NCBI GenBank assembly: GCA_947499545.1
Contig: CANMOZ010000010.1
Coordinates: 52,775-116,774, forward strand
From: an uncultured Saccharospirillaceae bacterium
GTDB taxonomy: Bacteria; Pseudomonadota; Gammaproteobacteria; Pseudomonadales; Oceanobacteraceae
Direction: 5' to 3'
Length of the DNA stretch: 64,000 bases
In this document: piece after piece, positions 1 to 64,000 of the stretch
Position numbering within the stretch: the first letter of the stretch is position 1
Layout: each line of letters starts with the position of its first letter
The notes under the pieces: model-generated
What the model saw: the letters and a program-made list of their open reading frames with translations, nothing else
Database searches by the model: none
What the model was told of the DNA's origin: nothing
Position numbers and translations under genes: made by a program

Positions 1-1580
1 TTGCGATCAGCATCAGCATTCGCTTCTGCATCTTTAACCATTTGGTCAATCTCATCATCGCTCAAACCAGAAGAAGCTTGAATGACGATTGACTGCTCCT
101 TACCCGTCGCCTTGTCTTTAGCAGACACATTCAAGATACCGTTTGCGTCGATATCGAACGTGACTTCAATTTGCGGCAGGCCGCGCGGTGCAGGTGGAAT
201 ATCAGCCAGATCAAAACGTCCCAAGGATTTGTTTTGAACCGCTTGCTTACGCTCACCCTGAACCACATGAATGGTCACCGCTGTTTGGTTATCGTCCGCA
301 GTAGAGAACACCTGTGATTTTTTCGTTGGGATCGTGGTGTTTTTATCGATCAACGGCGTTGCAACACCACCCATGGTTTCAATACCCAAGGTCAATGGGG
401 TAACGTCTAGTAGAAGAACGTCTTTTACGTCACCTGACAGTACCGCACCTTGGATAGAAGCACCCATCGCAACCGCTTCATCAGGGTTAACGTCTTTACG
501 AGGCGTCTTGCCAAAGAAGTCAGACACCTTGGTTTGAACCATAGGCATACGGGTTTGACCACCGACCAAGATAACTTCATCAATGTCAGAGGCGCTCACA
601 CCAGAATCTTTTAGAGCAATGCGGCAAGGCTCAAGAGAACGCTCAACCAAGTCTTCGACTAGAGACTCCAACTTCGCACGCGTCACTTTAACGTTCAAGT
701 GCTTAGGTCCTGAAGCGTCCGCTGTGATATACGGCAAGTTAACGTCCGTCTGCTGAGAAGAAGACAATTCAATTTTTGCTTTCTCTGCGGCTTCTTTTAG
801 ACGCTGCATGGCTAATGCATCACCACGCAAATCAATACCTGAGTCTTTTTTGAACTCGTCTGCCAAGAATTCAATCAAACGAAGGTCAAAATCTTCACCA
901 CCCAAGAAGGTGTCACCGTTCGTTGCGAGTACTTCAAATTGCTTCTCGCCATCTACGTCTGCTACTTCGATGATGGACACGTCGAAGGTACCACCACCTA
1001 AGTCGTATACCGCGATGGTGCGATCACCACCTTCTTTATCAATACCGTAAGCAAGGGCAGCAGCCGTTGGCTCGTTGATGATACGTTTAACTTCTAATCC
1101 AGCAATACGACCAGCATCTTTAGTTGCTTGACGCTGAGAGTCGTTAAAGTAAGCCGGTACGGTAATGACGGCTTCTTTCACTTCTTCGCCGAGGTAATCT
1201 TCTGCGGTTTTCTTCATTTTTTTAAGAATTTCAGCAGAAATTTGCGGCGGAGCGTATTTGTTACCTTTTACTTCAACCCAAGCGTCACCATTGTCCGCTT
1301 TAGCGATTTTGTAAGGCACCATTTTGATGTCTTTTTGGACCACATCGTCTTCAAAACGACGGCCAATCAAACGCTTCACTGCGAACAACGTATTGTCAGG
1401 ATTCGTCACCGCTTGGCGTTTCGCTGGCTGACCGACCAAGATTTCATCATCGGTGTATGCCACGATTGAAGGCGTGGTACGGTGACCTTCTGCATTCTCA
1501 ATTACTCGAGACTTATCACCATCTAAAATTGCGACACAGGAGTTGGTGGTCCCTAAGTCAATGCCGATGATTTTTGCCAT
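1..1580 (-). CDS. dnaK: Molecular chaperone DnaK (Hsp70); partial, C-terminus runs off the window start
   Basis: Reverse translation from the ATG at 1580 gives [17 protein letters not shown]...[21 protein letters not shown], the canonical Hsp70 N-terminus. The reading frame stays open to position 1. Confidence 0.97.
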
Positions 1581-1620
1581 GTGAACTCTCCAAAAAGCGT
1601 TTTATCTGTCGTTGATCTCT

Positions 1621-1648
1621 ATATGGGGTCGTATTTACCGGTTTCAAC
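1621..1648 (-). promoter_or_regulatory. Sigma-32 heat-shock promoter for dnaK
   Basis: Minus strand reads GTTGAAA (1642-1648), a 13-nt spacer, then CCCCATAT (1621-1628). This matches the E. coli sigma-32 consensus CTTGAAA-N13/14-CCCCATnT. It lies in the grpE-dnaK intergenic region. Confidence 0.6.
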
Positions 1649-1671
1649 AGCTAATCGAAAGAAAGTGACGA

Positions 1672-2259
1672 CTAAGCCTGTTCATCAACCTTGGCTGGGC
1701 TCTTAGACACCATAACCATAGCAGGGCGCAGTAAGCGTCCATGTAGGCTGTACCCTTTCTGGACAACCGCAAGCACCGTATTAGGCTCAGCGTCCGGGGC
1801 TTCAACCATCGACATTGCCTGATGTTCTTCTGGATTAAAGGGCTCGCCTTCAGGATCAATAACAGCCACTTGGTATTTTTCTAAACCGTCAATGAACGAT
1901 TTATGCGTCATCGAAACGCCTTCCAATACGGCTTTAAGGGCTTCGTCTTGTTCTTCTGGAGCAGACGCAAGCGCTCGCTCTAAATTATCCACAACCGGAA
2001 GCAGCTCTTTAATCAGCTTTTCAACCCCAAATTTGTGGGCTTTTTCAACATCTTGCTCAGCACGACGACGCACATTTTGGTTATCTGCGAGAGTACGCTG
2101 AAGTTGATCTTTCAACGTCGCAATCTCTTCTTGAGCGATCGCCAATTCGGAATCCGACACTGCCTCTGGCTCCATTTCTTCTGGTGTAGCTTGAGAGGTT
2201 TCAACCTGCTCTGCTGTTTCCACTTCTGAAGGGTCTTGAATTGGATCCTGATCCGCCAT
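1672..2259 (-). CDS. grpE: Nucleotide exchange factor GrpE
   Basis: 195 aa with an acidic N-terminus and the conserved GrpE core ([45 protein letters not shown] ... [15 protein letters not shown]). Sits immediately upstream of dnaK on the same strand. Confidence 0.95.
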
Positions 2260-2329
2260 TGCCTGTCCTCATTCTATCAAGTTTAAACCTCTGCCCCATT
2301 TTGCTGGGCCAGTGTCTCAATGTGGGCAT

Positions 2330-2357
2330 ATATGGGGATGATTCCTGAGCTTTCAAG
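2330..2357 (-). promoter_or_regulatory. Sigma-32 heat-shock promoter for grpE
   Basis: Minus strand reads CTTGAAA (2351-2357), a 13-nt spacer, then CCCCATAT (2330-2337). About 70 bp upstream of the grpE start. Confidence 0.6.
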
Positions 2358-2446
2358 AGGTTGAGCTAAAGATTCATTCAAGCGTTAAGGCTCACTTTCG
2401 ACAAAATCCTGTTGCACCTCTGGCACGCAAACTGTATAAACAACCA

Positions 2447-2462
2447 CTGTAATTAATGACAG
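2447..2462 (+). promoter_or_regulatory. LexA (SOS) box upstream of recN
   Basis: CTGTAATTAATGACAG is a perfect CTGT-N8-ACAG palindrome 22 bp upstream of the recN ATG. recN is a classical SOS gene. Confidence 0.65.
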
Positions 2463-2483
2463 GATAGGGAAGGAAGGCAAAGC

Positions 2484-4181
2484 ATGCTTAAGCAGCTAGT
2501 CATCCAAAACATGGCCATTGTTGAGCGACTCGAGCTGGAGTTCCAGCAAGGTTTTACTGTGATTACGGGCGAAACGGGTGCTGGCAAGTCCATCATGATG
2601 GAAGCCTTGCATCTCTTATGTGGCGCTCGCGCAGACTCTCAACGCATTAGCCCTGAGCAAGAAAAAGCACTGGTCACGGCCTCGTTTCACGTTCAACTTG
2701 AATCGACGCGCCAGTGGTTACAAGAACAAGATTTGTTGGATACCGATGACAGTCATTCCCTCATCATTCAGCGCAGCATCACAAGAGACGGCCGTAGCCG
2801 TGCGAAAATCAACGGGCATCCATGCACTGCCCAGCAACTCAGACAGTTGGGCCCTAAACTTCTCAACTATCAGTCTCAACAAGCTCCCCAGAAATTTCAT
2901 TCCACGGCCGAAACACTGGCTTATGTCGATGCTTACCACGGGCAAACTGACGCTTTGACGGAAACGAAAGAAGCCTATGAAACCTTACGCAAACGCCAGA
3001 AAGAGCACCAAGAGTTAAAAAACGAATGGCATAAGGCTTCCATTGAACGTGATTTACTAGAATACCAAGCAGCGGAATTAGAAGAGCTAGCGCCCATGCA
3101 CGATGAGCTTGCTCAACTGGAATCAGAACGACTCATTCTCGAAAATGCTGAGCAAAATTTACTTGGTGCGCAACGCGCTCTCACCTTGGGAGCCAATATT
3201 AATGACTACCAGAGCACCTCCAACGCGCGCGATCTTTTAATTCAAATCCAACAAGCTTTGAGCGAGATGCAGGACACATCAGAGCAACTGTCGAATGCCA
3301 ACGACATCGTTGCGCAAAGCCTCACGCTAATTGACGAAATGACCAACGAGTTAGAACTCTATATCAATCAATTTGAAATGAACCCCGAACGTTTGCAATG
3401 GATACAACAGCGTTTGGACAGTTGGTACACATTGGCACGCAAACATAAATGTACACCAGAAGCGCTCCCTGAGCGGCTTGAATCGATTCAAAATGCGCTG
3501 GCACACATCGACAATCAACCTGAGCAAATAAAACAGCTCGAAGCGCAGATTCAACTCTGTCATACACTTTTTGAAAAAGCAGCGGCTAGGCTAACGCAGA
3601 TTCGCCAGCAGGCCGCTAGGCAAATTGAACAACAAGTCAGAATCATTTTACCCGAGCTTGATTTACCAAAAGTTTTATTCGAGCTTAAGATAACCTCTAC
3701 CTCTCATGAAGGTGAAACAGGTCTGGATCAAGCAACTATTTGGGTCAGAACCAACCCAGGACAACCCTCTAGGCCGCTTGCGGAGATCGCCTCTGGGGGA
3801 GAAATGGCACGTCTTTTCTTGGCACTGGAAGCCGCAAACGCGGCTCATAACATTACATCCACACTCATTTTTGATGAAGTCGACATCGGCGTTGGCGGTG
3901 CTACTGCCGAACGTATGGGAAGATTGCTCAGAAAAATAAGTCATCAAGCTCAAGTGCTGTGCATTACGCATCAACCACAGGTAGCCGCTTTAGGTCAGCA
4001 GCATTTATTTGTTTCAAAACGCACACTCAATCAATCGGGCGTCAAAACGGTTTCAGAAGCTCGATATTTAAACCCTACTCAAAGAGTGAATGAACTGGCC
4101 AGAATGTTGGGAGGTGTTCGAGAAACCAACACAACCCTGATGCATGCTGAGTCGTTATTAGCATTAGATGCAACCGCTTGA
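2484..4181 (+). CDS. recN: DNA repair protein RecN
   Basis: 565 aa. N-terminal Walker A (GETGAGKSIM), a long coiled-coil, and a C-terminal signature/Walker B region (SGGEMARLFLALE ... LIFDEVDIGVGG). This is the SMC-like RecN architecture. Confidence 0.95.
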   Translation: MLKQLVIQNMAIVERLELEFQQGFTVITGETGAGKSIMMEALHLLCGARADSQRISPEQEKALVTASFHVQLESTRQWLQEQDLLDTDDSHSLIIQRSITRDGRSRAKINGHPCTAQQLRQLGPKLLNYQSQQAPQKFHSTAETLAYVDAYHGQTDALTETKEAYETLRKRQKEHQELKNEWHKASIERDLLEYQAAELEELAPMHDELAQLESERLILENAEQNLLGAQRALTLGANINDYQSTSNARDLLIQIQQALSEMQDTSEQLSNANDIVAQSLTLIDEMTNELELYINQFEMNPERLQWIQQRLDSWYTLARKHKCTPEALPERLESIQNALAHIDNQPEQIKQLEAQIQLCHTLFEKAAARLTQIRQQAARQIEQQVRIILPELDLPKVLFELKITSTSHEGETGLDQATIWVRTNPGQPSRPLAEIASGGEMARLFLALEAANAAHNITSTLIFDEVDIGVGGATAERMGRLLRKISHQAQVLCITHQPQVAALGQQHLFVSKRTLNQSGVKTVSEARYLNPTQRVNELARMLGGVRETNTTLMHAESLLALDATA

Positions 4182-4228
4182 TGGAAAATATTCACTAGAG
4201 GCTTTTTCAGATTTTGTTTTAGGTTCTT

Positions 4229-5986
4229 TTAATTTGACTGTTGTTGGCGCGGGTTAGATTTGGAATCACTCTCAGGATGATTCTGCTGTTTAAGGAATTG
4301 CTGAATAATACTCACCAGCCGGTCAGGGTGAATTGGCTTAACCAAAAAGTCATTCATCCCTACTTTTAAACAAGTGTCCCTCGTTTCTTGCTCTCGGTTT
4401 GCCGTTAACGCAATTATCGGCAAATGCTCATACGCACTCATGCTTCTAATGGTTTCGGTGCATTTAACTCCATCCATAACAGGCATTTGGATATCCATTA
4501 ATATCAATGAAATATCTGGATGATGCTTCAACTTAACCAACGCATCTTCGCCATTATGGGCAACGATGACTTGATAGCCTTTGGATGACAAAGCCTCTTC
4601 AACGATCATTTGATTAATAGGAGTGTCTTCAACCAGCAAAATCGTTGAGCTCTCCAACGAGAGCACATCATCCACCACTTGCCTAGCATTATCTTGCTTT
4701 TTCGCTTGCTCCAAACGAACACTCAGACTCACCCATGCACCCTTACCAGGATCAAAGTCGAGTTGTAACCGACCATCCAGCCGCTCAGCCCAGTCGTGCA
4801 ATAACATCACTAAAAATTGCGACCCCAGGTCGTCTTCTGATCTGGTTAGCGGTGACGATACGGGCGCTTGAATCACAATACTTAACCGATCCTGTTTATC
4901 GCCTTTGTTTAAAATAACACGCACCGTCATATCGCCAGACGTCGCTTGAGCAATACTCATGTCCAATAGAGCGTGCAATAAAATAATGATGCCGGTTCCA
5001 TCACCATAATATTCTGACCAACGCCCGGAATCCTGGTAATCCAAATGCCACTTTAAACCTTTATGTTCTGCAATACGCTGCCAACGCGCCAATAAAGGTC
5101 TTAATTCAACGTGCAGATCAAAATCATGCCGCTGAACGTTTAAGGTTCCCATGTGGTATTGAGCCCCCAGACACATTAACCTGCCTTCGAACATTAAGGA
5201 GTGAAGCTCGCTCAAATACTGGGCATTCGATACTGGAGACAGAGTATCGGGCTTTTGAAGATGAAGTACCGCTATATCGCATTGACGCGCAAGCGACATC
5301 CCTCTGGCCATAAGGAAGTGCTGCAAGGTTTCTAAACTGCCTCGAGCTTCTCGATAATTTTGTTCTAATTTTTGCAATTGCCCTTTTAACTTATGTGTAT
5401 CAAAGAGCACTGCTTGCAAACGATCAATCCGCCCTTTTGCATCGCGACTGACTCGGAAAGTCACAAGCGCCCAAGACAACCTTCCCTTAGGGTCTAATAA
5501 ACGCAACTCGATCGATTTGAATTCCCTTTCACCGGCCGTCAATTCATGCAATGTCGTCTCAACAATAGAACGATCACTTTCATACACAAAGTCTGGTAGA
5601 GCTCCTTCACTCCACCCTCTTGGTACCCCCATCAACGCACAGGCAGCTGAGTTCACTTCAAGTAGCCCACCCGCTGTATCCATCGCGACCAAAGCGGCCG
5701 GAGATTGAGTAAACTCCCTTGAGTGGTGGTCTTTTTGAGATTGCAGCTCATCAATATTGAGCTTGATGGCTTGCAATAAAGGGCGAATGGCTAATCCATA
5801 AAAGCAGCCACAAAGAAGTGTCCAACCGACGAAGAAGAAACTAATACCGCCAGCCACCCAAGCTTGCGGAAGCAATTCAGGCAACCACCCAGGTCCCGAC
5901 AAAAGACCAAAGGTATAAGTACTGGCAAATAACGTTTTGACGAGCAAGGGCACTGATCGAGTCAGCGCATTATTGACCTCAGCCAC
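4229..5986 (-). CDS. Hybrid sensor histidine kinase / response regulator (TM + PAS + kinase core + C-terminal receiver)
   Basis: N-terminal transmembrane segments, a PAS-like region, then a C-terminal REC domain (ILLVEDTPINQMIVEEAL...ILMDIQMPVMDG...PIIALTA). The kinase core looks divergent. Confidence 0.7.
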   Translation of the reverse strand: MAEVNNALTRSVPLLVKTLFASTYTFGLLSGPGWLPELLPQAWVAGGISFFFVGWTLLCGCFYGLAIRPLLQAIKLNIDELQSQKDHHSREFTQSPAALVAMDTAGGLLEVNSAACALMGVPRGWSEGALPDFVYESDRSIVETTLHELTAGEREFKSIELRLLDPKGRLSWALVTFRVSRDAKGRIDRLQAVLFDTHKLKGQLQKLEQNYREARGSLETLQHFLMARGMSLARQCDIAVLHLQKPDTLSPVSNAQYLSELHSLMFEGRLMCLGAQYHMGTLNVQRHDFDLHVELRPLLARWQRIAEHKGLKWHLDYQDSGRWSEYYGDGTGIIILLHALLDMSIAQATSGDMTVRVILNKGDKQDRLSIVIQAPVSSPLTRSEDDLGSQFLVMLLHDWAERLDGRLQLDFDPGKGAWVSLSVRLEQAKKQDNARQVVDDVLSLESSTILLVEDTPINQMIVEEALSSKGYQVIVAHNGEDALVKLKHHPDISLILMDIQMPVMDGVKCTETIRSMSAYEHLPIIALTANREQETRDTCLKVGMNDFLVKPIHPDRLVSIIQQFLKQQNHPESDSKSNPRQQQSN

Positions 5987-6035
5987 CTGAATTCATCATC
6001 ATTCCATAAGCCCAGAGCAGTCCGAGCGTTTTTAA

Positions 6036-6998
6036 CTAGAGACCTTGAACCAAATTGGGTTGCCCCAGAGAGTCTTGCGATTCCCTCGCTTGAGTATAGG
6101 AGTCAGAACGTCTGATGTCCTCGACCAAAGTGTCCATTGCTTTAAGTGGGCTTCGATCTATGGGTAAGGTTTTACGATCCCCGAAATGCACGATACGTTC
6201 ATCAAAAGCTTCGATGTCCAGCAAACCTGATACCGTCGCTTGGCTAATCCCCAAGTACGCTAACTTTGGTATAGCTGACTTCAAATAATCGATGGTTTCA
6301 GGATATGGATGCGCAATGACGACTGCTGAACCATAGGTTTTAGCCGTCCGGATAGCGCGTTTAAACTGCTCATGAATGTCTCGGGGGTCACGACTGTGAT
6401 CCAAAAATACGTCCCTGGCTACACTCGGGATTTGTCGCTCTTGAGCCACACGATAAGCAACTGAACGAGCCGTTGTTCGACTGTCCACAAAGTAGTAACG
6501 GTCGCTTCTGAGCGTTTCCATCACCCATTTCATAGAGTTTTCATGGGTTGTTAATTGACTCCCCATGTGGTTGTTAACGCCTCGAACAAAAGGAATGGCT
6601 GCTAATGCCGAGCGTAAGCGGGCTTTGAAAGTGCGTTCATCCTGATAAGGGGTTAACCCACCATCACCCAGAGGTGCTTGACGCGTATTGCTCATTGGGA
6701 TGTGCAACATCACCTCTTTATGTAATCGGTGTGCGTATTGAGCTAAAGATTTTACATGAGGCCGATAAGGCAAAAAAGCATAAGTAATAGGGCCTGGTAA
6801 GCTGAGTGCCTGCAACCCCCTTTCCCAATGCAGTCCCATATCATCAATGATCAACACCATTGTCGGGGGTTGAGATTCCTCCTCGGCGTTCGCTTTAACC
6901 GAGGTTGCATCAGCGAGCACCACAGAAGAAGCTATCAACCATAGGGCTGACAGCCAGCAACGCCATCCTTGGCTATAAACCGAACCCCTTTTCCTCAT
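6036..6998 (-). CDS. yibQ: Divergent polysaccharide deacetylase family protein (YibQ-like)
   Basis: 320 aa secreted protein. It sits next to ctpA, envC and gpmI exactly as yibQ does in E. coli. Call rests on synteny and length. Confidence 0.7.
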   Translation of the reverse strand: MRKRGSVYSQGWRCWLSALWLIASSVVLADATSVKANAEEESQPPTMVLIIDDMGLHWERGLQALSLPGPITYAFLPYRPHVKSLAQYAHRLHKEVMLHIPMSNTRQAPLGDGGLTPYQDERTFKARLRSALAAIPFVRGVNNHMGSQLTTHENSMKWVMETLRSDRYYFVDSRTTARSVAYRVAQERQIPSVARDVFLDHSRDPRDIHEQFKRAIRTAKTYGSAVVIAHPYPETIDYLKSAIPKLAYLGISQATVSGLLDIEAFDERIVHFGDRKTLPIDRSPLKAMDTLVEDIRRSDSYTQARESQDSLGQPNLVQGL

Positions 6999-7010
6999 CC
7001 ATGAACCTCA

Positions 7011-8354
7011 TTAAGGTTGCTTCTGAGTCAACACGATGCCTTTCAGGACCGTTAAGGCCTGCGCAAGTTGAAAATCTCTTGAGCGTTTAGTCGACTTTTT
7101 CTTTGATTTTTTGTCATCGTCCCCTTTCTCGTTATTCAGGTGACGGCTCAAATCGCGCTCTTTGTAATACATAGACTCCGCATCCGTCGCTTGGAATGTT
7201 CCCTGGCTCACTTGAATATCTGGCTCAATACCCTCCGCCTGTATAGAGCGTCCTTTAGGCGTATAATAGCGGGCGGTTGTCAATTTCAAAGCAAACTCTT
7301 TTTTTAGCGGTAGCACCGTTTGTACCGAGCCTTTTCCGAAGCTTGGCGTTCCTACAATCAATGCGCGCTTATGATCTTGCAACGCGCCAGCAACAATTTC
7401 GGAAGCCGAAGCAGAACCCGCGTTCACCAACACAACTGTGGGAATCCGGCCCGCGGCTGTATTCGTCGGCCGTGCATTGAAGGTTACAACGGAAGAGGGG
7501 GCCCGACCTCGAGTGCTGACGATGACACCTTGATTTAGGAACGCATCCGAGACGCCCACAGCTGCATCAAGTACGCCTCCTGGGTTATTTCTAAGATCCA
7601 AGATCAAGCCTTCTGCGTTGGACTCACGTAATTCTTCAATGGCATCTCTGACATCGTCGGCCGTATTTTCTTGAAATTGGCTAATGCGAATGTAACCAAA
7701 TCGGCCTTCTTCCATGCGATAGCGCACACTGGCCACTTTGATTTCATCTCGAACGAGGGAAAACCTAAGCGGGTCTTTTGAACCCTCTCTGAAAATACCC
7801 AACTCCACTTTAGAGCCAGGCTCACCTCTTAAGTAATCAATGGCGTCTTTTAAGTTCATCCCTTTGACAGGCTTACCATCCAGTTCAAAAATCAAATCAC
7901 CTGCCAGTAAACCCGCTTTGGCAGCAGGTGTTCCATCCATAGGAGAGACGACACGAATTAAGCCTTCATGCATGTCCACTTCGATCCCAACACCACCAAA
8001 GGCACCAGAAGTGTTAAATTGCAGACTATCAAAATCGTCTGGTTCAAGATAAGCCGAGTGCGGGTCTAATCCTTCTAGCATCCCACGAATGGCTAAATTA
8101 ATAAGGGTCTTATCGTCCATCTCTTCAACGTAGTTGTTGCGAATTAATTCATATACATCAGCAAACAACTGCAATTCTTCTAAGGGTAAAGCAGCGCTTT
8201 TTTTCTCATTTTCATCATCATCAGCCCATGACAAGGTTGATAACCCCCAGGTCAATACGGCGATCAAAGGCAAACTACGAATTCGTAGGGGATTAACAAT
8301 GCGTCCCATGTCTACTCTCTTGCTGTTAATTAGATACTCTTGCCACGCAATCAA
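7011..8354 (-). CDS. ctpA: Carboxy-terminal processing protease (S41 family, CtpA/Prc-like) with PDZ domain
   Basis: 447 aa with a signal peptide, a PDZ region (GGVGIEVDMHEGLIRVVSPMDGTPAAKAGLLAGDLIFELDG) and an S41 catalytic core (VVLVNAGSASASEIVAGALQD, TPSFGKGSVQ). Confidence 0.9.
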   Translation of the reverse strand: MIAWQEYLINSKRVDMGRIVNPLRIRSLPLIAVLTWGLSTLSWADDDENEKKSAALPLEELQLFADVYELIRNNYVEEMDDKTLINLAIRGMLEGLDPHSAYLEPDDFDSLQFNTSGAFGGVGIEVDMHEGLIRVVSPMDGTPAAKAGLLAGDLIFELDGKPVKGMNLKDAIDYLRGEPGSKVELGIFREGSKDPLRFSLVRDEIKVASVRYRMEEGRFGYIRISQFQENTADDVRDAIEELRESNAEGLILDLRNNPGGVLDAAVGVSDAFLNQGVIVSTRGRAPSSVVTFNARPTNTAAGRIPTVVLVNAGSASASEIVAGALQDHKRALIVGTPSFGKGSVQTVLPLKKEFALKLTTARYYTPKGRSIQAEGIEPDIQVSQGTFQATDAESMYYKERDLSRHLNNEKGDDDKKSKKKSTKRSRDFQLAQALTVLKGIVLTQKQP

Positions 8355-8453
8355 CGCTCAATTTGATCGCATGAATTTTACTGGCTACGGATAGGAGTAT
8401 GGATCTAATCAATGGTTCCTGGCAGTTGGCCCGGCAGGATTGTCTCAATACAC

Positions 8454-9605
8454 CTACTTGCTCGCCATCCAACGGCGCGGGTTGACTGGCTTGCCTTTGT
8501 GGCGAATCTCAAAATAGAGGCTTGGCGTATCATACCCCCCAGAGCGCCCCATCGTTGCAATGGCTTCGCCGGCGCTTACCCACTCCCCTTCCGTTTTCAG
8601 CAAGCTTTGATTACGTGCGTACAGCGTCATGTAACCCTGACCATGATCAATAATGACCAGCATGCCATACCCTCGAAGCCAGTCAGAAAACACGATTCGG
8701 CCGTGATGAATGGCTTTTACTGGCGTTCCCTCATGCCCTCGGATCAACCAACCACGGCCTTCATGGGGTAAACCTTGGTCATAACCTTGGACCAGCTGAC
8801 CTTTCGTAGGGATTGGCAATAGCCCTTTGCGTTGGGTAAAGGATTGGGTTTGGTCAGGATGCGGGTACTGTTCGAGCACACGCTCAACTTTTGCAACCAG
8901 AGCCTCCAACCGTTTGCGCTGGGTTTCCCGTTGCTGTAATGCTTGATCCTTGTTTGCGATGGTTTGTTTCAATTTCGCCAAGACATCCGCACGTTGGCTT
9001 TTTTGAGTACGCGCCTTTTGACGATGCGCTTCAAGCTGGAATTTTTCAGTTCGAATGCTCGTCACACTTTGATTGACTTCCGTCTCTAGGGCTCTCACAT
9101 CGGTCAACGTTGCTCGATAGGCTTCAATATCGGCGATCCGAGCTTCATTTAAGTAACTTAAATACCGCATTTTTCTTGCTGCCACAGCCGGGGAGTCAGC
9201 ACTTAAAGCCATTTTCAAAAAGCCCGTCGGGCGCCAGCGATAAGCCAACTCTAACTGTTTTGCCAGGCGAGTCTCATACTCTAACAATTGACTGTTAAGA
9301 TGAGCCCCCTGGCGTTTGAGCTTTTTTAGGCGGCTTTCCTCCTGATTCAAGGCTTTTTCCGCATTTTGTATTTTCTGGGATAAGTCAGAAAGGTTTTTCT
9401 CATTACGCATGAGCTGACTTTCAAGCTTTGACTTCTGACCTTTCGCGGATTCGAGCCAAACCTTCAATTCTTTGATTTCAGCTTGCACCGCTTGCAGATC
9501 TTTTTCCTTATTCGGCTCGCCAACCACCGCCAGCGAGCACAACATTAGAGCTGCACACAGGCATCGTCGCCCCTTTCTGATCTTGAATAGCTGTAGATGT
9601 GTCAT
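8454..9605 (-). CDS. envC: Murein hydrolase activator EnvC-like (coiled-coil + M23/LytM peptidase domain)
   Basis: Signal peptide, a long coiled-coil, then a C-terminal LytM domain (GWLIRGHEGTPVKAIHHGRIVFSDWLRGYGMLVIIDHGQGYMTLYARNQ). E. coli-like synteny with gpmI and yibQ. Confidence 0.85.
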   Translation of the reverse strand: MTHLQLFKIRKGRRCLCAALMLCSLAVVGEPNKEKDLQAVQAEIKELKVWLESAKGQKSKLESQLMRNEKNLSDLSQKIQNAEKALNQEESRLKKLKRQGAHLNSQLLEYETRLAKQLELAYRWRPTGFLKMALSADSPAVAARKMRYLSYLNEARIADIEAYRATLTDVRALETEVNQSVTSIRTEKFQLEAHRQKARTQKSQRADVLAKLKQTIANKDQALQQRETQRKRLEALVAKVERVLEQYPHPDQTQSFTQRKGLLPIPTKGQLVQGYDQGLPHEGRGWLIRGHEGTPVKAIHHGRIVFSDWLRGYGMLVIIDHGQGYMTLYARNQSLLKTEGEWVSAGEAIATMGRSGGYDTPSLYFEIRHKGKPVNPRRWMASK

Positions 9606-9865
9606 TAAAAGCCGCGCTCAGTTTTTGATTTGCATAGATCATACTTTAAGGGGTCTTGAGGGTCTCATCAATGAAGATTCATCGAACTCATGCTCATGAT
9701 TGCACGTTGCACCCACAAGTGTGTCCTTTATGCACCACTAAGAGCAATCTTCCATCTTGGATCGGAATAACAAATCGATGCTGGCTAGACAGCACCCGAG
9801 CAGTAATAGAGTCCCCCAGAGTAGTCATCAAGTGGGTATTACTCTAAATAGGGATGCTGCATCAT

Positions 9866-10171
9866 TTAATCCAGATAGATAGGGGGAACTATATTAAAGA
9901 TTTTTGTGTTCCAGGAAAAAGACGTGATTATCTCTCTATTCGACAGTGGATTCTTGTACAATTCCATCACTGCATAAGCAGGCAGCTTGTCAAAGTTCAT
10001 GACAAGATAAACTATTCTCACTTTTTCTGTGACTTTAATAATTTTGATCAAATCCGCATTTTTATATGAGCACAGAATCCCTTTATTATCATTAAGCCCA
10101 AAATCTTTTTCGTTAGCATACTGATTAATACTAGGCTTTAGATAAATTTCACGGCAATACCCACACATCAC
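9866..10171 (-). CDS. Hypothetical small protein in an AT-rich insert
   Basis: 101-aa ORF in a markedly AT-rich stretch between envC and gpmI. No recognisable domain. Weak call. Confidence 0.2.
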   Translation of the reverse strand: MMCGYCREIYLKPSINQYANEKDFGLNDNKGILCSYKNADLIKIIKVTEKVRIVYLVMNFDKLPAYAVMELYKNPLSNREIITSFSWNTKIFNIVPPIYLD

Positions 10172-10269
10172 TACTTAAAAACGTACTCGTTAAAATATAG
10201 TGATGCTGAAGGGGTTGAGTAAGCGGTATTTCATATATTTCTGGAAGCAAAGAGCGGAGGTATCAATCA

Positions 10270-10812
10270 CTAATGCGTGTAGTAAAAAGTCTCCCCAACC
10301 ACATCGGCATTATGAACTGGATCCATATCCCGCATCCAAGACTGAGACTTCCCATGTAAATCCCACACCCAATAATCCTTCCAATATTCTGGTATGGTTT
10401 CATCATGGCAACGGAAATACCTTTCCTTTTTGCCAGATCTTCGTTTAGGATCAGGAGCAAAATGCTTACATAAATAAAAAGGTTTCATCCACCAGTAATT
10501 ATCGGGCATACCGATACCTTCCGAGGTCGCTTGCACATACCAGGCTCTTACTTCTTGCTTAGATACTCGATACAAGAAAACATACGTACAATACCTATTG
10601 CCGCTAGAGTGCCACCAACAAGCTTCTACGGGGTATTTAACCAATAAGGTTTCGCCCACAGCCAGTTGGCTAATATCAATGGCAGGTCGTTCACTCCAGG
10701 CTTTTTGATTTTGTTTAGGCGACATCGATTGGCCCAAAAGCCCAATGATGCCGCCTATTCCTACTAAGCCGAACGCCCATAAGGTTAGAATGAGAAATGA
10801 CTTTTTAGTCAT
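10270..10812 (-). CDS. Hypothetical membrane-anchored Trp/Cys-rich protein
   Basis: 180 aa with an N-terminal TM helix (FLILTLWAFGLVGIGGIIGLLG). The start sits 1-2 nt from the gpmI stop, implying translational coupling. No family recognised. Confidence 0.55.
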   Translation of the reverse strand: MTKKSFLILTLWAFGLVGIGGIIGLLGQSMSPKQNQKAWSERPAIDISQLAVGETLLVKYPVEACWWHSSGNRYCTYVFLYRVSKQEVRAWYVQATSEGIGMPDNYWWMKPFYLCKHFAPDPKRRSGKKERYFRCHDETIPEYWKDYWVWDLHGKSQSWMRDMDPVHNADVVGETFYYTH

Positions 10813-10813
10813 G

Positions 10814-12361
10814 TCACTCAGCGGATTGGATTAAACTGCTGCCGGTCATTTCAGCAGGCTTTGGTAATTGCATTAAATCCAATAGCGTCGGAGCAATGTC
10901 ACAAAGAGCCCCATCCGTTTTCAATTGTAGGTTTGTTAGAGAGCCAAAATAGGCTAAAGGAACAGGCCCCGTTGTATGAGACGTCAGAGGTTGCCCTGAG
11001 TCTGGATTCTGCATTTGTTCGCAATTGCCGTGATCAGCGGTGATTAATGCATGCCCTTGCACACTGTCTAGCGCCGCTAGGATTTTTCCTAAGCACTGGT
11101 CTAATGCCTCCACGGCTTTAACAGAAGCATCAAAATTACCGGTATGCCCGACCATATCCCCATTTGCGTAATTACAAACGATTAAATCGAATTGACGTGC
11201 TTGAATGGCTTCCACCAATTTATCCGTCACTTCGAATGCACTCATCTCTGGCTGTAAATCATAGGTTGCCACTTTGGGGGAATCGACCAATATCCGGGTC
11301 TCGCCTTCGAATGGCGTCTCAACGCCTCCATTGAAAAAGAAAGTCACGTGCGCATATTTTTCGGTTTCAGCAATACGCAATTGTGTTTTCCCATGCTGCG
11401 CAACCCACTCGCCTAAGGTGTTTTCAATACTTTCTGGAGGAAATGCACAGGCGGTTTTGATGTCATCCGCGTATTCCGTCATCATGACGAACTGGCTGAG
11501 TTTGGGATTTACGTTGCGTTCAAAGCCATCGAAATCATGACCTATAAAAGCTCGTGTGATTTCTCTAGCACGATCGGGTCGAAAGTTGGCAAAAATCAGT
11601 GCATCGCCCTCTTGGACTTTCGCCACCGCTGCATCGCCCGTTAGGGTCGCTTGCACAAACTCGTCGCTTTCCCCGCGCTCATAAGCCATTTCCAAGCCTT
11701 CTAAAGCGGAGTCCGCCTGGAAAGCACCCTGAGCTTCAGTATAAAGCTGATACGCAGCCTGCACTCGATCCCAACGATTATCACGATCCATCGCATAATA
11801 ACGCCCTACTACGGATGAAATCTGACCGACTCCCAATTCATCTAACAGCTGCTGTAACTGAGTCAAAGAAGCCGCTGCGCTTTTTGGGGGAGTGTCTCGA
11901 CCGTCCAAAATTGCGTGCACAGACAGCGAGGTCACGCCTAAATCAGCAGCCATTTTGCATAGCTCCATGAGGTGCTGCTCATGACTGTGAACACCACCTG
12001 GTGACAGCAAGCCCAGCAAGTGCAGGGTTTTACCTGAACGTACAATGCCTTCTATAGCCGATTTGATGGCCGTGTTTTCACGAAATTGACCGGTTTTAAT
12101 CGCTTGATTAATGCGAGTGTAATTTTGATAGATGATGCGGCCCGCACCAAGGTTCATATGCCCCACTTCAGAGTTGCCCATTTGGCCATCTGGAAGCCCA
12201 ACAGCCGCGCCTGAAGTCGCTAAAGGCACCTGCGGATAGTCTGCTGTAAGTTTGTTCCAAACCGGTGTGTTGGCATTTGAAATGGCATTGTCTGGCGCGG
12301 CTTCTCTTAACCCAAAGCCATCCAAAATGATTAAAGCGGTCGGGGTTCTATCTGGGGTCAT
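10814..12361 (-). CDS. gpmI: 2,3-bisphosphoglycerate-independent phosphoglycerate mutase
   Basis: 515 aa with hallmark iPGM motifs: ALIILDGFG, GNSEVGHMNLGAGR, HLLGLLSPGGVHSH, DGRDTPP, ITADHGN. Confidence 0.97.
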   Translation of the reverse strand: MTPDRTPTALIILDGFGLREAAPDNAISNANTPVWNKLTADYPQVPLATSGAAVGLPDGQMGNSEVGHMNLGAGRIIYQNYTRINQAIKTGQFRENTAIKSAIEGIVRSGKTLHLLGLLSPGGVHSHEQHLMELCKMAADLGVTSLSVHAILDGRDTPPKSAAASLTQLQQLLDELGVGQISSVVGRYYAMDRDNRWDRVQAAYQLYTEAQGAFQADSALEGLEMAYERGESDEFVQATLTGDAAVAKVQEGDALIFANFRPDRAREITRAFIGHDFDGFERNVNPKLSQFVMMTEYADDIKTACAFPPESIENTLGEWVAQHGKTQLRIAETEKYAHVTFFFNGGVETPFEGETRILVDSPKVATYDLQPEMSAFEVTDKLVEAIQARQFDLIVCNYANGDMVGHTGNFDASVKAVEALDQCLGKILAALDSVQGHALITADHGNCEQMQNPDSGQPLTSHTTGPVPLAYFGSLTNLQLKTDGALCDIAPTLLDLMQLPKPAEMTGSSLIQSAE

Positions 12362-12645
12362 GACAACACTCTTAGCTCAATGTCTGGGAAATCGCGCAAA
12401 AAATTGCCTGAAAGATGATGGCTTTTAGCTCAACCTCATAGGCCCTAGTTTACCCAGTAAAGCTCTGAATAGCCACGCGCAGCCAGGCCTTGGCAAACTC
12501 AAACAAAGTAAGCACACACATAAATATGGCGTCATCTATGCCATTCGTACTCCATATCATCACTGGATTTACCCACACCTATTGGGTCCAATAGGCGGAA
12601 CCAGTATACTTAGGCAACTCGAGTAACCATGATGTACAAAGCACA

Positions 12646-13056
12646 ATGGAACAATTAATTGAATTTGCATCCAATCATTGGATTCTTGTCAGCCTATTTG
12701 CAGGCTTATTGATCTTGTTGGCATTAGACTCAAGCGCCAAAAGTGGCACTAAGCTCTCGACAGCTGAAGTGACCAGCAAGGTGAATAACGAGAACGCGGT
12801 ATTGATCGACATCCGTGATGCCAATGAGTTTAAAAGCGGTCATATTACGAATGCCATCAACATTCCTCATTCGCAATTGGGCAACCGGACAGACGAGTTA
12901 AAATCGTACGAAGGTCAACCACTGGTATTGGTCTGCAAAGACGGTCAACGCTCTGGTATGGCTGGCAAAACTCTGCAACAGCAGGGGCTCAAGGTATATC
13001 GCTTAGGTGGCGGCATCCTAGAGTGGACCAATCAAAATTTACCCTTAACCAAATAA
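12646..13056 (+). CDS. yibN: Membrane-anchored rhodanese-domain protein (YibN-like)
   Basis: 136 aa with an N-terminal TM helix plus a rhodanese fold. Alignable to E. coli YibN. Sits upstream of secB as in E. coli. Confidence 0.85.
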
Positions 13057-13075
13057 ATCTGAAAAGGACGACGAC

Positions 13076-13540
13076 ATGGCTGAGAACCAGCAAGCTGATC
13101 AACCGCAATTTTCTATTCAGCGTGTATTTTTAAAAGATGCCTCTTTTGAGTCTCCTGGGGCACCAGAAGTGTTCCGTTCACAGTGGCAACCACAGGTGAA
13201 CTTAGACCTAAACACTCGTAGCAAAAAGCTTGATGATGAGTTTTTCGAGGTGATTTTGTCTTTAACTTTAACCGCCACCAATGAAGACAAAACGGCTTTT
13301 CTTGTTGAGGTTCAGCAAGGCGGTATATTCAAAATCAATGGAATGGATGAAACCACTCTGGCACACACGCTAGGTGCTTTCTGCCCTAACATTCTCTTCC
13401 CTTACGCACGTGAAGCCGTTGATAACTTGGTACTCAAAGGCAGCTTCCCTCCGTTAATGCTTGCGCCTGTGAACTTCGAAGCGCTGTATCAACAGTCTTT
13501 GCAAGAGCAAGCTCAAGAAGCCGAAAAAGCGACTCACTGA
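13076..13540 (+). CDS. secB: Protein-export chaperone SecB
   Basis: 154 aa: [16 protein letters not shown]...[10 protein letters not shown]...[18 protein letters not shown]...[13 protein letters not shown], followed by an acidic tail. Diagnostic SecB sequence. Confidence 0.95.
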
Positions 13541-13643
13541 TCGCTTGCCGGTCAACGCTCAGGTGCACCATCAGGTTCTACGGTGCACCTCATTTTACTC
13601 TCGACTTTACGTACTCATTGCCTTTCTGATCTGAAATAGAGCA

Positions 13644-15011
13644 CTAACTGTTCGAAGACTCAACCGCTTTATTTTTGTCTAACCAGCCATTAAGTGTTTC
13701 CACATCATTGGGGTTTAACATGCCCACGGCTTGCTTAAATTTCAGCAAATTCAGCACGTATTCATATCGAGCATTCGCATAAGCACCTTCTGCTTGATAC
13801 AACGACTGTTGAGCATCTAGCACCTCGACAATATTACGCGTCCCAGCTTCGTAACCCGCTTGAGTTGCTTCCAATGCACTCCGCGAAGACACGATGCTTT
13901 GTTTTCGTGCTCGTACGCGTTGAATATCGGAGGTGATGGTACGATACAGCTTACGAACGTTGATCAACACTCGGCGTTGTGTCGCTTCTAATGACATTTC
14001 AGCGGCTTGCGCTTGATAGTACGACTGACGTGAGGCACTTGAAGTAGAACCGCCCGCGTAGATGGGCACCGTTAAATTAATGGCCCAGCCATAATCTTCC
14101 CCATCAGTACGTTCGTAACCATTTGCAGAACCTTTACTGAATTCCGTATCCGTTTGAGAGTAGTTTCCTGATAAAGTGAGTTTCGGGTAATGTCCCGCTT
14201 TTGCTGCTTTGTGACCTGACTCTGCCGCATTGTACTCTTCACCTGCTACTTTCAGGTCCAAGTTGGCATCCAAGGCATTGTCTTCCCACTCACTCTTGGA
14301 ACGCTGAGTGACACCTTCCATCGGTATAATGTCTTGCATCAGGTTTACACGGTCATAGTGCTTACCCGTTAATTGAGTCAACCCTTCAAAGGCAATATCC
14401 AAATCACTTTGTGCAGTGATTAAATCGACTTGAGCACTGTCGTATGTGGCTTGCGTTTCATGCACTTCTGTTACCGCAATAAGGCCGACTTCAAAACGTT
14501 GTTGCGTTTGTTCCAATTGGCGCTGCACAGCCTCTACTCGTGCTTGTACCGCTTGCAAGTTATCGTAGGCGCGCAATACAGCAATATAGGTTTCAGCCGT
14601 TCTTAAAATCAGCGACTGTCGAGACTGCTCCAGCTCCAATTCGCTTTTACGCGCACTGGCCAGAGAGCTTTTGTAACTGTGCCAGGCATTAAAATCAATC
14701 AGAGGCTGTACCGCACTCACTCCCCACTTGGTCGTATCAGTATTGGTATCTGAAGAGGTGTTTGGCTGAACTGGGTGATCCGATAAATCGGAAGAGCCAA
14801 ACCCCTGCGCATAGCTAGCTTCAAAATTCACCTGTGGCTTTAGAGCTGCTTTTCCTTGTTCTGCGGCCTCTTTTCCAGCCTGTGCCGTCGCTGCCTCAGC
14901 GCTGAACTGTGGATCGTTCATCAGGGCATCTTGATACACTTGATCAAGGGTGACTGCCTGAAGATGTAAACTCAAAACCGATAGCCCCGTGGTGAATAAC
15001 AGCTTTCTCAT
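13644..15011 (-). CDS. tolC: Outer-membrane efflux channel TolC
   Basis: 455 aa with a signal peptide and two repeats of the TolC motif. RFEVGLIAVTEVHETQATYDSAQVDLITAQSDLDIAFEGLTQLTG aligns to E. coli RFNVGLVAITDVQNARAQYD.... Confidence 0.93.
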   Translation of the reverse strand: MRKLLFTTGLSVLSLHLQAVTLDQVYQDALMNDPQFSAEAATAQAGKEAAEQGKAALKPQVNFEASYAQGFGSSDLSDHPVQPNTSSDTNTDTTKWGVSAVQPLIDFNAWHSYKSSLASARKSELELEQSRQSLILRTAETYIAVLRAYDNLQAVQARVEAVQRQLEQTQQRFEVGLIAVTEVHETQATYDSAQVDLITAQSDLDIAFEGLTQLTGKHYDRVNLMQDIIPMEGVTQRSKSEWEDNALDANLDLKVAGEEYNAAESGHKAAKAGHYPKLTLSGNYSQTDTEFSKGSANGYERTDGEDYGWAINLTVPIYAGGSTSSASRQSYYQAQAAEMSLEATQRRVLINVRKLYRTITSDIQRVRARKQSIVSSRSALEATQAGYEAGTRNIVEVLDAQQSLYQAEGAYANARYEYVLNLLKFKQAVGMLNPNDVETLNGWLDKNKAVESSNS

Positions 15012-15213
15012 GCTTTATTTCCTAAAAATCGATTTTTTAATAACTGACCAGTGTAAAGTGATTCGCGTTGGGTTAAAAGTGTCGCCATTGTAAGTACCAA
15101 TTAACGCGCAAGTCTTTGTTTTTTCATTCTTCACGATAGGCTTAGGTTTTCTTCGCCAAAATGCTTTACACTTCCTATAGGTTTATCGTTAAGCAAAATG
15201 TCGGTTAGGACCC

Positions 15214-15681
15214 ATGCGCAAAGCATACGTACCCGATTTGCCCAAACTGGCTTTCATCCAGGAGGCCAACTACAACCGGTTGCAACGGCTACTGGCTCTA
15301 GCTGACTGCCACCAAGTTGGGCAATCCGCTCATTTTGCACTGAGCTCAAACGAAACTGAAACAATGGATGTCATGAGTGTACACTGCATTGAAACCTTTC
15401 CATACACCAGCACATTCCAACTCAGTTTGTCTGTTAGTGGCATTACTCATTTGCCTCTGACTGTGCGTTGCTATCATGACGCGAACATGGCGGAAGTGGT
15501 TCAAGTAGAAGGCGCCTGTTTACAGCAATACCTCGGCCGTTACGACTACCCTAATCCCAGAATGTTCCAACCTGATGAAAAGCACCAATTAAATGCCCTA
15601 CTTAGCGAATGGTTAATGCGGTATCAAGTGCCCTGTGAACTCGAAAATGTTCAATTTTTCTCGGCACAGGTCTCAAACTGA
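15214..15681 (+). CDS. yqiB: DUF1249-family protein (YqiB-like)
   Basis: 155 aa directly upstream of cpdA-yqiA-parE, as in the E. coli nudF-yqiB-cpdA-yqiA-parE locus. Assignment rests on synteny. Confidence 0.55.
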   Translation: MRKAYVPDLPKLAFIQEANYNRLQRLLALADCHQVGQSAHFALSSNETETMDVMSVHCIETFPYTSTFQLSLSVSGITHLPLTVRCYHDANMAEVVQVEGACLQQYLGRYDYPNPRMFQPDEKHQLNALLSEWLMRYQVPCELENVQFFSAQVSN

Positions 15682-15772
15682 AAGGTTCATGGGTGGAAGA
15701 TGCTGAGACCTGAGTTATAACTAATTAAATTACCCCCTGAATCTCCTTGCAGGGTTATGTTGTTATTGGATT

Positions 15773-16567
15773 ATGATTGAAGAGTGTCTGCGAGTCGTAC
15801 AGGTAACGGATTGCCACCTTTTTAAGACCCCCGAGGGTAAGCTTCTGGGTATGAATACTCAGGAGAGCCTGGATGCGGTTTTGGCGTTGATTCGTGAAGA
15901 GCACAAAGGTCGTTTTGATTGCTTTCTTGCGACGGGAGACTTATCTCAAGACGGCAGTGTCGAATCTTATCAGCGTCTAAAATCCGATTTGGAGCATTTC
16001 AACAAGCCCCAGTATTGGATTCCTGGTAATCACGATCATCGAGCCAATATGGAAAGCGTCATTGGACAAGACGCGATGCCATCGCTGATTCAGTTCGAAC
16101 ACTGGCAGATTGTACTGCTTGACTCCCAAGTGCCCGGCAAGGTGCACGGTAACCTCACGGACAACCAACTGGCCGTACTGGAAAAAGCCCTGCAAACACC
16201 CCCTCATAAACACACGCTTGTCTGCATGCATCATCAGCCTTGGCCCATGGGAAGCCAATGGCTCGATACGCAAAAAATTCGCAGCTTAGAAAAGTTTAAT
16301 GAGATCATCTCTCAATCAAATCACGTTCAGGCCGTCCTTTGGGGGCATGTGCATCAGGCTTCTGAAGCGGAGCATCACGGTGCACAGTACATCTCCACAC
16401 CCTCTACTTGCGTACAATTCGAACCTCATTCAGAAGATTTCAGCGTTGATACGCTATCACCCGGATATCGTTGGTTAGAGCTGTACCCAGACGGTACGCT
16501 TAAAACCAGCGTTTCTCGGGTTGAAGACATTGAGTTTGAAATCGACTGGAGCATTAAAGGCTACTAA
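15773..16567 (+). CDS. cpdA: 3',5'-cyclic-nucleotide phosphodiesterase CpdA (metallophosphoesterase)
   Basis: Metallophosphoesterase motifs: VQVTDCHL, ATGDLSQDG, GNHDHR, MHHQP, GHVH. Conserved neighbourhood with yqiA and parE. Confidence 0.9.
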   Translation: MIEECLRVVQVTDCHLFKTPEGKLLGMNTQESLDAVLALIREEHKGRFDCFLATGDLSQDGSVESYQRLKSDLEHFNKPQYWIPGNHDHRANMESVIGQDAMPSLIQFEHWQIVLLDSQVPGKVHGNLTDNQLAVLEKALQTPPHKHTLVCMHHQPWPMGSQWLDTQKIRSLEKFNEIISQSNHVQAVLWGHVHQASEAEHHGAQYISTPSTCVQFEPHSEDFSVDTLSPGYRWLELYPDGTLKTSVSRVEDIEFEIDWSIKGY

Positions 16568-16617
16568 TCCTGCCAAAGATCACTCTCGTTGGTGTTGACG
16601 CCGTCACCTAGCTGAGT

Positions 16618-17244
16618 ATGCTAAGGACCAAATCCTTCAATGGCTGGACATTTATGCAGTGCCTCTACATCCATGGCTTTCGCTCAGCGCCCATCTCAAC
16701 CAAAGCCGAGATGACCAGATCCTGGTTTGAAGAGACCTTTGGTCAGGGCAGCTTTCATGCACCCGATGTCAATTGCCCACCCTCTAAGGCCATTCAGCTG
16801 CTTGAAAACGCGTATACACAACACCTTTCCGTTGTGCCAGCGTCAGAGCGCGTTATCATCGGCAGCTCCCTAGGCGGCTTTTACGCAACCCATCTTGCAA
16901 ATCGATTTGAAAGCAGGGCTGTGCTGATTAACCCAGCTTGTTACCCACACCAGCGCCTGCATGAGTTCATTGGAGAGCATGACAATTTTTATACTCAAGA
17001 GAAAATTCGGGTAGACGCTGAATTTCTTGGCCAACTTGAATCGCTTTTCCAGCCAACCTTGCATCATCCTGAACGCTTTTTAGTGCTTTTAGAGACAGGT
17101 GATGAGGTATTAAACTACAAAGAAGCGGCCGAACGCTTCTCTCAGTCGCATTTAATTGTCAAAGGTGGTGGCGACCACAGCTACACCGATTACGCTAAGC
17201 GTTGGCCAAGCATCCAAAACTTTCTTGCGAAACCTTATATTTAA
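16618..17244 (+). CDS. yqiA: Esterase YqiA (alpha/beta hydrolase, UPF0227)
   Basis: LYIHGFRSAP... then a GSSLGG nucleophile elbow. Positioned between cpdA and parE. Confidence 0.85.
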   Translation: MLRTKSFNGWTFMQCLYIHGFRSAPISTKAEMTRSWFEETFGQGSFHAPDVNCPPSKAIQLLENAYTQHLSVVPASERVIIGSSLGGFYATHLANRFESRAVLINPACYPHQRLHEFIGEHDNFYTQEKIRVDAEFLGQLESLFQPTLHHPERFLVLLETGDEVLNYKEAAERFSQSHLIVKGGGDHSYTDYAKRWPSIQNFLAKPYI

Positions 17245-17266
17245 CAAACGAGATTAACGAGCACAC

Positions 17267-19153
17267 ATGAGCAAGACCTACACAGCGGACGCCATTGAGG
17301 TTCTAAGTGGATTAGACCCCGTCAAAAAACGCCCAGGGATGTACACCGAGACCTCACGCCCTAACCATTTGGCTCAAGAAGTCATTGATAACAGCGTGGA
17401 CGAAGCCTTGGCAGGTCACTGTGATCACATTCAAGTGGAATTACACAAAGACGGGTCGCTTTCGGTGTCTGATAATGGCCGTGGTATGCCGACCGATATT
17501 CACCCAGAACATGGCATTAGTGGCGTTGAGTTGATTCTGACGCGTTTACATGCCGGTGGTAAGTTTTCCAATAAAAATTACCAGTTTTCAGGTGGTTTGC
17601 ATGGAGTAGGTGTATCCGTCGTCAACGCGCTTTCGAAAATATTAGAAGTCACCATTAAACGTGACGGACAATTGCATCGCATGGCTTTTCAAGACGGTGA
17701 CAAAGCCGTCGAATTAGAAATTGTCGGTACTTGTAAAAAACGTGAAACCGGCACAACGGTACGCTTTCTTCCCAACGCAAAATATTTTGACAGCGGTAAG
17801 TTCTCCGTCCTGCGTTTAAAGCACGTATTACGTGCAAAAGCGGTCCTTTGTTCGGGTTTAAAAATCGATTTCACCTCTTTCAATGCTGAAGACAACGAGA
17901 GCTGGTATTACGAAGACGGTTTAACCGATTATTTAGTCAGCCACAGCAAAGCTTTTGAGTGTTTACCACCTGAACCTTTTGAAGGCAGCATGGCTGGTGA
18001 AACAGAAGCCGTTGATTGGGCGGTGCAGTGGGTCGTTGAAGGGGAATTGCTTCAAGAAAGTTATGTCAATTTAATTCCGACTGCACAAGGCGGTACCCAT
18101 GTGAACGGTCTGCGCAGTGGTTTATTAGATGCCATGCGGGAATTTTGTGAAATTCGTAATTTGCTTCCTAGAGGCGTTAAAATCGCCCCCGACGATATTT
18201 GGGATCGCTGCTCTTACGTGTTATCAGCAAAATTAGCAGACCCACAATTTTCCGGGCAAACCAAAGAACGACTGTCTTCTCGTGAAGCTTCCGCGTTTGT
18301 TTCAGGTGTTGTCAAAGACGCTTTCAGCTTATGGCTCAATCAGCACACTCAAGAAGGCGAACAAATCGCTGAAATGGTCATCAGCAATGCTCAGCGCAGA
18401 ATGCGAGCCGCCAAAAAAGTCACTCGTAAAAAACTCACTCAGGGCCCTGCTTTGCCAGGCAAGCTGGCCGATTGCTCCAGCACCGATCCTAGCCGCACCG
18501 AATTGTTTTTAGTTGAGGGTGATTCTGCAGGGGGCTCGGCCAAACAAGCACGTGATCGCGAGTTTCAAGCCATCATGCCACTGAGAGGTAAAATTCTGAA
18601 TGCCTGGGAAGTCGACTCTTCTGAAGTATTGGCCTCCCAAGAAATTCACGACATTGCAGTTGCTCTCGGCATTGACCCAGGCGTTTCTGATCTTGAAAAG
18701 CTTCGTTACGGAAAAGTATGTATTCTCGCCGATGCGGATTCAGACGGCTTACACATCGCAACCTTATTATGCGCATTATTTGTAAAACACTTCCGAGCAC
18801 TGGTTGAAAATGGTCACATATACGTAGCCATGCCCCCGCTATATCGTATTGATGTCGGTAAAGACGTTTACTACGCATTAGATGAAGCTGAAAAACAAGG
18901 GGTCCTGGAACGAATTAAAGCAGAAAAGAAAAGAGGTACGCCCAACGTTCAACGTTTTAAGGGCCTTGGTGAAATGAACCCAATGCAACTCCGTGAAACC
19001 ACCATGGACCCGAATACTCGTCGGCTGGTTAGATTAACCATTGACGAAGCAGAAGAAACCTTAAGCATGCTTGACATGATGCTAGCTAAAAAACGTTCAG
19101 GTGATCGCAAAACATGGCTCGAAGATAAAGGGAATTTGATTGAGATAGTTTGA
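17267..19153 (+). CDS. parE: DNA topoisomerase IV subunit B
   Basis: 628 aa with GHKL ATPase motifs (GLDPVKKRPGMYT, VIDNSVDEA, SDNGRGMP, GGLHGVGVSVVNALS), a Toprim domain (EGDSAGGSAKQARDREFQAIMPLRGKILN) and a short ParE-type C-terminus. Confidence 0.97.
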   Translation: MSKTYTADAIEVLSGLDPVKKRPGMYTETSRPNHLAQEVIDNSVDEALAGHCDHIQVELHKDGSLSVSDNGRGMPTDIHPEHGISGVELILTRLHAGGKFSNKNYQFSGGLHGVGVSVVNALSKILEVTIKRDGQLHRMAFQDGDKAVELEIVGTCKKRETGTTVRFLPNAKYFDSGKFSVLRLKHVLRAKAVLCSGLKIDFTSFNAEDNESWYYEDGLTDYLVSHSKAFECLPPEPFEGSMAGETEAVDWAVQWVVEGELLQESYVNLIPTAQGGTHVNGLRSGLLDAMREFCEIRNLLPRGVKIAPDDIWDRCSYVLSAKLADPQFSGQTKERLSSREASAFVSGVVKDAFSLWLNQHTQEGEQIAEMVISNAQRRMRAAKKVTRKKLTQGPALPGKLADCSSTDPSRTELFLVEGDSAGGSAKQARDREFQAIMPLRGKILNAWEVDSSEVLASQEIHDIAVALGIDPGVSDLEKLRYGKVCILADADSDGLHIATLLCALFVKHFRALVENGHIYVAMPPLYRIDVGKDVYYALDEAEKQGVLERIKAEKKRGTPNVQRFKGLGEMNPMQLRETTMDPNTRRLVRLTIDEAEETLSMLDMMLAKKRSGDRKTWLEDKGNLIEIV

Positions 19154-19187
19154 CCATAAATATTATCCATTCTTACAAACTACCAAA

Positions 19188-19228
19188 GAGAATTCCAAGC
19201 GAGATAACGAATCCCGCTTGGAATTCTC
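19188..19228. terminator. Perfect 14-bp inverted repeat between convergent parE and the nitroreductase gene
   Basis: GAGAATTCCAAGCG, a 13-nt loop, then CGCTTGGAATTCTC. The loop is long for a textbook intrinsic terminator. Confidence 0.45.
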
Positions 19229-19230
19229 AA

Positions 19231-19875
19231 TCAGACGTATTGAAATACTTCATCTTTGTTAAATCTGATTTTTTTAAAGCTCGAATATTTGTCTTGTGGA
19301 GAACGATATCCCAGCGTCAAACCTACCGTTGTGGCATAATCAGTATTAGTAAGATTTAAGATATCATCAAAAGCGACCGGATCAATTCCTTCCATTGGGC
19401 AAGCATCAATCTTTAAAAGCGCTGCACTCATTGTTGCGGAACTTAGTGCAATATAAACCTGCCGTGCAGTCCAATCATTTAACTCTTCGCTGGTCATAGA
19501 CGTCACTTTTTGAGTGACAATATCGTAAAACTGCTTTGTGTCACTATCCGTTTGATTTCTCAATTGTTGCATTAGTGCAAAGTAATGATCAATGTACTCT
19601 TTTGACATGGACCTTCTTCTTGCAAACACCAGAACACATGATGCACTCTCTATCTTGATTTTATTATGAGGCGCTGCCTTCCCAAGTTGTTCCTTAACGA
19701 TTTCAGACTCAATATTATAAAATTTCCAAGGCTGAAGCCCAAAAGCAGAAGGAGACAGCCGCATTGACTCCAATATCACTGACAAATCATCCTCATGAAT
19801 GCGTCTATTATTGTCAAATTCTTTAACACCGTATCGCCATTGTAAAGCTTCAATAATTTCATGATGTACTGCCAT
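19231..19875 (-). CDS. NAD(P)H nitroreductase family protein
   Basis: 214 aa with the nitroreductase fold signature (RYGVKEFD...SPSAFGLQPWKF... IDACPMEGIDPVAFDDIL). Confidence 0.8.
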   Translation of the reverse strand: MAVHHEIIEALQWRYGVKEFDNNRRIHEDDLSVILESMRLSPSAFGLQPWKFYNIESEIVKEQLGKAAPHNKIKIESASCVLVFARRRSMSKEYIDHYFALMQQLRNQTDSDTKQFYDIVTQKVTSMTSEELNDWTARQVYIALSSATMSAALLKIDACPMEGIDPVAFDDILNLTNTDYATTVGLTLGYRSPQDKYSSFKKIRFNKDEVFQYV

Positions 19876-19985
19876 TATAAATTCCTCTATTGGTTCATCT
19901 ATCTAACATGAAGCGATGGATTCGAACTTTAGCTAAATCGATTAATATTCATCACACAAAGAAAATTCAATTCTTCTACGCAAGA

Positions 19986-20441
19986 TTAATATGTAGCCTC
20001 TACAACCGAAACGCTATCTACAAATTGCTCAAACGCAACTATTTTTCCATCTTTTATTGTCCAATGATGCGCAACACGTGCTTCAAAGGCTTTCCCTGTT
20101 TTACGATAAACACCTGAATACGTTCCTAGCGCAACAACACTATCGCCACTATATACATAATGCTCGATATTAACTTCATAGTGACTCCACAGCTGCAACA
20201 AACGGCCAAACACACCTTCTTTTACTGATTCTTTTCCAACGTATCTTCCTGCAAGGGGAAATCCGTCTGCTTCAATCCAAACAACATTTTCATGCAAATG
20301 ACTCATAAGATTCTCTGCATTTTCTTTTGAATCTTTGCCTACGTATGTACTTTTAACAATATTTAAGTTTCTATCATGTATGTTCGACATACTACACCCC
20401 GCTATTAATATTGATATTACGATTAAAATCTTTGCTTTCAT
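19986..20441 (-). CDS. NTF2-like/SnoaL-like lipoprotein
   Basis: Lipoprotein signal peptide (MKAKILIVISILIAGCS) followed by a ~130-aa region of NTF2-like size and composition. Low certainty. Confidence 0.45.
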   Translation of the reverse strand: MKAKILIVISILIAGCSMSNIHDRNLNIVKSTYVGKDSKENAENLMSHLHENVVWIEADGFPLAGRYVGKESVKEGVFGRLLQLWSHYEVNIEHYVYSGDSVVALGTYSGVYRKTGKAFEARVAHHWTIKDGKIVAFEQFVDSVSVVEATY

Positions 20442-21090
20442 ACTTTGCCTTTCTCTCTATGTAGTCTTTCAACCTTGAAATCCATAGGTCTGGTAAATGG
20501 TAATATTGACTTAAGTTTAATTTTGTTAGCTCCTCATTTATATGTAAAATAGCTGTTGGGTAAGAGAATCCATTCACACTTCTTAACAACACACTAGATT
20601 CTTTAAAGTGGTTGTGCATATCCGCAAACGAGACACTGTGATAACTCTTTAGAAAATTATTTCTCTCAACAGGGTCAGAACTAACTATACTTACAAGGGT
20701 TTTAACATTACTTATATCCCTACCGTGATTAAAATGGGCGTTTTGGATTCTAATGAGTGTTTCAAGACCACAACTGTGATTTCTTTCATTGATCATAATT
20801 GCACGCGAAGCTGGCTCTGAGTTTAATACATGCCCATCTTTTCTCATCATACTTTGATACTCTTTGCCAAATGGCATTCCTGTCAGCTCTTCAATTCTTT
20901 GATCGCTCTCTTTTACTTTATCTCTCCATTGAGCTGATATTTCACGAGTATTATTAAACGCCAACATTCCTCCACTCTGGACACGAATATCTAAATCTTC
21001 TACTTTTAGTAACTTAGAGAATATGGGTGTTGCTGCGTAAGTCCAACCACATAATGGATCAATTACAAAGTAGAGGGTTGGTTTTTTCAT
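20392..21090 (-). CDS. DsbA-like thioredoxin-fold protein
   Basis: N-terminus LYFVIDPLCGWTYAATPIF carries a CxxT/C-like thioredoxin-fold motif. 232 aa. Overlaps the downstream gene by 50 bp. Confidence 0.55.
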   Translation of the reverse strand: MKKPTLYFVIDPLCGWTYAATPIFSKLLKVEDLDIRVQSGGMLAFNNTREISAQWRDKVKESDQRIEELTGMPFGKEYQSMMRKDGHVLNSEPASRAIMINERNHSCGLETLIRIQNAHFNHGRDISNVKTLVSIVSSDPVERNNFLKSYHSVSFADMHNHFKESSVLLRSVNGFSYPTAILHINEELTKLNLSQYYHLPDLWISRLKDYIERKAKYESKDFNRNININSGV

Positions 21091-21769
21091 TTTCGTACCA
21101 ATGACAGCTATGATTAATTGTTCAGATCAGTTATGAAAAACACATATGTATTTTTCGTGAGTTGCAAACTTGAAACACTTAATGAACGCCATCCTCCACC
21201 CATCGTTTCATTTTGGGCTTCAGCCATATTTGTTTCACAAAAATGTATTAAACTGGCACCTTCACTGCGTAACACCTGCAGCGCATACCTTCACAAGCAA
21301 AGTTCGTTGAATGCAGAAATACTATATCCCTCATATTGAAGTCGAAAAACACCATTATTGAGTCAGTACTGTTGCATAATTTGCTCAAATACTTATTCGA
21401 GAAGTATCGAATTGAAAGCAAGCCCTTAGCGACTAAAGGATATAGTGTCTATAGAATGGAATAAGCAATCTGTTCGACTGAAATATTGTTGTGAATATGT
21501 TTAACTCCCCTCTTTGAGACTCTAAGCATGAATTTAAATAGAATATAGGTGTCATGGATTAATCAATGCTCATCCGCTCAATCTGAAGAAACCTCTACAG
21601 GGCCTACCTTAAAATCAAGCTATCACAGCAGTGCGAGCACATACACACAGCCATATACAGTCATCATTTAACCGGTTTAAGCAACAAACTTGATCAATTT
21701 GTTTAGTTTATAGATGTCATCCAATAACGTAAATTATGGCTCCTTTTCACCTTACATCAGGAGCCAACC

Positions 21770-22888
21770 ATGCAGCCCAAACGAACCTATTCAATGCAAA
21801 CAAAGTGGTTGGGAGGCATTTTTCTTACATCAAGCTTCGTCCTTACTATCTGTATAAGTTTCTTAAGTTCTAATAGTCAGAGCAAACCCATTCCTGGCAT
21901 GCCGGAACATCATGTGGAAGGCGGCTTTAAAAACCCATATCAACCACCTGAGTACAAGCCTAGTCTTGGACGCTATATTTGGATGCGCTTAACAAATGAA
22001 TTGCCTTATGCGGATTGGGAGGGTAAAGAAGCGTTAGTACCCAATAAGAAGCTAGACCCATCAACATTGGTAACTGCTGCTCCCAATACCGCCCAAGTCA
22101 GCTGGATAGGTCACTCAACCTTTTTGATTCAGTATTTAGGGGTTAATATTTTAACGGATCCAATCTTCTCTGAACGCAGCTCTCCAGTATCATGGGCTGG
22201 ACCTAAAAGAATCATACCTCCAGCTATTTCTATCCAATCATTACCCTCCATTGATTATGTTGTGATTTCTCATTCGCATTATGATCACTTAGATATCAAT
22301 TCGGTTAATCAATTACCTGGAAATCCTCATTTTTTTGTCCCTTTAGGTTTAAAAGAGTGGTTTCTTGAAATTGGGATTTCAACTGAACGTGTCACTGAGC
22401 TGGACTGGTGGGATGGAGAAGTAAAGGAAAATGGTAAGCTATGGGTTCAAGCAACCCCTAGCCAACATTTTTCAGGCAGAACGCCATTTAACTTCAATGA
22501 AACCTTATGGGCAAGCTGGATGATAACCCTAGGAGACACAAAATTTTGGTTTGCTGGTGATACCGGCTATAACCCTCATCAATTTAAACAGATTGGAAAT
22601 CAGTTAGGACCTGTAGATCTCGCCCTAATACCAATTGGAGCTTATAGCCCAAGGTGGTTTATGAAGCAACAACATGTCAACCCAGAAGAAGCTATAAAAA
22701 TAGCTAAAGACATAAAAGCAAAAAAAAGCGTAGGTATGCATTGGGGAACATTTCAATTAACTGCTGAGGATGTTATTGACCCTCTAATAGATCTAGAAAA
22801 CGCAAAAAGAAAAATCAACATTAACGATGAAGATTTTACAACAATGGCTATTGGAGAAACGCTTTACCTTCAAAAAAGCAATCCATGA
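21770..22888 (+). CDS. Membrane-anchored MBL-fold metallo-hydrolase (NAPE-PLD-like)
   Basis: N-terminal TM helix, then the ISHSHYDHLD metal-binding motif and downstream GD/H motifs of the metallo-beta-lactamase superfamily. Confidence 0.75.
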   Translation: MQPKRTYSMQTKWLGGIFLTSSFVLTICISFLSSNSQSKPIPGMPEHHVEGGFKNPYQPPEYKPSLGRYIWMRLTNELPYADWEGKEALVPNKKLDPSTLVTAAPNTAQVSWIGHSTFLIQYLGVNILTDPIFSERSSPVSWAGPKRIIPPAISIQSLPSIDYVVISHSHYDHLDINSVNQLPGNPHFFVPLGLKEWFLEIGISTERVTELDWWDGEVKENGKLWVQATPSQHFSGRTPFNFNETLWASWMITLGDTKFWFAGDTGYNPHQFKQIGNQLGPVDLALIPIGAYSPRWFMKQQHVNPEEAIKIAKDIKAKKSVGMHWGTFQLTAEDVIDPLIDLENAKRKININDEDFTTMAIGETLYLQKSNP

Positions 22889-22973
22889 TTTTAGAGGCTA
22901 TTAAAACACTGATTAAATTGGCATTTAAAAGTTTCTCACGACCACCCCTTACTATCGAGGATGAAGCAATATT

Positions 22974-23567
22974 ATGAATCTCAAAAACACTGAACACAAT
23001 TATGGTGTCATTGCTAAACACCTTCACTGGATAACGGCTTTACTCTTTCTGGGAGCTTACATCAGCGTATACTTTGGTCAATGGTTTACTGATCCAAAGA
23101 CATCCGAAAATTGGACAGCACTTCAACTTCACTTATCTTTTGGTATTTCTATAGGGGTATTAGTCGTATTACGGATTATATGGAGAATAACGAATATTAC
23201 TCCAAAAGAAGAACCTGGTACAAACTTAGAACATAAAATCGCAAAATTTGGGCACCTTTCCCTATATACCATCATGCTGATACTGCCTATCACAGGATAT
23301 ATAGGAACAGGAGTAGCAACTGAGTTTTACTTCCTATTTGACATACCCAAATTCCAAGACACCATAATGTTTAAAGAATTGATAGAAAATACTTTAGATT
23401 TAAGCTTTAAAGAGTTCGAAAAGCCGATTGATTTTATTCATAAAAACATACTTGGAGCCTGGCTTGCATGGATACTGATTGCAGGCCACATTGGAGCTGC
23501 GTTATACCACCACTTTATCAGAAAAGACAGAACTTTGTATAAAATGACAAACAACAATGACTCATAA
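22974..23567 (+). CDS. Cytochrome b561 family protein
   Basis: 197 aa with four TM helices and conserved His residues (HLHWITALLFLGAY ... AWILIAGHIGAALYHHFIRKD). Typical of CybB/YceJ. Confidence 0.8.
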   Translation: MNLKNTEHNYGVIAKHLHWITALLFLGAYISVYFGQWFTDPKTSENWTALQLHLSFGISIGVLVVLRIIWRITNITPKEEPGTNLEHKIAKFGHLSLYTIMLILPITGYIGTGVATEFYFLFDIPKFQDTIMFKELIENTLDLSFKEFEKPIDFIHKNILGAWLAWILIAGHIGAALYHHFIRKDRTLYKMTNNNDS

Positions 23568-23764
23568 AAATTAATTGTCTATGAATATAGTTAGTACTAA
23601 TTTTGCCTTATCAATAGATCAAAGGCATTAAAAACACCAACAAGGGCTAAGTAACTTTTAGCCCATTGAAAATGGATGCCTTATTATAAACTCAACCTAA
23701 AATTACTCAACTCATTCAACTATTTTATTTGCAGTATTTAAAGCTCCATTTTTAGGTCACAACC

Positions 23765-24631
23765 CTAACCACTAGGCATACAGCATCGCTTGTATTTTTT
23801 TCCACTCCCACAGGGACATGATCCATTTTTATTGACTTTTATATCCTGCAAAATTGCTCGTACATCCTGCTTATAAAATTCCGTTAATGCTTTAAATAAT
23901 TCAGGGTGCTTTTTGGACATAAGATGCGGTCTTTCAAAAAAATATTCAGTAGCTACAGCAAAAAATTCAGCTCTATTTTTAGCACCATAGTCTGAAATAT
24001 TGCTTTTCTTATCATGTATCTCACGCGTTTTTTTCTCAACTAATGAAAACCAAGGAATAGTATACTGAAAGGCCATCAATTGCTCAGGAAAACCGTCACA
24101 CTCACCATCAGCCATATCAATAAGATGAGCAAATTCATGAATGCCTACATTTTGTTTGTCTCGGGAATTTTTGAACCCTTGATAGAGATGATGATGACTA
24201 AGCACCATTTTTCCAGACATTGGACCTGTACCAACCATACCGGCTATATGTGAATCATGTTGATAACACTCAAAGTTTTCATTAAAAGATGTTGGCAAAA
24301 GGTATACTGATTCTAAATTGAAGTAATGCCAATTATCAAAACCCCAAACAGGTATGATAGCGCTAGCCGCGACCAAGAGTCGATCTTCATCAGACACATC
24401 CACCTGGCCAGATTCAACCGAAGTGGTATATAAAAAAAGTATGATTCTTCGATTAAACAACAATTTATCTTTTTCCGATAACCCTCTATAGAATAGAACA
24501 TGTTCTTCTAAAAATTTTGACCACCGCTCTTGCCAAACAATGGTTTGTTCTTGAGCACTTGGAAAAAAACATTGCTTTAACCACAAAAAAACTTGACGTA
24601 TCATTTTCTGACCCATTTTTATACAAATCAA
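23765..24631 (-). CDS. MtfA-like zinc peptidase (M90) with C-terminal SEC-C metal-binding motif
   Basis: HEFAHLIDMADGECDGFP and AEFFAVATEYFFERPHLMSKKHPELFKALTEFYKQD align to E. coli MtfA (HEVAHKLD..., ECFAVLSEYFF...FPSLWQRFCQFYQQD). C-terminal CPCGSGKKYKRCC is a SEC-C motif. Confidence 0.8.
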   Translation of the reverse strand: MICIKMGQKMIRQVFLWLKQCFFPSAQEQTIVWQERWSKFLEEHVLFYRGLSEKDKLLFNRRIILFLYTTSVESGQVDVSDEDRLLVAASAIIPVWGFDNWHYFNLESVYLLPTSFNENFECYQHDSHIAGMVGTGPMSGKMVLSHHHLYQGFKNSRDKQNVGIHEFAHLIDMADGECDGFPEQLMAFQYTIPWFSLVEKKTREIHDKKSNISDYGAKNRAEFFAVATEYFFERPHLMSKKHPELFKALTEFYKQDVRAILQDIKVNKNGSCPCGSGKKYKRCCMPSG

Positions 24632-24667
24632 AAATAATTAATCCAGCACTCTATTCTGCTCGTTTTG

Positions 24668-25237
24668 TCATGATTTCACTCCCCTTCCCAAGCTCCATTT
24701 TGCATGCATGTATGAAAATATAATGCCTGCCAGCGCACCGAACAGGTGCGATTCAAACGAGATAGCGTGATCAATTGGAAGCACGCCAAAGACCAAGCCA
24801 CCATATAAAAATACTACCAATAACGCTATCGAAATGCTTTTAATACTTCTTTCAAACCAACCAGAAGCAATAGACAACCCCCAGAGACCAAAGACCCATC
24901 CGCTCGCACCGATGTGCACGGCCGACCGCCCCAAACTCCATACTAGCCCACCGCTAACCAGGATGATAAAAAGGCTAGCAACCATGAAGTATCTTATGGA
25001 TCGCAATATACAAATCGTACCGAGCGTGCAAAAAACCGCCAAATTACTAAACAGGTGGTTCCAATCAAAATGAATAAAAGGAGCTGTAAACAGTTGAAAA
25101 AATAAACGGGGGTTTCTAGGAATAATGCCATACTGTGTTAAATCACCATCCATGGCGACATTAACAACTTGAATAATAATAAAAGTAGAAACCAAAAATA
25201 AGATAACGAGCAGCTTTTTCTTTATTTGAACAATCAT
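24668..25237 (-). CDS. Rhomboid-family intramembrane serine protease
   Basis: 189 aa, polytopic. Carries the HxxxN motif (FIHFDWNHLFSNL), the catalytic GASG (HIGASGWVFGLWG) and the catalytic His in ESHLFGALAGI. Start is 8 bp from the giant ATPase stop. Confidence 0.8.
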   Translation of the reverse strand: MIVQIKKKLLVILFLVSTFIIIQVVNVAMDGDLTQYGIIPRNPRLFFQLFTAPFIHFDWNHLFSNLAVFCTLGTICILRSIRYFMVASLFIILVSGGLVWSLGRSAVHIGASGWVFGLWGLSIASGWFERSIKSISIALLVVFLYGGLVFGVLPIDHAISFESHLFGALAGIIFSYMHAKWSLGRGVKS

Positions 25238-25244
25238 TGTTTGA

Positions 25245-28200
25245 TTAACTCAACTCATCTTCATCCTCTTCGGCTTTTGCTCCCATTATCTCTGTTTTAA
25301 TCGCTCTTAATTGATTTGAAATGTAAGTCATTTTGACATGATTAAGCATGTCAATATCCAACTTTTTATCTAAGCTTTGCAATACTGGAAAAATGGTTTC
25401 CTGAATAGTATCAGCCAATGTAGATAACACTTTATCCATGCCAGGAACTGGCTGATTCACAACTTTTATTTCAGGCTGAGACTTATGTTGTAATGCATTT
25501 GATAGCTTTTCAATCGCCGCTGCTATTTCTTTCGCTCGAGCTTCATCTTTGTTTGCTTCAAAGTGCGTTGCCTTAACGGCAACATCAGATAGTTGACCTA
25601 TCTTTTCAGCTACCTGCCATATTTGTGATGGCAATGTATCAAGCGGCGTAACACTGGTTAGTTGCTTTACATTGTCAGACAGCGCCTGAACTTCTTCTGC
25701 TATTTTTTCTGCTGCATCTTGCTTTGACAATGAACGGATACCATAATTGAGATCTTCCAGCTGAGTTGTAATTTGCTGCACCAAATCACCTCGTGTACGA
25801 GTTTGTAGCCTTACACTGCTGACTAAACTCTCCATTTGTGATGCCATTTTTTCTGCAGAATCCCCTTTAGCAATACTTTGAATACCTTGTGCTATCGTTT
25901 GCATTTGCTGAGCCAGTTGTTGGGTCGTGTCTACTTCTGCTAAAGCCTGAACACCATCAACCAATTCTGACAACTTTGCAACGACCCTAGTGCCTGTATC
26001 CGTTTCACTGCCACCTAAAGCTTTGATTTTAAGAAAATCTTCTTTAATACCTTGCCAGCGCTCTATTTGCTCGGCTGTCATGTTGCCTCTCAGTTCAGCC
26101 AATTTTAATAAATTAGCTTCCGCACCAGTGGTCAACAATTGCGCTTCGCCTACATAATGGTCAGCGATCATTTGCATCAATTCACCCTCATTCATGACCG
26201 CTGACACTTTTTCGGACATTTTATTCATATTCCGATAGCTGCCTTGAAGCTTAAAAGGAGGCTCAACTCGATACTGATCATCTTGTGCAGCCGAAGCAAT
26301 GTACTCTTGATTTATTTTTAAAACAACATCACGAATCACCATCATCTTTCTCAACACTTCAACTATTTCTGTAATTTCAGCTGAACTGTATTGATGGGAT
26401 AAATCTGTTGTTGCTATTTCAGCTCCCTTAGCCATATCAATGAGTTTATACACATCGTCCATATCTCTTAAAGCCAGTGGAGCTAAAGCTTGATTCGATG
26501 TCAGTGCGTTTTCTAAATAACTAAGTGCAAATATTTCATCCATGCCGCCTAAAATATCACCTAGATTGTAGATATCTGCACGGTTGGCAAGCATATCAGG
26601 AATTTTGAATGTCTCACCTGATTCAGTATATGGGTTACCCGCCATTACCACGCAGAATTTTCGTCCACGCATATCATAGGTTTTGGTTTTGCCTTTCCAA
26701 ACACCGTCTATTCTTCGAGTTCCATCACAGAGTGAAATGAATTTTTGTAAAAACTCCGCATCTGTATGCTGTATATCATCCAGATATAACATGACGTTGT
26801 TACCCATTTCCAGTGCTAGATTTAGCTTTTCTAGCTCTTTTCTAGCTGTAGCATTCGGAGCCTGTTCTGGGTCAAGGGATACAACATCATGTCCCAATGA
26901 AGGACAGTTAACCTTCATAAAAATCAATCCAAGTCTATTTGCCACGTACTCCATTAGAGTTGTCTTACCGTAACCTGGGGGTGAAATCATCATCAACAGC
27001 CCCATCAGATCAGTCCGTTTACTGTCCCCCATGGTTCCCATTTGCTTGGCTAAATTATCGCCAATGATGGGTAGGTATGACTCATTAATCAGGCGATTTC
27101 GTACAAAGGAACTTAATGGGCGAGCTTTAAACTCATTTAAACGTAACGCCTCTCGCTCCGTTTCAATTACCTGCTGACGAATGTCCAAATAACGATGATA
27201 AGCTGGTACTGCTTCAAATCGATGCTGCTCCATTTTTAATAAAAACAGATCAAGTCCAAATGCTAGCGTTCTGTCCTTAATCTTTGGATGATCCCCCATA
27301 AGTCCTGAAACAGACAATTCAATATCAACCTCTGTATGACGGCGCTCTAAACGCTCATCAGCATTGATTAAAGCGACAGCTTCGGGAATGTAGCGCTTTA
27401 GTCCAGTTAAATCATTGTCATGAATCATGGCTTCAAGCCAAGCCGTTGTAAGGTTCCAGCGTTCAGCTGGCCAACCCAACATCTTCTCTAATGCCATTTG
27501 AAAACGTCGCCAGGTTTCATCCGCCATAGATTGCTTCAAAGCATCACACAACTGAGTTGCATATTTACTGGTGATAAACCCTTCTCTTTCACGGCCTAGC
27601 TCAGCAACCAAATAGTCTGCTGCTAAACGAATATTCAGTTCTGTAACGGGTAGCGGATGCTTCTCAATAAAGGCTCGCATTGATCCAGCCACTTCTGTCG
27701 CTAACAAGTCAATGGCTTCTGAACTACCGAACACAGCAGCCATTTGCGCAGCTGAACGAGCACGTTCTGGCCAAGTGTTAAATGAAAGCACCGCCTGCTC
27801 TTGTTCAGATTGGACTCTACTGCGCGCTTTACCTTTGATATTGGCCCAAAATATTTGAGCTAATCCTCTACTCGTAGGGTCATATTTAAGTAAATCGGCA
27901 CTTTCTATAGCAGGAATTAATGCTGTTAAGAGTTGAACGGCGTCATGATCATGTATTCCTTTCTCATACCCTTCTTTATAACGCGGGCTCGCGTACTCAC
28001 GTACTAAAGCGTATAATTCATCTTCTTTCAAAAGTGCTTTTTTGAGTTTATCATTTGATAAACCAGCACGCTGATGCTTGGCATCATCAAGAATAAGAGC
28101 AGCCAAATACTCCGCACGATATACGCTAGGCGTTTCTGACTCAAGGTTCATTTCCCAGTAATCACGAAGTCCTAGCAATTCTTCGTGTTTAATAGGCTCA

Positions 28201-30893
28201 TAATAATCTGTTCCTGTCAAATGAACATTTAATTCGCCTTTTCTAGGGATAATCGTAAGATCAAGCTCCTGTGTATTAACTGAAAACCGATGCCTTGGCC
28301 CTAATTTAATGACAGAGCCACCCTCTTCATAAATATCGGTTTTATCCCTTAATGACCGAAGTGCTTGTTCTTTAATGGCTTTGATTCTAGCTTCAATATC
28401 ATCTGCTTTGATCGCTGCATCTAGAGTTCGAAGTTGCTCTATCTGCTCACGAATTTTCATTGCTAACGCATCCGATGCAAAATAGGTATTGAGTTCATCG
28501 GGTTGCGTAAATTTTAAAGAACGTTTTTCAATATTGTTAAGAATTCTTGCAGCTGCATCTGCAACGCTTTGAGCTTTTCTTTGCTGTTCGTCAAGCAGCT
28601 GTTGTTTATGGCTTTCGAAAGATTCGTAGATTTCTTCTCGTTTTTCTAAGATATCAGCCTGAAAATCATCAAACTCACTGTACTGACTCTCCAATTCTTC
28701 TAATTGAATCAATAAGCGGGAAAGTTGCTCATCGCACTTCTCAGGTGTATTCGAGGCACCTAAAGCATTTGAAATACTTTGACTAAAGAGTTTAAATTGA
28801 GCTCCAAACTGGGCAATTGCTTCTGAAGAACCCATTGATTTTTGTTTATGTTTTGCATTGGCTTTACACTGATTAAGCTTTGAATACACCAATGAAATTG
28901 ATTCAATAATACGGGTTCTTATAGTAGCATCATCAACTTTCAGCGTTCCCATCAACTCAGACAATAAATCTAAACCCTGCGTTGTTTCTTCAATGCTTTC
29001 TAAAATTGGTTCTAATTCTGCTACAGTAACGGCTTTATCAACTTCTTTATTAAAATGATCGACTTTGGCTTGATAAGGCTCCAATGATTTCTCATCAGAA
29101 AGAAAATCAACCGTTTTCTCACTTAGCTCTTGCTCTGCTATTTTAAGCTCTTGGTCTAATTGATCAACACGATCAGTATCAATGTAACGCAAATCTTTTA
29201 TCGTCACCAAGTGACCACGTTGTTTTCTAAGGTCACTTAATGCATTAACATATTCTTCTACGGTTTCCCAAGTAGCCGTTTTTATTGCAGAAATCAGCGA
29301 TTGTTGTTTCTGCTCAGCTTCTTGCATTGCTTTATTTGATTGTTTTTGAATGCTCTTAACTTTTTCAAATTCGTCAATCACGAGTTCTGACGTATCGGTA
29401 ATCTGACGCAATGTCGCTGAGATCGATTCAACTTCTCTTTCATTCATCCAAAAGTGATCATCAAAGATTCGTTTTGATGATTTACTTAGTTCTTCGTATA
29501 ACTTTGAAGAAACACTCTGGTTATTAATTAAACGAAAAATACTGTAAAGATCAGAAACGCCCCTCACCAATTCTGCGTTTCCAATTCGCCCAAAAAAGGA
29601 TTGCCTTGGAGGCGCTTTGCTAGCAAATTCATCACTTATATAAGGTGTTTGCCAAATTTGCATGGGGTGAACACGAGTCGGTTCAACTTCGGCAGAAAAG
29701 ATAACTAAGCGACCATCTTCTCCTAACGCATACCCATGACCATAGATTGGGTTTTTCAGCGTTTTTTCAATCAGATTATAAGCAAATAAACCGACAATGC
29801 CTTCTCTAGGTTCATAGAATATATAGAGAACATCTTCACCATTAGGTGAACGAACCTTCTGTTGAAATTTTAAGCCTTCCGTCTTTTCATCGAAATACTT
29901 ATACTCGCCCGTTTGTAAATAATAACCACCAGGGAACATAATCCCATGATCTTCGGGGAGCTGGACGCAAGATTCTCCAAGTGCATCGACGCGAATCACT
30001 GTCTCTGTTAATTGGTTGAAGATAAAGTAACGCCATTTTTCTTCACGATATGGCAATACTTTCAGCAGGATCAAATCCCCAACCTTTGCATAAGCGAATT
30101 GCCCATCGTCTAACGATTGGGTTTCATCTGTTACTGCTTCACGATAAATGCCTAAGCCGTCTTCAGTATTATTTTCAATTTTAATCGTTAGATCGCCACC
30201 AATCGTTTCAACGAAAAGGCTGTCTAAAATATTGACATGCGGATGTCGGCCATCAACACGATCTTCACGCGTAGTAGGAGTCCACTCAAAATCGTATTCT
30301 GGCGGCAATTGAATATCACGCTCACCACGATTATCAATATACTGAATCTTTGTCGCATCCGCAGATACTGACCACCGAAAGACTCGAATATCCTCTAGTT
30401 TTTCTCCAATTTGAAAGCCTGCTAGCAACTTTCCATTTCTGATCGTTAATTCAACGAGTTGCGTATGTTTGTAATATCGATAAAGCTCTTCAAAATCTTT
30501 GATAAATGCAGGATCACTAAGAAATGTATTATCTATTTTGATTGATTCCATTTCCAAGTTGTTATCGACTTCTGACAACTTGAACAATGCAAACACATCT
30601 TCAATTTTGGTTTCTTTTTTTAATCCAATGAATACGTTATAGCCAAATAATAGATGCTCACCAACTTGAACGATATCACGCGCGATACAGTTGTTTTCAG
30701 TTCGAACCCGCACTCTTCCAATGACACTCATCTCAGATGTGCCAAATTCTTTCAGTCGCGCTTGGTTTAGCTCTTGAATCTGTGTTTCAAGTATTTTTCC
30801 TTGTTCGTCCAAGCGTTTTTTTATAATCTCATAGGCGCCGCCTTCGGCAACAGCACTGTCAACTACCTCAGCAGACTGCTTTTGATCTACCAT
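25245..30893 (-). CDS. Giant (1882 aa) coiled-coil P-loop/AAA-type ATPase of unknown function, operonic with flotillin/NfeD/PspA
   Basis: One uninterrupted 5.6-kb ORF. Walker A ISPPGYGKTTLMEYVAN around aa 1275 and Walker B NVMLYLDDIQH about 70 aa later. Flanked by roughly 800 aa of N-terminal beta-rich plus coiled-coil sequence and about 450 aa of C-terminal coiled-coil. Confidence 0.85.
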   Translation of the reverse strand: MVDQKQSAEVVDSAVAEGGAYEIIKKRLDEQGKILETQIQELNQARLKEFGTSEMSVIGRVRVRTENNCIARDIVQVGEHLLFGYNVFIGLKKETKIEDVFALFKLSEVDNNLEMESIKIDNTFLSDPAFIKDFEELYRYYKHTQLVELTIRNGKLLAGFQIGEKLEDIRVFRWSVSADATKIQYIDNRGERDIQLPPEYDFEWTPTTREDRVDGRHPHVNILDSLFVETIGGDLTIKIENNTEDGLGIYREAVTDETQSLDDGQFAYAKVGDLILLKVLPYREEKWRYFIFNQLTETVIRVDALGESCVQLPEDHGIMFPGGYYLQTGEYKYFDEKTEGLKFQQKVRSPNGEDVLYIFYEPREGIVGLFAYNLIEKTLKNPIYGHGYALGEDGRLVIFSAEVEPTRVHPMQIWQTPYISDEFASKAPPRQSFFGRIGNAELVRGVSDLYSIFRLINNQSVSSKLYEELSKSSKRIFDDHFWMNEREVESISATLRQITDTSELVIDEFEKVKSIQKQSNKAMQEAEQKQQSLISAIKTATWETVEEYVNALSDLRKQRGHLVTIKDLRYIDTDRVDQLDQELKIAEQELSEKTVDFLSDEKSLEPYQAKVDHFNKEVDKAVTVAELEPILESIEETTQGLDLLSELMGTLKVDDATIRTRIIESISLVYSKLNQCKANAKHKQKSMGSSEAIAQFGAQFKLFSQSISNALGASNTPEKCDEQLSRLLIQLEELESQYSEFDDFQADILEKREEIYESFESHKQQLLDEQQRKAQSVADAAARILNNIEKRSLKFTQPDELNTYFASDALAMKIREQIEQLRTLDAAIKADDIEARIKAIKEQALRSLRDKTDIYEEGGSVIKLGPRHRFSVNTQELDLTIIPRKGELNVHLTGTDYYEPIKHEELLGLRDYWEMNLESETPSVYRAEYLAALILDDAKHQRAGLSNDKLKKALLKEDELYALVREYASPRYKEGYEKGIHDHDAVQLLTALIPAIESADLLKYDPTSRGLAQIFWANIKGKARSRVQSEQEQAVLSFNTWPERARSAAQMAAVFGSSEAIDLLATEVAGSMRAFIEKHPLPVTELNIRLAADYLVAELGREREGFITSKYATQLCDALKQSMADETWRRFQMALEKMLGWPAERWNLTTAWLEAMIHDNDLTGLKRYIPEAVALINADERLERRHTEVDIELSVSGLMGDHPKIKDRTLAFGLDLFLLKMEQHRFEAVPAYHRYLDIRQQVIETEREALRLNEFKARPLSSFVRNRLINESYLPIIGDNLAKQMGTMGDSKRTDLMGLLMMISPPGYGKTTLMEYVANRLGLIFMKVNCPSLGHDVVSLDPEQAPNATARKELEKLNLALEMGNNVMLYLDDIQHTDAEFLQKFISLCDGTRRIDGVWKGKTKTYDMRGRKFCVVMAGNPYTESGETFKIPDMLANRADIYNLGDILGGMDEIFALSYLENALTSNQALAPLALRDMDDVYKLIDMAKGAEIATTDLSHQYSSAEITEIVEVLRKMMVIRDVVLKINQEYIASAAQDDQYRVEPPFKLQGSYRNMNKMSEKVSAVMNEGELMQMIADHYVGEAQLLTTGAEANLLKLAELRGNMTAEQIERWQGIKEDFLKIKALGGSETDTGTRVVAKLSELVDGVQALAEVDTTQQLAQQMQTIAQGIQSIAKGDSAEKMASQMESLVSSVRLQTRTRGDLVQQITTQLEDLNYGIRSLSKQDAAEKIAEEVQALSDNVKQLTSVTPLDTLPSQIWQVAEKIGQLSDVAVKATHFEANKDEARAKEIAAAIEKLSNALQHKSQPEIKVVNQPVPGMDKVLSTLADTIQETIFPVLQSLDKKLDIDMLNHVKMTYISNQLRAIKTEIMGAKAEEDEDELS

Positions 30894-30995
30894 ATTACAA
30901 CCCTTTTGCCGTGAACATCAGCCGATTTGCTTAGCTATCAACGTATTGCTATCTAACAAAATATTTGGGAGGGAATAAACCCCTCCCAAGCATTG

Positions 30996-39403: not shown

Positions 39404-40162
39404 TTAGAAATACTTTCCATCCAAATTATCCTGTATAATTTTTGAGTACAAGCCGGAGTTTTGAATGATCTTTAATCCTTGATTAAACAGGGGAAGCAAA
39501 TCTTTATTCTCTTCAATATTTTTTGAAAGTATTAGGTGATACATCTCCGTTGTTACAGGAGCAGGATGAAAAGAGAGAGTTTCAAATTTATAGTCTTCTG
39601 CATGAATCCGTAGAAGATAAAGCCCTGCTTCTTTGGCTAAAGGGAATAGCTGTGTTCTACCTGAGACTAGTTTTCTCATGCCCAGCACATCACTTGAGGC
39701 TTCATCAACTGTAAATATTCCAGCTTTCATGTTCTCAGCGAATTCTTTTCCGTAAAAGTAACCTCCTGTTGTGCCAATCGTGTAGCCTTTGAGGTCTTTC
39801 AAGGTAGTCCAAACAAGAGGGGTTTCAGCTTTGTGAAAGAAGACAATGTCTAATACAACCACTGGGTTGCTAAAATAAAAATCTTCCTCGCGTTCAGGGC
39901 TTTTAGACCATATAAGTGATCCATGCCAGCTGGGGTTCTTCTTGGCTAGTTCGTAGGCTCTTTTCCAGGGAGTGAACCCATACTCCACCTTTTTCCCTAC
40001 AGCAGCAAAAGCCTCTGTTACAATATGAGACGTGTAACCGTAGTGTTTGAATTGCTCTGAGTTGTATGGGGCCCATTCACCGTTAGCGAGCTTAATGATT
40101 TCAGTTGAGATGGCATTTAATGAGGCTGTTAACAACAATGTCATAACAAGCTTGTCTAGCAT
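39404..40162 (-). CDS. Orphan family-3 solute-binding-protein-like periplasmic protein (paralog 1 of 7)
   Basis: 252 aa with a signal peptide. Shares a motif pattern with the six other paralogs in the window (...TPWKRA..., ...GYTIGTTGGYFYGKEF...). Confidence 0.55.
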   Translation of the reverse strand: MLDKLVMTLLLTASLNAISTEIIKLANGEWAPYNSEQFKHYGYTSHIVTEAFAAVGKKVEYGFTPWKRAYELAKKNPSWHGSLIWSKSPEREEDFYFSNPVVVLDIVFFHKAETPLVWTTLKDLKGYTIGTTGGYFYGKEFAENMKAGIFTVDEASSDVLGMRKLVSGRTQLFPLAKEAGLYLLRIHAEDYKFETLSFHPAPVTTEMYHLILSKNIEENKDLLPLFNQGLKIIQNSGLYSKIIQDNLDGKYF

Positions 40163-40388
40163 GGGGGCCTCACTTTTAATATGATTCCCTTATAAATTAA
40201 AGCTTATTGATCTTCGTCTTCCCATGATTTAATTGTAACAAGCAATATTGGCTTTCCCGTTAGTTGCTGCTTGGTTTTAGACGGTTTGTGAAGAGTATCG
40301 CATAGCGGTGCTTGTGACTTGCAACAATAAATTTCAATAGCCAGACTATAAGAAGAATGTTTAACTAATTGCGTATAACATAAAAATT

Positions 40389-40970
40389 ATGAGAAAAAAG
40401 AGTTTTTGGTCTATTTCAATGCCATTTATCATACTCGCGGCTGCAGCATTGATAGGTGTAGCTATTTTAAGAGACCCTCGTCTTGTCGGGGTGGGAGCGA
40501 TGCCAAAATGGACTGAATATTTAGTTTACACTGCTCTTATTTGCGGTCTCTCGGTTTACGCTTTCACCTATTATAAAATGAAGGCGCATGAACCAAGCTT
40601 GGAAATTAAAGATGTAAATATTAATAAACTGTTTTATTACATTCCTCTTTTTTGTGCAATTTTTCCAGCTTTCATTGTTCTTGCAATGCAAACCTTGCCT
40701 GTAACAAAAGAAGGTGAAAAGCTTGAATTCTCCGTCATTGATAGACATGTTTCAATTATTGGTATAAGTTCGGATTCCAACACGTTGTACATTATTGAGT
40801 TAGACTCGATTATTGGTAGTACATACTGCAATGCCCATATTGATGAGCCTGCTAGGAAAACACTAGAAAACATGCCTCATAAAATTGAGCTTGAATTGTA
40901 CAAAGGTTTTTTTAATCAAAAATATATCAGTCAGAATGAATGTTTACGAGCATTGAATTTGCGTTCGTAA
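40389..40970 (+). CDS. Hypothetical membrane protein
   Basis: 193 aa with three predicted TM helices. Located between the two direct-repeat copies. No family recognised. Confidence 0.45.
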   Translation: MRKKSFWSISMPFIILAAAALIGVAILRDPRLVGVGAMPKWTEYLVYTALICGLSVYAFTYYKMKAHEPSLEIKDVNINKLFYYIPLFCAIFPAFIVLAMQTLPVTKEGEKLEFSVIDRHVSIIGISSDSNTLYIIELDSIIGSTYCNAHIDEPARKTLENMPHKIELELYKGFFNQKYISQNECLRALNLRS

Positions 40971-41047
40971 TCCGAAGACTGGAGCGGTTAACGATGATAC
41001 AAATAAACCTTCTCCCAATAGAGCAGCTTAAAAGCGCGATTTAATCG

Positions 41048-41168
41048 GAAATCCCGCCAGAGGAAATTCTCTCACCAATCCTAGACACTGAACCCTATCA
41101 ATGACTTAGCGGATAGGGATACCGTGAAATCTGACTCCGAGCGTTTTGTTCTCCAATGGGGCTTGCCT
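41048..41168 (+). repeat. ~120-bp direct repeat, copy 2
   Basis: About 85% identical to 39164-39286, including the hairpin. Similarity stops after CAATGGGGCTTGCC. Confidence 0.75.
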
Positions 41169-41315
41169 GTCGCCATTATGTTAGTAGCGGTGACGGTTAG
41201 GCGACGGTGCCCGTGGTGCTTTGGTGTGTGTAGCGGTCGTTTTAGCAGAAGACCGGATCGTTGCTCTTTTATCGCTGGGCCGTCAAATTCGCAAGCACCC
41301 CGAACAGTTGATTGA

Positions 41316-41500
41316 GTTTCTGCTTCAAGGAAAAAAATAATAGCTTTATTTGAGATTGCCTTTGCGTTAGCGCTGGATCACGAAAACGGCTATGTTCACG
41401 ATAAAAACGATCCAGGCAGCGAAACCATTTACGGCATCAGTCGAACCCATTACCCAGAGGTTTGGGCCAAGGGTGTTAATTTGCAGTTAATTCTGACCTT
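41316..41500 (+). pseudogene. Remnant of a GH108-family (phage-type) lysozyme gene
   Basis: Translation IALFEIAFALALDHENGYVHDKNDPGSETIYGISRTHYPEVW matches the GH108 N-terminal consensus (HEGGYVNDPxDPGGETKYGI). There is no start codon, a stop lies upstream, the reading frame degenerates after about 55 codons, and the eamA start overlaps it. Confidence 0.4.
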
Positions 41501-41553
41501 TAATAGAGTTCCTGGCATACTGCCTACTTTAATTACCAATATGACTGTCCAGC

Positions 41554-42456
41554 ATGAACTCAATTCACCAACCTTTAAAAGGTGCCTTATGGATGCTCAG
41601 TGCAGGGTTAGCATTCGCGACGATCAATAGCCTGACACAAATCTTGGGCATCCGTATGCAGATGAATTCCACAACCGTGGCCTTCATTCAATATGGAATT
41701 GCATTACTGTTTTTTCTTCCTTGGGTCTTTCGAACAGGTATACGACAAACGTTAAAAAGTCGTCACATCCCTTTTCATATCATAAGAGTGATTTTGGCTG
41801 TTATCGGCATACAACTCTGGATTTGGGCATTGAACTACCCAATTCCTATTTGGCAGGGAATTGCACTTTTAATGACATCTCCACTGATGGCAACTTTAGG
41901 AGCGGGATTAGTCTTAAAGGAAACCGTTGGTACTGCTCGCTGGCTGGCGACCATAGCCGGTTTTGGTGGAGCGATGATGATTCTCGAGCCTTGGTCTGAT
42001 GGTTTTAGTTGGGCCACGCTCTTGCCACTGGGTGCTGCATTCTTTTGGGCCAGCTACTCGCTAATGGTGAAACGATTAAGTCAGGATGACTCCTCCAGCA
42101 CCATGGTCATGTATCTACTTTTATTCATGACGCCCTTTAACGCCTTTCTAGCAATCTCAAACGAATTCACAGCCCCCATCAACTCTCTAGCCTGGGGCTA
42201 CCTCATCGCAATCGGCTTACTAACGGCATTTGCTCAATGGGCCATTGCTCGAGCCTACGCGGTGGCCGATGCTTCATTTGTACAACCCTGGGATCACTTT
42301 AAATTACCTGTCAACGTACTTGCCGGTTACTGGGTATTTGGCTGGGTTCCCCCAGGAAACCTTTGGTTAGGAGCCGCCATTATTATAGGAGCCGTGGCGT
42401 TCATAACGCATTGGGAGAATCAATCAAGTTCACGTCAAACCAAAGTCAGCACATAA
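41554..42456 (+). CDS. EamA/DMT-superfamily transporter
   Basis: 300 aa with ten predicted TM helices in two EamA-like halves. Confidence 0.8.
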   Translation: MNSIHQPLKGALWMLSAGLAFATINSLTQILGIRMQMNSTTVAFIQYGIALLFFLPWVFRTGIRQTLKSRHIPFHIIRVILAVIGIQLWIWALNYPIPIWQGIALLMTSPLMATLGAGLVLKETVGTARWLATIAGFGGAMMILEPWSDGFSWATLLPLGAAFFWASYSLMVKRLSQDDSSSTMVMYLLLFMTPFNAFLAISNEFTAPINSLAWGYLIAIGLLTAFAQWAIARAYAVADASFVQPWDHFKLPVNVLAGYWVFGWVPPGNLWLGAAIIIGAVAFITHWENQSSSRQTKVST

Positions 42457-42638
42457 ACGCTTAATCTAAAATCACCTCCGTCTTAGCAACGGGGGTGCAC
42501 ACAACAGCTTCACAGTTCCAGGCAACATACATTATCAATTTGTCCCCTCTATTTAAAAATCCCCAAATTTTCCGCATTCAATTATGCATTGTCCTTTCTA
42601 TTTAACGACCTTCAACTATATTTTCTTGACATCCCCCC

Positions 42639-44000
42639 TTGGATAGCAGGGACGCTAAAATGGACTTACAGAGACAAACTTTTTCAACTTTGCCTTTATG
42701 GAATACTGATCGAACATTCAAAGTCGTGCTTGGTATTCTGATTAGCATTATGACTATGAATCTCTATGCTGATGATGCATTAGAACTTCATGGTTATTTC
42801 CGGTCAGGCAGTAACTATCTATCAGAAGATGCAACCAAAAACGGTGGGTCATGCTTTTCATTACCACACCCCACCAACGACGGTCTTTTCTATCGATTGG
42901 GCAACGAATGTAGAGACTATGCCGAGTTTACTTTTGATAAAAAAGTAAAAACGCAAGACGTTAATTTCAAACTTACTTGGACAATGGACATCGCTGGCGA
43001 TTCAAGAAGCCCAACCTCTGTCGAGAGTTGGTCTAGACGCTCCCGAAACCTATACGTTGAAAGTGATAACTTAATTGAAAACGGGAATCTTTGGATAGGC
43101 CGCCGTTACTATAGAGCGTTAGCTTTTGGCGATATTCATATGATTGATGCCTTTCAAGTGAACAGCAGCGGTAACGGCTTCGGCCTTTCCCATATTGCTT
43201 TTGGTCGTAATTATCTTCATGTCGCTTTAATGGGCATTGGCAGTGAAGAAGAAGATAATCCTGCAACCACCACTGTCGATGAATCTCAAAATTCACAAAA
43301 TCCATTACTGGATATTCGTTATGAATGGCATTTAGAAAACGGCAGTGCATTTAAGTTTGGCATACAGCATCAAGAAGTCAGAGAAGTCTATAAAGACGCT
43401 CCGGATCAGAATGGTTCGACATTTAGTATTCAATGGGAAAAAACGTACGGCATGTGGGATCAACGGACAGGCGTACAATATGCAATAGGCTCTATGGCAG
43501 GCAACCCCGGGTGTTTTGGAACGGATGGAGGAACAGGCTGTTTTAATTATGCAGCCGATGGTGGTGCTCACGGTTATCGCTTGTATAACAATGGTACCTT
43601 TACCTTTGAATCTCCCTTTTTACTTCACTATAACCTGATGTTTGAAAAGACAACCGACGATGAAGTTGTAATGCCTGGGTCGGTTTTAGATCGCGAAGTT
43701 GTGAGCGTCGGTATTCGACCACACTATCAGCTGAATACTTACTGGAGCATGCTGGGTGAGTTCGGTTACAACGTCATGAATCCTAAATTTGACGACGAAC
43801 AAACACTTAAAAAATACACGCTTGCCGTTCAGGCTACTGGGAATTCGGCTAACTTTTGGGCTCGACCATCCATGCGTTTTTATCTAAGCCACTTCGAATG
43901 GAATCGACGTGCACGGGATTCAGGTAGCATGCTGAACGTGCCTGACAGTAAAGACAAGCATGCATTAATTATTGGTGCACAAGTGGAAGTCTGGTTCTAA
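42639..44000 (+). CDS. LamB-family sugar porin (maltoporin-like)
   Basis: Signal peptide, then mature N-terminus LELHGYFRSG (E. coli LamB has VDFHGYARSG). C-terminus ...IGAQVEVWF (LamB ends ...EIWW). The true start may be the Met at 42660. Confidence 0.7.
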   Translation: MDSRDAKMDLQRQTFSTLPLWNTDRTFKVVLGILISIMTMNLYADDALELHGYFRSGSNYLSEDATKNGGSCFSLPHPTNDGLFYRLGNECRDYAEFTFDKKVKTQDVNFKLTWTMDIAGDSRSPTSVESWSRRSRNLYVESDNLIENGNLWIGRRYYRALAFGDIHMIDAFQVNSSGNGFGLSHIAFGRNYLHVALMGIGSEEEDNPATTTVDESQNSQNPLLDIRYEWHLENGSAFKFGIQHQEVREVYKDAPDQNGSTFSIQWEKTYGMWDQRTGVQYAIGSMAGNPGCFGTDGGTGCFNYAADGGAHGYRLYNNGTFTFESPFLLHYNLMFEKTTDDEVVMPGSVLDREVVSVGIRPHYQLNTYWSMLGEFGYNVMNPKFDDEQTLKKYTLAVQATGNSANFWARPSMRFYLSHFEWNRRARDSGSMLNVPDSKDKHALIIGAQVEVWF

Positions 44001-44015
44001 ACGCTGATTGATAGG

Positions 44016-44888
44016 ATGATTAGAATGAAACGTTTCATACTTACAACCATTATTGGAATCAGTTTATCATTCCCAGTATGCTCAGACAGTATATCCATTA
44101 CCCATGTTAAACTGCGCGAGGGTTCAACGTTAGATCAATACGCTTTGGACCTTCTGAAATTCATTGTTAAAACGTCTGGCAAAGAAGGCAGTTATGCTGA
44201 ATTCAAAGAAGTGGGTTCACAAACGCGTAAGGAAGCTCTGATAAAAGATGGGTCATTCGATATTGATTGGCTTGGAGCAACCGGTGAAATTGAAGCACGT
44301 ATTCAGCCCATTCACTTCCCAATACTGAGAGGCTTACTTGGACACAGAATTTTTATCACCAACAAAGAAACAGCGCCTCAATTGAAAGCTGACATGCCAC
44401 TCAGTGAACTACAAAAATTCAAAGTCATTCAGGGGCAAGGATGGGGAGATGTGCCTATCCTTGAAGGCGGTGGTTTTACTAACATGATGACCATTCCAAA
44501 TTTTGACAACATCTTCAAAATGGTTGAAAACAAGCGTGCTGACCTTTTCCCTAGATCCGTTGTTGAACCTTACGGAGAACTTAAAAGTCGATGTGAATTT
44601 GGAGACGACTTTGTTTGCAAAGATCGTAATCTTCTAGTCGATGATAAATTATTAGTCATCTATAAACTTCCTATCATGTATTTTGTTTCACCTAAAAGAA
44701 AAGATCTTTCTGATCTTATAGAAAATTTCTTTACTAATCAGCACGACCAATTTCTTTCATTTTTCAATGAGCATCCCCTCGTAAAAGACGCTCTTGCCAA
44801 ATTGAAAGGAAGAACCATTTATAAAATTGACAATGCTGTTTTAAGCGAAAAAACAGCGTTAATACCTGACAAATATTGGTTAAATTAG
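44016..44888 (+). CDS. Orphan solute-binding-protein-like periplasmic protein (paralog 2)
   Basis: 290 aa with a signal peptide. Similar in length and motifs to the other SBP-like paralogs. Confidence 0.45.
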   Translation: MIRMKRFILTTIIGISLSFPVCSDSISITHVKLREGSTLDQYALDLLKFIVKTSGKEGSYAEFKEVGSQTRKEALIKDGSFDIDWLGATGEIEARIQPIHFPILRGLLGHRIFITNKETAPQLKADMPLSELQKFKVIQGQGWGDVPILEGGGFTNMMTIPNFDNIFKMVENKRADLFPRSVVEPYGELKSRCEFGDDFVCKDRNLLVDDKLLVIYKLPIMYFVSPKRKDLSDLIENFFTNQHDQFLSFFNEHPLVKDALAKLKGRTIYKIDNAVLSEKTALIPDKYWLN

Positions 44889-44895
44889 GTTCTTC

Positions 44896-45726
44896 ATGAA
44901 CATGGAAAACCGATGCAACGCTTCCAGCCGATGGGTTCTGGGAGCGTTAATATTGACGGTTTCATTTCATACAAATAGCCAAACATTTGATGCAGTGACA
45001 GGTGATTGGCGCCCGTATATTTTTGAAGAAGCAGGAAGTGTAAGAGTCGACAAGCCTGGTTTTAGCATCGAGATCGTCAAAACAATATTTAATAAAATGG
45101 GGCACAACCTCTCAATAAAAACCCTTGCCTTTGCGCGGCAAATAGCACTGACGGAATCAGGGGAAGCTGATTTATTAATTGGACTCTATCAGTCCGATGC
45201 TCCGCAATTACGTTACCCTAAAGAACCAATAGCTCTGAGCAGAAACTGTTTTTTTGTATCTCCAAAATCGACATGGCGATACCGAGACCTCAATAATTTA
45301 GATCAAGCAACCATTGGCACCATAAAAGGGTACACCTATGGTCATGCTGAAATAGATAATTATCTTAGCACCCATGAAGGCGCCAATGTAATTCCACTCG
45401 CTGGGTTAGAGACTCAGATGTTGCAGCGGTTATTTCAGCTGTTAGATTCTAAACGAATTGATGTCTTCCCTCAAGATATCAACATTGTGGAGTTTTTCTC
45501 CAAACAGCAAGATGAGCCTATTAGCTATTTAAATGCAGGTTGTTTTAGCCAAGTATTTGCTTACGTGGCTTTTTCCCCAACATTGAGAAAACTGGATGAT
45601 TTAATCAATCAATTTGATCAGGAGATGCAGGAATTAAGACGGTCTGGGGAATTGCAAAAAATCCTTAATCAGTACTTCGTTCAAGATTGGGCTCAAACAG
45701 CTCTCTACAAAAATAGAGAGCTGTAG
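44896..45726 (+). CDS. Orphan solute-binding-protein-like periplasmic protein (paralog 3)
   Basis: 276 aa with a signal peptide and the ...ATIGTIKGYTYG... motif shared with paralog 1. Confidence 0.5.
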   Translation: MNMENRCNASSRWVLGALILTVSFHTNSQTFDAVTGDWRPYIFEEAGSVRVDKPGFSIEIVKTIFNKMGHNLSIKTLAFARQIALTESGEADLLIGLYQSDAPQLRYPKEPIALSRNCFFVSPKSTWRYRDLNNLDQATIGTIKGYTYGHAEIDNYLSTHEGANVIPLAGLETQMLQRLFQLLDSKRIDVFPQDINIVEFFSKQQDEPISYLNAGCFSQVFAYVAFSPTLRKLDDLINQFDQEMQELRRSGELQKILNQYFVQDWAQTALYKNREL

Positions 45727-45749
45727 GTTACCCCTTTCAACTTCATGAA

Positions 45750-46553
45750 TTATTGAGCAATGATTCCACTGCCCGTTTGAGTTTCTGGTTTCACTTGTCG
45801 TTTCAAAGCCGTCAGTTCATTTTTAATGTCGGTTATATTTTTCGCTTGATTTATCCGCGTGGCATCTATAGCTGACAACGCTTTATCAATATCATCCAAA
45901 CGTTTACTTACAGACTGAGGCACTTTGTTTGATTCGCTTTGCAATGCTTCAATTTCTGCCCGTAGCGCTAGCATTTGTGCATCAGAGGCACCTGTTGACT
46001 CTCTGACATCCTCAATTTTCTTATCCAAACCTTTAATAGACGCCGTCAGTTTTTTATCCGCAGCTTTCGATTGACCCAACTGCTTTTTTAACTGACTTAT
46101 TGCAGTGTCATTTTGCTTTTGTTCTTTTTGAAGCGTTTGAATCCAGCTTTTATTGCGTTTATTGGATACGTCCCAAAGCTTTTTGATTTCCGAGTCATGT
46201 GTTTTAATCGTTGCCTGTAAAGCGGTCAATGAACTGCTGGCACTCTCATCGGTGACATTTAACTTATCTTCTAGCCCTTTTACTGATTTTGCCAACATCA
46301 GTAAATCCTGATCCTGCAATGCCAGTTTTTCTTCGGCTTGCTGGAGCGCCCAATATTGCCAACCAGCAAACCCCACCAACGCTGCCACACCTAAATACAA
46401 TAACCACGGTGCTTTTACTTCAGGTTCAAGTGGAGCTGGCGCACTCGCAGGTGTAGACGTTGTTCTGTTAGAAGGGGCGCTCCTTTGACGAAATTCTATA
46501 TCCTCTTGACTCGGCTTAATGCTTAATGAATCCTGATCTTCAACGTGAGACAT
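45750..46553 (-). CDS. Hypothetical bitopic coiled-coil membrane protein (HemX-like architecture)
   Basis: Acidic, Pro-rich N-terminus, a single TM helix (WLLYLGVAALVGFAGWQYW), then about 180 aa of coiled-coil. Confidence 0.55.
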   Translation of the reverse strand: MSHVEDQDSLSIKPSQEDIEFRQRSAPSNRTTSTPASAPAPLEPEVKAPWLLYLGVAALVGFAGWQYWALQQAEEKLALQDQDLLMLAKSVKGLEDKLNVTDESASSSLTALQATIKTHDSEIKKLWDVSNKRNKSWIQTLQKEQKQNDTAISQLKKQLGQSKAADKKLTASIKGLDKKIEDVRESTGASDAQMLALRAEIEALQSESNKVPQSVSKRLDDIDKALSAIDATRINQAKNITDIKNELTALKRQVKPETQTGSGIIAQ

Positions 46554-46631
46554 GAAACCTACCTAATGGTTGAGTTACGCTTTTTGGCTCAATATGCGTA
46601 ATAAATCAAGTGACGCAAGGAGCAACACTCG

Positions 46632-47741
46632 ATGGCAAACTGGATGATTTATGGTGCCACAGGCTATACCGGTTCACGCATAGCGAAACAAGCGAAAAGC
46701 TTGGGACACTCTCCTATATTGGCTGGTCGCAGCGAGCACTTACTGTATAAACTCTCTAAAGAAACTGACTGCCCATACCGAGTCTTTGACCTGCAGAATA
46801 ATAAAGTAGTTCAAAACATGATCCAAGACGTGGATATCTTATTAAACTGTGCAGGGCCTTTTATTTTTACCACTCCTAGATTACTAAGCAATTGCCTCAT
46901 TACCAATACTCATTACTTGGATATCACTGGAGAAGTTGCGGTCTTTGAGTACTGCGCCAAACGGCACAGGCTCGCGGAGGGAGCCCATACACTGATATGC
47001 CCCGGTATTGGGTTTGATGTTGTGCCTACTGATCACCTTGCAGTAGAACTATCAAAAGCATTACCCGATGCAACCCAATTGCATTTAGGATTTAAAAGCA
47101 ATGCTCCACTGAGCCCAGGCACCACAAAAACCATCATTCATAGTTTGGCTAAACCCACTTTTGTTCGATCGAAAGGTGAGCTAGTAGCGACACCCTTTGG
47201 GCTTCATCAAAGAAGCATGGAGTTGAAGGGCGTCACCTACTCAGCCATTAATATCACTTGGGGGGATGTTGTGACTGCGTGGTATTCAACTGGCATCAAT
47301 AACATAGAGGTATACCTACCCCTGTCACCCAAAAAAATTAAGCGACTCAAACATTTACAACCATTACTCACACTGCTAAAGCTCCCTGGCCTACCATCCT
47401 TTATTGGCACCTTTGTAGATTACGTTGTGAAAGGGCCTTCGCAATACAGCTTGGAGTACGATCGTTGTACCCTTTGGGGAGAAGTACAAAATGCACATGG
47501 AGATCGCCGCGAAGCAACTTTTGAGACTCCGAACGGCTATCAATTAACTATTTCAATCGCTACGATCTATATTGGCTGGTTGCTCAGGCAGTCCAACATT
47601 AAAAGTGGTTATCTAACTCCAACGCAATGCTTTCCAGCTGAACTCTTTTTCAGCATGCCTGGCGTATCACCGCTTCAATGGAAAGATCAGCAACCTTTTA
47701 CTTGCCCTGACGAATCAACGACCACAGCGGCCATTGAATAA
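46632..47741 (+). CDS. Saccharopine dehydrogenase-like NAD(P)-binding protein
   Basis: N-terminal Rossmann motif MIYGATGYTGSRIA. 369 aa. Confidence 0.65.
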   Translation: MANWMIYGATGYTGSRIAKQAKSLGHSPILAGRSEHLLYKLSKETDCPYRVFDLQNNKVVQNMIQDVDILLNCAGPFIFTTPRLLSNCLITNTHYLDITGEVAVFEYCAKRHRLAEGAHTLICPGIGFDVVPTDHLAVELSKALPDATQLHLGFKSNAPLSPGTTKTIIHSLAKPTFVRSKGELVATPFGLHQRSMELKGVTYSAINITWGDVVTAWYSTGINNIEVYLPLSPKKIKRLKHLQPLLTLLKLPGLPSFIGTFVDYVVKGPSQYSLEYDRCTLWGEVQNAHGDRREATFETPNGYQLTISIATIYIGWLLRQSNIKSGYLTPTQCFPAELFFSMPGVSPLQWKDQQPFTCPDESTTTAAIE

Positions 47742-47912
47742 TCAGCATCCCACTTATACTTCAATCTCAGCAGGGCCATTGGCAAAATACCCCTACATTT
47801 TGCATGAATAGCGCAGTCTGAGCAGGGGTGCTATTATGCAATTCGATTAGCGAGAAGCTAGGCTCAGACCTAGCCCAACCCATGAGAACACAACTATCGG
47901 GAGTAATGGATC

Positions 47913-48497
47913 ATGGCTTTTGAACTACCTCCACTACCATATGAAAAAAATGCTTTAGCCCCTCATATTTCTGAAGAAACGCTGGATTTTCATTATGGTA
48001 AACATCACAACACTTATGTGGTGAAACTCAATGGCCTAATCGAGGGCACCGAGTTTGCGAATAAAACGCTAGAAGAAATCGTTAAGAGCTCTGAAGGTGG
48101 CGTTTTCAATAACGCTGCACAGATCTGGAATCACACTTTCTATTGGAACTCTTTAAGCCCAAATGGCGGCGGCGAACCCGTGGATGAGTTGGCTAAAGCA
48201 ATTGATGCTTCATTTGGCTCTTTTGCTGCTTTCAAAGAGAAATTCAACGAAATGGCTGTTAATAACTTTGGTTCGAGCTGGACCTGGTTAGTAAAAAATG
48301 TCGATGGAAGCTTAGAAATCGTTAACACCTCAAATGCTGCCACGCCTTTAACAGATGAGAGCAAAACACCTTTGTTAACCTGCGACCTATGGGAGCATGC
48401 GTACTACATTGATTACCGCAATGCTCGCCCCTCTTATCTTGAGGCTTTCTGGAATTTGGTTAATTGGGACTTCGCTGCGAAAAACTTTGCTGGCTGA
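47913..48497 (+). CDS. sodB: Iron superoxide dismutase
   Basis: [27 protein letters not shown] (the Fe-type signature) and DLWEHAYY. Confidence 0.95.
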
Positions 48498-48621
48498 TCT
48501 CGCTTTAGAAGGGTTCTTAATCAAAGAACCCTTACATCTTTAAAGTCACGTTAAGCTGTTTCAAATTATCCAATGAAGAACCTGCTTACATACCTCACCT
48601 CTCTAGGAATGAGCGACTATC

Positions 48622-49200
48622 ATGGAACTTGTCTTAGCGTCTAGCTCTGTCTACCGCCGTGAACGTCTACAAACACTTGGACTTCCTTTCATCAGCCACT
48701 CCCCCAACATTGATGAATCACCTATACCAAATGAGCAACCAGCAGATTTAGTTGAGCGTTTAGCCATTAAAAAAGCGGAAGTCATCGCTGAACAATTTCC
48801 TAATGCGCGCATTATTTCGAGTGATCAAGTAGCCGTTTGCCACCAACGCATTCTAGGCAAAGCAGGCACCCAAGAAAAAGCCATTGAGCAGCTGCATTAC
48901 CTCAATGGTGAGAAGGTGATTTTTTACACTAGCTTATGCTTGGTCAATACAGTATCTAGGAAACGGCAGATCTGCGTCGAACCCTTTGAAGTTCATTTTC
49001 GTACATTAAGTGAATCTGAGATTGTGCATTATGTACAACGAGAGAACCCCATTGATTGCGCAGGTAGTTTTAAATCAGAAGGGCTTGGCATTACGCTCTT
49101 TAAGCAATTAATCGGTCACGACCCTAACACCCTAATTGGACTTCCCCTAATTAAACTGACCGAATTTCTGATTAATGACGGCTTAAACCCGCTAGCATGA
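48622..49200 (+). CDS. maf: Maf-like nucleoside-triphosphate pyrophosphatase (YceF/Maf)
   Basis: LVLASSSVYRRERLQTLGLPF ... SDQV ... KSEGLGI are Maf-family motifs. 192 aa. Confidence 0.88.
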   Translation: MELVLASSSVYRRERLQTLGLPFISHSPNIDESPIPNEQPADLVERLAIKKAEVIAEQFPNARIISSDQVAVCHQRILGKAGTQEKAIEQLHYLNGEKVIFYTSLCLVNTVSRKRQICVEPFEVHFRTLSESEIVHYVQRENPIDCAGSFKSEGLGITLFKQLIGHDPNTLIGLPLIKLTEFLINDGLNPLA

Positions 49201-49217
49201 AAGGCATGTATTTCTTG

Positions 49218-49259
49218 CAGAGATAAAAAAAACCGCAGAAGCGGTTTTTTTATCTCTGC
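49218..49259. terminator. Bidirectional rho-independent terminator (convergent maf / gspD)
   Basis: GCAGAGATAAAAAAAACCGC-AGAA-GCGGTTTTTTTATCTCTGC. Long stem with A- and T-tracts on both sides. Confidence 0.8.
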
Positions 49260-49269
49260 ATCGAGTGAA

Positions 49270-51219
49270 CTAGTCCACTTGAGGACGCTTACCCTGGAAT
49301 TTTTGCCCCTTGAACAGCTGATCAAAACGCTCATCCAAAGCGGCTTCATTTAATTCTCCAGAAAGTTCTATACTGTAAACCCCTAGATATTTCTCCCGAG
49401 CAATATCTTCACTGGTTACTCGATCCAATAAAATGGTTGGCTTTAGGAAAATCATTAAATTAGTCTTTTTATGGGTTTCATAGCTTGAACGAAATAATGC
49501 TCCCAGCAAAGGGATATCTCCCAAAAAGGGTATTTTACTGGTACCAATTTGAATTTCATCTTTGATCAAACCACCCAAAGCAATAATTTGCTGGTCTTCT
49601 AGCACTACTTCTGTCGTCAATTCTCGTTTATTGGTGACAACGCCCTCTGCACCCGTTACCGCTTGCTTTTCAACCGAGTTAGTCGATTGCGAAACTTCTA
49701 ATCGCACAAACCTGTCGTCTTGAATATGGGGTGTCACTTCAAGGATTAATCCAACATCTTCTCTTTTAAAGGTTGTGACAGGATTACCACCATTTGTTGC
49801 CTGAGAGGTGTCTTTTACGGGGACGTTCTGACTGACATTAATCTTCGCTTCTTTATTATCCAACGTTACAATACTTGGCGTGGATAAAACATTGCTTTCT
49901 GACTGACTGTTAATAATTCTCAACAATGCCAATAATTCTGGGTTTCCTTTTTTATCAAAAGCGCCCCCGCCAACATAAAACCCACTTTTGATTGCGCTAG
50001 CAGCGCCTAAAGCGGCAGATCCCTGGCCAGCACCTGTAACAGCCCCCTGCACCATATCTTTCATGCCAGGTGAAGCTTCATTGTCATGCGTCATAATGGT
50101 AGCCGGTACATTTTCGTCCCCAATCGCCCATTCAACACCAGCCCCTTCACTGTCTGATAAAGAGACTTCGACAATCGCCGCTTCAATGTGGACCTGAGCA
50201 CGAGGCACGTCTAACTGTGTAACAATATCGCGAATTTCAACTATTTCAGAGGGCGCTGCCCGTACCACTAATGCATTCAATGATTCATCTGCATGAACAC
50301 TGGATTTACCAATAATTTCTTCTTTTCCTTTAGCTGCCTTGCTACTTTTATTGTCAATAATCCCTTTCAATATTTCTGCTAGAGTCTTGGCATCAGAATG
50401 CCTCAGACGAATCACATCCGTACTGCTGCTTCTTTGAGATGGCTGATCTAATTGCCTTACAAGTTCTGCAAGCTGCTCCAGATTAGTACGCTCACCTCGC
50501 ATAATAATGCGGTTGCTGCGTTCATCCGCGACCACTCGAACCGGGTCAGCACCGCGACGTCGAGCAGATACAGAGCCACCTTTCGCAACCGTATCTGGAT
50601 CAAGCGTCTGTAACATTTTGACCACATCACCAACCCAAGCTTCTTTCAATGTGATGACTTTAATATGCTCTGTGCCCGCACGGTCTAAGCGCTTAATGAT
50701 TTCTTCAATACGCTCAATGTTTAAAGCGGTATCGCTAATGATCAGTGAGTTTGCTGATTTTACGCCCGCTAAATGTCCATACTTAGCCACCAAAGGTCTT
50801 AGAATCGGCACTAAGTCCAATGCTGGTACTTCTTTAATTTCTATGACCCGAGTAATGAACTGCTCGCCTTTTTCTTTACGTTCAGGATCTAAGTGGCTAC
50901 CGTCTTGCTTTACAGAGTTCTGCTGAATAACTTTAATAACATCTCCGCTTGGGACAGCCGCAAATCCATGAACATTCAGAACGGATAAAAAGACTTGGTA
51001 GACCTCTTCCGTTGTCATTTCATCGGTTGATACAATCGTCACCCGACCTTTTACCCGTGGGTCAATGACAAAACTGTGCCCTGTCATATCTGCCACTTGG
51101 CTAATAAAAGCGCGGATATCCGCATCCTTTAAATTCAGCTTCCAATTCTGCTCATCAGCTGCATAAGCGACCGACAGACTGAGCATCCAAACAGCTAAAA
51201 CTCTTGCTAACTTCAACAC
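49270..51219 (-). CDS. gspD: Type II secretion system secretin GspD
   Basis: 649 aa with a signal peptide, N0-N3 domains and a C-terminal secretin domain (…VLSTPSIVTLDNKEAKINVSQNVP … IPFLGDIPLLGALFR…). Confidence 0.93.
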   Translation of the reverse strand: MLKLARVLAVWMLSLSVAYAADEQNWKLNLKDADIRAFISQVADMTGHSFVIDPRVKGRVTIVSTDEMTTEEVYQVFLSVLNVHGFAAVPSGDVIKVIQQNSVKQDGSHLDPERKEKGEQFITRVIEIKEVPALDLVPILRPLVAKYGHLAGVKSANSLIISDTALNIERIEEIIKRLDRAGTEHIKVITLKEAWVGDVVKMLQTLDPDTVAKGGSVSARRRGADPVRVVADERSNRIIMRGERTNLEQLAELVRQLDQPSQRSSSTDVIRLRHSDAKTLAEILKGIIDNKSSKAAKGKEEIIGKSSVHADESLNALVVRAAPSEIVEIRDIVTQLDVPRAQVHIEAAIVEVSLSDSEGAGVEWAIGDENVPATIMTHDNEASPGMKDMVQGAVTGAGQGSAALGAASAIKSGFYVGGGAFDKKGNPELLALLRIINSQSESNVLSTPSIVTLDNKEAKINVSQNVPVKDTSQATNGGNPVTTFKREDVGLILEVTPHIQDDRFVRLEVSQSTNSVEKQAVTGAEGVVTNKRELTTEVVLEDQQIIALGGLIKDEIQIGTSKIPFLGDIPLLGALFRSSYETHKKTNLMIFLKPTILLDRVTSEDIAREKYLGVYSIELSGELNEAALDERFDQLFKGQKFQGKRPQVD

Positions 51220-51241
51220 GGCTTATCTACGTCCTTTCTCA

Positions 51242-52132
51242 TTAGCGAAATGAGTGATTAATAATAAATCGGCGGTTTCCCCGCTGTACTTCAATACGAG
51301 CTTGACCCGCTGCATAAACTTCATCAATTAACCCACGATCTTGCTCAATATTCCCTAAGGGCTGTCCGTTAATGGATAGAATAACGTCACCTGATTGCAT
51401 TCCTAACCCTAACAACATGCCAGCCTTATTCGTTACGCGATACCCTTCTCCAGAAGATTCAACCCCTAAATTATCTAAAGCCTGTTGGGGGTCTTCTATC
51501 AATTCCGCTCGCGCTAAATCCACAAACTCTTCTGCCGTACTGATTTCTTTAAGTCGGTCTTCGAAACGATTTCCAGATTTTTTAGGGGGAGTAGGAGAGG
51601 GGGTTTTTGATACCTGGCGTCCTTTTTGAATCAAGCCAGCGCCTTGATCTTCAAATGCGAGTTTTTCTATCTTCCCATTATTATTGAGAAGCACATGGTC
51701 ACCGTACACCGCTGCCAAACGTGCTCGACCAAACACCAAGTCGCCCACTTTGAAGTACTCCCCGGCTCCGCCGCGCTGGGCGATGATGGCACTTGAGCCT
51801 TCTTCATCATCATCGCCTGCTAGTATTCCCTTCAACTCAAAGCTTAGTCTGGTTTCAGGTGCTGTTACGCTTTCTTCAACATTTTCTGGCTCAGCATCGG
51901 CAATTCCAAGCAAATGCAATTTTGAGATATCAGCAGAACCCGCCAGCTGCGAATTGGTTTCAGACGACGACTCCTGAGACAATCTAGGTTTAGGTAGCTC
52001 TACGCCATTACTATCCACGATACGCCACGTTAAATTTGCACCGCCATGGGCAATACCCAATGTGCACACAAGCGCCAACCCCTTCACAACAACGGGTATA
52101 TAATTCTCAAGCTTTGGCATTACTGCTGCCAC
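51242..52132 (-). CDS. gspC: Type II secretion system protein GspC (C-terminal PDZ)
   Basis: N-terminal TM helix, a Pro-rich linker and a C-terminal PDZ domain (GYRVTNKAGMLLGLGMQSGDVILSINGQPLGN). Directly upstream of gspD. Confidence 0.75.
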   Translation of the reverse strand: MAAVMPKLENYIPVVVKGLALVCTLGIAHGGANLTWRIVDSNGVELPKPRLSQESSSETNSQLAGSADISKLHLLGIADAEPENVEESVTAPETRLSFELKGILAGDDDEEGSSAIIAQRGGAGEYFKVGDLVFGRARLAAVYGDHVLLNNNGKIEKLAFEDQGAGLIQKGRQVSKTPSPTPPKKSGNRFEDRLKEISTAEEFVDLARAELIEDPQQALDNLGVESSGEGYRVTNKAGMLLGLGMQSGDVILSINGQPLGNIEQDRGLIDEVYAAGQARIEVQRGNRRFIINHSFR

Positions 52133-52243
52133 CGAACCTCTCCCTCTCTGTTTATGCTGCTACCGATCGAAAGACAGCTCTGTGTAAAGGCGCTTGCTAT
52201 GCCCTTTCTTATGCTAATTTTAGCCATTACCTTATGAACTCCA

Positions 52244-53011
52244 TCAAAACAGTTTTTCTTCCGCTGTAAAAATGGAATCATCAGGTGCAGCCCGTGATGG
52301 CCACTGCTCTCCAATAATATCCACTAGACGACGCTTGATGGCAACGCCACCCCACCCGTCTTTTTTCAAATACACATCCGCTACACTTTCCCCTTCCGTT
52401 GTGGTCACAGGCATCTGCACATTTCCGCTTTTTGAATCACGTCCCAGTTTACCGACCAAGATTGGGATCTCTGCTTTGCGTCTCTGATTACCTGCAGGGT
52501 ATTGAGCTTCACCTCCCAACCACACAGCTTCTCCTTCCAGCTTGTTAATGCTGAAGGGCTCCAGAGCAATGACCGCATTTGTGGATCGGAGTTCAAGATC
52601 GCCACTTAGAGAAGCACCCATTGACTGAAGTTGCCCATTAATAAGTTGCGCATTTACATTAAAAGTAGCGTCGTCTAAATACAGCTGTTTCGAAGGTGAA
52701 ATCTTTACGAGGGTTTCTGCTTTAAAGTGAGTAGATTGTAATTGTAATTCAGCACCTAGCTTACCCCCCAATAGGGAAGTAAAGTTTAGGTTCCATTTCA
52801 CACCACCATCGAGCCCAGCGCTGTGTAAATACCAATGGGCCGATCCTTTCCACCAAAGACCTTGTACGTTTTCAATGTTAACTGGCAGCTTTACGGCTGG
52901 TTTGACCCAACCCCAAAGCGTTTTCGCAGGCAATTGCACAAATAAAAACACGCTGTAAGCAATAAGGCCTATTACCCACAATGAACCTGTTCGTTTTAAC
53001 CACTTAAACAA
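52244..53011 (-). CDS. gspN: Putative type II secretion system protein GspN
   Basis: 255 aa with an N-terminal TM helix. LPAKTLWGWV...IENVQGLWWKGSA resembles Vibrio EpsN (LPAAWVWQQV...LEGLSGTLWRGQAA). Confidence 0.6.
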   Translation of the reverse strand: MFKWLKRTGSLWVIGLIAYSVFLFVQLPAKTLWGWVKPAVKLPVNIENVQGLWWKGSAHWYLHSAGLDGGVKWNLNFTSLLGGKLGAELQLQSTHFKAETLVKISPSKQLYLDDATFNVNAQLINGQLQSMGASLSGDLELRSTNAVIALEPFSINKLEGEAVWLGGEAQYPAGNQRRKAEIPILVGKLGRDSKSGNVQMPVTTTEGESVADVYLKKDGWGGVAIKRRLVDIIGEQWPSRAAPDDSIFTAEEKLF

Positions 53012-53249
53012 AGTACTTCCCTTTCCAAACGTCGCTATTCTGCCGTCTCCCCTTTACCAGGGGCGATACAGTCTAACGATGACGGCCGGCAAAATCTACT
53101 CCAGTGCGAGCACAAACTGATTGCCTGCAGTTTGTCTGGTAATCCAATGGATTTCCCTTAGCTAAGAATAGTATTGACTTGCAATATTCCCTTCAATCAA
53201 TAAGGCCTTATTGCGACAACCCTTTCACCTTTTTGGTCTTTATTTGTCA

Positions 53250-53285
53250 CAAAAAAAAGCCCCCATCATAGTGGGGGCTTTTTGA
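53250..53285 (-). terminator. Rho-independent terminator of groESL
   Basis: Minus strand reads GCCCCCACTATGATGGGGGC followed by TTTTTTTT. Confidence 0.75.
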
Positions 53286-53308
53286 TCAGCAGTTGTGACA
53301 GACGGGTA

Positions 53309-54985
<1,677 letters not shown>

Positions 54986-55000
54986 CTATGCGTGACTGGA

Positions 55001-55294
55001 TTAATCTACCAGCACCGCTTTAATGTCGCTCTCGCTTAGAATGATCAGCTCTTGACCGTCAACTTCAACGGTGTCACTGCCGGCATACTTACCGAAGACC
55101 ACGATGTCACCAACTTTGACATCGACAGGGCGTAGGTCACCATTATCCAACACACGACCGTTACCAATGGCAACTACTTCGCCCTGACTTGGCTTTTCTG
55201 CCGCAGCACCTGGCAAAACGATACCGCCAGCAGTCTTCGTTTCTTCTTCCTTGCGACGAACAACGACGCGATCATGCAATGGACGAATTTTCAT
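55001..55294 (-). CDS. groS: Co-chaperonin GroES
   Basis: 97 aa: [14 protein letters not shown]...GGIVLP...GEVVAVG. Confidence 0.98.
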
Positions 55295-55427
55295 TTATCT
55301 TTCTCCGATTGGTTCAGCGAACGATTGTTACTAGAACAGTGTTTCTGTGGGTTTATCACCCGCTGTTTTGAAGCACTCTCCGTCTGGTTTCATAGTCCAG
55401 TCAGAGAAGGCCTCCTGGTGGTTTGGG

Positions 55428-55455
55428 ATATGGGGTTGCCCCGAAGGATTTCAAC
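55428..55455 (-). promoter_or_regulatory. Sigma-32 heat-shock promoter for groESL
   Basis: Minus strand reads GTTGAAA (55449-55455), a 13-nt spacer, then CCCCATAT (55428-55435). About 135 bp upstream of groES. Confidence 0.65.
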
Positions 55456-55473
55456 ACCCTAGCGTAAAAAAAA

Positions 55474-55950
55474 TTAGTCTCGGCGGAATTCGCCCTCAAT
55501 GGTATCGCCACGTCGAGCGGGCTTCTCATGGTGAGTATTTACATCTAAGTGGATGTCATCGATAGGAGAGTGTCCAAATTGGGCGCTACGCGTGTATACA
55601 CGGTGCTTAATCATCCCCAGTATGAGAGAGCGTACAAAGCTTCGAGTCAGTGGCAGCAACAAACAAAACCCCAAAGTGTCGGTGAAAAAGCCTGGTGTCA
55701 GAAGAAAAGCACCGCCAATCGCTAACATCAGGCCATCCAATAATTCCGATTCGGGCAGTTCGCCTTGATTCATACGCTGGCGAGCCCGATTCAACGTGGC
55801 CAGGCCTTGCTGTCTTAGCATGGTGACACCAATAAAAGCCGTCACAATCACAAGTCCAACGGTGTACCAAGGCCCAATAAGAGACCCAACCGTGGCAAAC
55901 AAGAAAATCTCAATCAAGGGGACCGCAAGGAAGATCAACAATAAAGGCAT
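55474..55950 (-). CDS. fxsA: FxsA inner-membrane protein
   Basis: N-terminus MPLLLIFLAVPLIEIFLFATVGSLIGPWYT is diagnostic of FxsA. Sits next to groESL as in E. coli. Confidence 0.85.
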   Translation of the reverse strand: MPLLLIFLAVPLIEIFLFATVGSLIGPWYTVGLVIVTAFIGVTMLRQQGLATLNRARQRMNQGELPESELLDGLMLAIGGAFLLTPGFFTDTLGFCLLLPLTRSFVRSLILGMIKHRVYTRSAQFGHSPIDDIHLDVNTHHEKPARRGDTIEGEFRRD

Positions 55951-56033
55951 AAAAGGGTCCTATTAAAATGAAAAATAACCAGCTCTGGCCTGCTATAGAA
56001 CGTTAGGGCGGCGTGAGACAAATTCAACCTATT

Positions 56034-56060
56034 GGGGTGAAAAACCCCTCTTTTTTTCTC
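56034..56060 (+). terminator. Orphan plus-strand terminator-like hairpin (possible small-RNA 3' end)
   Basis: GGGGTGAAAAACCCC followed by TCTTTTTTTCTC. No plus-strand CDS lies upstream within 5 kb. Confidence 0.35.
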
Positions 56061-56153
56061 ATTTTTATCAAGAGTCTTCACTTGCGGCCCAATTATGGGT
56101 ATGAAAGTATTTTGAAGTAAAGACTTCTTAATGGAAAAGCAAGCGAGGACTCC

Positions 56154-56909
56154 ATGGAGCTTAAGGATAAAGTCGTTATGGTGACAGGCGCTGCCCGAGG
56201 CTTAGGGCAACGCATAGCGGTCGCATTTGCACAAGCCGGCAGTCAACTTGCTTTAGTCGATCTTGTTGATGAAGGGTTGCGTGAAACGCTTGCCTTAGTA
56301 GAAAGCGTGGGTGGCAAGGGGCGTCTCTACAAGGCAAATATCTCATCAGAGACAGAAGTGGAAACCCTATTCGATCAGGTAACCAATGAAATGGGCGAGC
56401 CTCATGTTTTGGTCAATAATGCCGGCATATTAAGGGATGGTTTTTTAGTAAAACGTAAAAACGGAGAAGTTCAGAAGTTACCTCTCAGCCAATGGCAAGC
56501 GGTGATCGATGTCAACCTCACCGGCGTCTTCTTATGTGGTCGAGAGTTCGCAGCTCGTTTACCTGAATCCGCCTCTGGCTGCATGATCAACCTTTCAAGC
56601 CTTGCCAAAGCAGGCAACGCAGGCCAAAGCAATTACAGTGCGGCTAAAGCAGGGGTTGCAGCATTAACCGTTTGCTGGGCACAAGAGTTAGCTCGCTACA
56701 ACATCCGAGTGGCCGCCATCGCACCAGGGTTTATTGAAACCGAAATGACGGCCAGCATGAGGCCCGACATCTTACAAAGGCTTGTCGAGCAGGTACCACT
56801 TAAACGCCTAGGCGCACCTGACCATATCGCACAAACCGCCGTTTTCATCGCTCAAAACGATTATCTATCTGGACGAATAATTGAAGTGGATGGTGGCGCT
56901 CGCCTTTAA
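56154..56909 (+). CDS. Short-chain dehydrogenase/reductase (FabG-like)
   Basis: VMVTGAARGLGQ cofactor motif, NNAG, and the catalytic YSAAKAG (YxxxK) motif. Confidence 0.8.
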   Translation: MELKDKVVMVTGAARGLGQRIAVAFAQAGSQLALVDLVDEGLRETLALVESVGGKGRLYKANISSETEVETLFDQVTNEMGEPHVLVNNAGILRDGFLVKRKNGEVQKLPLSQWQAVIDVNLTGVFLCGREFAARLPESASGCMINLSSLAKAGNAGQSNYSAAKAGVAALTVCWAQELARYNIRVAAIAPGFIETEMTASMRPDILQRLVEQVPLKRLGAPDHIAQTAVFIAQNDYLSGRIIEVDGGARL

Positions 56910-56971
56910 AGCAGGATCACTAGACTACGAGCAGCGCCTATACTGAAGCCATCGCGACTTGGTCAATCGAG

Positions 56972-57748
56972 GTGGCAATGTCCAAACCGTTTTTATTGTG
57001 CGTCACCTTACTGCTTCTATGTTGGCCATTAATTTCTAGTGGCTTGGAAATCAAAATTTCCAGCCATCCTGCTTATCCACCCGTGATGTTTGAGCGCGAT
57101 GGCAAGCTATTCGGTATGACGATTGATATCGCCACAGCTCTCTTTAATTCTTTAAATCAACCTCACCGTTTTGTATTCAGCGGACCCTGGAATCGTGTTC
57201 AACAGAGAGCCCGAAGTGGTCATATCGATATGATCGCAGGCATCTACCGCAATAAAAAACGCGAGAAATATTTACTCTACAGCATACCCGTTCTAGAAAA
57301 CCCCGACGTCGTATTTGTCAAAACAGGACGTGAGTTTCCTTTTCAAACACTTGAAGATTTAATTGGTAAAAAAGGCACCACCAACCTTGGTGAAAGTTTT
57401 GGCAACAAGATAGATCAATTTATTGAATCAAAGCTCAACGTACAGCGGGTTGTTAAGAATAAAATGAATTACAAACTGCTTGACTTAGAGCGCGTTGACT
57501 ATTTTCTTTATGGCCTTTATCCAGGAAAAGCTCAAGCGGAACGACTAGGCTACGGGGGAAAAATAAAAGCGTTAAAAACGCCGCTTGCCACTGAACACTA
57601 CCATTTCGCTTTTTCAAAAAAATCTACCTTTAAATCATTACTACCTAAAGTTGATGATTTTTTAAAACACTATCTAACAGAGAAACGCATTCAATCATTA
57701 TATGAGAAAAACTTGCAACTCTATTTAGGAAACAATAAAAGTGGGTAA
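56972..57748 (+). CDS. Orphan family-3 solute-binding-protein-like protein (tandem paralog A)
   Basis: Signal peptide. HPAYPPVMF...FSGPWNRVQQRARSGHIDMIAGIY... pattern shared with the next two genes. Confidence 0.6.
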   Translation: MAMSKPFLLCVTLLLLCWPLISSGLEIKISSHPAYPPVMFERDGKLFGMTIDIATALFNSLNQPHRFVFSGPWNRVQQRARSGHIDMIAGIYRNKKREKYLLYSIPVLENPDVVFVKTGREFPFQTLEDLIGKKGTTNLGESFGNKIDQFIESKLNVQRVVKNKMNYKLLDLERVDYFLYGLYPGKAQAERLGYGGKIKALKTPLATEHYHFAFSKKSTFKSLLPKVDDFLKHYLTEKRIQSLYEKNLQLYLGNNKSG

Positions 57749-58571
57749 TTCGATCATGATAAAAGCGTCTTCACTCAAACATCACTGGCAAAGAGTTGTT
57801 TGTCTTGTCTACATTGGCAGCATAATAACCGTATGCCAAACAGGAATGGCAACAACTGAACCTGTTAAAATATCTACGCACCCATCCTACCCCCCCATCA
57901 TGTTCCAGATTAATAAAGTACCTAAAGGCATCGCTTTGGATGTTGCCATTGACATTCTGGATCAACTCAAAGTGCCATATGAACTCATTTTTTCAGGTCC
58001 TTGGAATCGAGTACTGGAGCGTGCACGTCAAGGCAAAATTGACTTAGTTGCAGGTCTTTATTACAGCGAGGAACGCGCAACCTACTTAGATTACAGTGAT
58101 TCCATAATGGACGATCACACCGTTTTATTTGTATGGAAAGGCAAAGAGTTTCCATACAATACGTTAGCCGATATAAAAGGAAAACGTGGAACTGCAAACT
58201 TAGGTGCAAGTTTTGGTACAGCCGTTGATCCATTCTTAGCAACGGAAGTTAAAATGCAACGAGTTGTGCAAAGCATTCAAAATTATCGCCTTTTGGAGTT
58301 AGGTCGTGTCGACTTTTTTATATTCGGACTCTTTGCAGGGCAAGCTCAAGCCAACAAATTAGGATTCGGTGGCAAAGTGGTTGCCCTACCTACCCCCGTC
58401 GTTACAGAGAAAATTTTCTTAGGGTTTTCTAAAAAATCTCCACACAAGCATCTTCTTCAAAAGATAAACCCTCTAATCCAATCAAAAATCACTTCTAAAG
58501 TCATAGAAAAGCTATATGAATCGAACTTACAAGCTTACCTACAAGCACCTGAAACAACAGCCACAAATTAG
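57741..58571 (+). CDS. Orphan family-3 solute-binding-protein-like protein (tandem paralog B)
   Basis: HPSYPPIMF...FSGPWNRVLERARQGKIDLVAGLY... The start may be the Met at 57756. Confidence 0.6.
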   Translation: MGNSIMIKASSLKHHWQRVVCLVYIGSIITVCQTGMATTEPVKISTHPSYPPIMFQINKVPKGIALDVAIDILDQLKVPYELIFSGPWNRVLERARQGKIDLVAGLYYSEERATYLDYSDSIMDDHTVLFVWKGKEFPYNTLADIKGKRGTANLGASFGTAVDPFLATEVKMQRVVQSIQNYRLLELGRVDFFIFGLFAGQAQANKLGFGGKVVALPTPVVTEKIFLGFSKKSPHKHLLQKINPLIQSKITSKVIEKLYESNLQAYLQAPETTATN

Positions 58572-58635
58572 TCATTTGGCGCCTATATGAAAGCTCAGGG
58601 CGTGACTTCTATACTCAAAAAGATAGGGCATCTGC

Positions 58636-59451
58636 TTGGAGATTAACGCAGTGATAACACGCATACATGTCAACAACAGGGTAAACTCTCTGTTCACTCT
58701 ATTCATATGCCTTACCTGCCAAGCCATCGTGCCGAAAGCTGTATCAGCTGAATCAATCCCATTGGTTATATCTTGCCACCCAGATTACCCCCCCGTTATG
58801 TTTGTTAAAGGCCAACAGCCAATGGGGATTGCTATCGATGTGGCAACCGAAATTCTAGGCCACCTTAAAGTCCCTTTCGAACTAGTATCTGCCGGTCAAT
58901 GGAACCGGGTTCAGCAAAGTGCTCGTTTGGGTAAAATCGACATGATCGCTGGCATCTACCACAATTCAGAACGGGCTGAGTATTTAGATTACACATTACC
59001 TTTTATGGAAGATCCTACTGTGATCTTTGTTTGGCGCGGAAAAGAATTTCCCTTCAGCTCATTGAAAGATTTAACTGGAAAAAATGGCACGTCCAATTTG
59101 GGTGAAAGCTTCGGTTCAGAAGTCGATCAATTTTTAGAGAACAACGTTAAAATGCAACGCGTTGTAAAAAATGAAATGAACTTCCGATTACTAGAACTAG
59201 GGCGAGTTGATTTTTTCATCTTCGGGTTGTATCCAGGAAGAACTCAAGCCCTTCAATACGGCTATAGTGATAAGATTAAGCCGCTAGCAAAACCAGCAAC
59301 AACCGAGAATTTTTATTTAGCTCTATCAAAAAAATCTTCTTATACTCACCTCATCCCAAAAATCAACAATTATATAAAACAACACATAACGGCCACCAAA
59401 ATCCGAAAATTTAATGAATCTAACTTGAAAAAGTATACTGGCAAACAATAG
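58636..59451 (+). CDS. Orphan family-3 solute-binding-protein-like protein (tandem paralog C)
   Basis: HPDYPPVMF...SAGQWNRVQQSARLGKIDMIAGIY... Confidence 0.6.
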   Translation: MEINAVITRIHVNNRVNSLFTLFICLTCQAIVPKAVSAESIPLVISCHPDYPPVMFVKGQQPMGIAIDVATEILGHLKVPFELVSAGQWNRVQQSARLGKIDMIAGIYHNSERAEYLDYTLPFMEDPTVIFVWRGKEFPFSSLKDLTGKNGTSNLGESFGSEVDQFLENNVKMQRVVKNEMNFRLLELGRVDFFIFGLYPGRTQALQYGYSDKIKPLAKPATTENFYLALSKKSSYTHLIPKINNYIKQHITATKIRKFNESNLKKYTGKQ

Positions 59452-59629
59452 AGCGTATTTACTATAGTCTCCCAGGTTCTATTGCAGCAGAAACCTTTCT
59501 TGGTCAAGACAAGCTTCAAATTCTGAGATGCACCTTTCAATTTAAATATTCAGCAAACCAACCGCACCAGAAAGCACTTACTATATGCATGGTTATTTTC
59601 ATCAACCACCCTTTCAGGAACGTAACACC

Positions 59630-60196
59630 ATGCTAATTCAATACAAAAAAATACTTGCTAGCATCGCTATCATAGTCTCTACAGCAGCATCCGCAATGGA
59701 TGAAAGCGATCATTGCATTACCGATCAATCTGAAATTAATAAAGCCTTTAAAATCCCCCTTTCTGCTGGAGAAATCATCATCTCCGATGCATGCTTACTG
59801 AGCTCTACAGAGGAACAGGAATATCCCGTTCTTCTTACCCAATTAAACAAAACACCAAGAATAGATTTCCCATCCACTCATGAAATGAAGTACTTAATCG
59901 TATTGTCTGCTTTGACTGTAAACCATCCAGAAAGCAACAACCCTTTAGGGTTAGATCTAACAGAGAAAAGCCTTGAAGACGTAGCTCTCCTATACAATCA
60001 GAATCTTAGAACGCAATTTGAAATAGGAACTATTTCAACCATTCGTAGGGGTAATCAATCATTTTCAATGGACTTTGAATGGTTAGCGGAATCAACCGGT
60101 ACTTTTGAAGTCAGAATGGGTACAACCACCGAAGATGGCACACCCCTAATTGAAAACGGCGCCTTTCCTAAATTTTTTGATTTAATCGTTGAGTAG
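59630..60196 (+). CDS. Hypothetical secreted protein
   Basis: Signal peptide MLIQYKKILASIAIIVSTAASA. The six-frame ORF starts at 59585 but the Met at 59630 gives a proper signal peptide. No family recognised. Confidence 0.45.
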   Translation: MLIQYKKILASIAIIVSTAASAMDESDHCITDQSEINKAFKIPLSAGEIIISDACLLSSTEEQEYPVLLTQLNKTPRIDFPSTHEMKYLIVLSALTVNHPESNNPLGLDLTEKSLEDVALLYNQNLRTQFEIGTISTIRRGNQSFSMDFEWLAESTGTFEVRMGTTTEDGTPLIENGAFPKFFDLIVE

Positions 60197-60327
60197 AAAT
60201 AATTTGCGTTCTTAAAATCCGAAGGACAACTATATCTAAGATGCTTCCCTTACCTTGAACAAACAGGGTCATTGTCCAAGGCAAGGGGTACCGTATTGGG
60301 TTTTAACAAATGCATACGGTTTAGTGG

Positions 60328-64000: not shown

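Follow-up and report, generated by a model that had tools for sequence, protein, structure and literature searches.

What does a bacterium do with a 213.5 kDa ATPase whose gene lies between those of a flotillin and a rhomboid protease? Much work has gone into bacterial flotillins as organisers of the membrane, and to our knowledge no dedicated ATP-driven partner of theirs has been characterised. The gene lies in a stretch of 64,000 nucleotides from an uncultured Saccharospirillaceae bacterium (the window). An earlier note, made from the sequence alone, had described its product as a single AAA-type P-loop core buried between long flanking regions of no obvious family. The open reading frame begins with ATG and encodes 1882 aa with a pI of 5.0. 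Its parts, from the N-terminus to the C-terminus, are listed below the whole gene.

25245..30893, minus strand: giant AAA+ ATPase gene, assigned BacE/PA3728 orthologue (ORF, Pfam, homologues)
30747..30881, minus strand: N-terminal long helix, aa 5-49 (AlphaFold DSSP)
29451..30791, minus strand: Pfam DUF3686, aa 35-481, beta-rich and propeller-like (Pfam, AlphaFold model, alignment)
28323..29594, minus strand: helical rod, aa 434-857, with heptad-like segments and spectrin-repeat-like three-helix bundles (model and sequence)
28836..29087, minus strand: Pfam DUF7902, aa 603-686, inside the helical rod (Pfam)
27024..28289, minus strand: small beta unit (aa 869-901) and globular all-helical domains (aa ~926-1290) (AlphaFold model)
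26559..27017, minus strand: AAA+ alpha/beta core, aa 1293-1445 (Pfam, AlphaFold, alignment)
26958..26981, minus strand: Walker A PPGYGKTT, aa 1305-1312 (motif, 122-cluster alignment)
26766..26795, minus strand: Walker B VMLYLDDIQH, aa 1367-1376 (motif, 122-cluster alignment)
25974..26558, minus strand: expanded helical lid, aa 1446-1640, conserved, about 195 aa (AlphaFold, alignment)
25248..25973, minus strand: helical lineage-specific tail, aa 1641-1882 (AlphaFold, alignment)

Judged by sequence, the open reading frame is genuine far beyond chance: it matches the DUF3686 profile over its full length (Pfam, E=2.8e-205, profile positions 2-448 of 448), and a database search returns more than 5000 homologues. 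A hydrophobicity scan finds no transmembrane segment (KD19 maximum 1.17), and the ATPase is a soluble, cytoplasmic protein. It is assigned to the DUF3686/BacE family of giant AAA+ proteins, which is already catalogued and routinely mislabelled. The earlier note foresaw that size and coiled coils could earn such a protein the name 'DNA repair ATPase', and NCBI and UniRef give homologues exactly that name. The label comes from the description line of Pfam DUF3686. No support behind it was found, so its propagation beyond the thousands of database entries that carry it should be avoided. Pfam and earlier papers (bacE, PMC10948618; Ravi et al. 2024, PMC11237479) already record this family, with its architecture and operon, which lowers the novelty that the earlier note implied; the term 'DUF3686' was not found in the literature searched.

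The flanking regions do have families in part. DUF3686 and DUF7902 cover portions of them, both being domains of unknown function in Pfam; aa 869-1290 fall outside any assigned family. The description of the N-terminal ~1250 aa as beta-rich plus coiled coil holds for the beta domain and the rod and leaves out the helix at aa 5-49, the beta unit at aa 869-901 and the globular helical domains at aa ~926-1290. Confidence in the AlphaFold models is moderate overall (pLDDT about 71, pTM 0.36-0.40), and the propeller is modelled badly; by DSSP the beta-rich domain (aa 56-415) contains about 26 strands, and the globular helical domains reach a pLDDT of about 85-93. The '~450 aa' of C-terminal coiled coil is overstated, since about 195 of the ~500 aa past Walker B (aa ~1446-1640) form the AAA+ lid. 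The helical tail (aa ~1641-1882) is what remains of that description; it varies between phyla and carries a ~45-aa tandem repeat at aa ~1654-1698 and ~1702-1746.

Across phyla, aa 1-1650 align nearly without gaps at 42-75% identity, with about 50% in the DUF3686 region and, in four other phyla, 69-78% in the AAA+ core. A survey of relatives finds the ATPase module confined to proteins of 1550-2036 aa, in which it occurs singly at about aa 1150-1450 and with which the window ATPase is collinear. Searches of PDB sequences, using either the whole ATPase or a profile built from 22 sequences of the ATPase module, returned only P-loop-level matches to NVL, Rix7 and p97, leaving the ATPase without a solved structural relative in these searches. 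An NCBIfam scan gave no match. The gene itself lies in a lower-GC stretch close to an IS3 transposase.

The AAA+ core and its clade

The core and what follows it present the features of the AAA+ superfamily in succession: an alpha/beta fold, Walker A, Walker B, sensor 1, a candidate arginine finger and then a helical lid. There is one P-loop, as first described; a second 'GKT' at aa 1401 falls in a predicted beta-hairpin (aa 1394-1407) that precedes sensor 1. From K1310 of Walker A to D1372 of Walker B the distance is 62 residues, which makes the previous figure of about 70 aa acceptable. This spacing within one domain, the absence of the ABC signature LSGGQ in a motif scan and the lack of any SMC, RecF or Rad50 profile match agree with the earlier reading of an AAA+ rather than an SMC or ABC architecture, and profile searches placed the core in no other well-characterised family.

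Walker B carries DD (D1372-D1373) in place of DE, a hallmark of the family. Sensor 1 is N1420, and a search for arginine-finger and sensor-2 residues returned the candidates R1438, in the core, and R1554, in the lid within the invariant motif LQGSYRNM. Among 122 representative clusters these positions are near-invariant: K1310 is kept in 122/122, D1372, R1438 and R1554 each in 121/122, and D1373 and N1420 each in 120/122. The intact state and near-invariance of the key residues suggest that the ATPase is catalytically competent.

Membership of the classical AAA clade (PF00004: Vps4, p97, FtsH) was considered and rejected. Pfam PF00004 is not matched over its full length and aligns only at aa 1301-1345, 45 of its 131 positions; in the PDB profile search, matching is restricted to the P-loop/beta-2 stretch. 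The aromatic residue of pore loop 1 is absent, the consensus in the 122 clusters being P-A/S-L-G-H-x-V-T-S-L-D-P. Together with the Walker B DD, this non-aromatic stretch makes a processive threading motor doubtful, and the ATPase could be a slow nucleotide switch.

Over the core as a whole, the closest profile match is a tentative one to the MoxR/AAA_5 group (CbbQ, NorQ, RavA). The two share a hairpin before sensor 1, a GxSxR-like sensor-2 motif (GSYR here) and a similar spacing from Walker A to Walker B. The window ATPase differs in its Walker B DD, in 1290 aa of extra N-terminal domains and in the absence of a VWA partner. A helix-2 insert between beta-2 and alpha-2 is not predicted, a loop and a 4-residue helix appearing there instead, a weak result from a moderate-confidence model.

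The operon in the window and in relatives

The ATPase gene belongs to an operon that encodes, on one strand and in this order, BacA (DUF2170), PspA, a multi-pass membrane protein, a flotillin and the giant ATPase, an arrangement of the bacABCDEF/CesT-PspA-flotillin type. The other genes are these:

34499..35128, minus strand: BacA / YjfI (DUF2170, CesT/Tir-like), first operon gene (Pfam, NCBIfam)
33783..34472, minus strand: PspA/IM30 (ESCRT-III-like), YjfJ type, BacB orthologue (Pfam)
33038..33757, minus strand: multi-pass membrane protein with a soluble C-terminal domain, BacC orthologue (sequence, primer match)
30996..33005, minus strand: flotillin-like SPFH protein, 669 aa, BacD orthologue (Band_7 profile, sequence, primer match)
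24668..25237, minus strand: small rhomboid intramembrane serine protease, 189 aa, with GASG, HxxxN and H164 (Pfam, motifs)
23765..24631, minus strand: MtfA-like M90 zinc peptidase with HEFAH and, at the C-terminus, a SEC-C motif; last operon gene (Pfam, motif)

The window BacA scores above the NCBIfam BacA equivalog cut-off (324 bits vs 300). The third gene is described as YqiJ/YuaF-like by Ravi et al. (PMC11237479); profile tests against the YqiJ and NfeD families came back almost empty, so that the YqiJ identity is weakly supported. Translation of this gene probably starts at an ATG that lies 18 nt past the listed TTG. The flotillin consists of an N-terminal membrane anchor, a Band_7 domain and a long E/A/K-rich helical region, and its single anchor would leave the SPFH domain facing the cytoplasm. 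In contrast to the ATPase, the flotillin, the YqiJ-like protein and the rhomboid are membrane proteins.

The order BacA(DUF2170)-PspA-membrane protein-flotillin-giant ATPase is common to the window and to P. aeruginosa bacABCDEF, the 'biofilm-associated cluster' operon (Macé 2008, PMC2587700; Wallart 2024, PMC10948618). In that species bacA-F are co-transcribed and co-regulated, and the BacE protein is up 8.9-fold in a bacA mutant (PMC10948618). The peptides encoded by published P. aeruginosa RT-PCR primers have matches, placed as expected, in the YqiJ-like protein, the flotillin and the ATPase of the window. On these primers, the operon and the 'ATPase' label of PA3728, the window ATPase is assigned as the orthologue of BacE (PA3728 / PA14_16190). 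The sixth P. aeruginosa gene, bacF, has no counterpart identified in the window, where the rhomboid and the M90 peptidase stand instead. PA3728 is among the genes repeatedly mutated in cystic-fibrosis isolates (PMC8190622), and a P. aeruginosa mutant without the flotillin PaFlo3 shows a mild biofilm phenotype only (PMC13086221).

Ravi et al. 2024 (PMC11237479) have already described this operon by computational means; the architecture and operon they give are identical, down to a shortened flotillin-YqiJ-ATPase form outside proteobacteria. The text examined here mentions a PLD partner but not the rhomboid, zinc-ribbon and M90 partners found here, and it contains no clade assignment or motif analysis.

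The association with flotillin, which the earlier note had marked for a phylogenetic profile, proves very strong: a flotillin (SPFH) gene lies directly upstream of the ATPase gene in 48/50 related loci with enough DNA, spanning at least 5 phyla. These loci include Acidobacteriota, Bacteroidota, Selenomonadaceae and Vulcanimicrobiota, in which the other flanking genes are unrelated. PspA and BacA are missing from several gammaproteobacterial loci and from all four other phyla, while flotillin is retained.

The gene downstream is more variable. The rhomboid does follow directly, as first reported, its ATG (25237) lying 7 nt past the TAA stop of the ATPase (25247..25245) rather than 8 bp. The proposed coupling gains support from relatives: among the 24 that could be measured, 22 have a tight junction (-14 to +28 nt). 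A rhomboid occupies this position in 27/58 loci; elsewhere the slot holds a double zinc-ribbon or PLD-like protein, likewise tightly joined, and in other phyla an unrelated gene. The M90 peptidase gene recurs in only 2 related loci.

What the ATPase may do

The likeliest reading, drawn from gene context and held at about even odds, is that the ATPase uses ATP to remodel the flotillin scaffold. The protein would assemble into a ring via its single AAA+ module, and its propeller-like domain and long helical rod would reach the inner face of the membrane. There its docking site would be the scaffold of flotillin (SPFH) and YqiJ-like protein, whose genes come just before its own; gene order is the sole link to such docking. 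ATP binding and hydrolysis would assemble, disassemble or reshape the scaffold, or extract its client proteins. In gammaproteobacteria the YqiJ-like-flotillin-ATPase core would be part of a PspA (ESCRT-III-like) membrane-stress operon under the control of BacA. The variable slot after the ATPase gene holds a rhomboid protease in the window, where other loci have a double zinc-ribbon or a PLD-like protein, and the M90 zinc peptidase is added in the window lineage. Several observations speak against this reading: the mild phenotype of the PaFlo3 mutant, the gap and hairpin that separate the flotillin and ATPase genes, the Walker B DD with the non-aromatic pore loop, and the moderate confidence of the AlphaFold models.

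SPFH proteins and AAA+ machines are paired in HflK/C-FtsH (PMC13220708) and, together with a rhomboid, in SLP2-PARL-YME1L (PMC10818064) and erlin-RHBDL4-p97 (PMC9437926); YqgP-FtsH joins a rhomboid to an AAA+ protein (PMC7231995). In HflK/C-FtsH the SPFH scaffold forms a cage around an AAA+ protease, sited at the inner membrane of bacteria (PMC13220708). FtsH has a membrane anchor, an M41 protease of its own and a place in the classical AAA clade; the window ATPase is soluble, has no protease domain and differs from FtsH in the DD of Walker B and the hairpin before sensor 1. A further difference is that the SPFH domain in the window would face the cytoplasm. The window encodes together the same three kinds of component as SLP2-PARL-YME1L (the SPY complex) and erlin-RHBDL4-p97, a likeness of composition only, the ATPase being non-orthologous and the rhomboid present in about half of related loci.

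The three precedents that contain a rhomboid also favour another reading, which we regard as unlikely: a membrane-protein dislocase working with proteases, in which the AAA+ ring extracts substrates clipped by the rhomboid or destined for M90, as in an ERAD-like or FtsH-like quality-control hub, and flotillin is a platform only. The tight, conserved ATPase-rhomboid junction and the presence of catalytic residues in both the rhomboid (GASG, H164) and the M90 peptidase (HEFAH) fit such a hub. The distribution of these partners does not, with the rhomboid in fewer than half of the loci and replaced by unrelated genes in other phyla, and M90 rarer still; the non-aromatic pore loop and the Walker B DD also argue against extraction.

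A Vps4-like factor that disassembles the ESCRT-III-like PspA polymer of the same operon is less probable again: PspA is lost from loci where flotillin stays, Pfam finds no MIT-like domain in the ATPase, and the classical AAA profile covers 45 residues only. It is very improbable that the ATPase is a MoxR-type chaperone maturing a partner protein or inserting a cofactor; a VWA domain is absent from all operon genes and from related loci. The chance that this is an NTPase serving anti-phage defence or a conflict system is slimmer still. Its giant size, the lower-GC stretch and the nearby IS3 transposase would suit one, but PADLOC gives no match for the ATPase, flotillin, YqiJ-like protein or rhomboid, the very high conservation and collinearity across phyla are atypical of defence genes, and the synteny with housekeeping-type membrane genes is stable. 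Least credible is a DNA repair ATPase of the SMC/Rad50/RecF type, for which only database names, the Pfam description line, large size and coiled coils speak, and which is contradicted by the single AAA+ fold holding both Walker motifs, by the missing ABC signature and SMC/RecF/Rad50 matches (Pfam, NCBIfam) and by conserved neighbours that are all membrane proteins.

Flotillin remodelling remains the preferred reading, and the DUF3686 family, huge, exceptionally conserved and nearly always flotillin-adjacent, is a candidate ATP-driven flotillin partner. The operon of the Pseudomonas orthologue is tied to biofilm formation and virulence, and the flotillin/AAA+ pair, joined in the window by a rhomboid, gives a bacterial system in which SPFH scaffold remodelling is tractable. 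A bolder version is less likely than not: the DUF3686 ATPase may power the flotillin microdomains of bacteria as their missing energy source, being a propeller-rod-AAA+ machine that cyclically opens or dismantles cytoplasm-facing flotillin cages and is coupled, via a swappable downstream partner (rhomboid, PLD-like or zinc-ribbon), to the cleavage or removal of membrane proteins or lipids. If so, the locus would encode a bacterial counterpart of the erlin-RHBDL4-p97 and SLP2-PARL-YME1L hubs, and the SPFH-rhomboid-AAA+ logic would be older than eukaryotes or would have arisen repeatedly.

Transcription signals

Three signals frame and divide the operon:

35135..35180, minus strand: sigma-70-like promoter TTGACT-17-TAAATT with an overlapping inverted repeat (promoter scan)
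30965..30989, minus strand: terminator-like hairpin, 10 bp stem with 6 GC pairs and a T-rich tail (hairpin scan)
23644..23664, minus strand: terminator-like hairpin past the last operon gene (hairpin scan)

A sigma-54 promoter has been proposed for P. aeruginosa bacA, whereas a search upstream of the window operon found none, and Rfam finds no RNA family within the window. The second signal lies in the 102 nt between the flotillin and ATPase genes, which in relatives are always 100-600 nt apart; this gap and the hairpin in the window mean that expression of the two may be uncoupled. The hairpin is kept inconsistently (17/51 relatives in a crude scan), and an attenuator role for it was dropped on that count. 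An 11-nt inverted repeat, ATCACATGTAA-N13-TTACATGTGAT, overlaps the sigma-70-like promoter and is a candidate operator.

Architecture and family of the giant ATPase

The giant ATPase is encoded by an ATG-started, minus-strand ORF running from 30893 to 25245 (1882 residues; computed mass 213.5 kDa; pI 5.0), in which Walker A (PPGYGKTT, aa 1305-1312) and Walker B (VMLYLDDIQH, aa 1367-1376) were both located. The ORF and motifs thus stand as the earlier note described them, while its domain layout was corrected from Pfam and from AlphaFold models of two pieces built with 55-sequence alignments (aa 1-1200, pLDDT 71.5; aa 1101-1882, pLDDT 71.7). The flanks, previously described as lacking any obvious family, match DUF3686 and DUF7902 in part.

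Domain map of the giant ATPase (AlphaFold model unless Pfam is named)
aa 5-49, N-terminal long helix
aa 35-481, DUF3686 (Pfam, E=2.8e-205, full profile length)
aa 56-415, beta-rich domain of ~26 strands (low to moderate confidence)
aa 434-857, rod of long helices (same stretch flagged by a crude heptad score)
aa 603-686, DUF7902 (Pfam)
aa 869-901, small beta unit
aa ~926-1290, globular helical domains, well modelled
aa ~1293-1445, AAA+ alpha/beta core
aa 1300-1423, AAA_5 (weak Pfam match in the P-loop region; 23.0 bits, cut-off 22)
aa 1301-1345, AAA (weak Pfam match in the P-loop region)
up to aa ~1640, expanded helical lid
aa 1641-1882 (nt 25248..25973), helical tail with a ~45-aa tandem repeat

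The tail repeat follows the pattern QQxxxQxxxxxGIxSxxKxDxAEK…, and the tail exceeds that of most relatives by ~100 aa. No membrane helix was found in the protein (hydrophobicity maximum 1.17 in 19-residue windows).

A search of 5.8 billion proteins returned more than 5000 matches, the best 120 of which share 64-75% identity across ~88% of the length. Homologues carry the names 'AAA family ATPase', 'MoxR-like ATPase' and, as foreseen, the misleading 'DNA repair ATPase'. When 1.84 billion representatives were scanned in full by HMMER using only the ATPase module, 388 clusters reached E<=1e-30; the module lies at ~aa 1150-1250 of a 1550-2036-aa protein in every full-length case, so the architecture is fixed. 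In comparisons with Bacteroidota, Selenomonadaceae, Vulcanimicrobiota and Acidobacteriota homologues, identity is 69-78% in the core, ~50% in the beta domain and 21-53% in the rod and helical domains, and the tail cannot be aligned.

The Pseudomonas aeruginosa counterpart is the bac ('biofilm-associated cluster') operon, in which bacA to bacF are co-transcribed and a bacA mutant shows an 8.9-fold increase in BacE (PA14_16190) protein (Wallart et al. 2024, PMC10948618). Orthology was checked through the peptides encoded by the RT-PCR primers of that study (GLILKV, RIIEVI, EGDFFN and PKNNCI), which have window counterparts at the expected positions: GLIFKV in the membrane protein, KIIRVI and GEDHFFDN in the flotillin, and TENNCI in the ATPase (aa 65-70). 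PA3728 (BacE) is listed as an 'ATPase' mutated repeatedly in cystic-fibrosis isolates (PMC8190622), and deleting the flotillin (PaFlo3) affects biofilms only mildly (PMC13086221). Ravi et al. 2024 (PMC11237479) described the operon computationally, together with shortened flotillin/YqiJ/ATPase versions elsewhere. The protein is therefore not new as a kind: its family is catalogued in Pfam, described in the literature and experimentally untouched. The literature yielded no functional study of a BacE-type ATPase, and 'DUF3686' matched no paper of the library searched.

The AAA+ core

A distance of 62 residues separates the P-loop lysine from the first aspartate of Walker B, and neither a second nucleotide-binding site nor an ABC signature motif was found in the whole protein. 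These features bear out an AAA+ rather than SMC/ABC assignment and contradict a DNA repair ATPase. Conservation was counted in an alignment of 122 representative clusters (50% identity level) with the full module, in which the catalytic residues hardly vary.

Catalytic positions of the core (clusters conserving each)
K1310, Walker A lysine, 122/122
D1372, Walker B, 121/122
D1373, Walker B, never glutamate, 120/122
N1420, sensor 1, 120/122
R1438, arginine-finger position, 121/122
R1554, sensor-2 candidate within an invariant G-S-Y-R, 121/122

On sequence, the enzyme is presumably active. The pore-loop-1 stretch, though conserved, lacks an aromatic residue; instead of unfolding by classical threading, the protein may work as a remodeller or a nucleotide switch.

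The modelled core inclines to the hairpin-bearing clades and MoxR/AAA_5 on three counts: a beta-hairpin predicted at aa 1394-1407, which separates helix alpha-3 from the sensor-1 strand; the AAA_5 match across the whole core; and the comparison with CbbQ, which gives a low rmsd and the highest identity. Against strict MoxR membership, the model predicts no helix-2 insert and the neighbouring genes include no VWA partner. Tests spoke against a MoxR-type chaperone and likewise against a defence NTPase.

The operon and a proposed role

Seven genes on one strand form the cluster.

Genes of the cluster, in order
1, BacA/YjfI (DUF2170; above the NCBIfam BacA equivalog cut-off)
2, PspA
3, 33038..33757, minus strand, multi-pass membrane protein (YqiJ-like)
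4, 30996..33005, minus strand, 669-aa SPFH/flotillin-like protein (Band_7, E=1.7e-6, first 230 aa)
5, giant ATPase
6, rhomboid
7, MtfA-like M90 peptidase with SEC-C motif

The full-length flotillin-like protein has no Pfam match even at E<=1, Band_7 appearing only when the first 230 aa are scanned alone. The match is apparently masked by the long stretch rich in E, A and K, so that flotillins of this kind may escape automated annotation. For the YqiJ-like gene, the TTG listed as its start probably lies too far upstream; an ATG 18 nt downstream (MFALLL…) is the start equivalent in relatives, and L001 and L050, two related loci, have a stop codon inside the region aligned to the extension.

Context was compared across 70 related loci (contigs, one genome per species). 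The suspected flotillin link holds, the flotillin gene lying immediately upstream in 48/50 loci with enough upstream DNA. In other phyla the membrane protein, flotillin and ATPase alone persist, with unrelated flanks. PspA, on which a rival Vps4-like disassemblase would act, is present in 38/47 loci; those without it include every other-phylum locus.

The rhomboid, which a rival protease-feeding dislocase might serve, follows the ATPase in 27/58 loci. Its window ATG (25237) lies 7 nt past the ATPase TAA stop, and the gap is −14 to +28 nt in 22/24 loci with a placeable rhomboid start, supporting the translational coupling proposed earlier. At least seven rhomboid-less loci carry instead a soluble double zinc-ribbon protein (~180 aa, two TFIIB-type ribbons), and two a PLD/HKD-like protein beginning at the base following the ATPase stop. 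The partner encoded in this slot is therefore swappable.

Genes replacing the rhomboid (locus:positions within the locus)
Zinc-ribbon, L001:15289-15822
Zinc-ribbon, L015:15406-15954
Zinc-ribbon, L018:15434-15976
Zinc-ribbon, L022:15310-15858
Zinc-ribbon, L037:15513-16058
Zinc-ribbon, L057:15398-15940
Zinc-ribbon, L058:15491-16036
PLD/HKD-like, L011:7325-8014
PLD/HKD-like, L051:2721-3413

In two Kangiellaceae loci (L060:6692-7213; L061:6404-6907) the rhomboid lies upstream, flanked by pspA and the YqiJ-like gene, retained in the operon despite its changed position.

The conserved gene order, intact AAA+ machinery, lack of membrane segments and precedents joining SPFH scaffolds to AAA+ machines and rhomboids (HflK/C-FtsH, SLP2-PARL-YME1L, erlin-RHBDL4-p97, YqgP-FtsH) point to an ATP-driven remodeller whose target would be the flotillin/YqiJ-like scaffold on the cytoplasmic side of the membrane. 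The remodeller would be integrated into the PspA stress operon in gammaproteobacteria, bringing a variable, tightly coupled downstream partner. We infer physical interaction with the scaffold, ring formation and the actual substrate, and therefore give the remodeller about an even chance. The recurrent SPFH and AAA+ (and rhomboid) composition is the most interesting point, and opens the role of bacterial flotillins to experiment.

Regulatory signals and surroundings

The flotillin-ATPase gap is 100-600 nt in all 51 relatives measured, never a tight junction. In the window it holds the strongest terminator-like hairpin and T-tract of the region (30965..30989, minus strand), and 17/51 relatives have a hairpin with a T-rich tail there. 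From sequence, this arrangement may set a high flotillin-to-ATPase ratio.

A perfect inverted repeat of 11 nt, ATCACATGTAA-N13-TTACATGTGAT, overlaps the sigma-70-like promoter before the bacA-like gene (35135..35180, minus strand) and is a likely operator. A sigma-54 site has been proposed at P. aeruginosa bacA, whereas no −24/−12 site was found at the window's bacA-like promoter region. A ribbon-helix-helix DNA-binding motif may be present in the first ~60 aa of the BacA-like protein (…LVKKEVWILPEHAKQL…); this would be in keeping with the negative control that BacA is reported to exert on the operon. Upstream of the promoter, the 11-mer AAGTGAGCACA occurs twice, ~90 nt apart (35240..35345, minus strand).

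Beside the operon lie two divergently oriented plus-strand ORFs matching no Pfam family (35665..36105, 146 aa; 36134..37492, 452 aa), and an IS3-type transposase (rve integrase core and HTH_Tnp_1; 37670..38419, minus strand) lies 2.5 kb away. GC is 0.37-0.44 across ~20-50 kb of the window, against 0.45-0.48 in the flanks.
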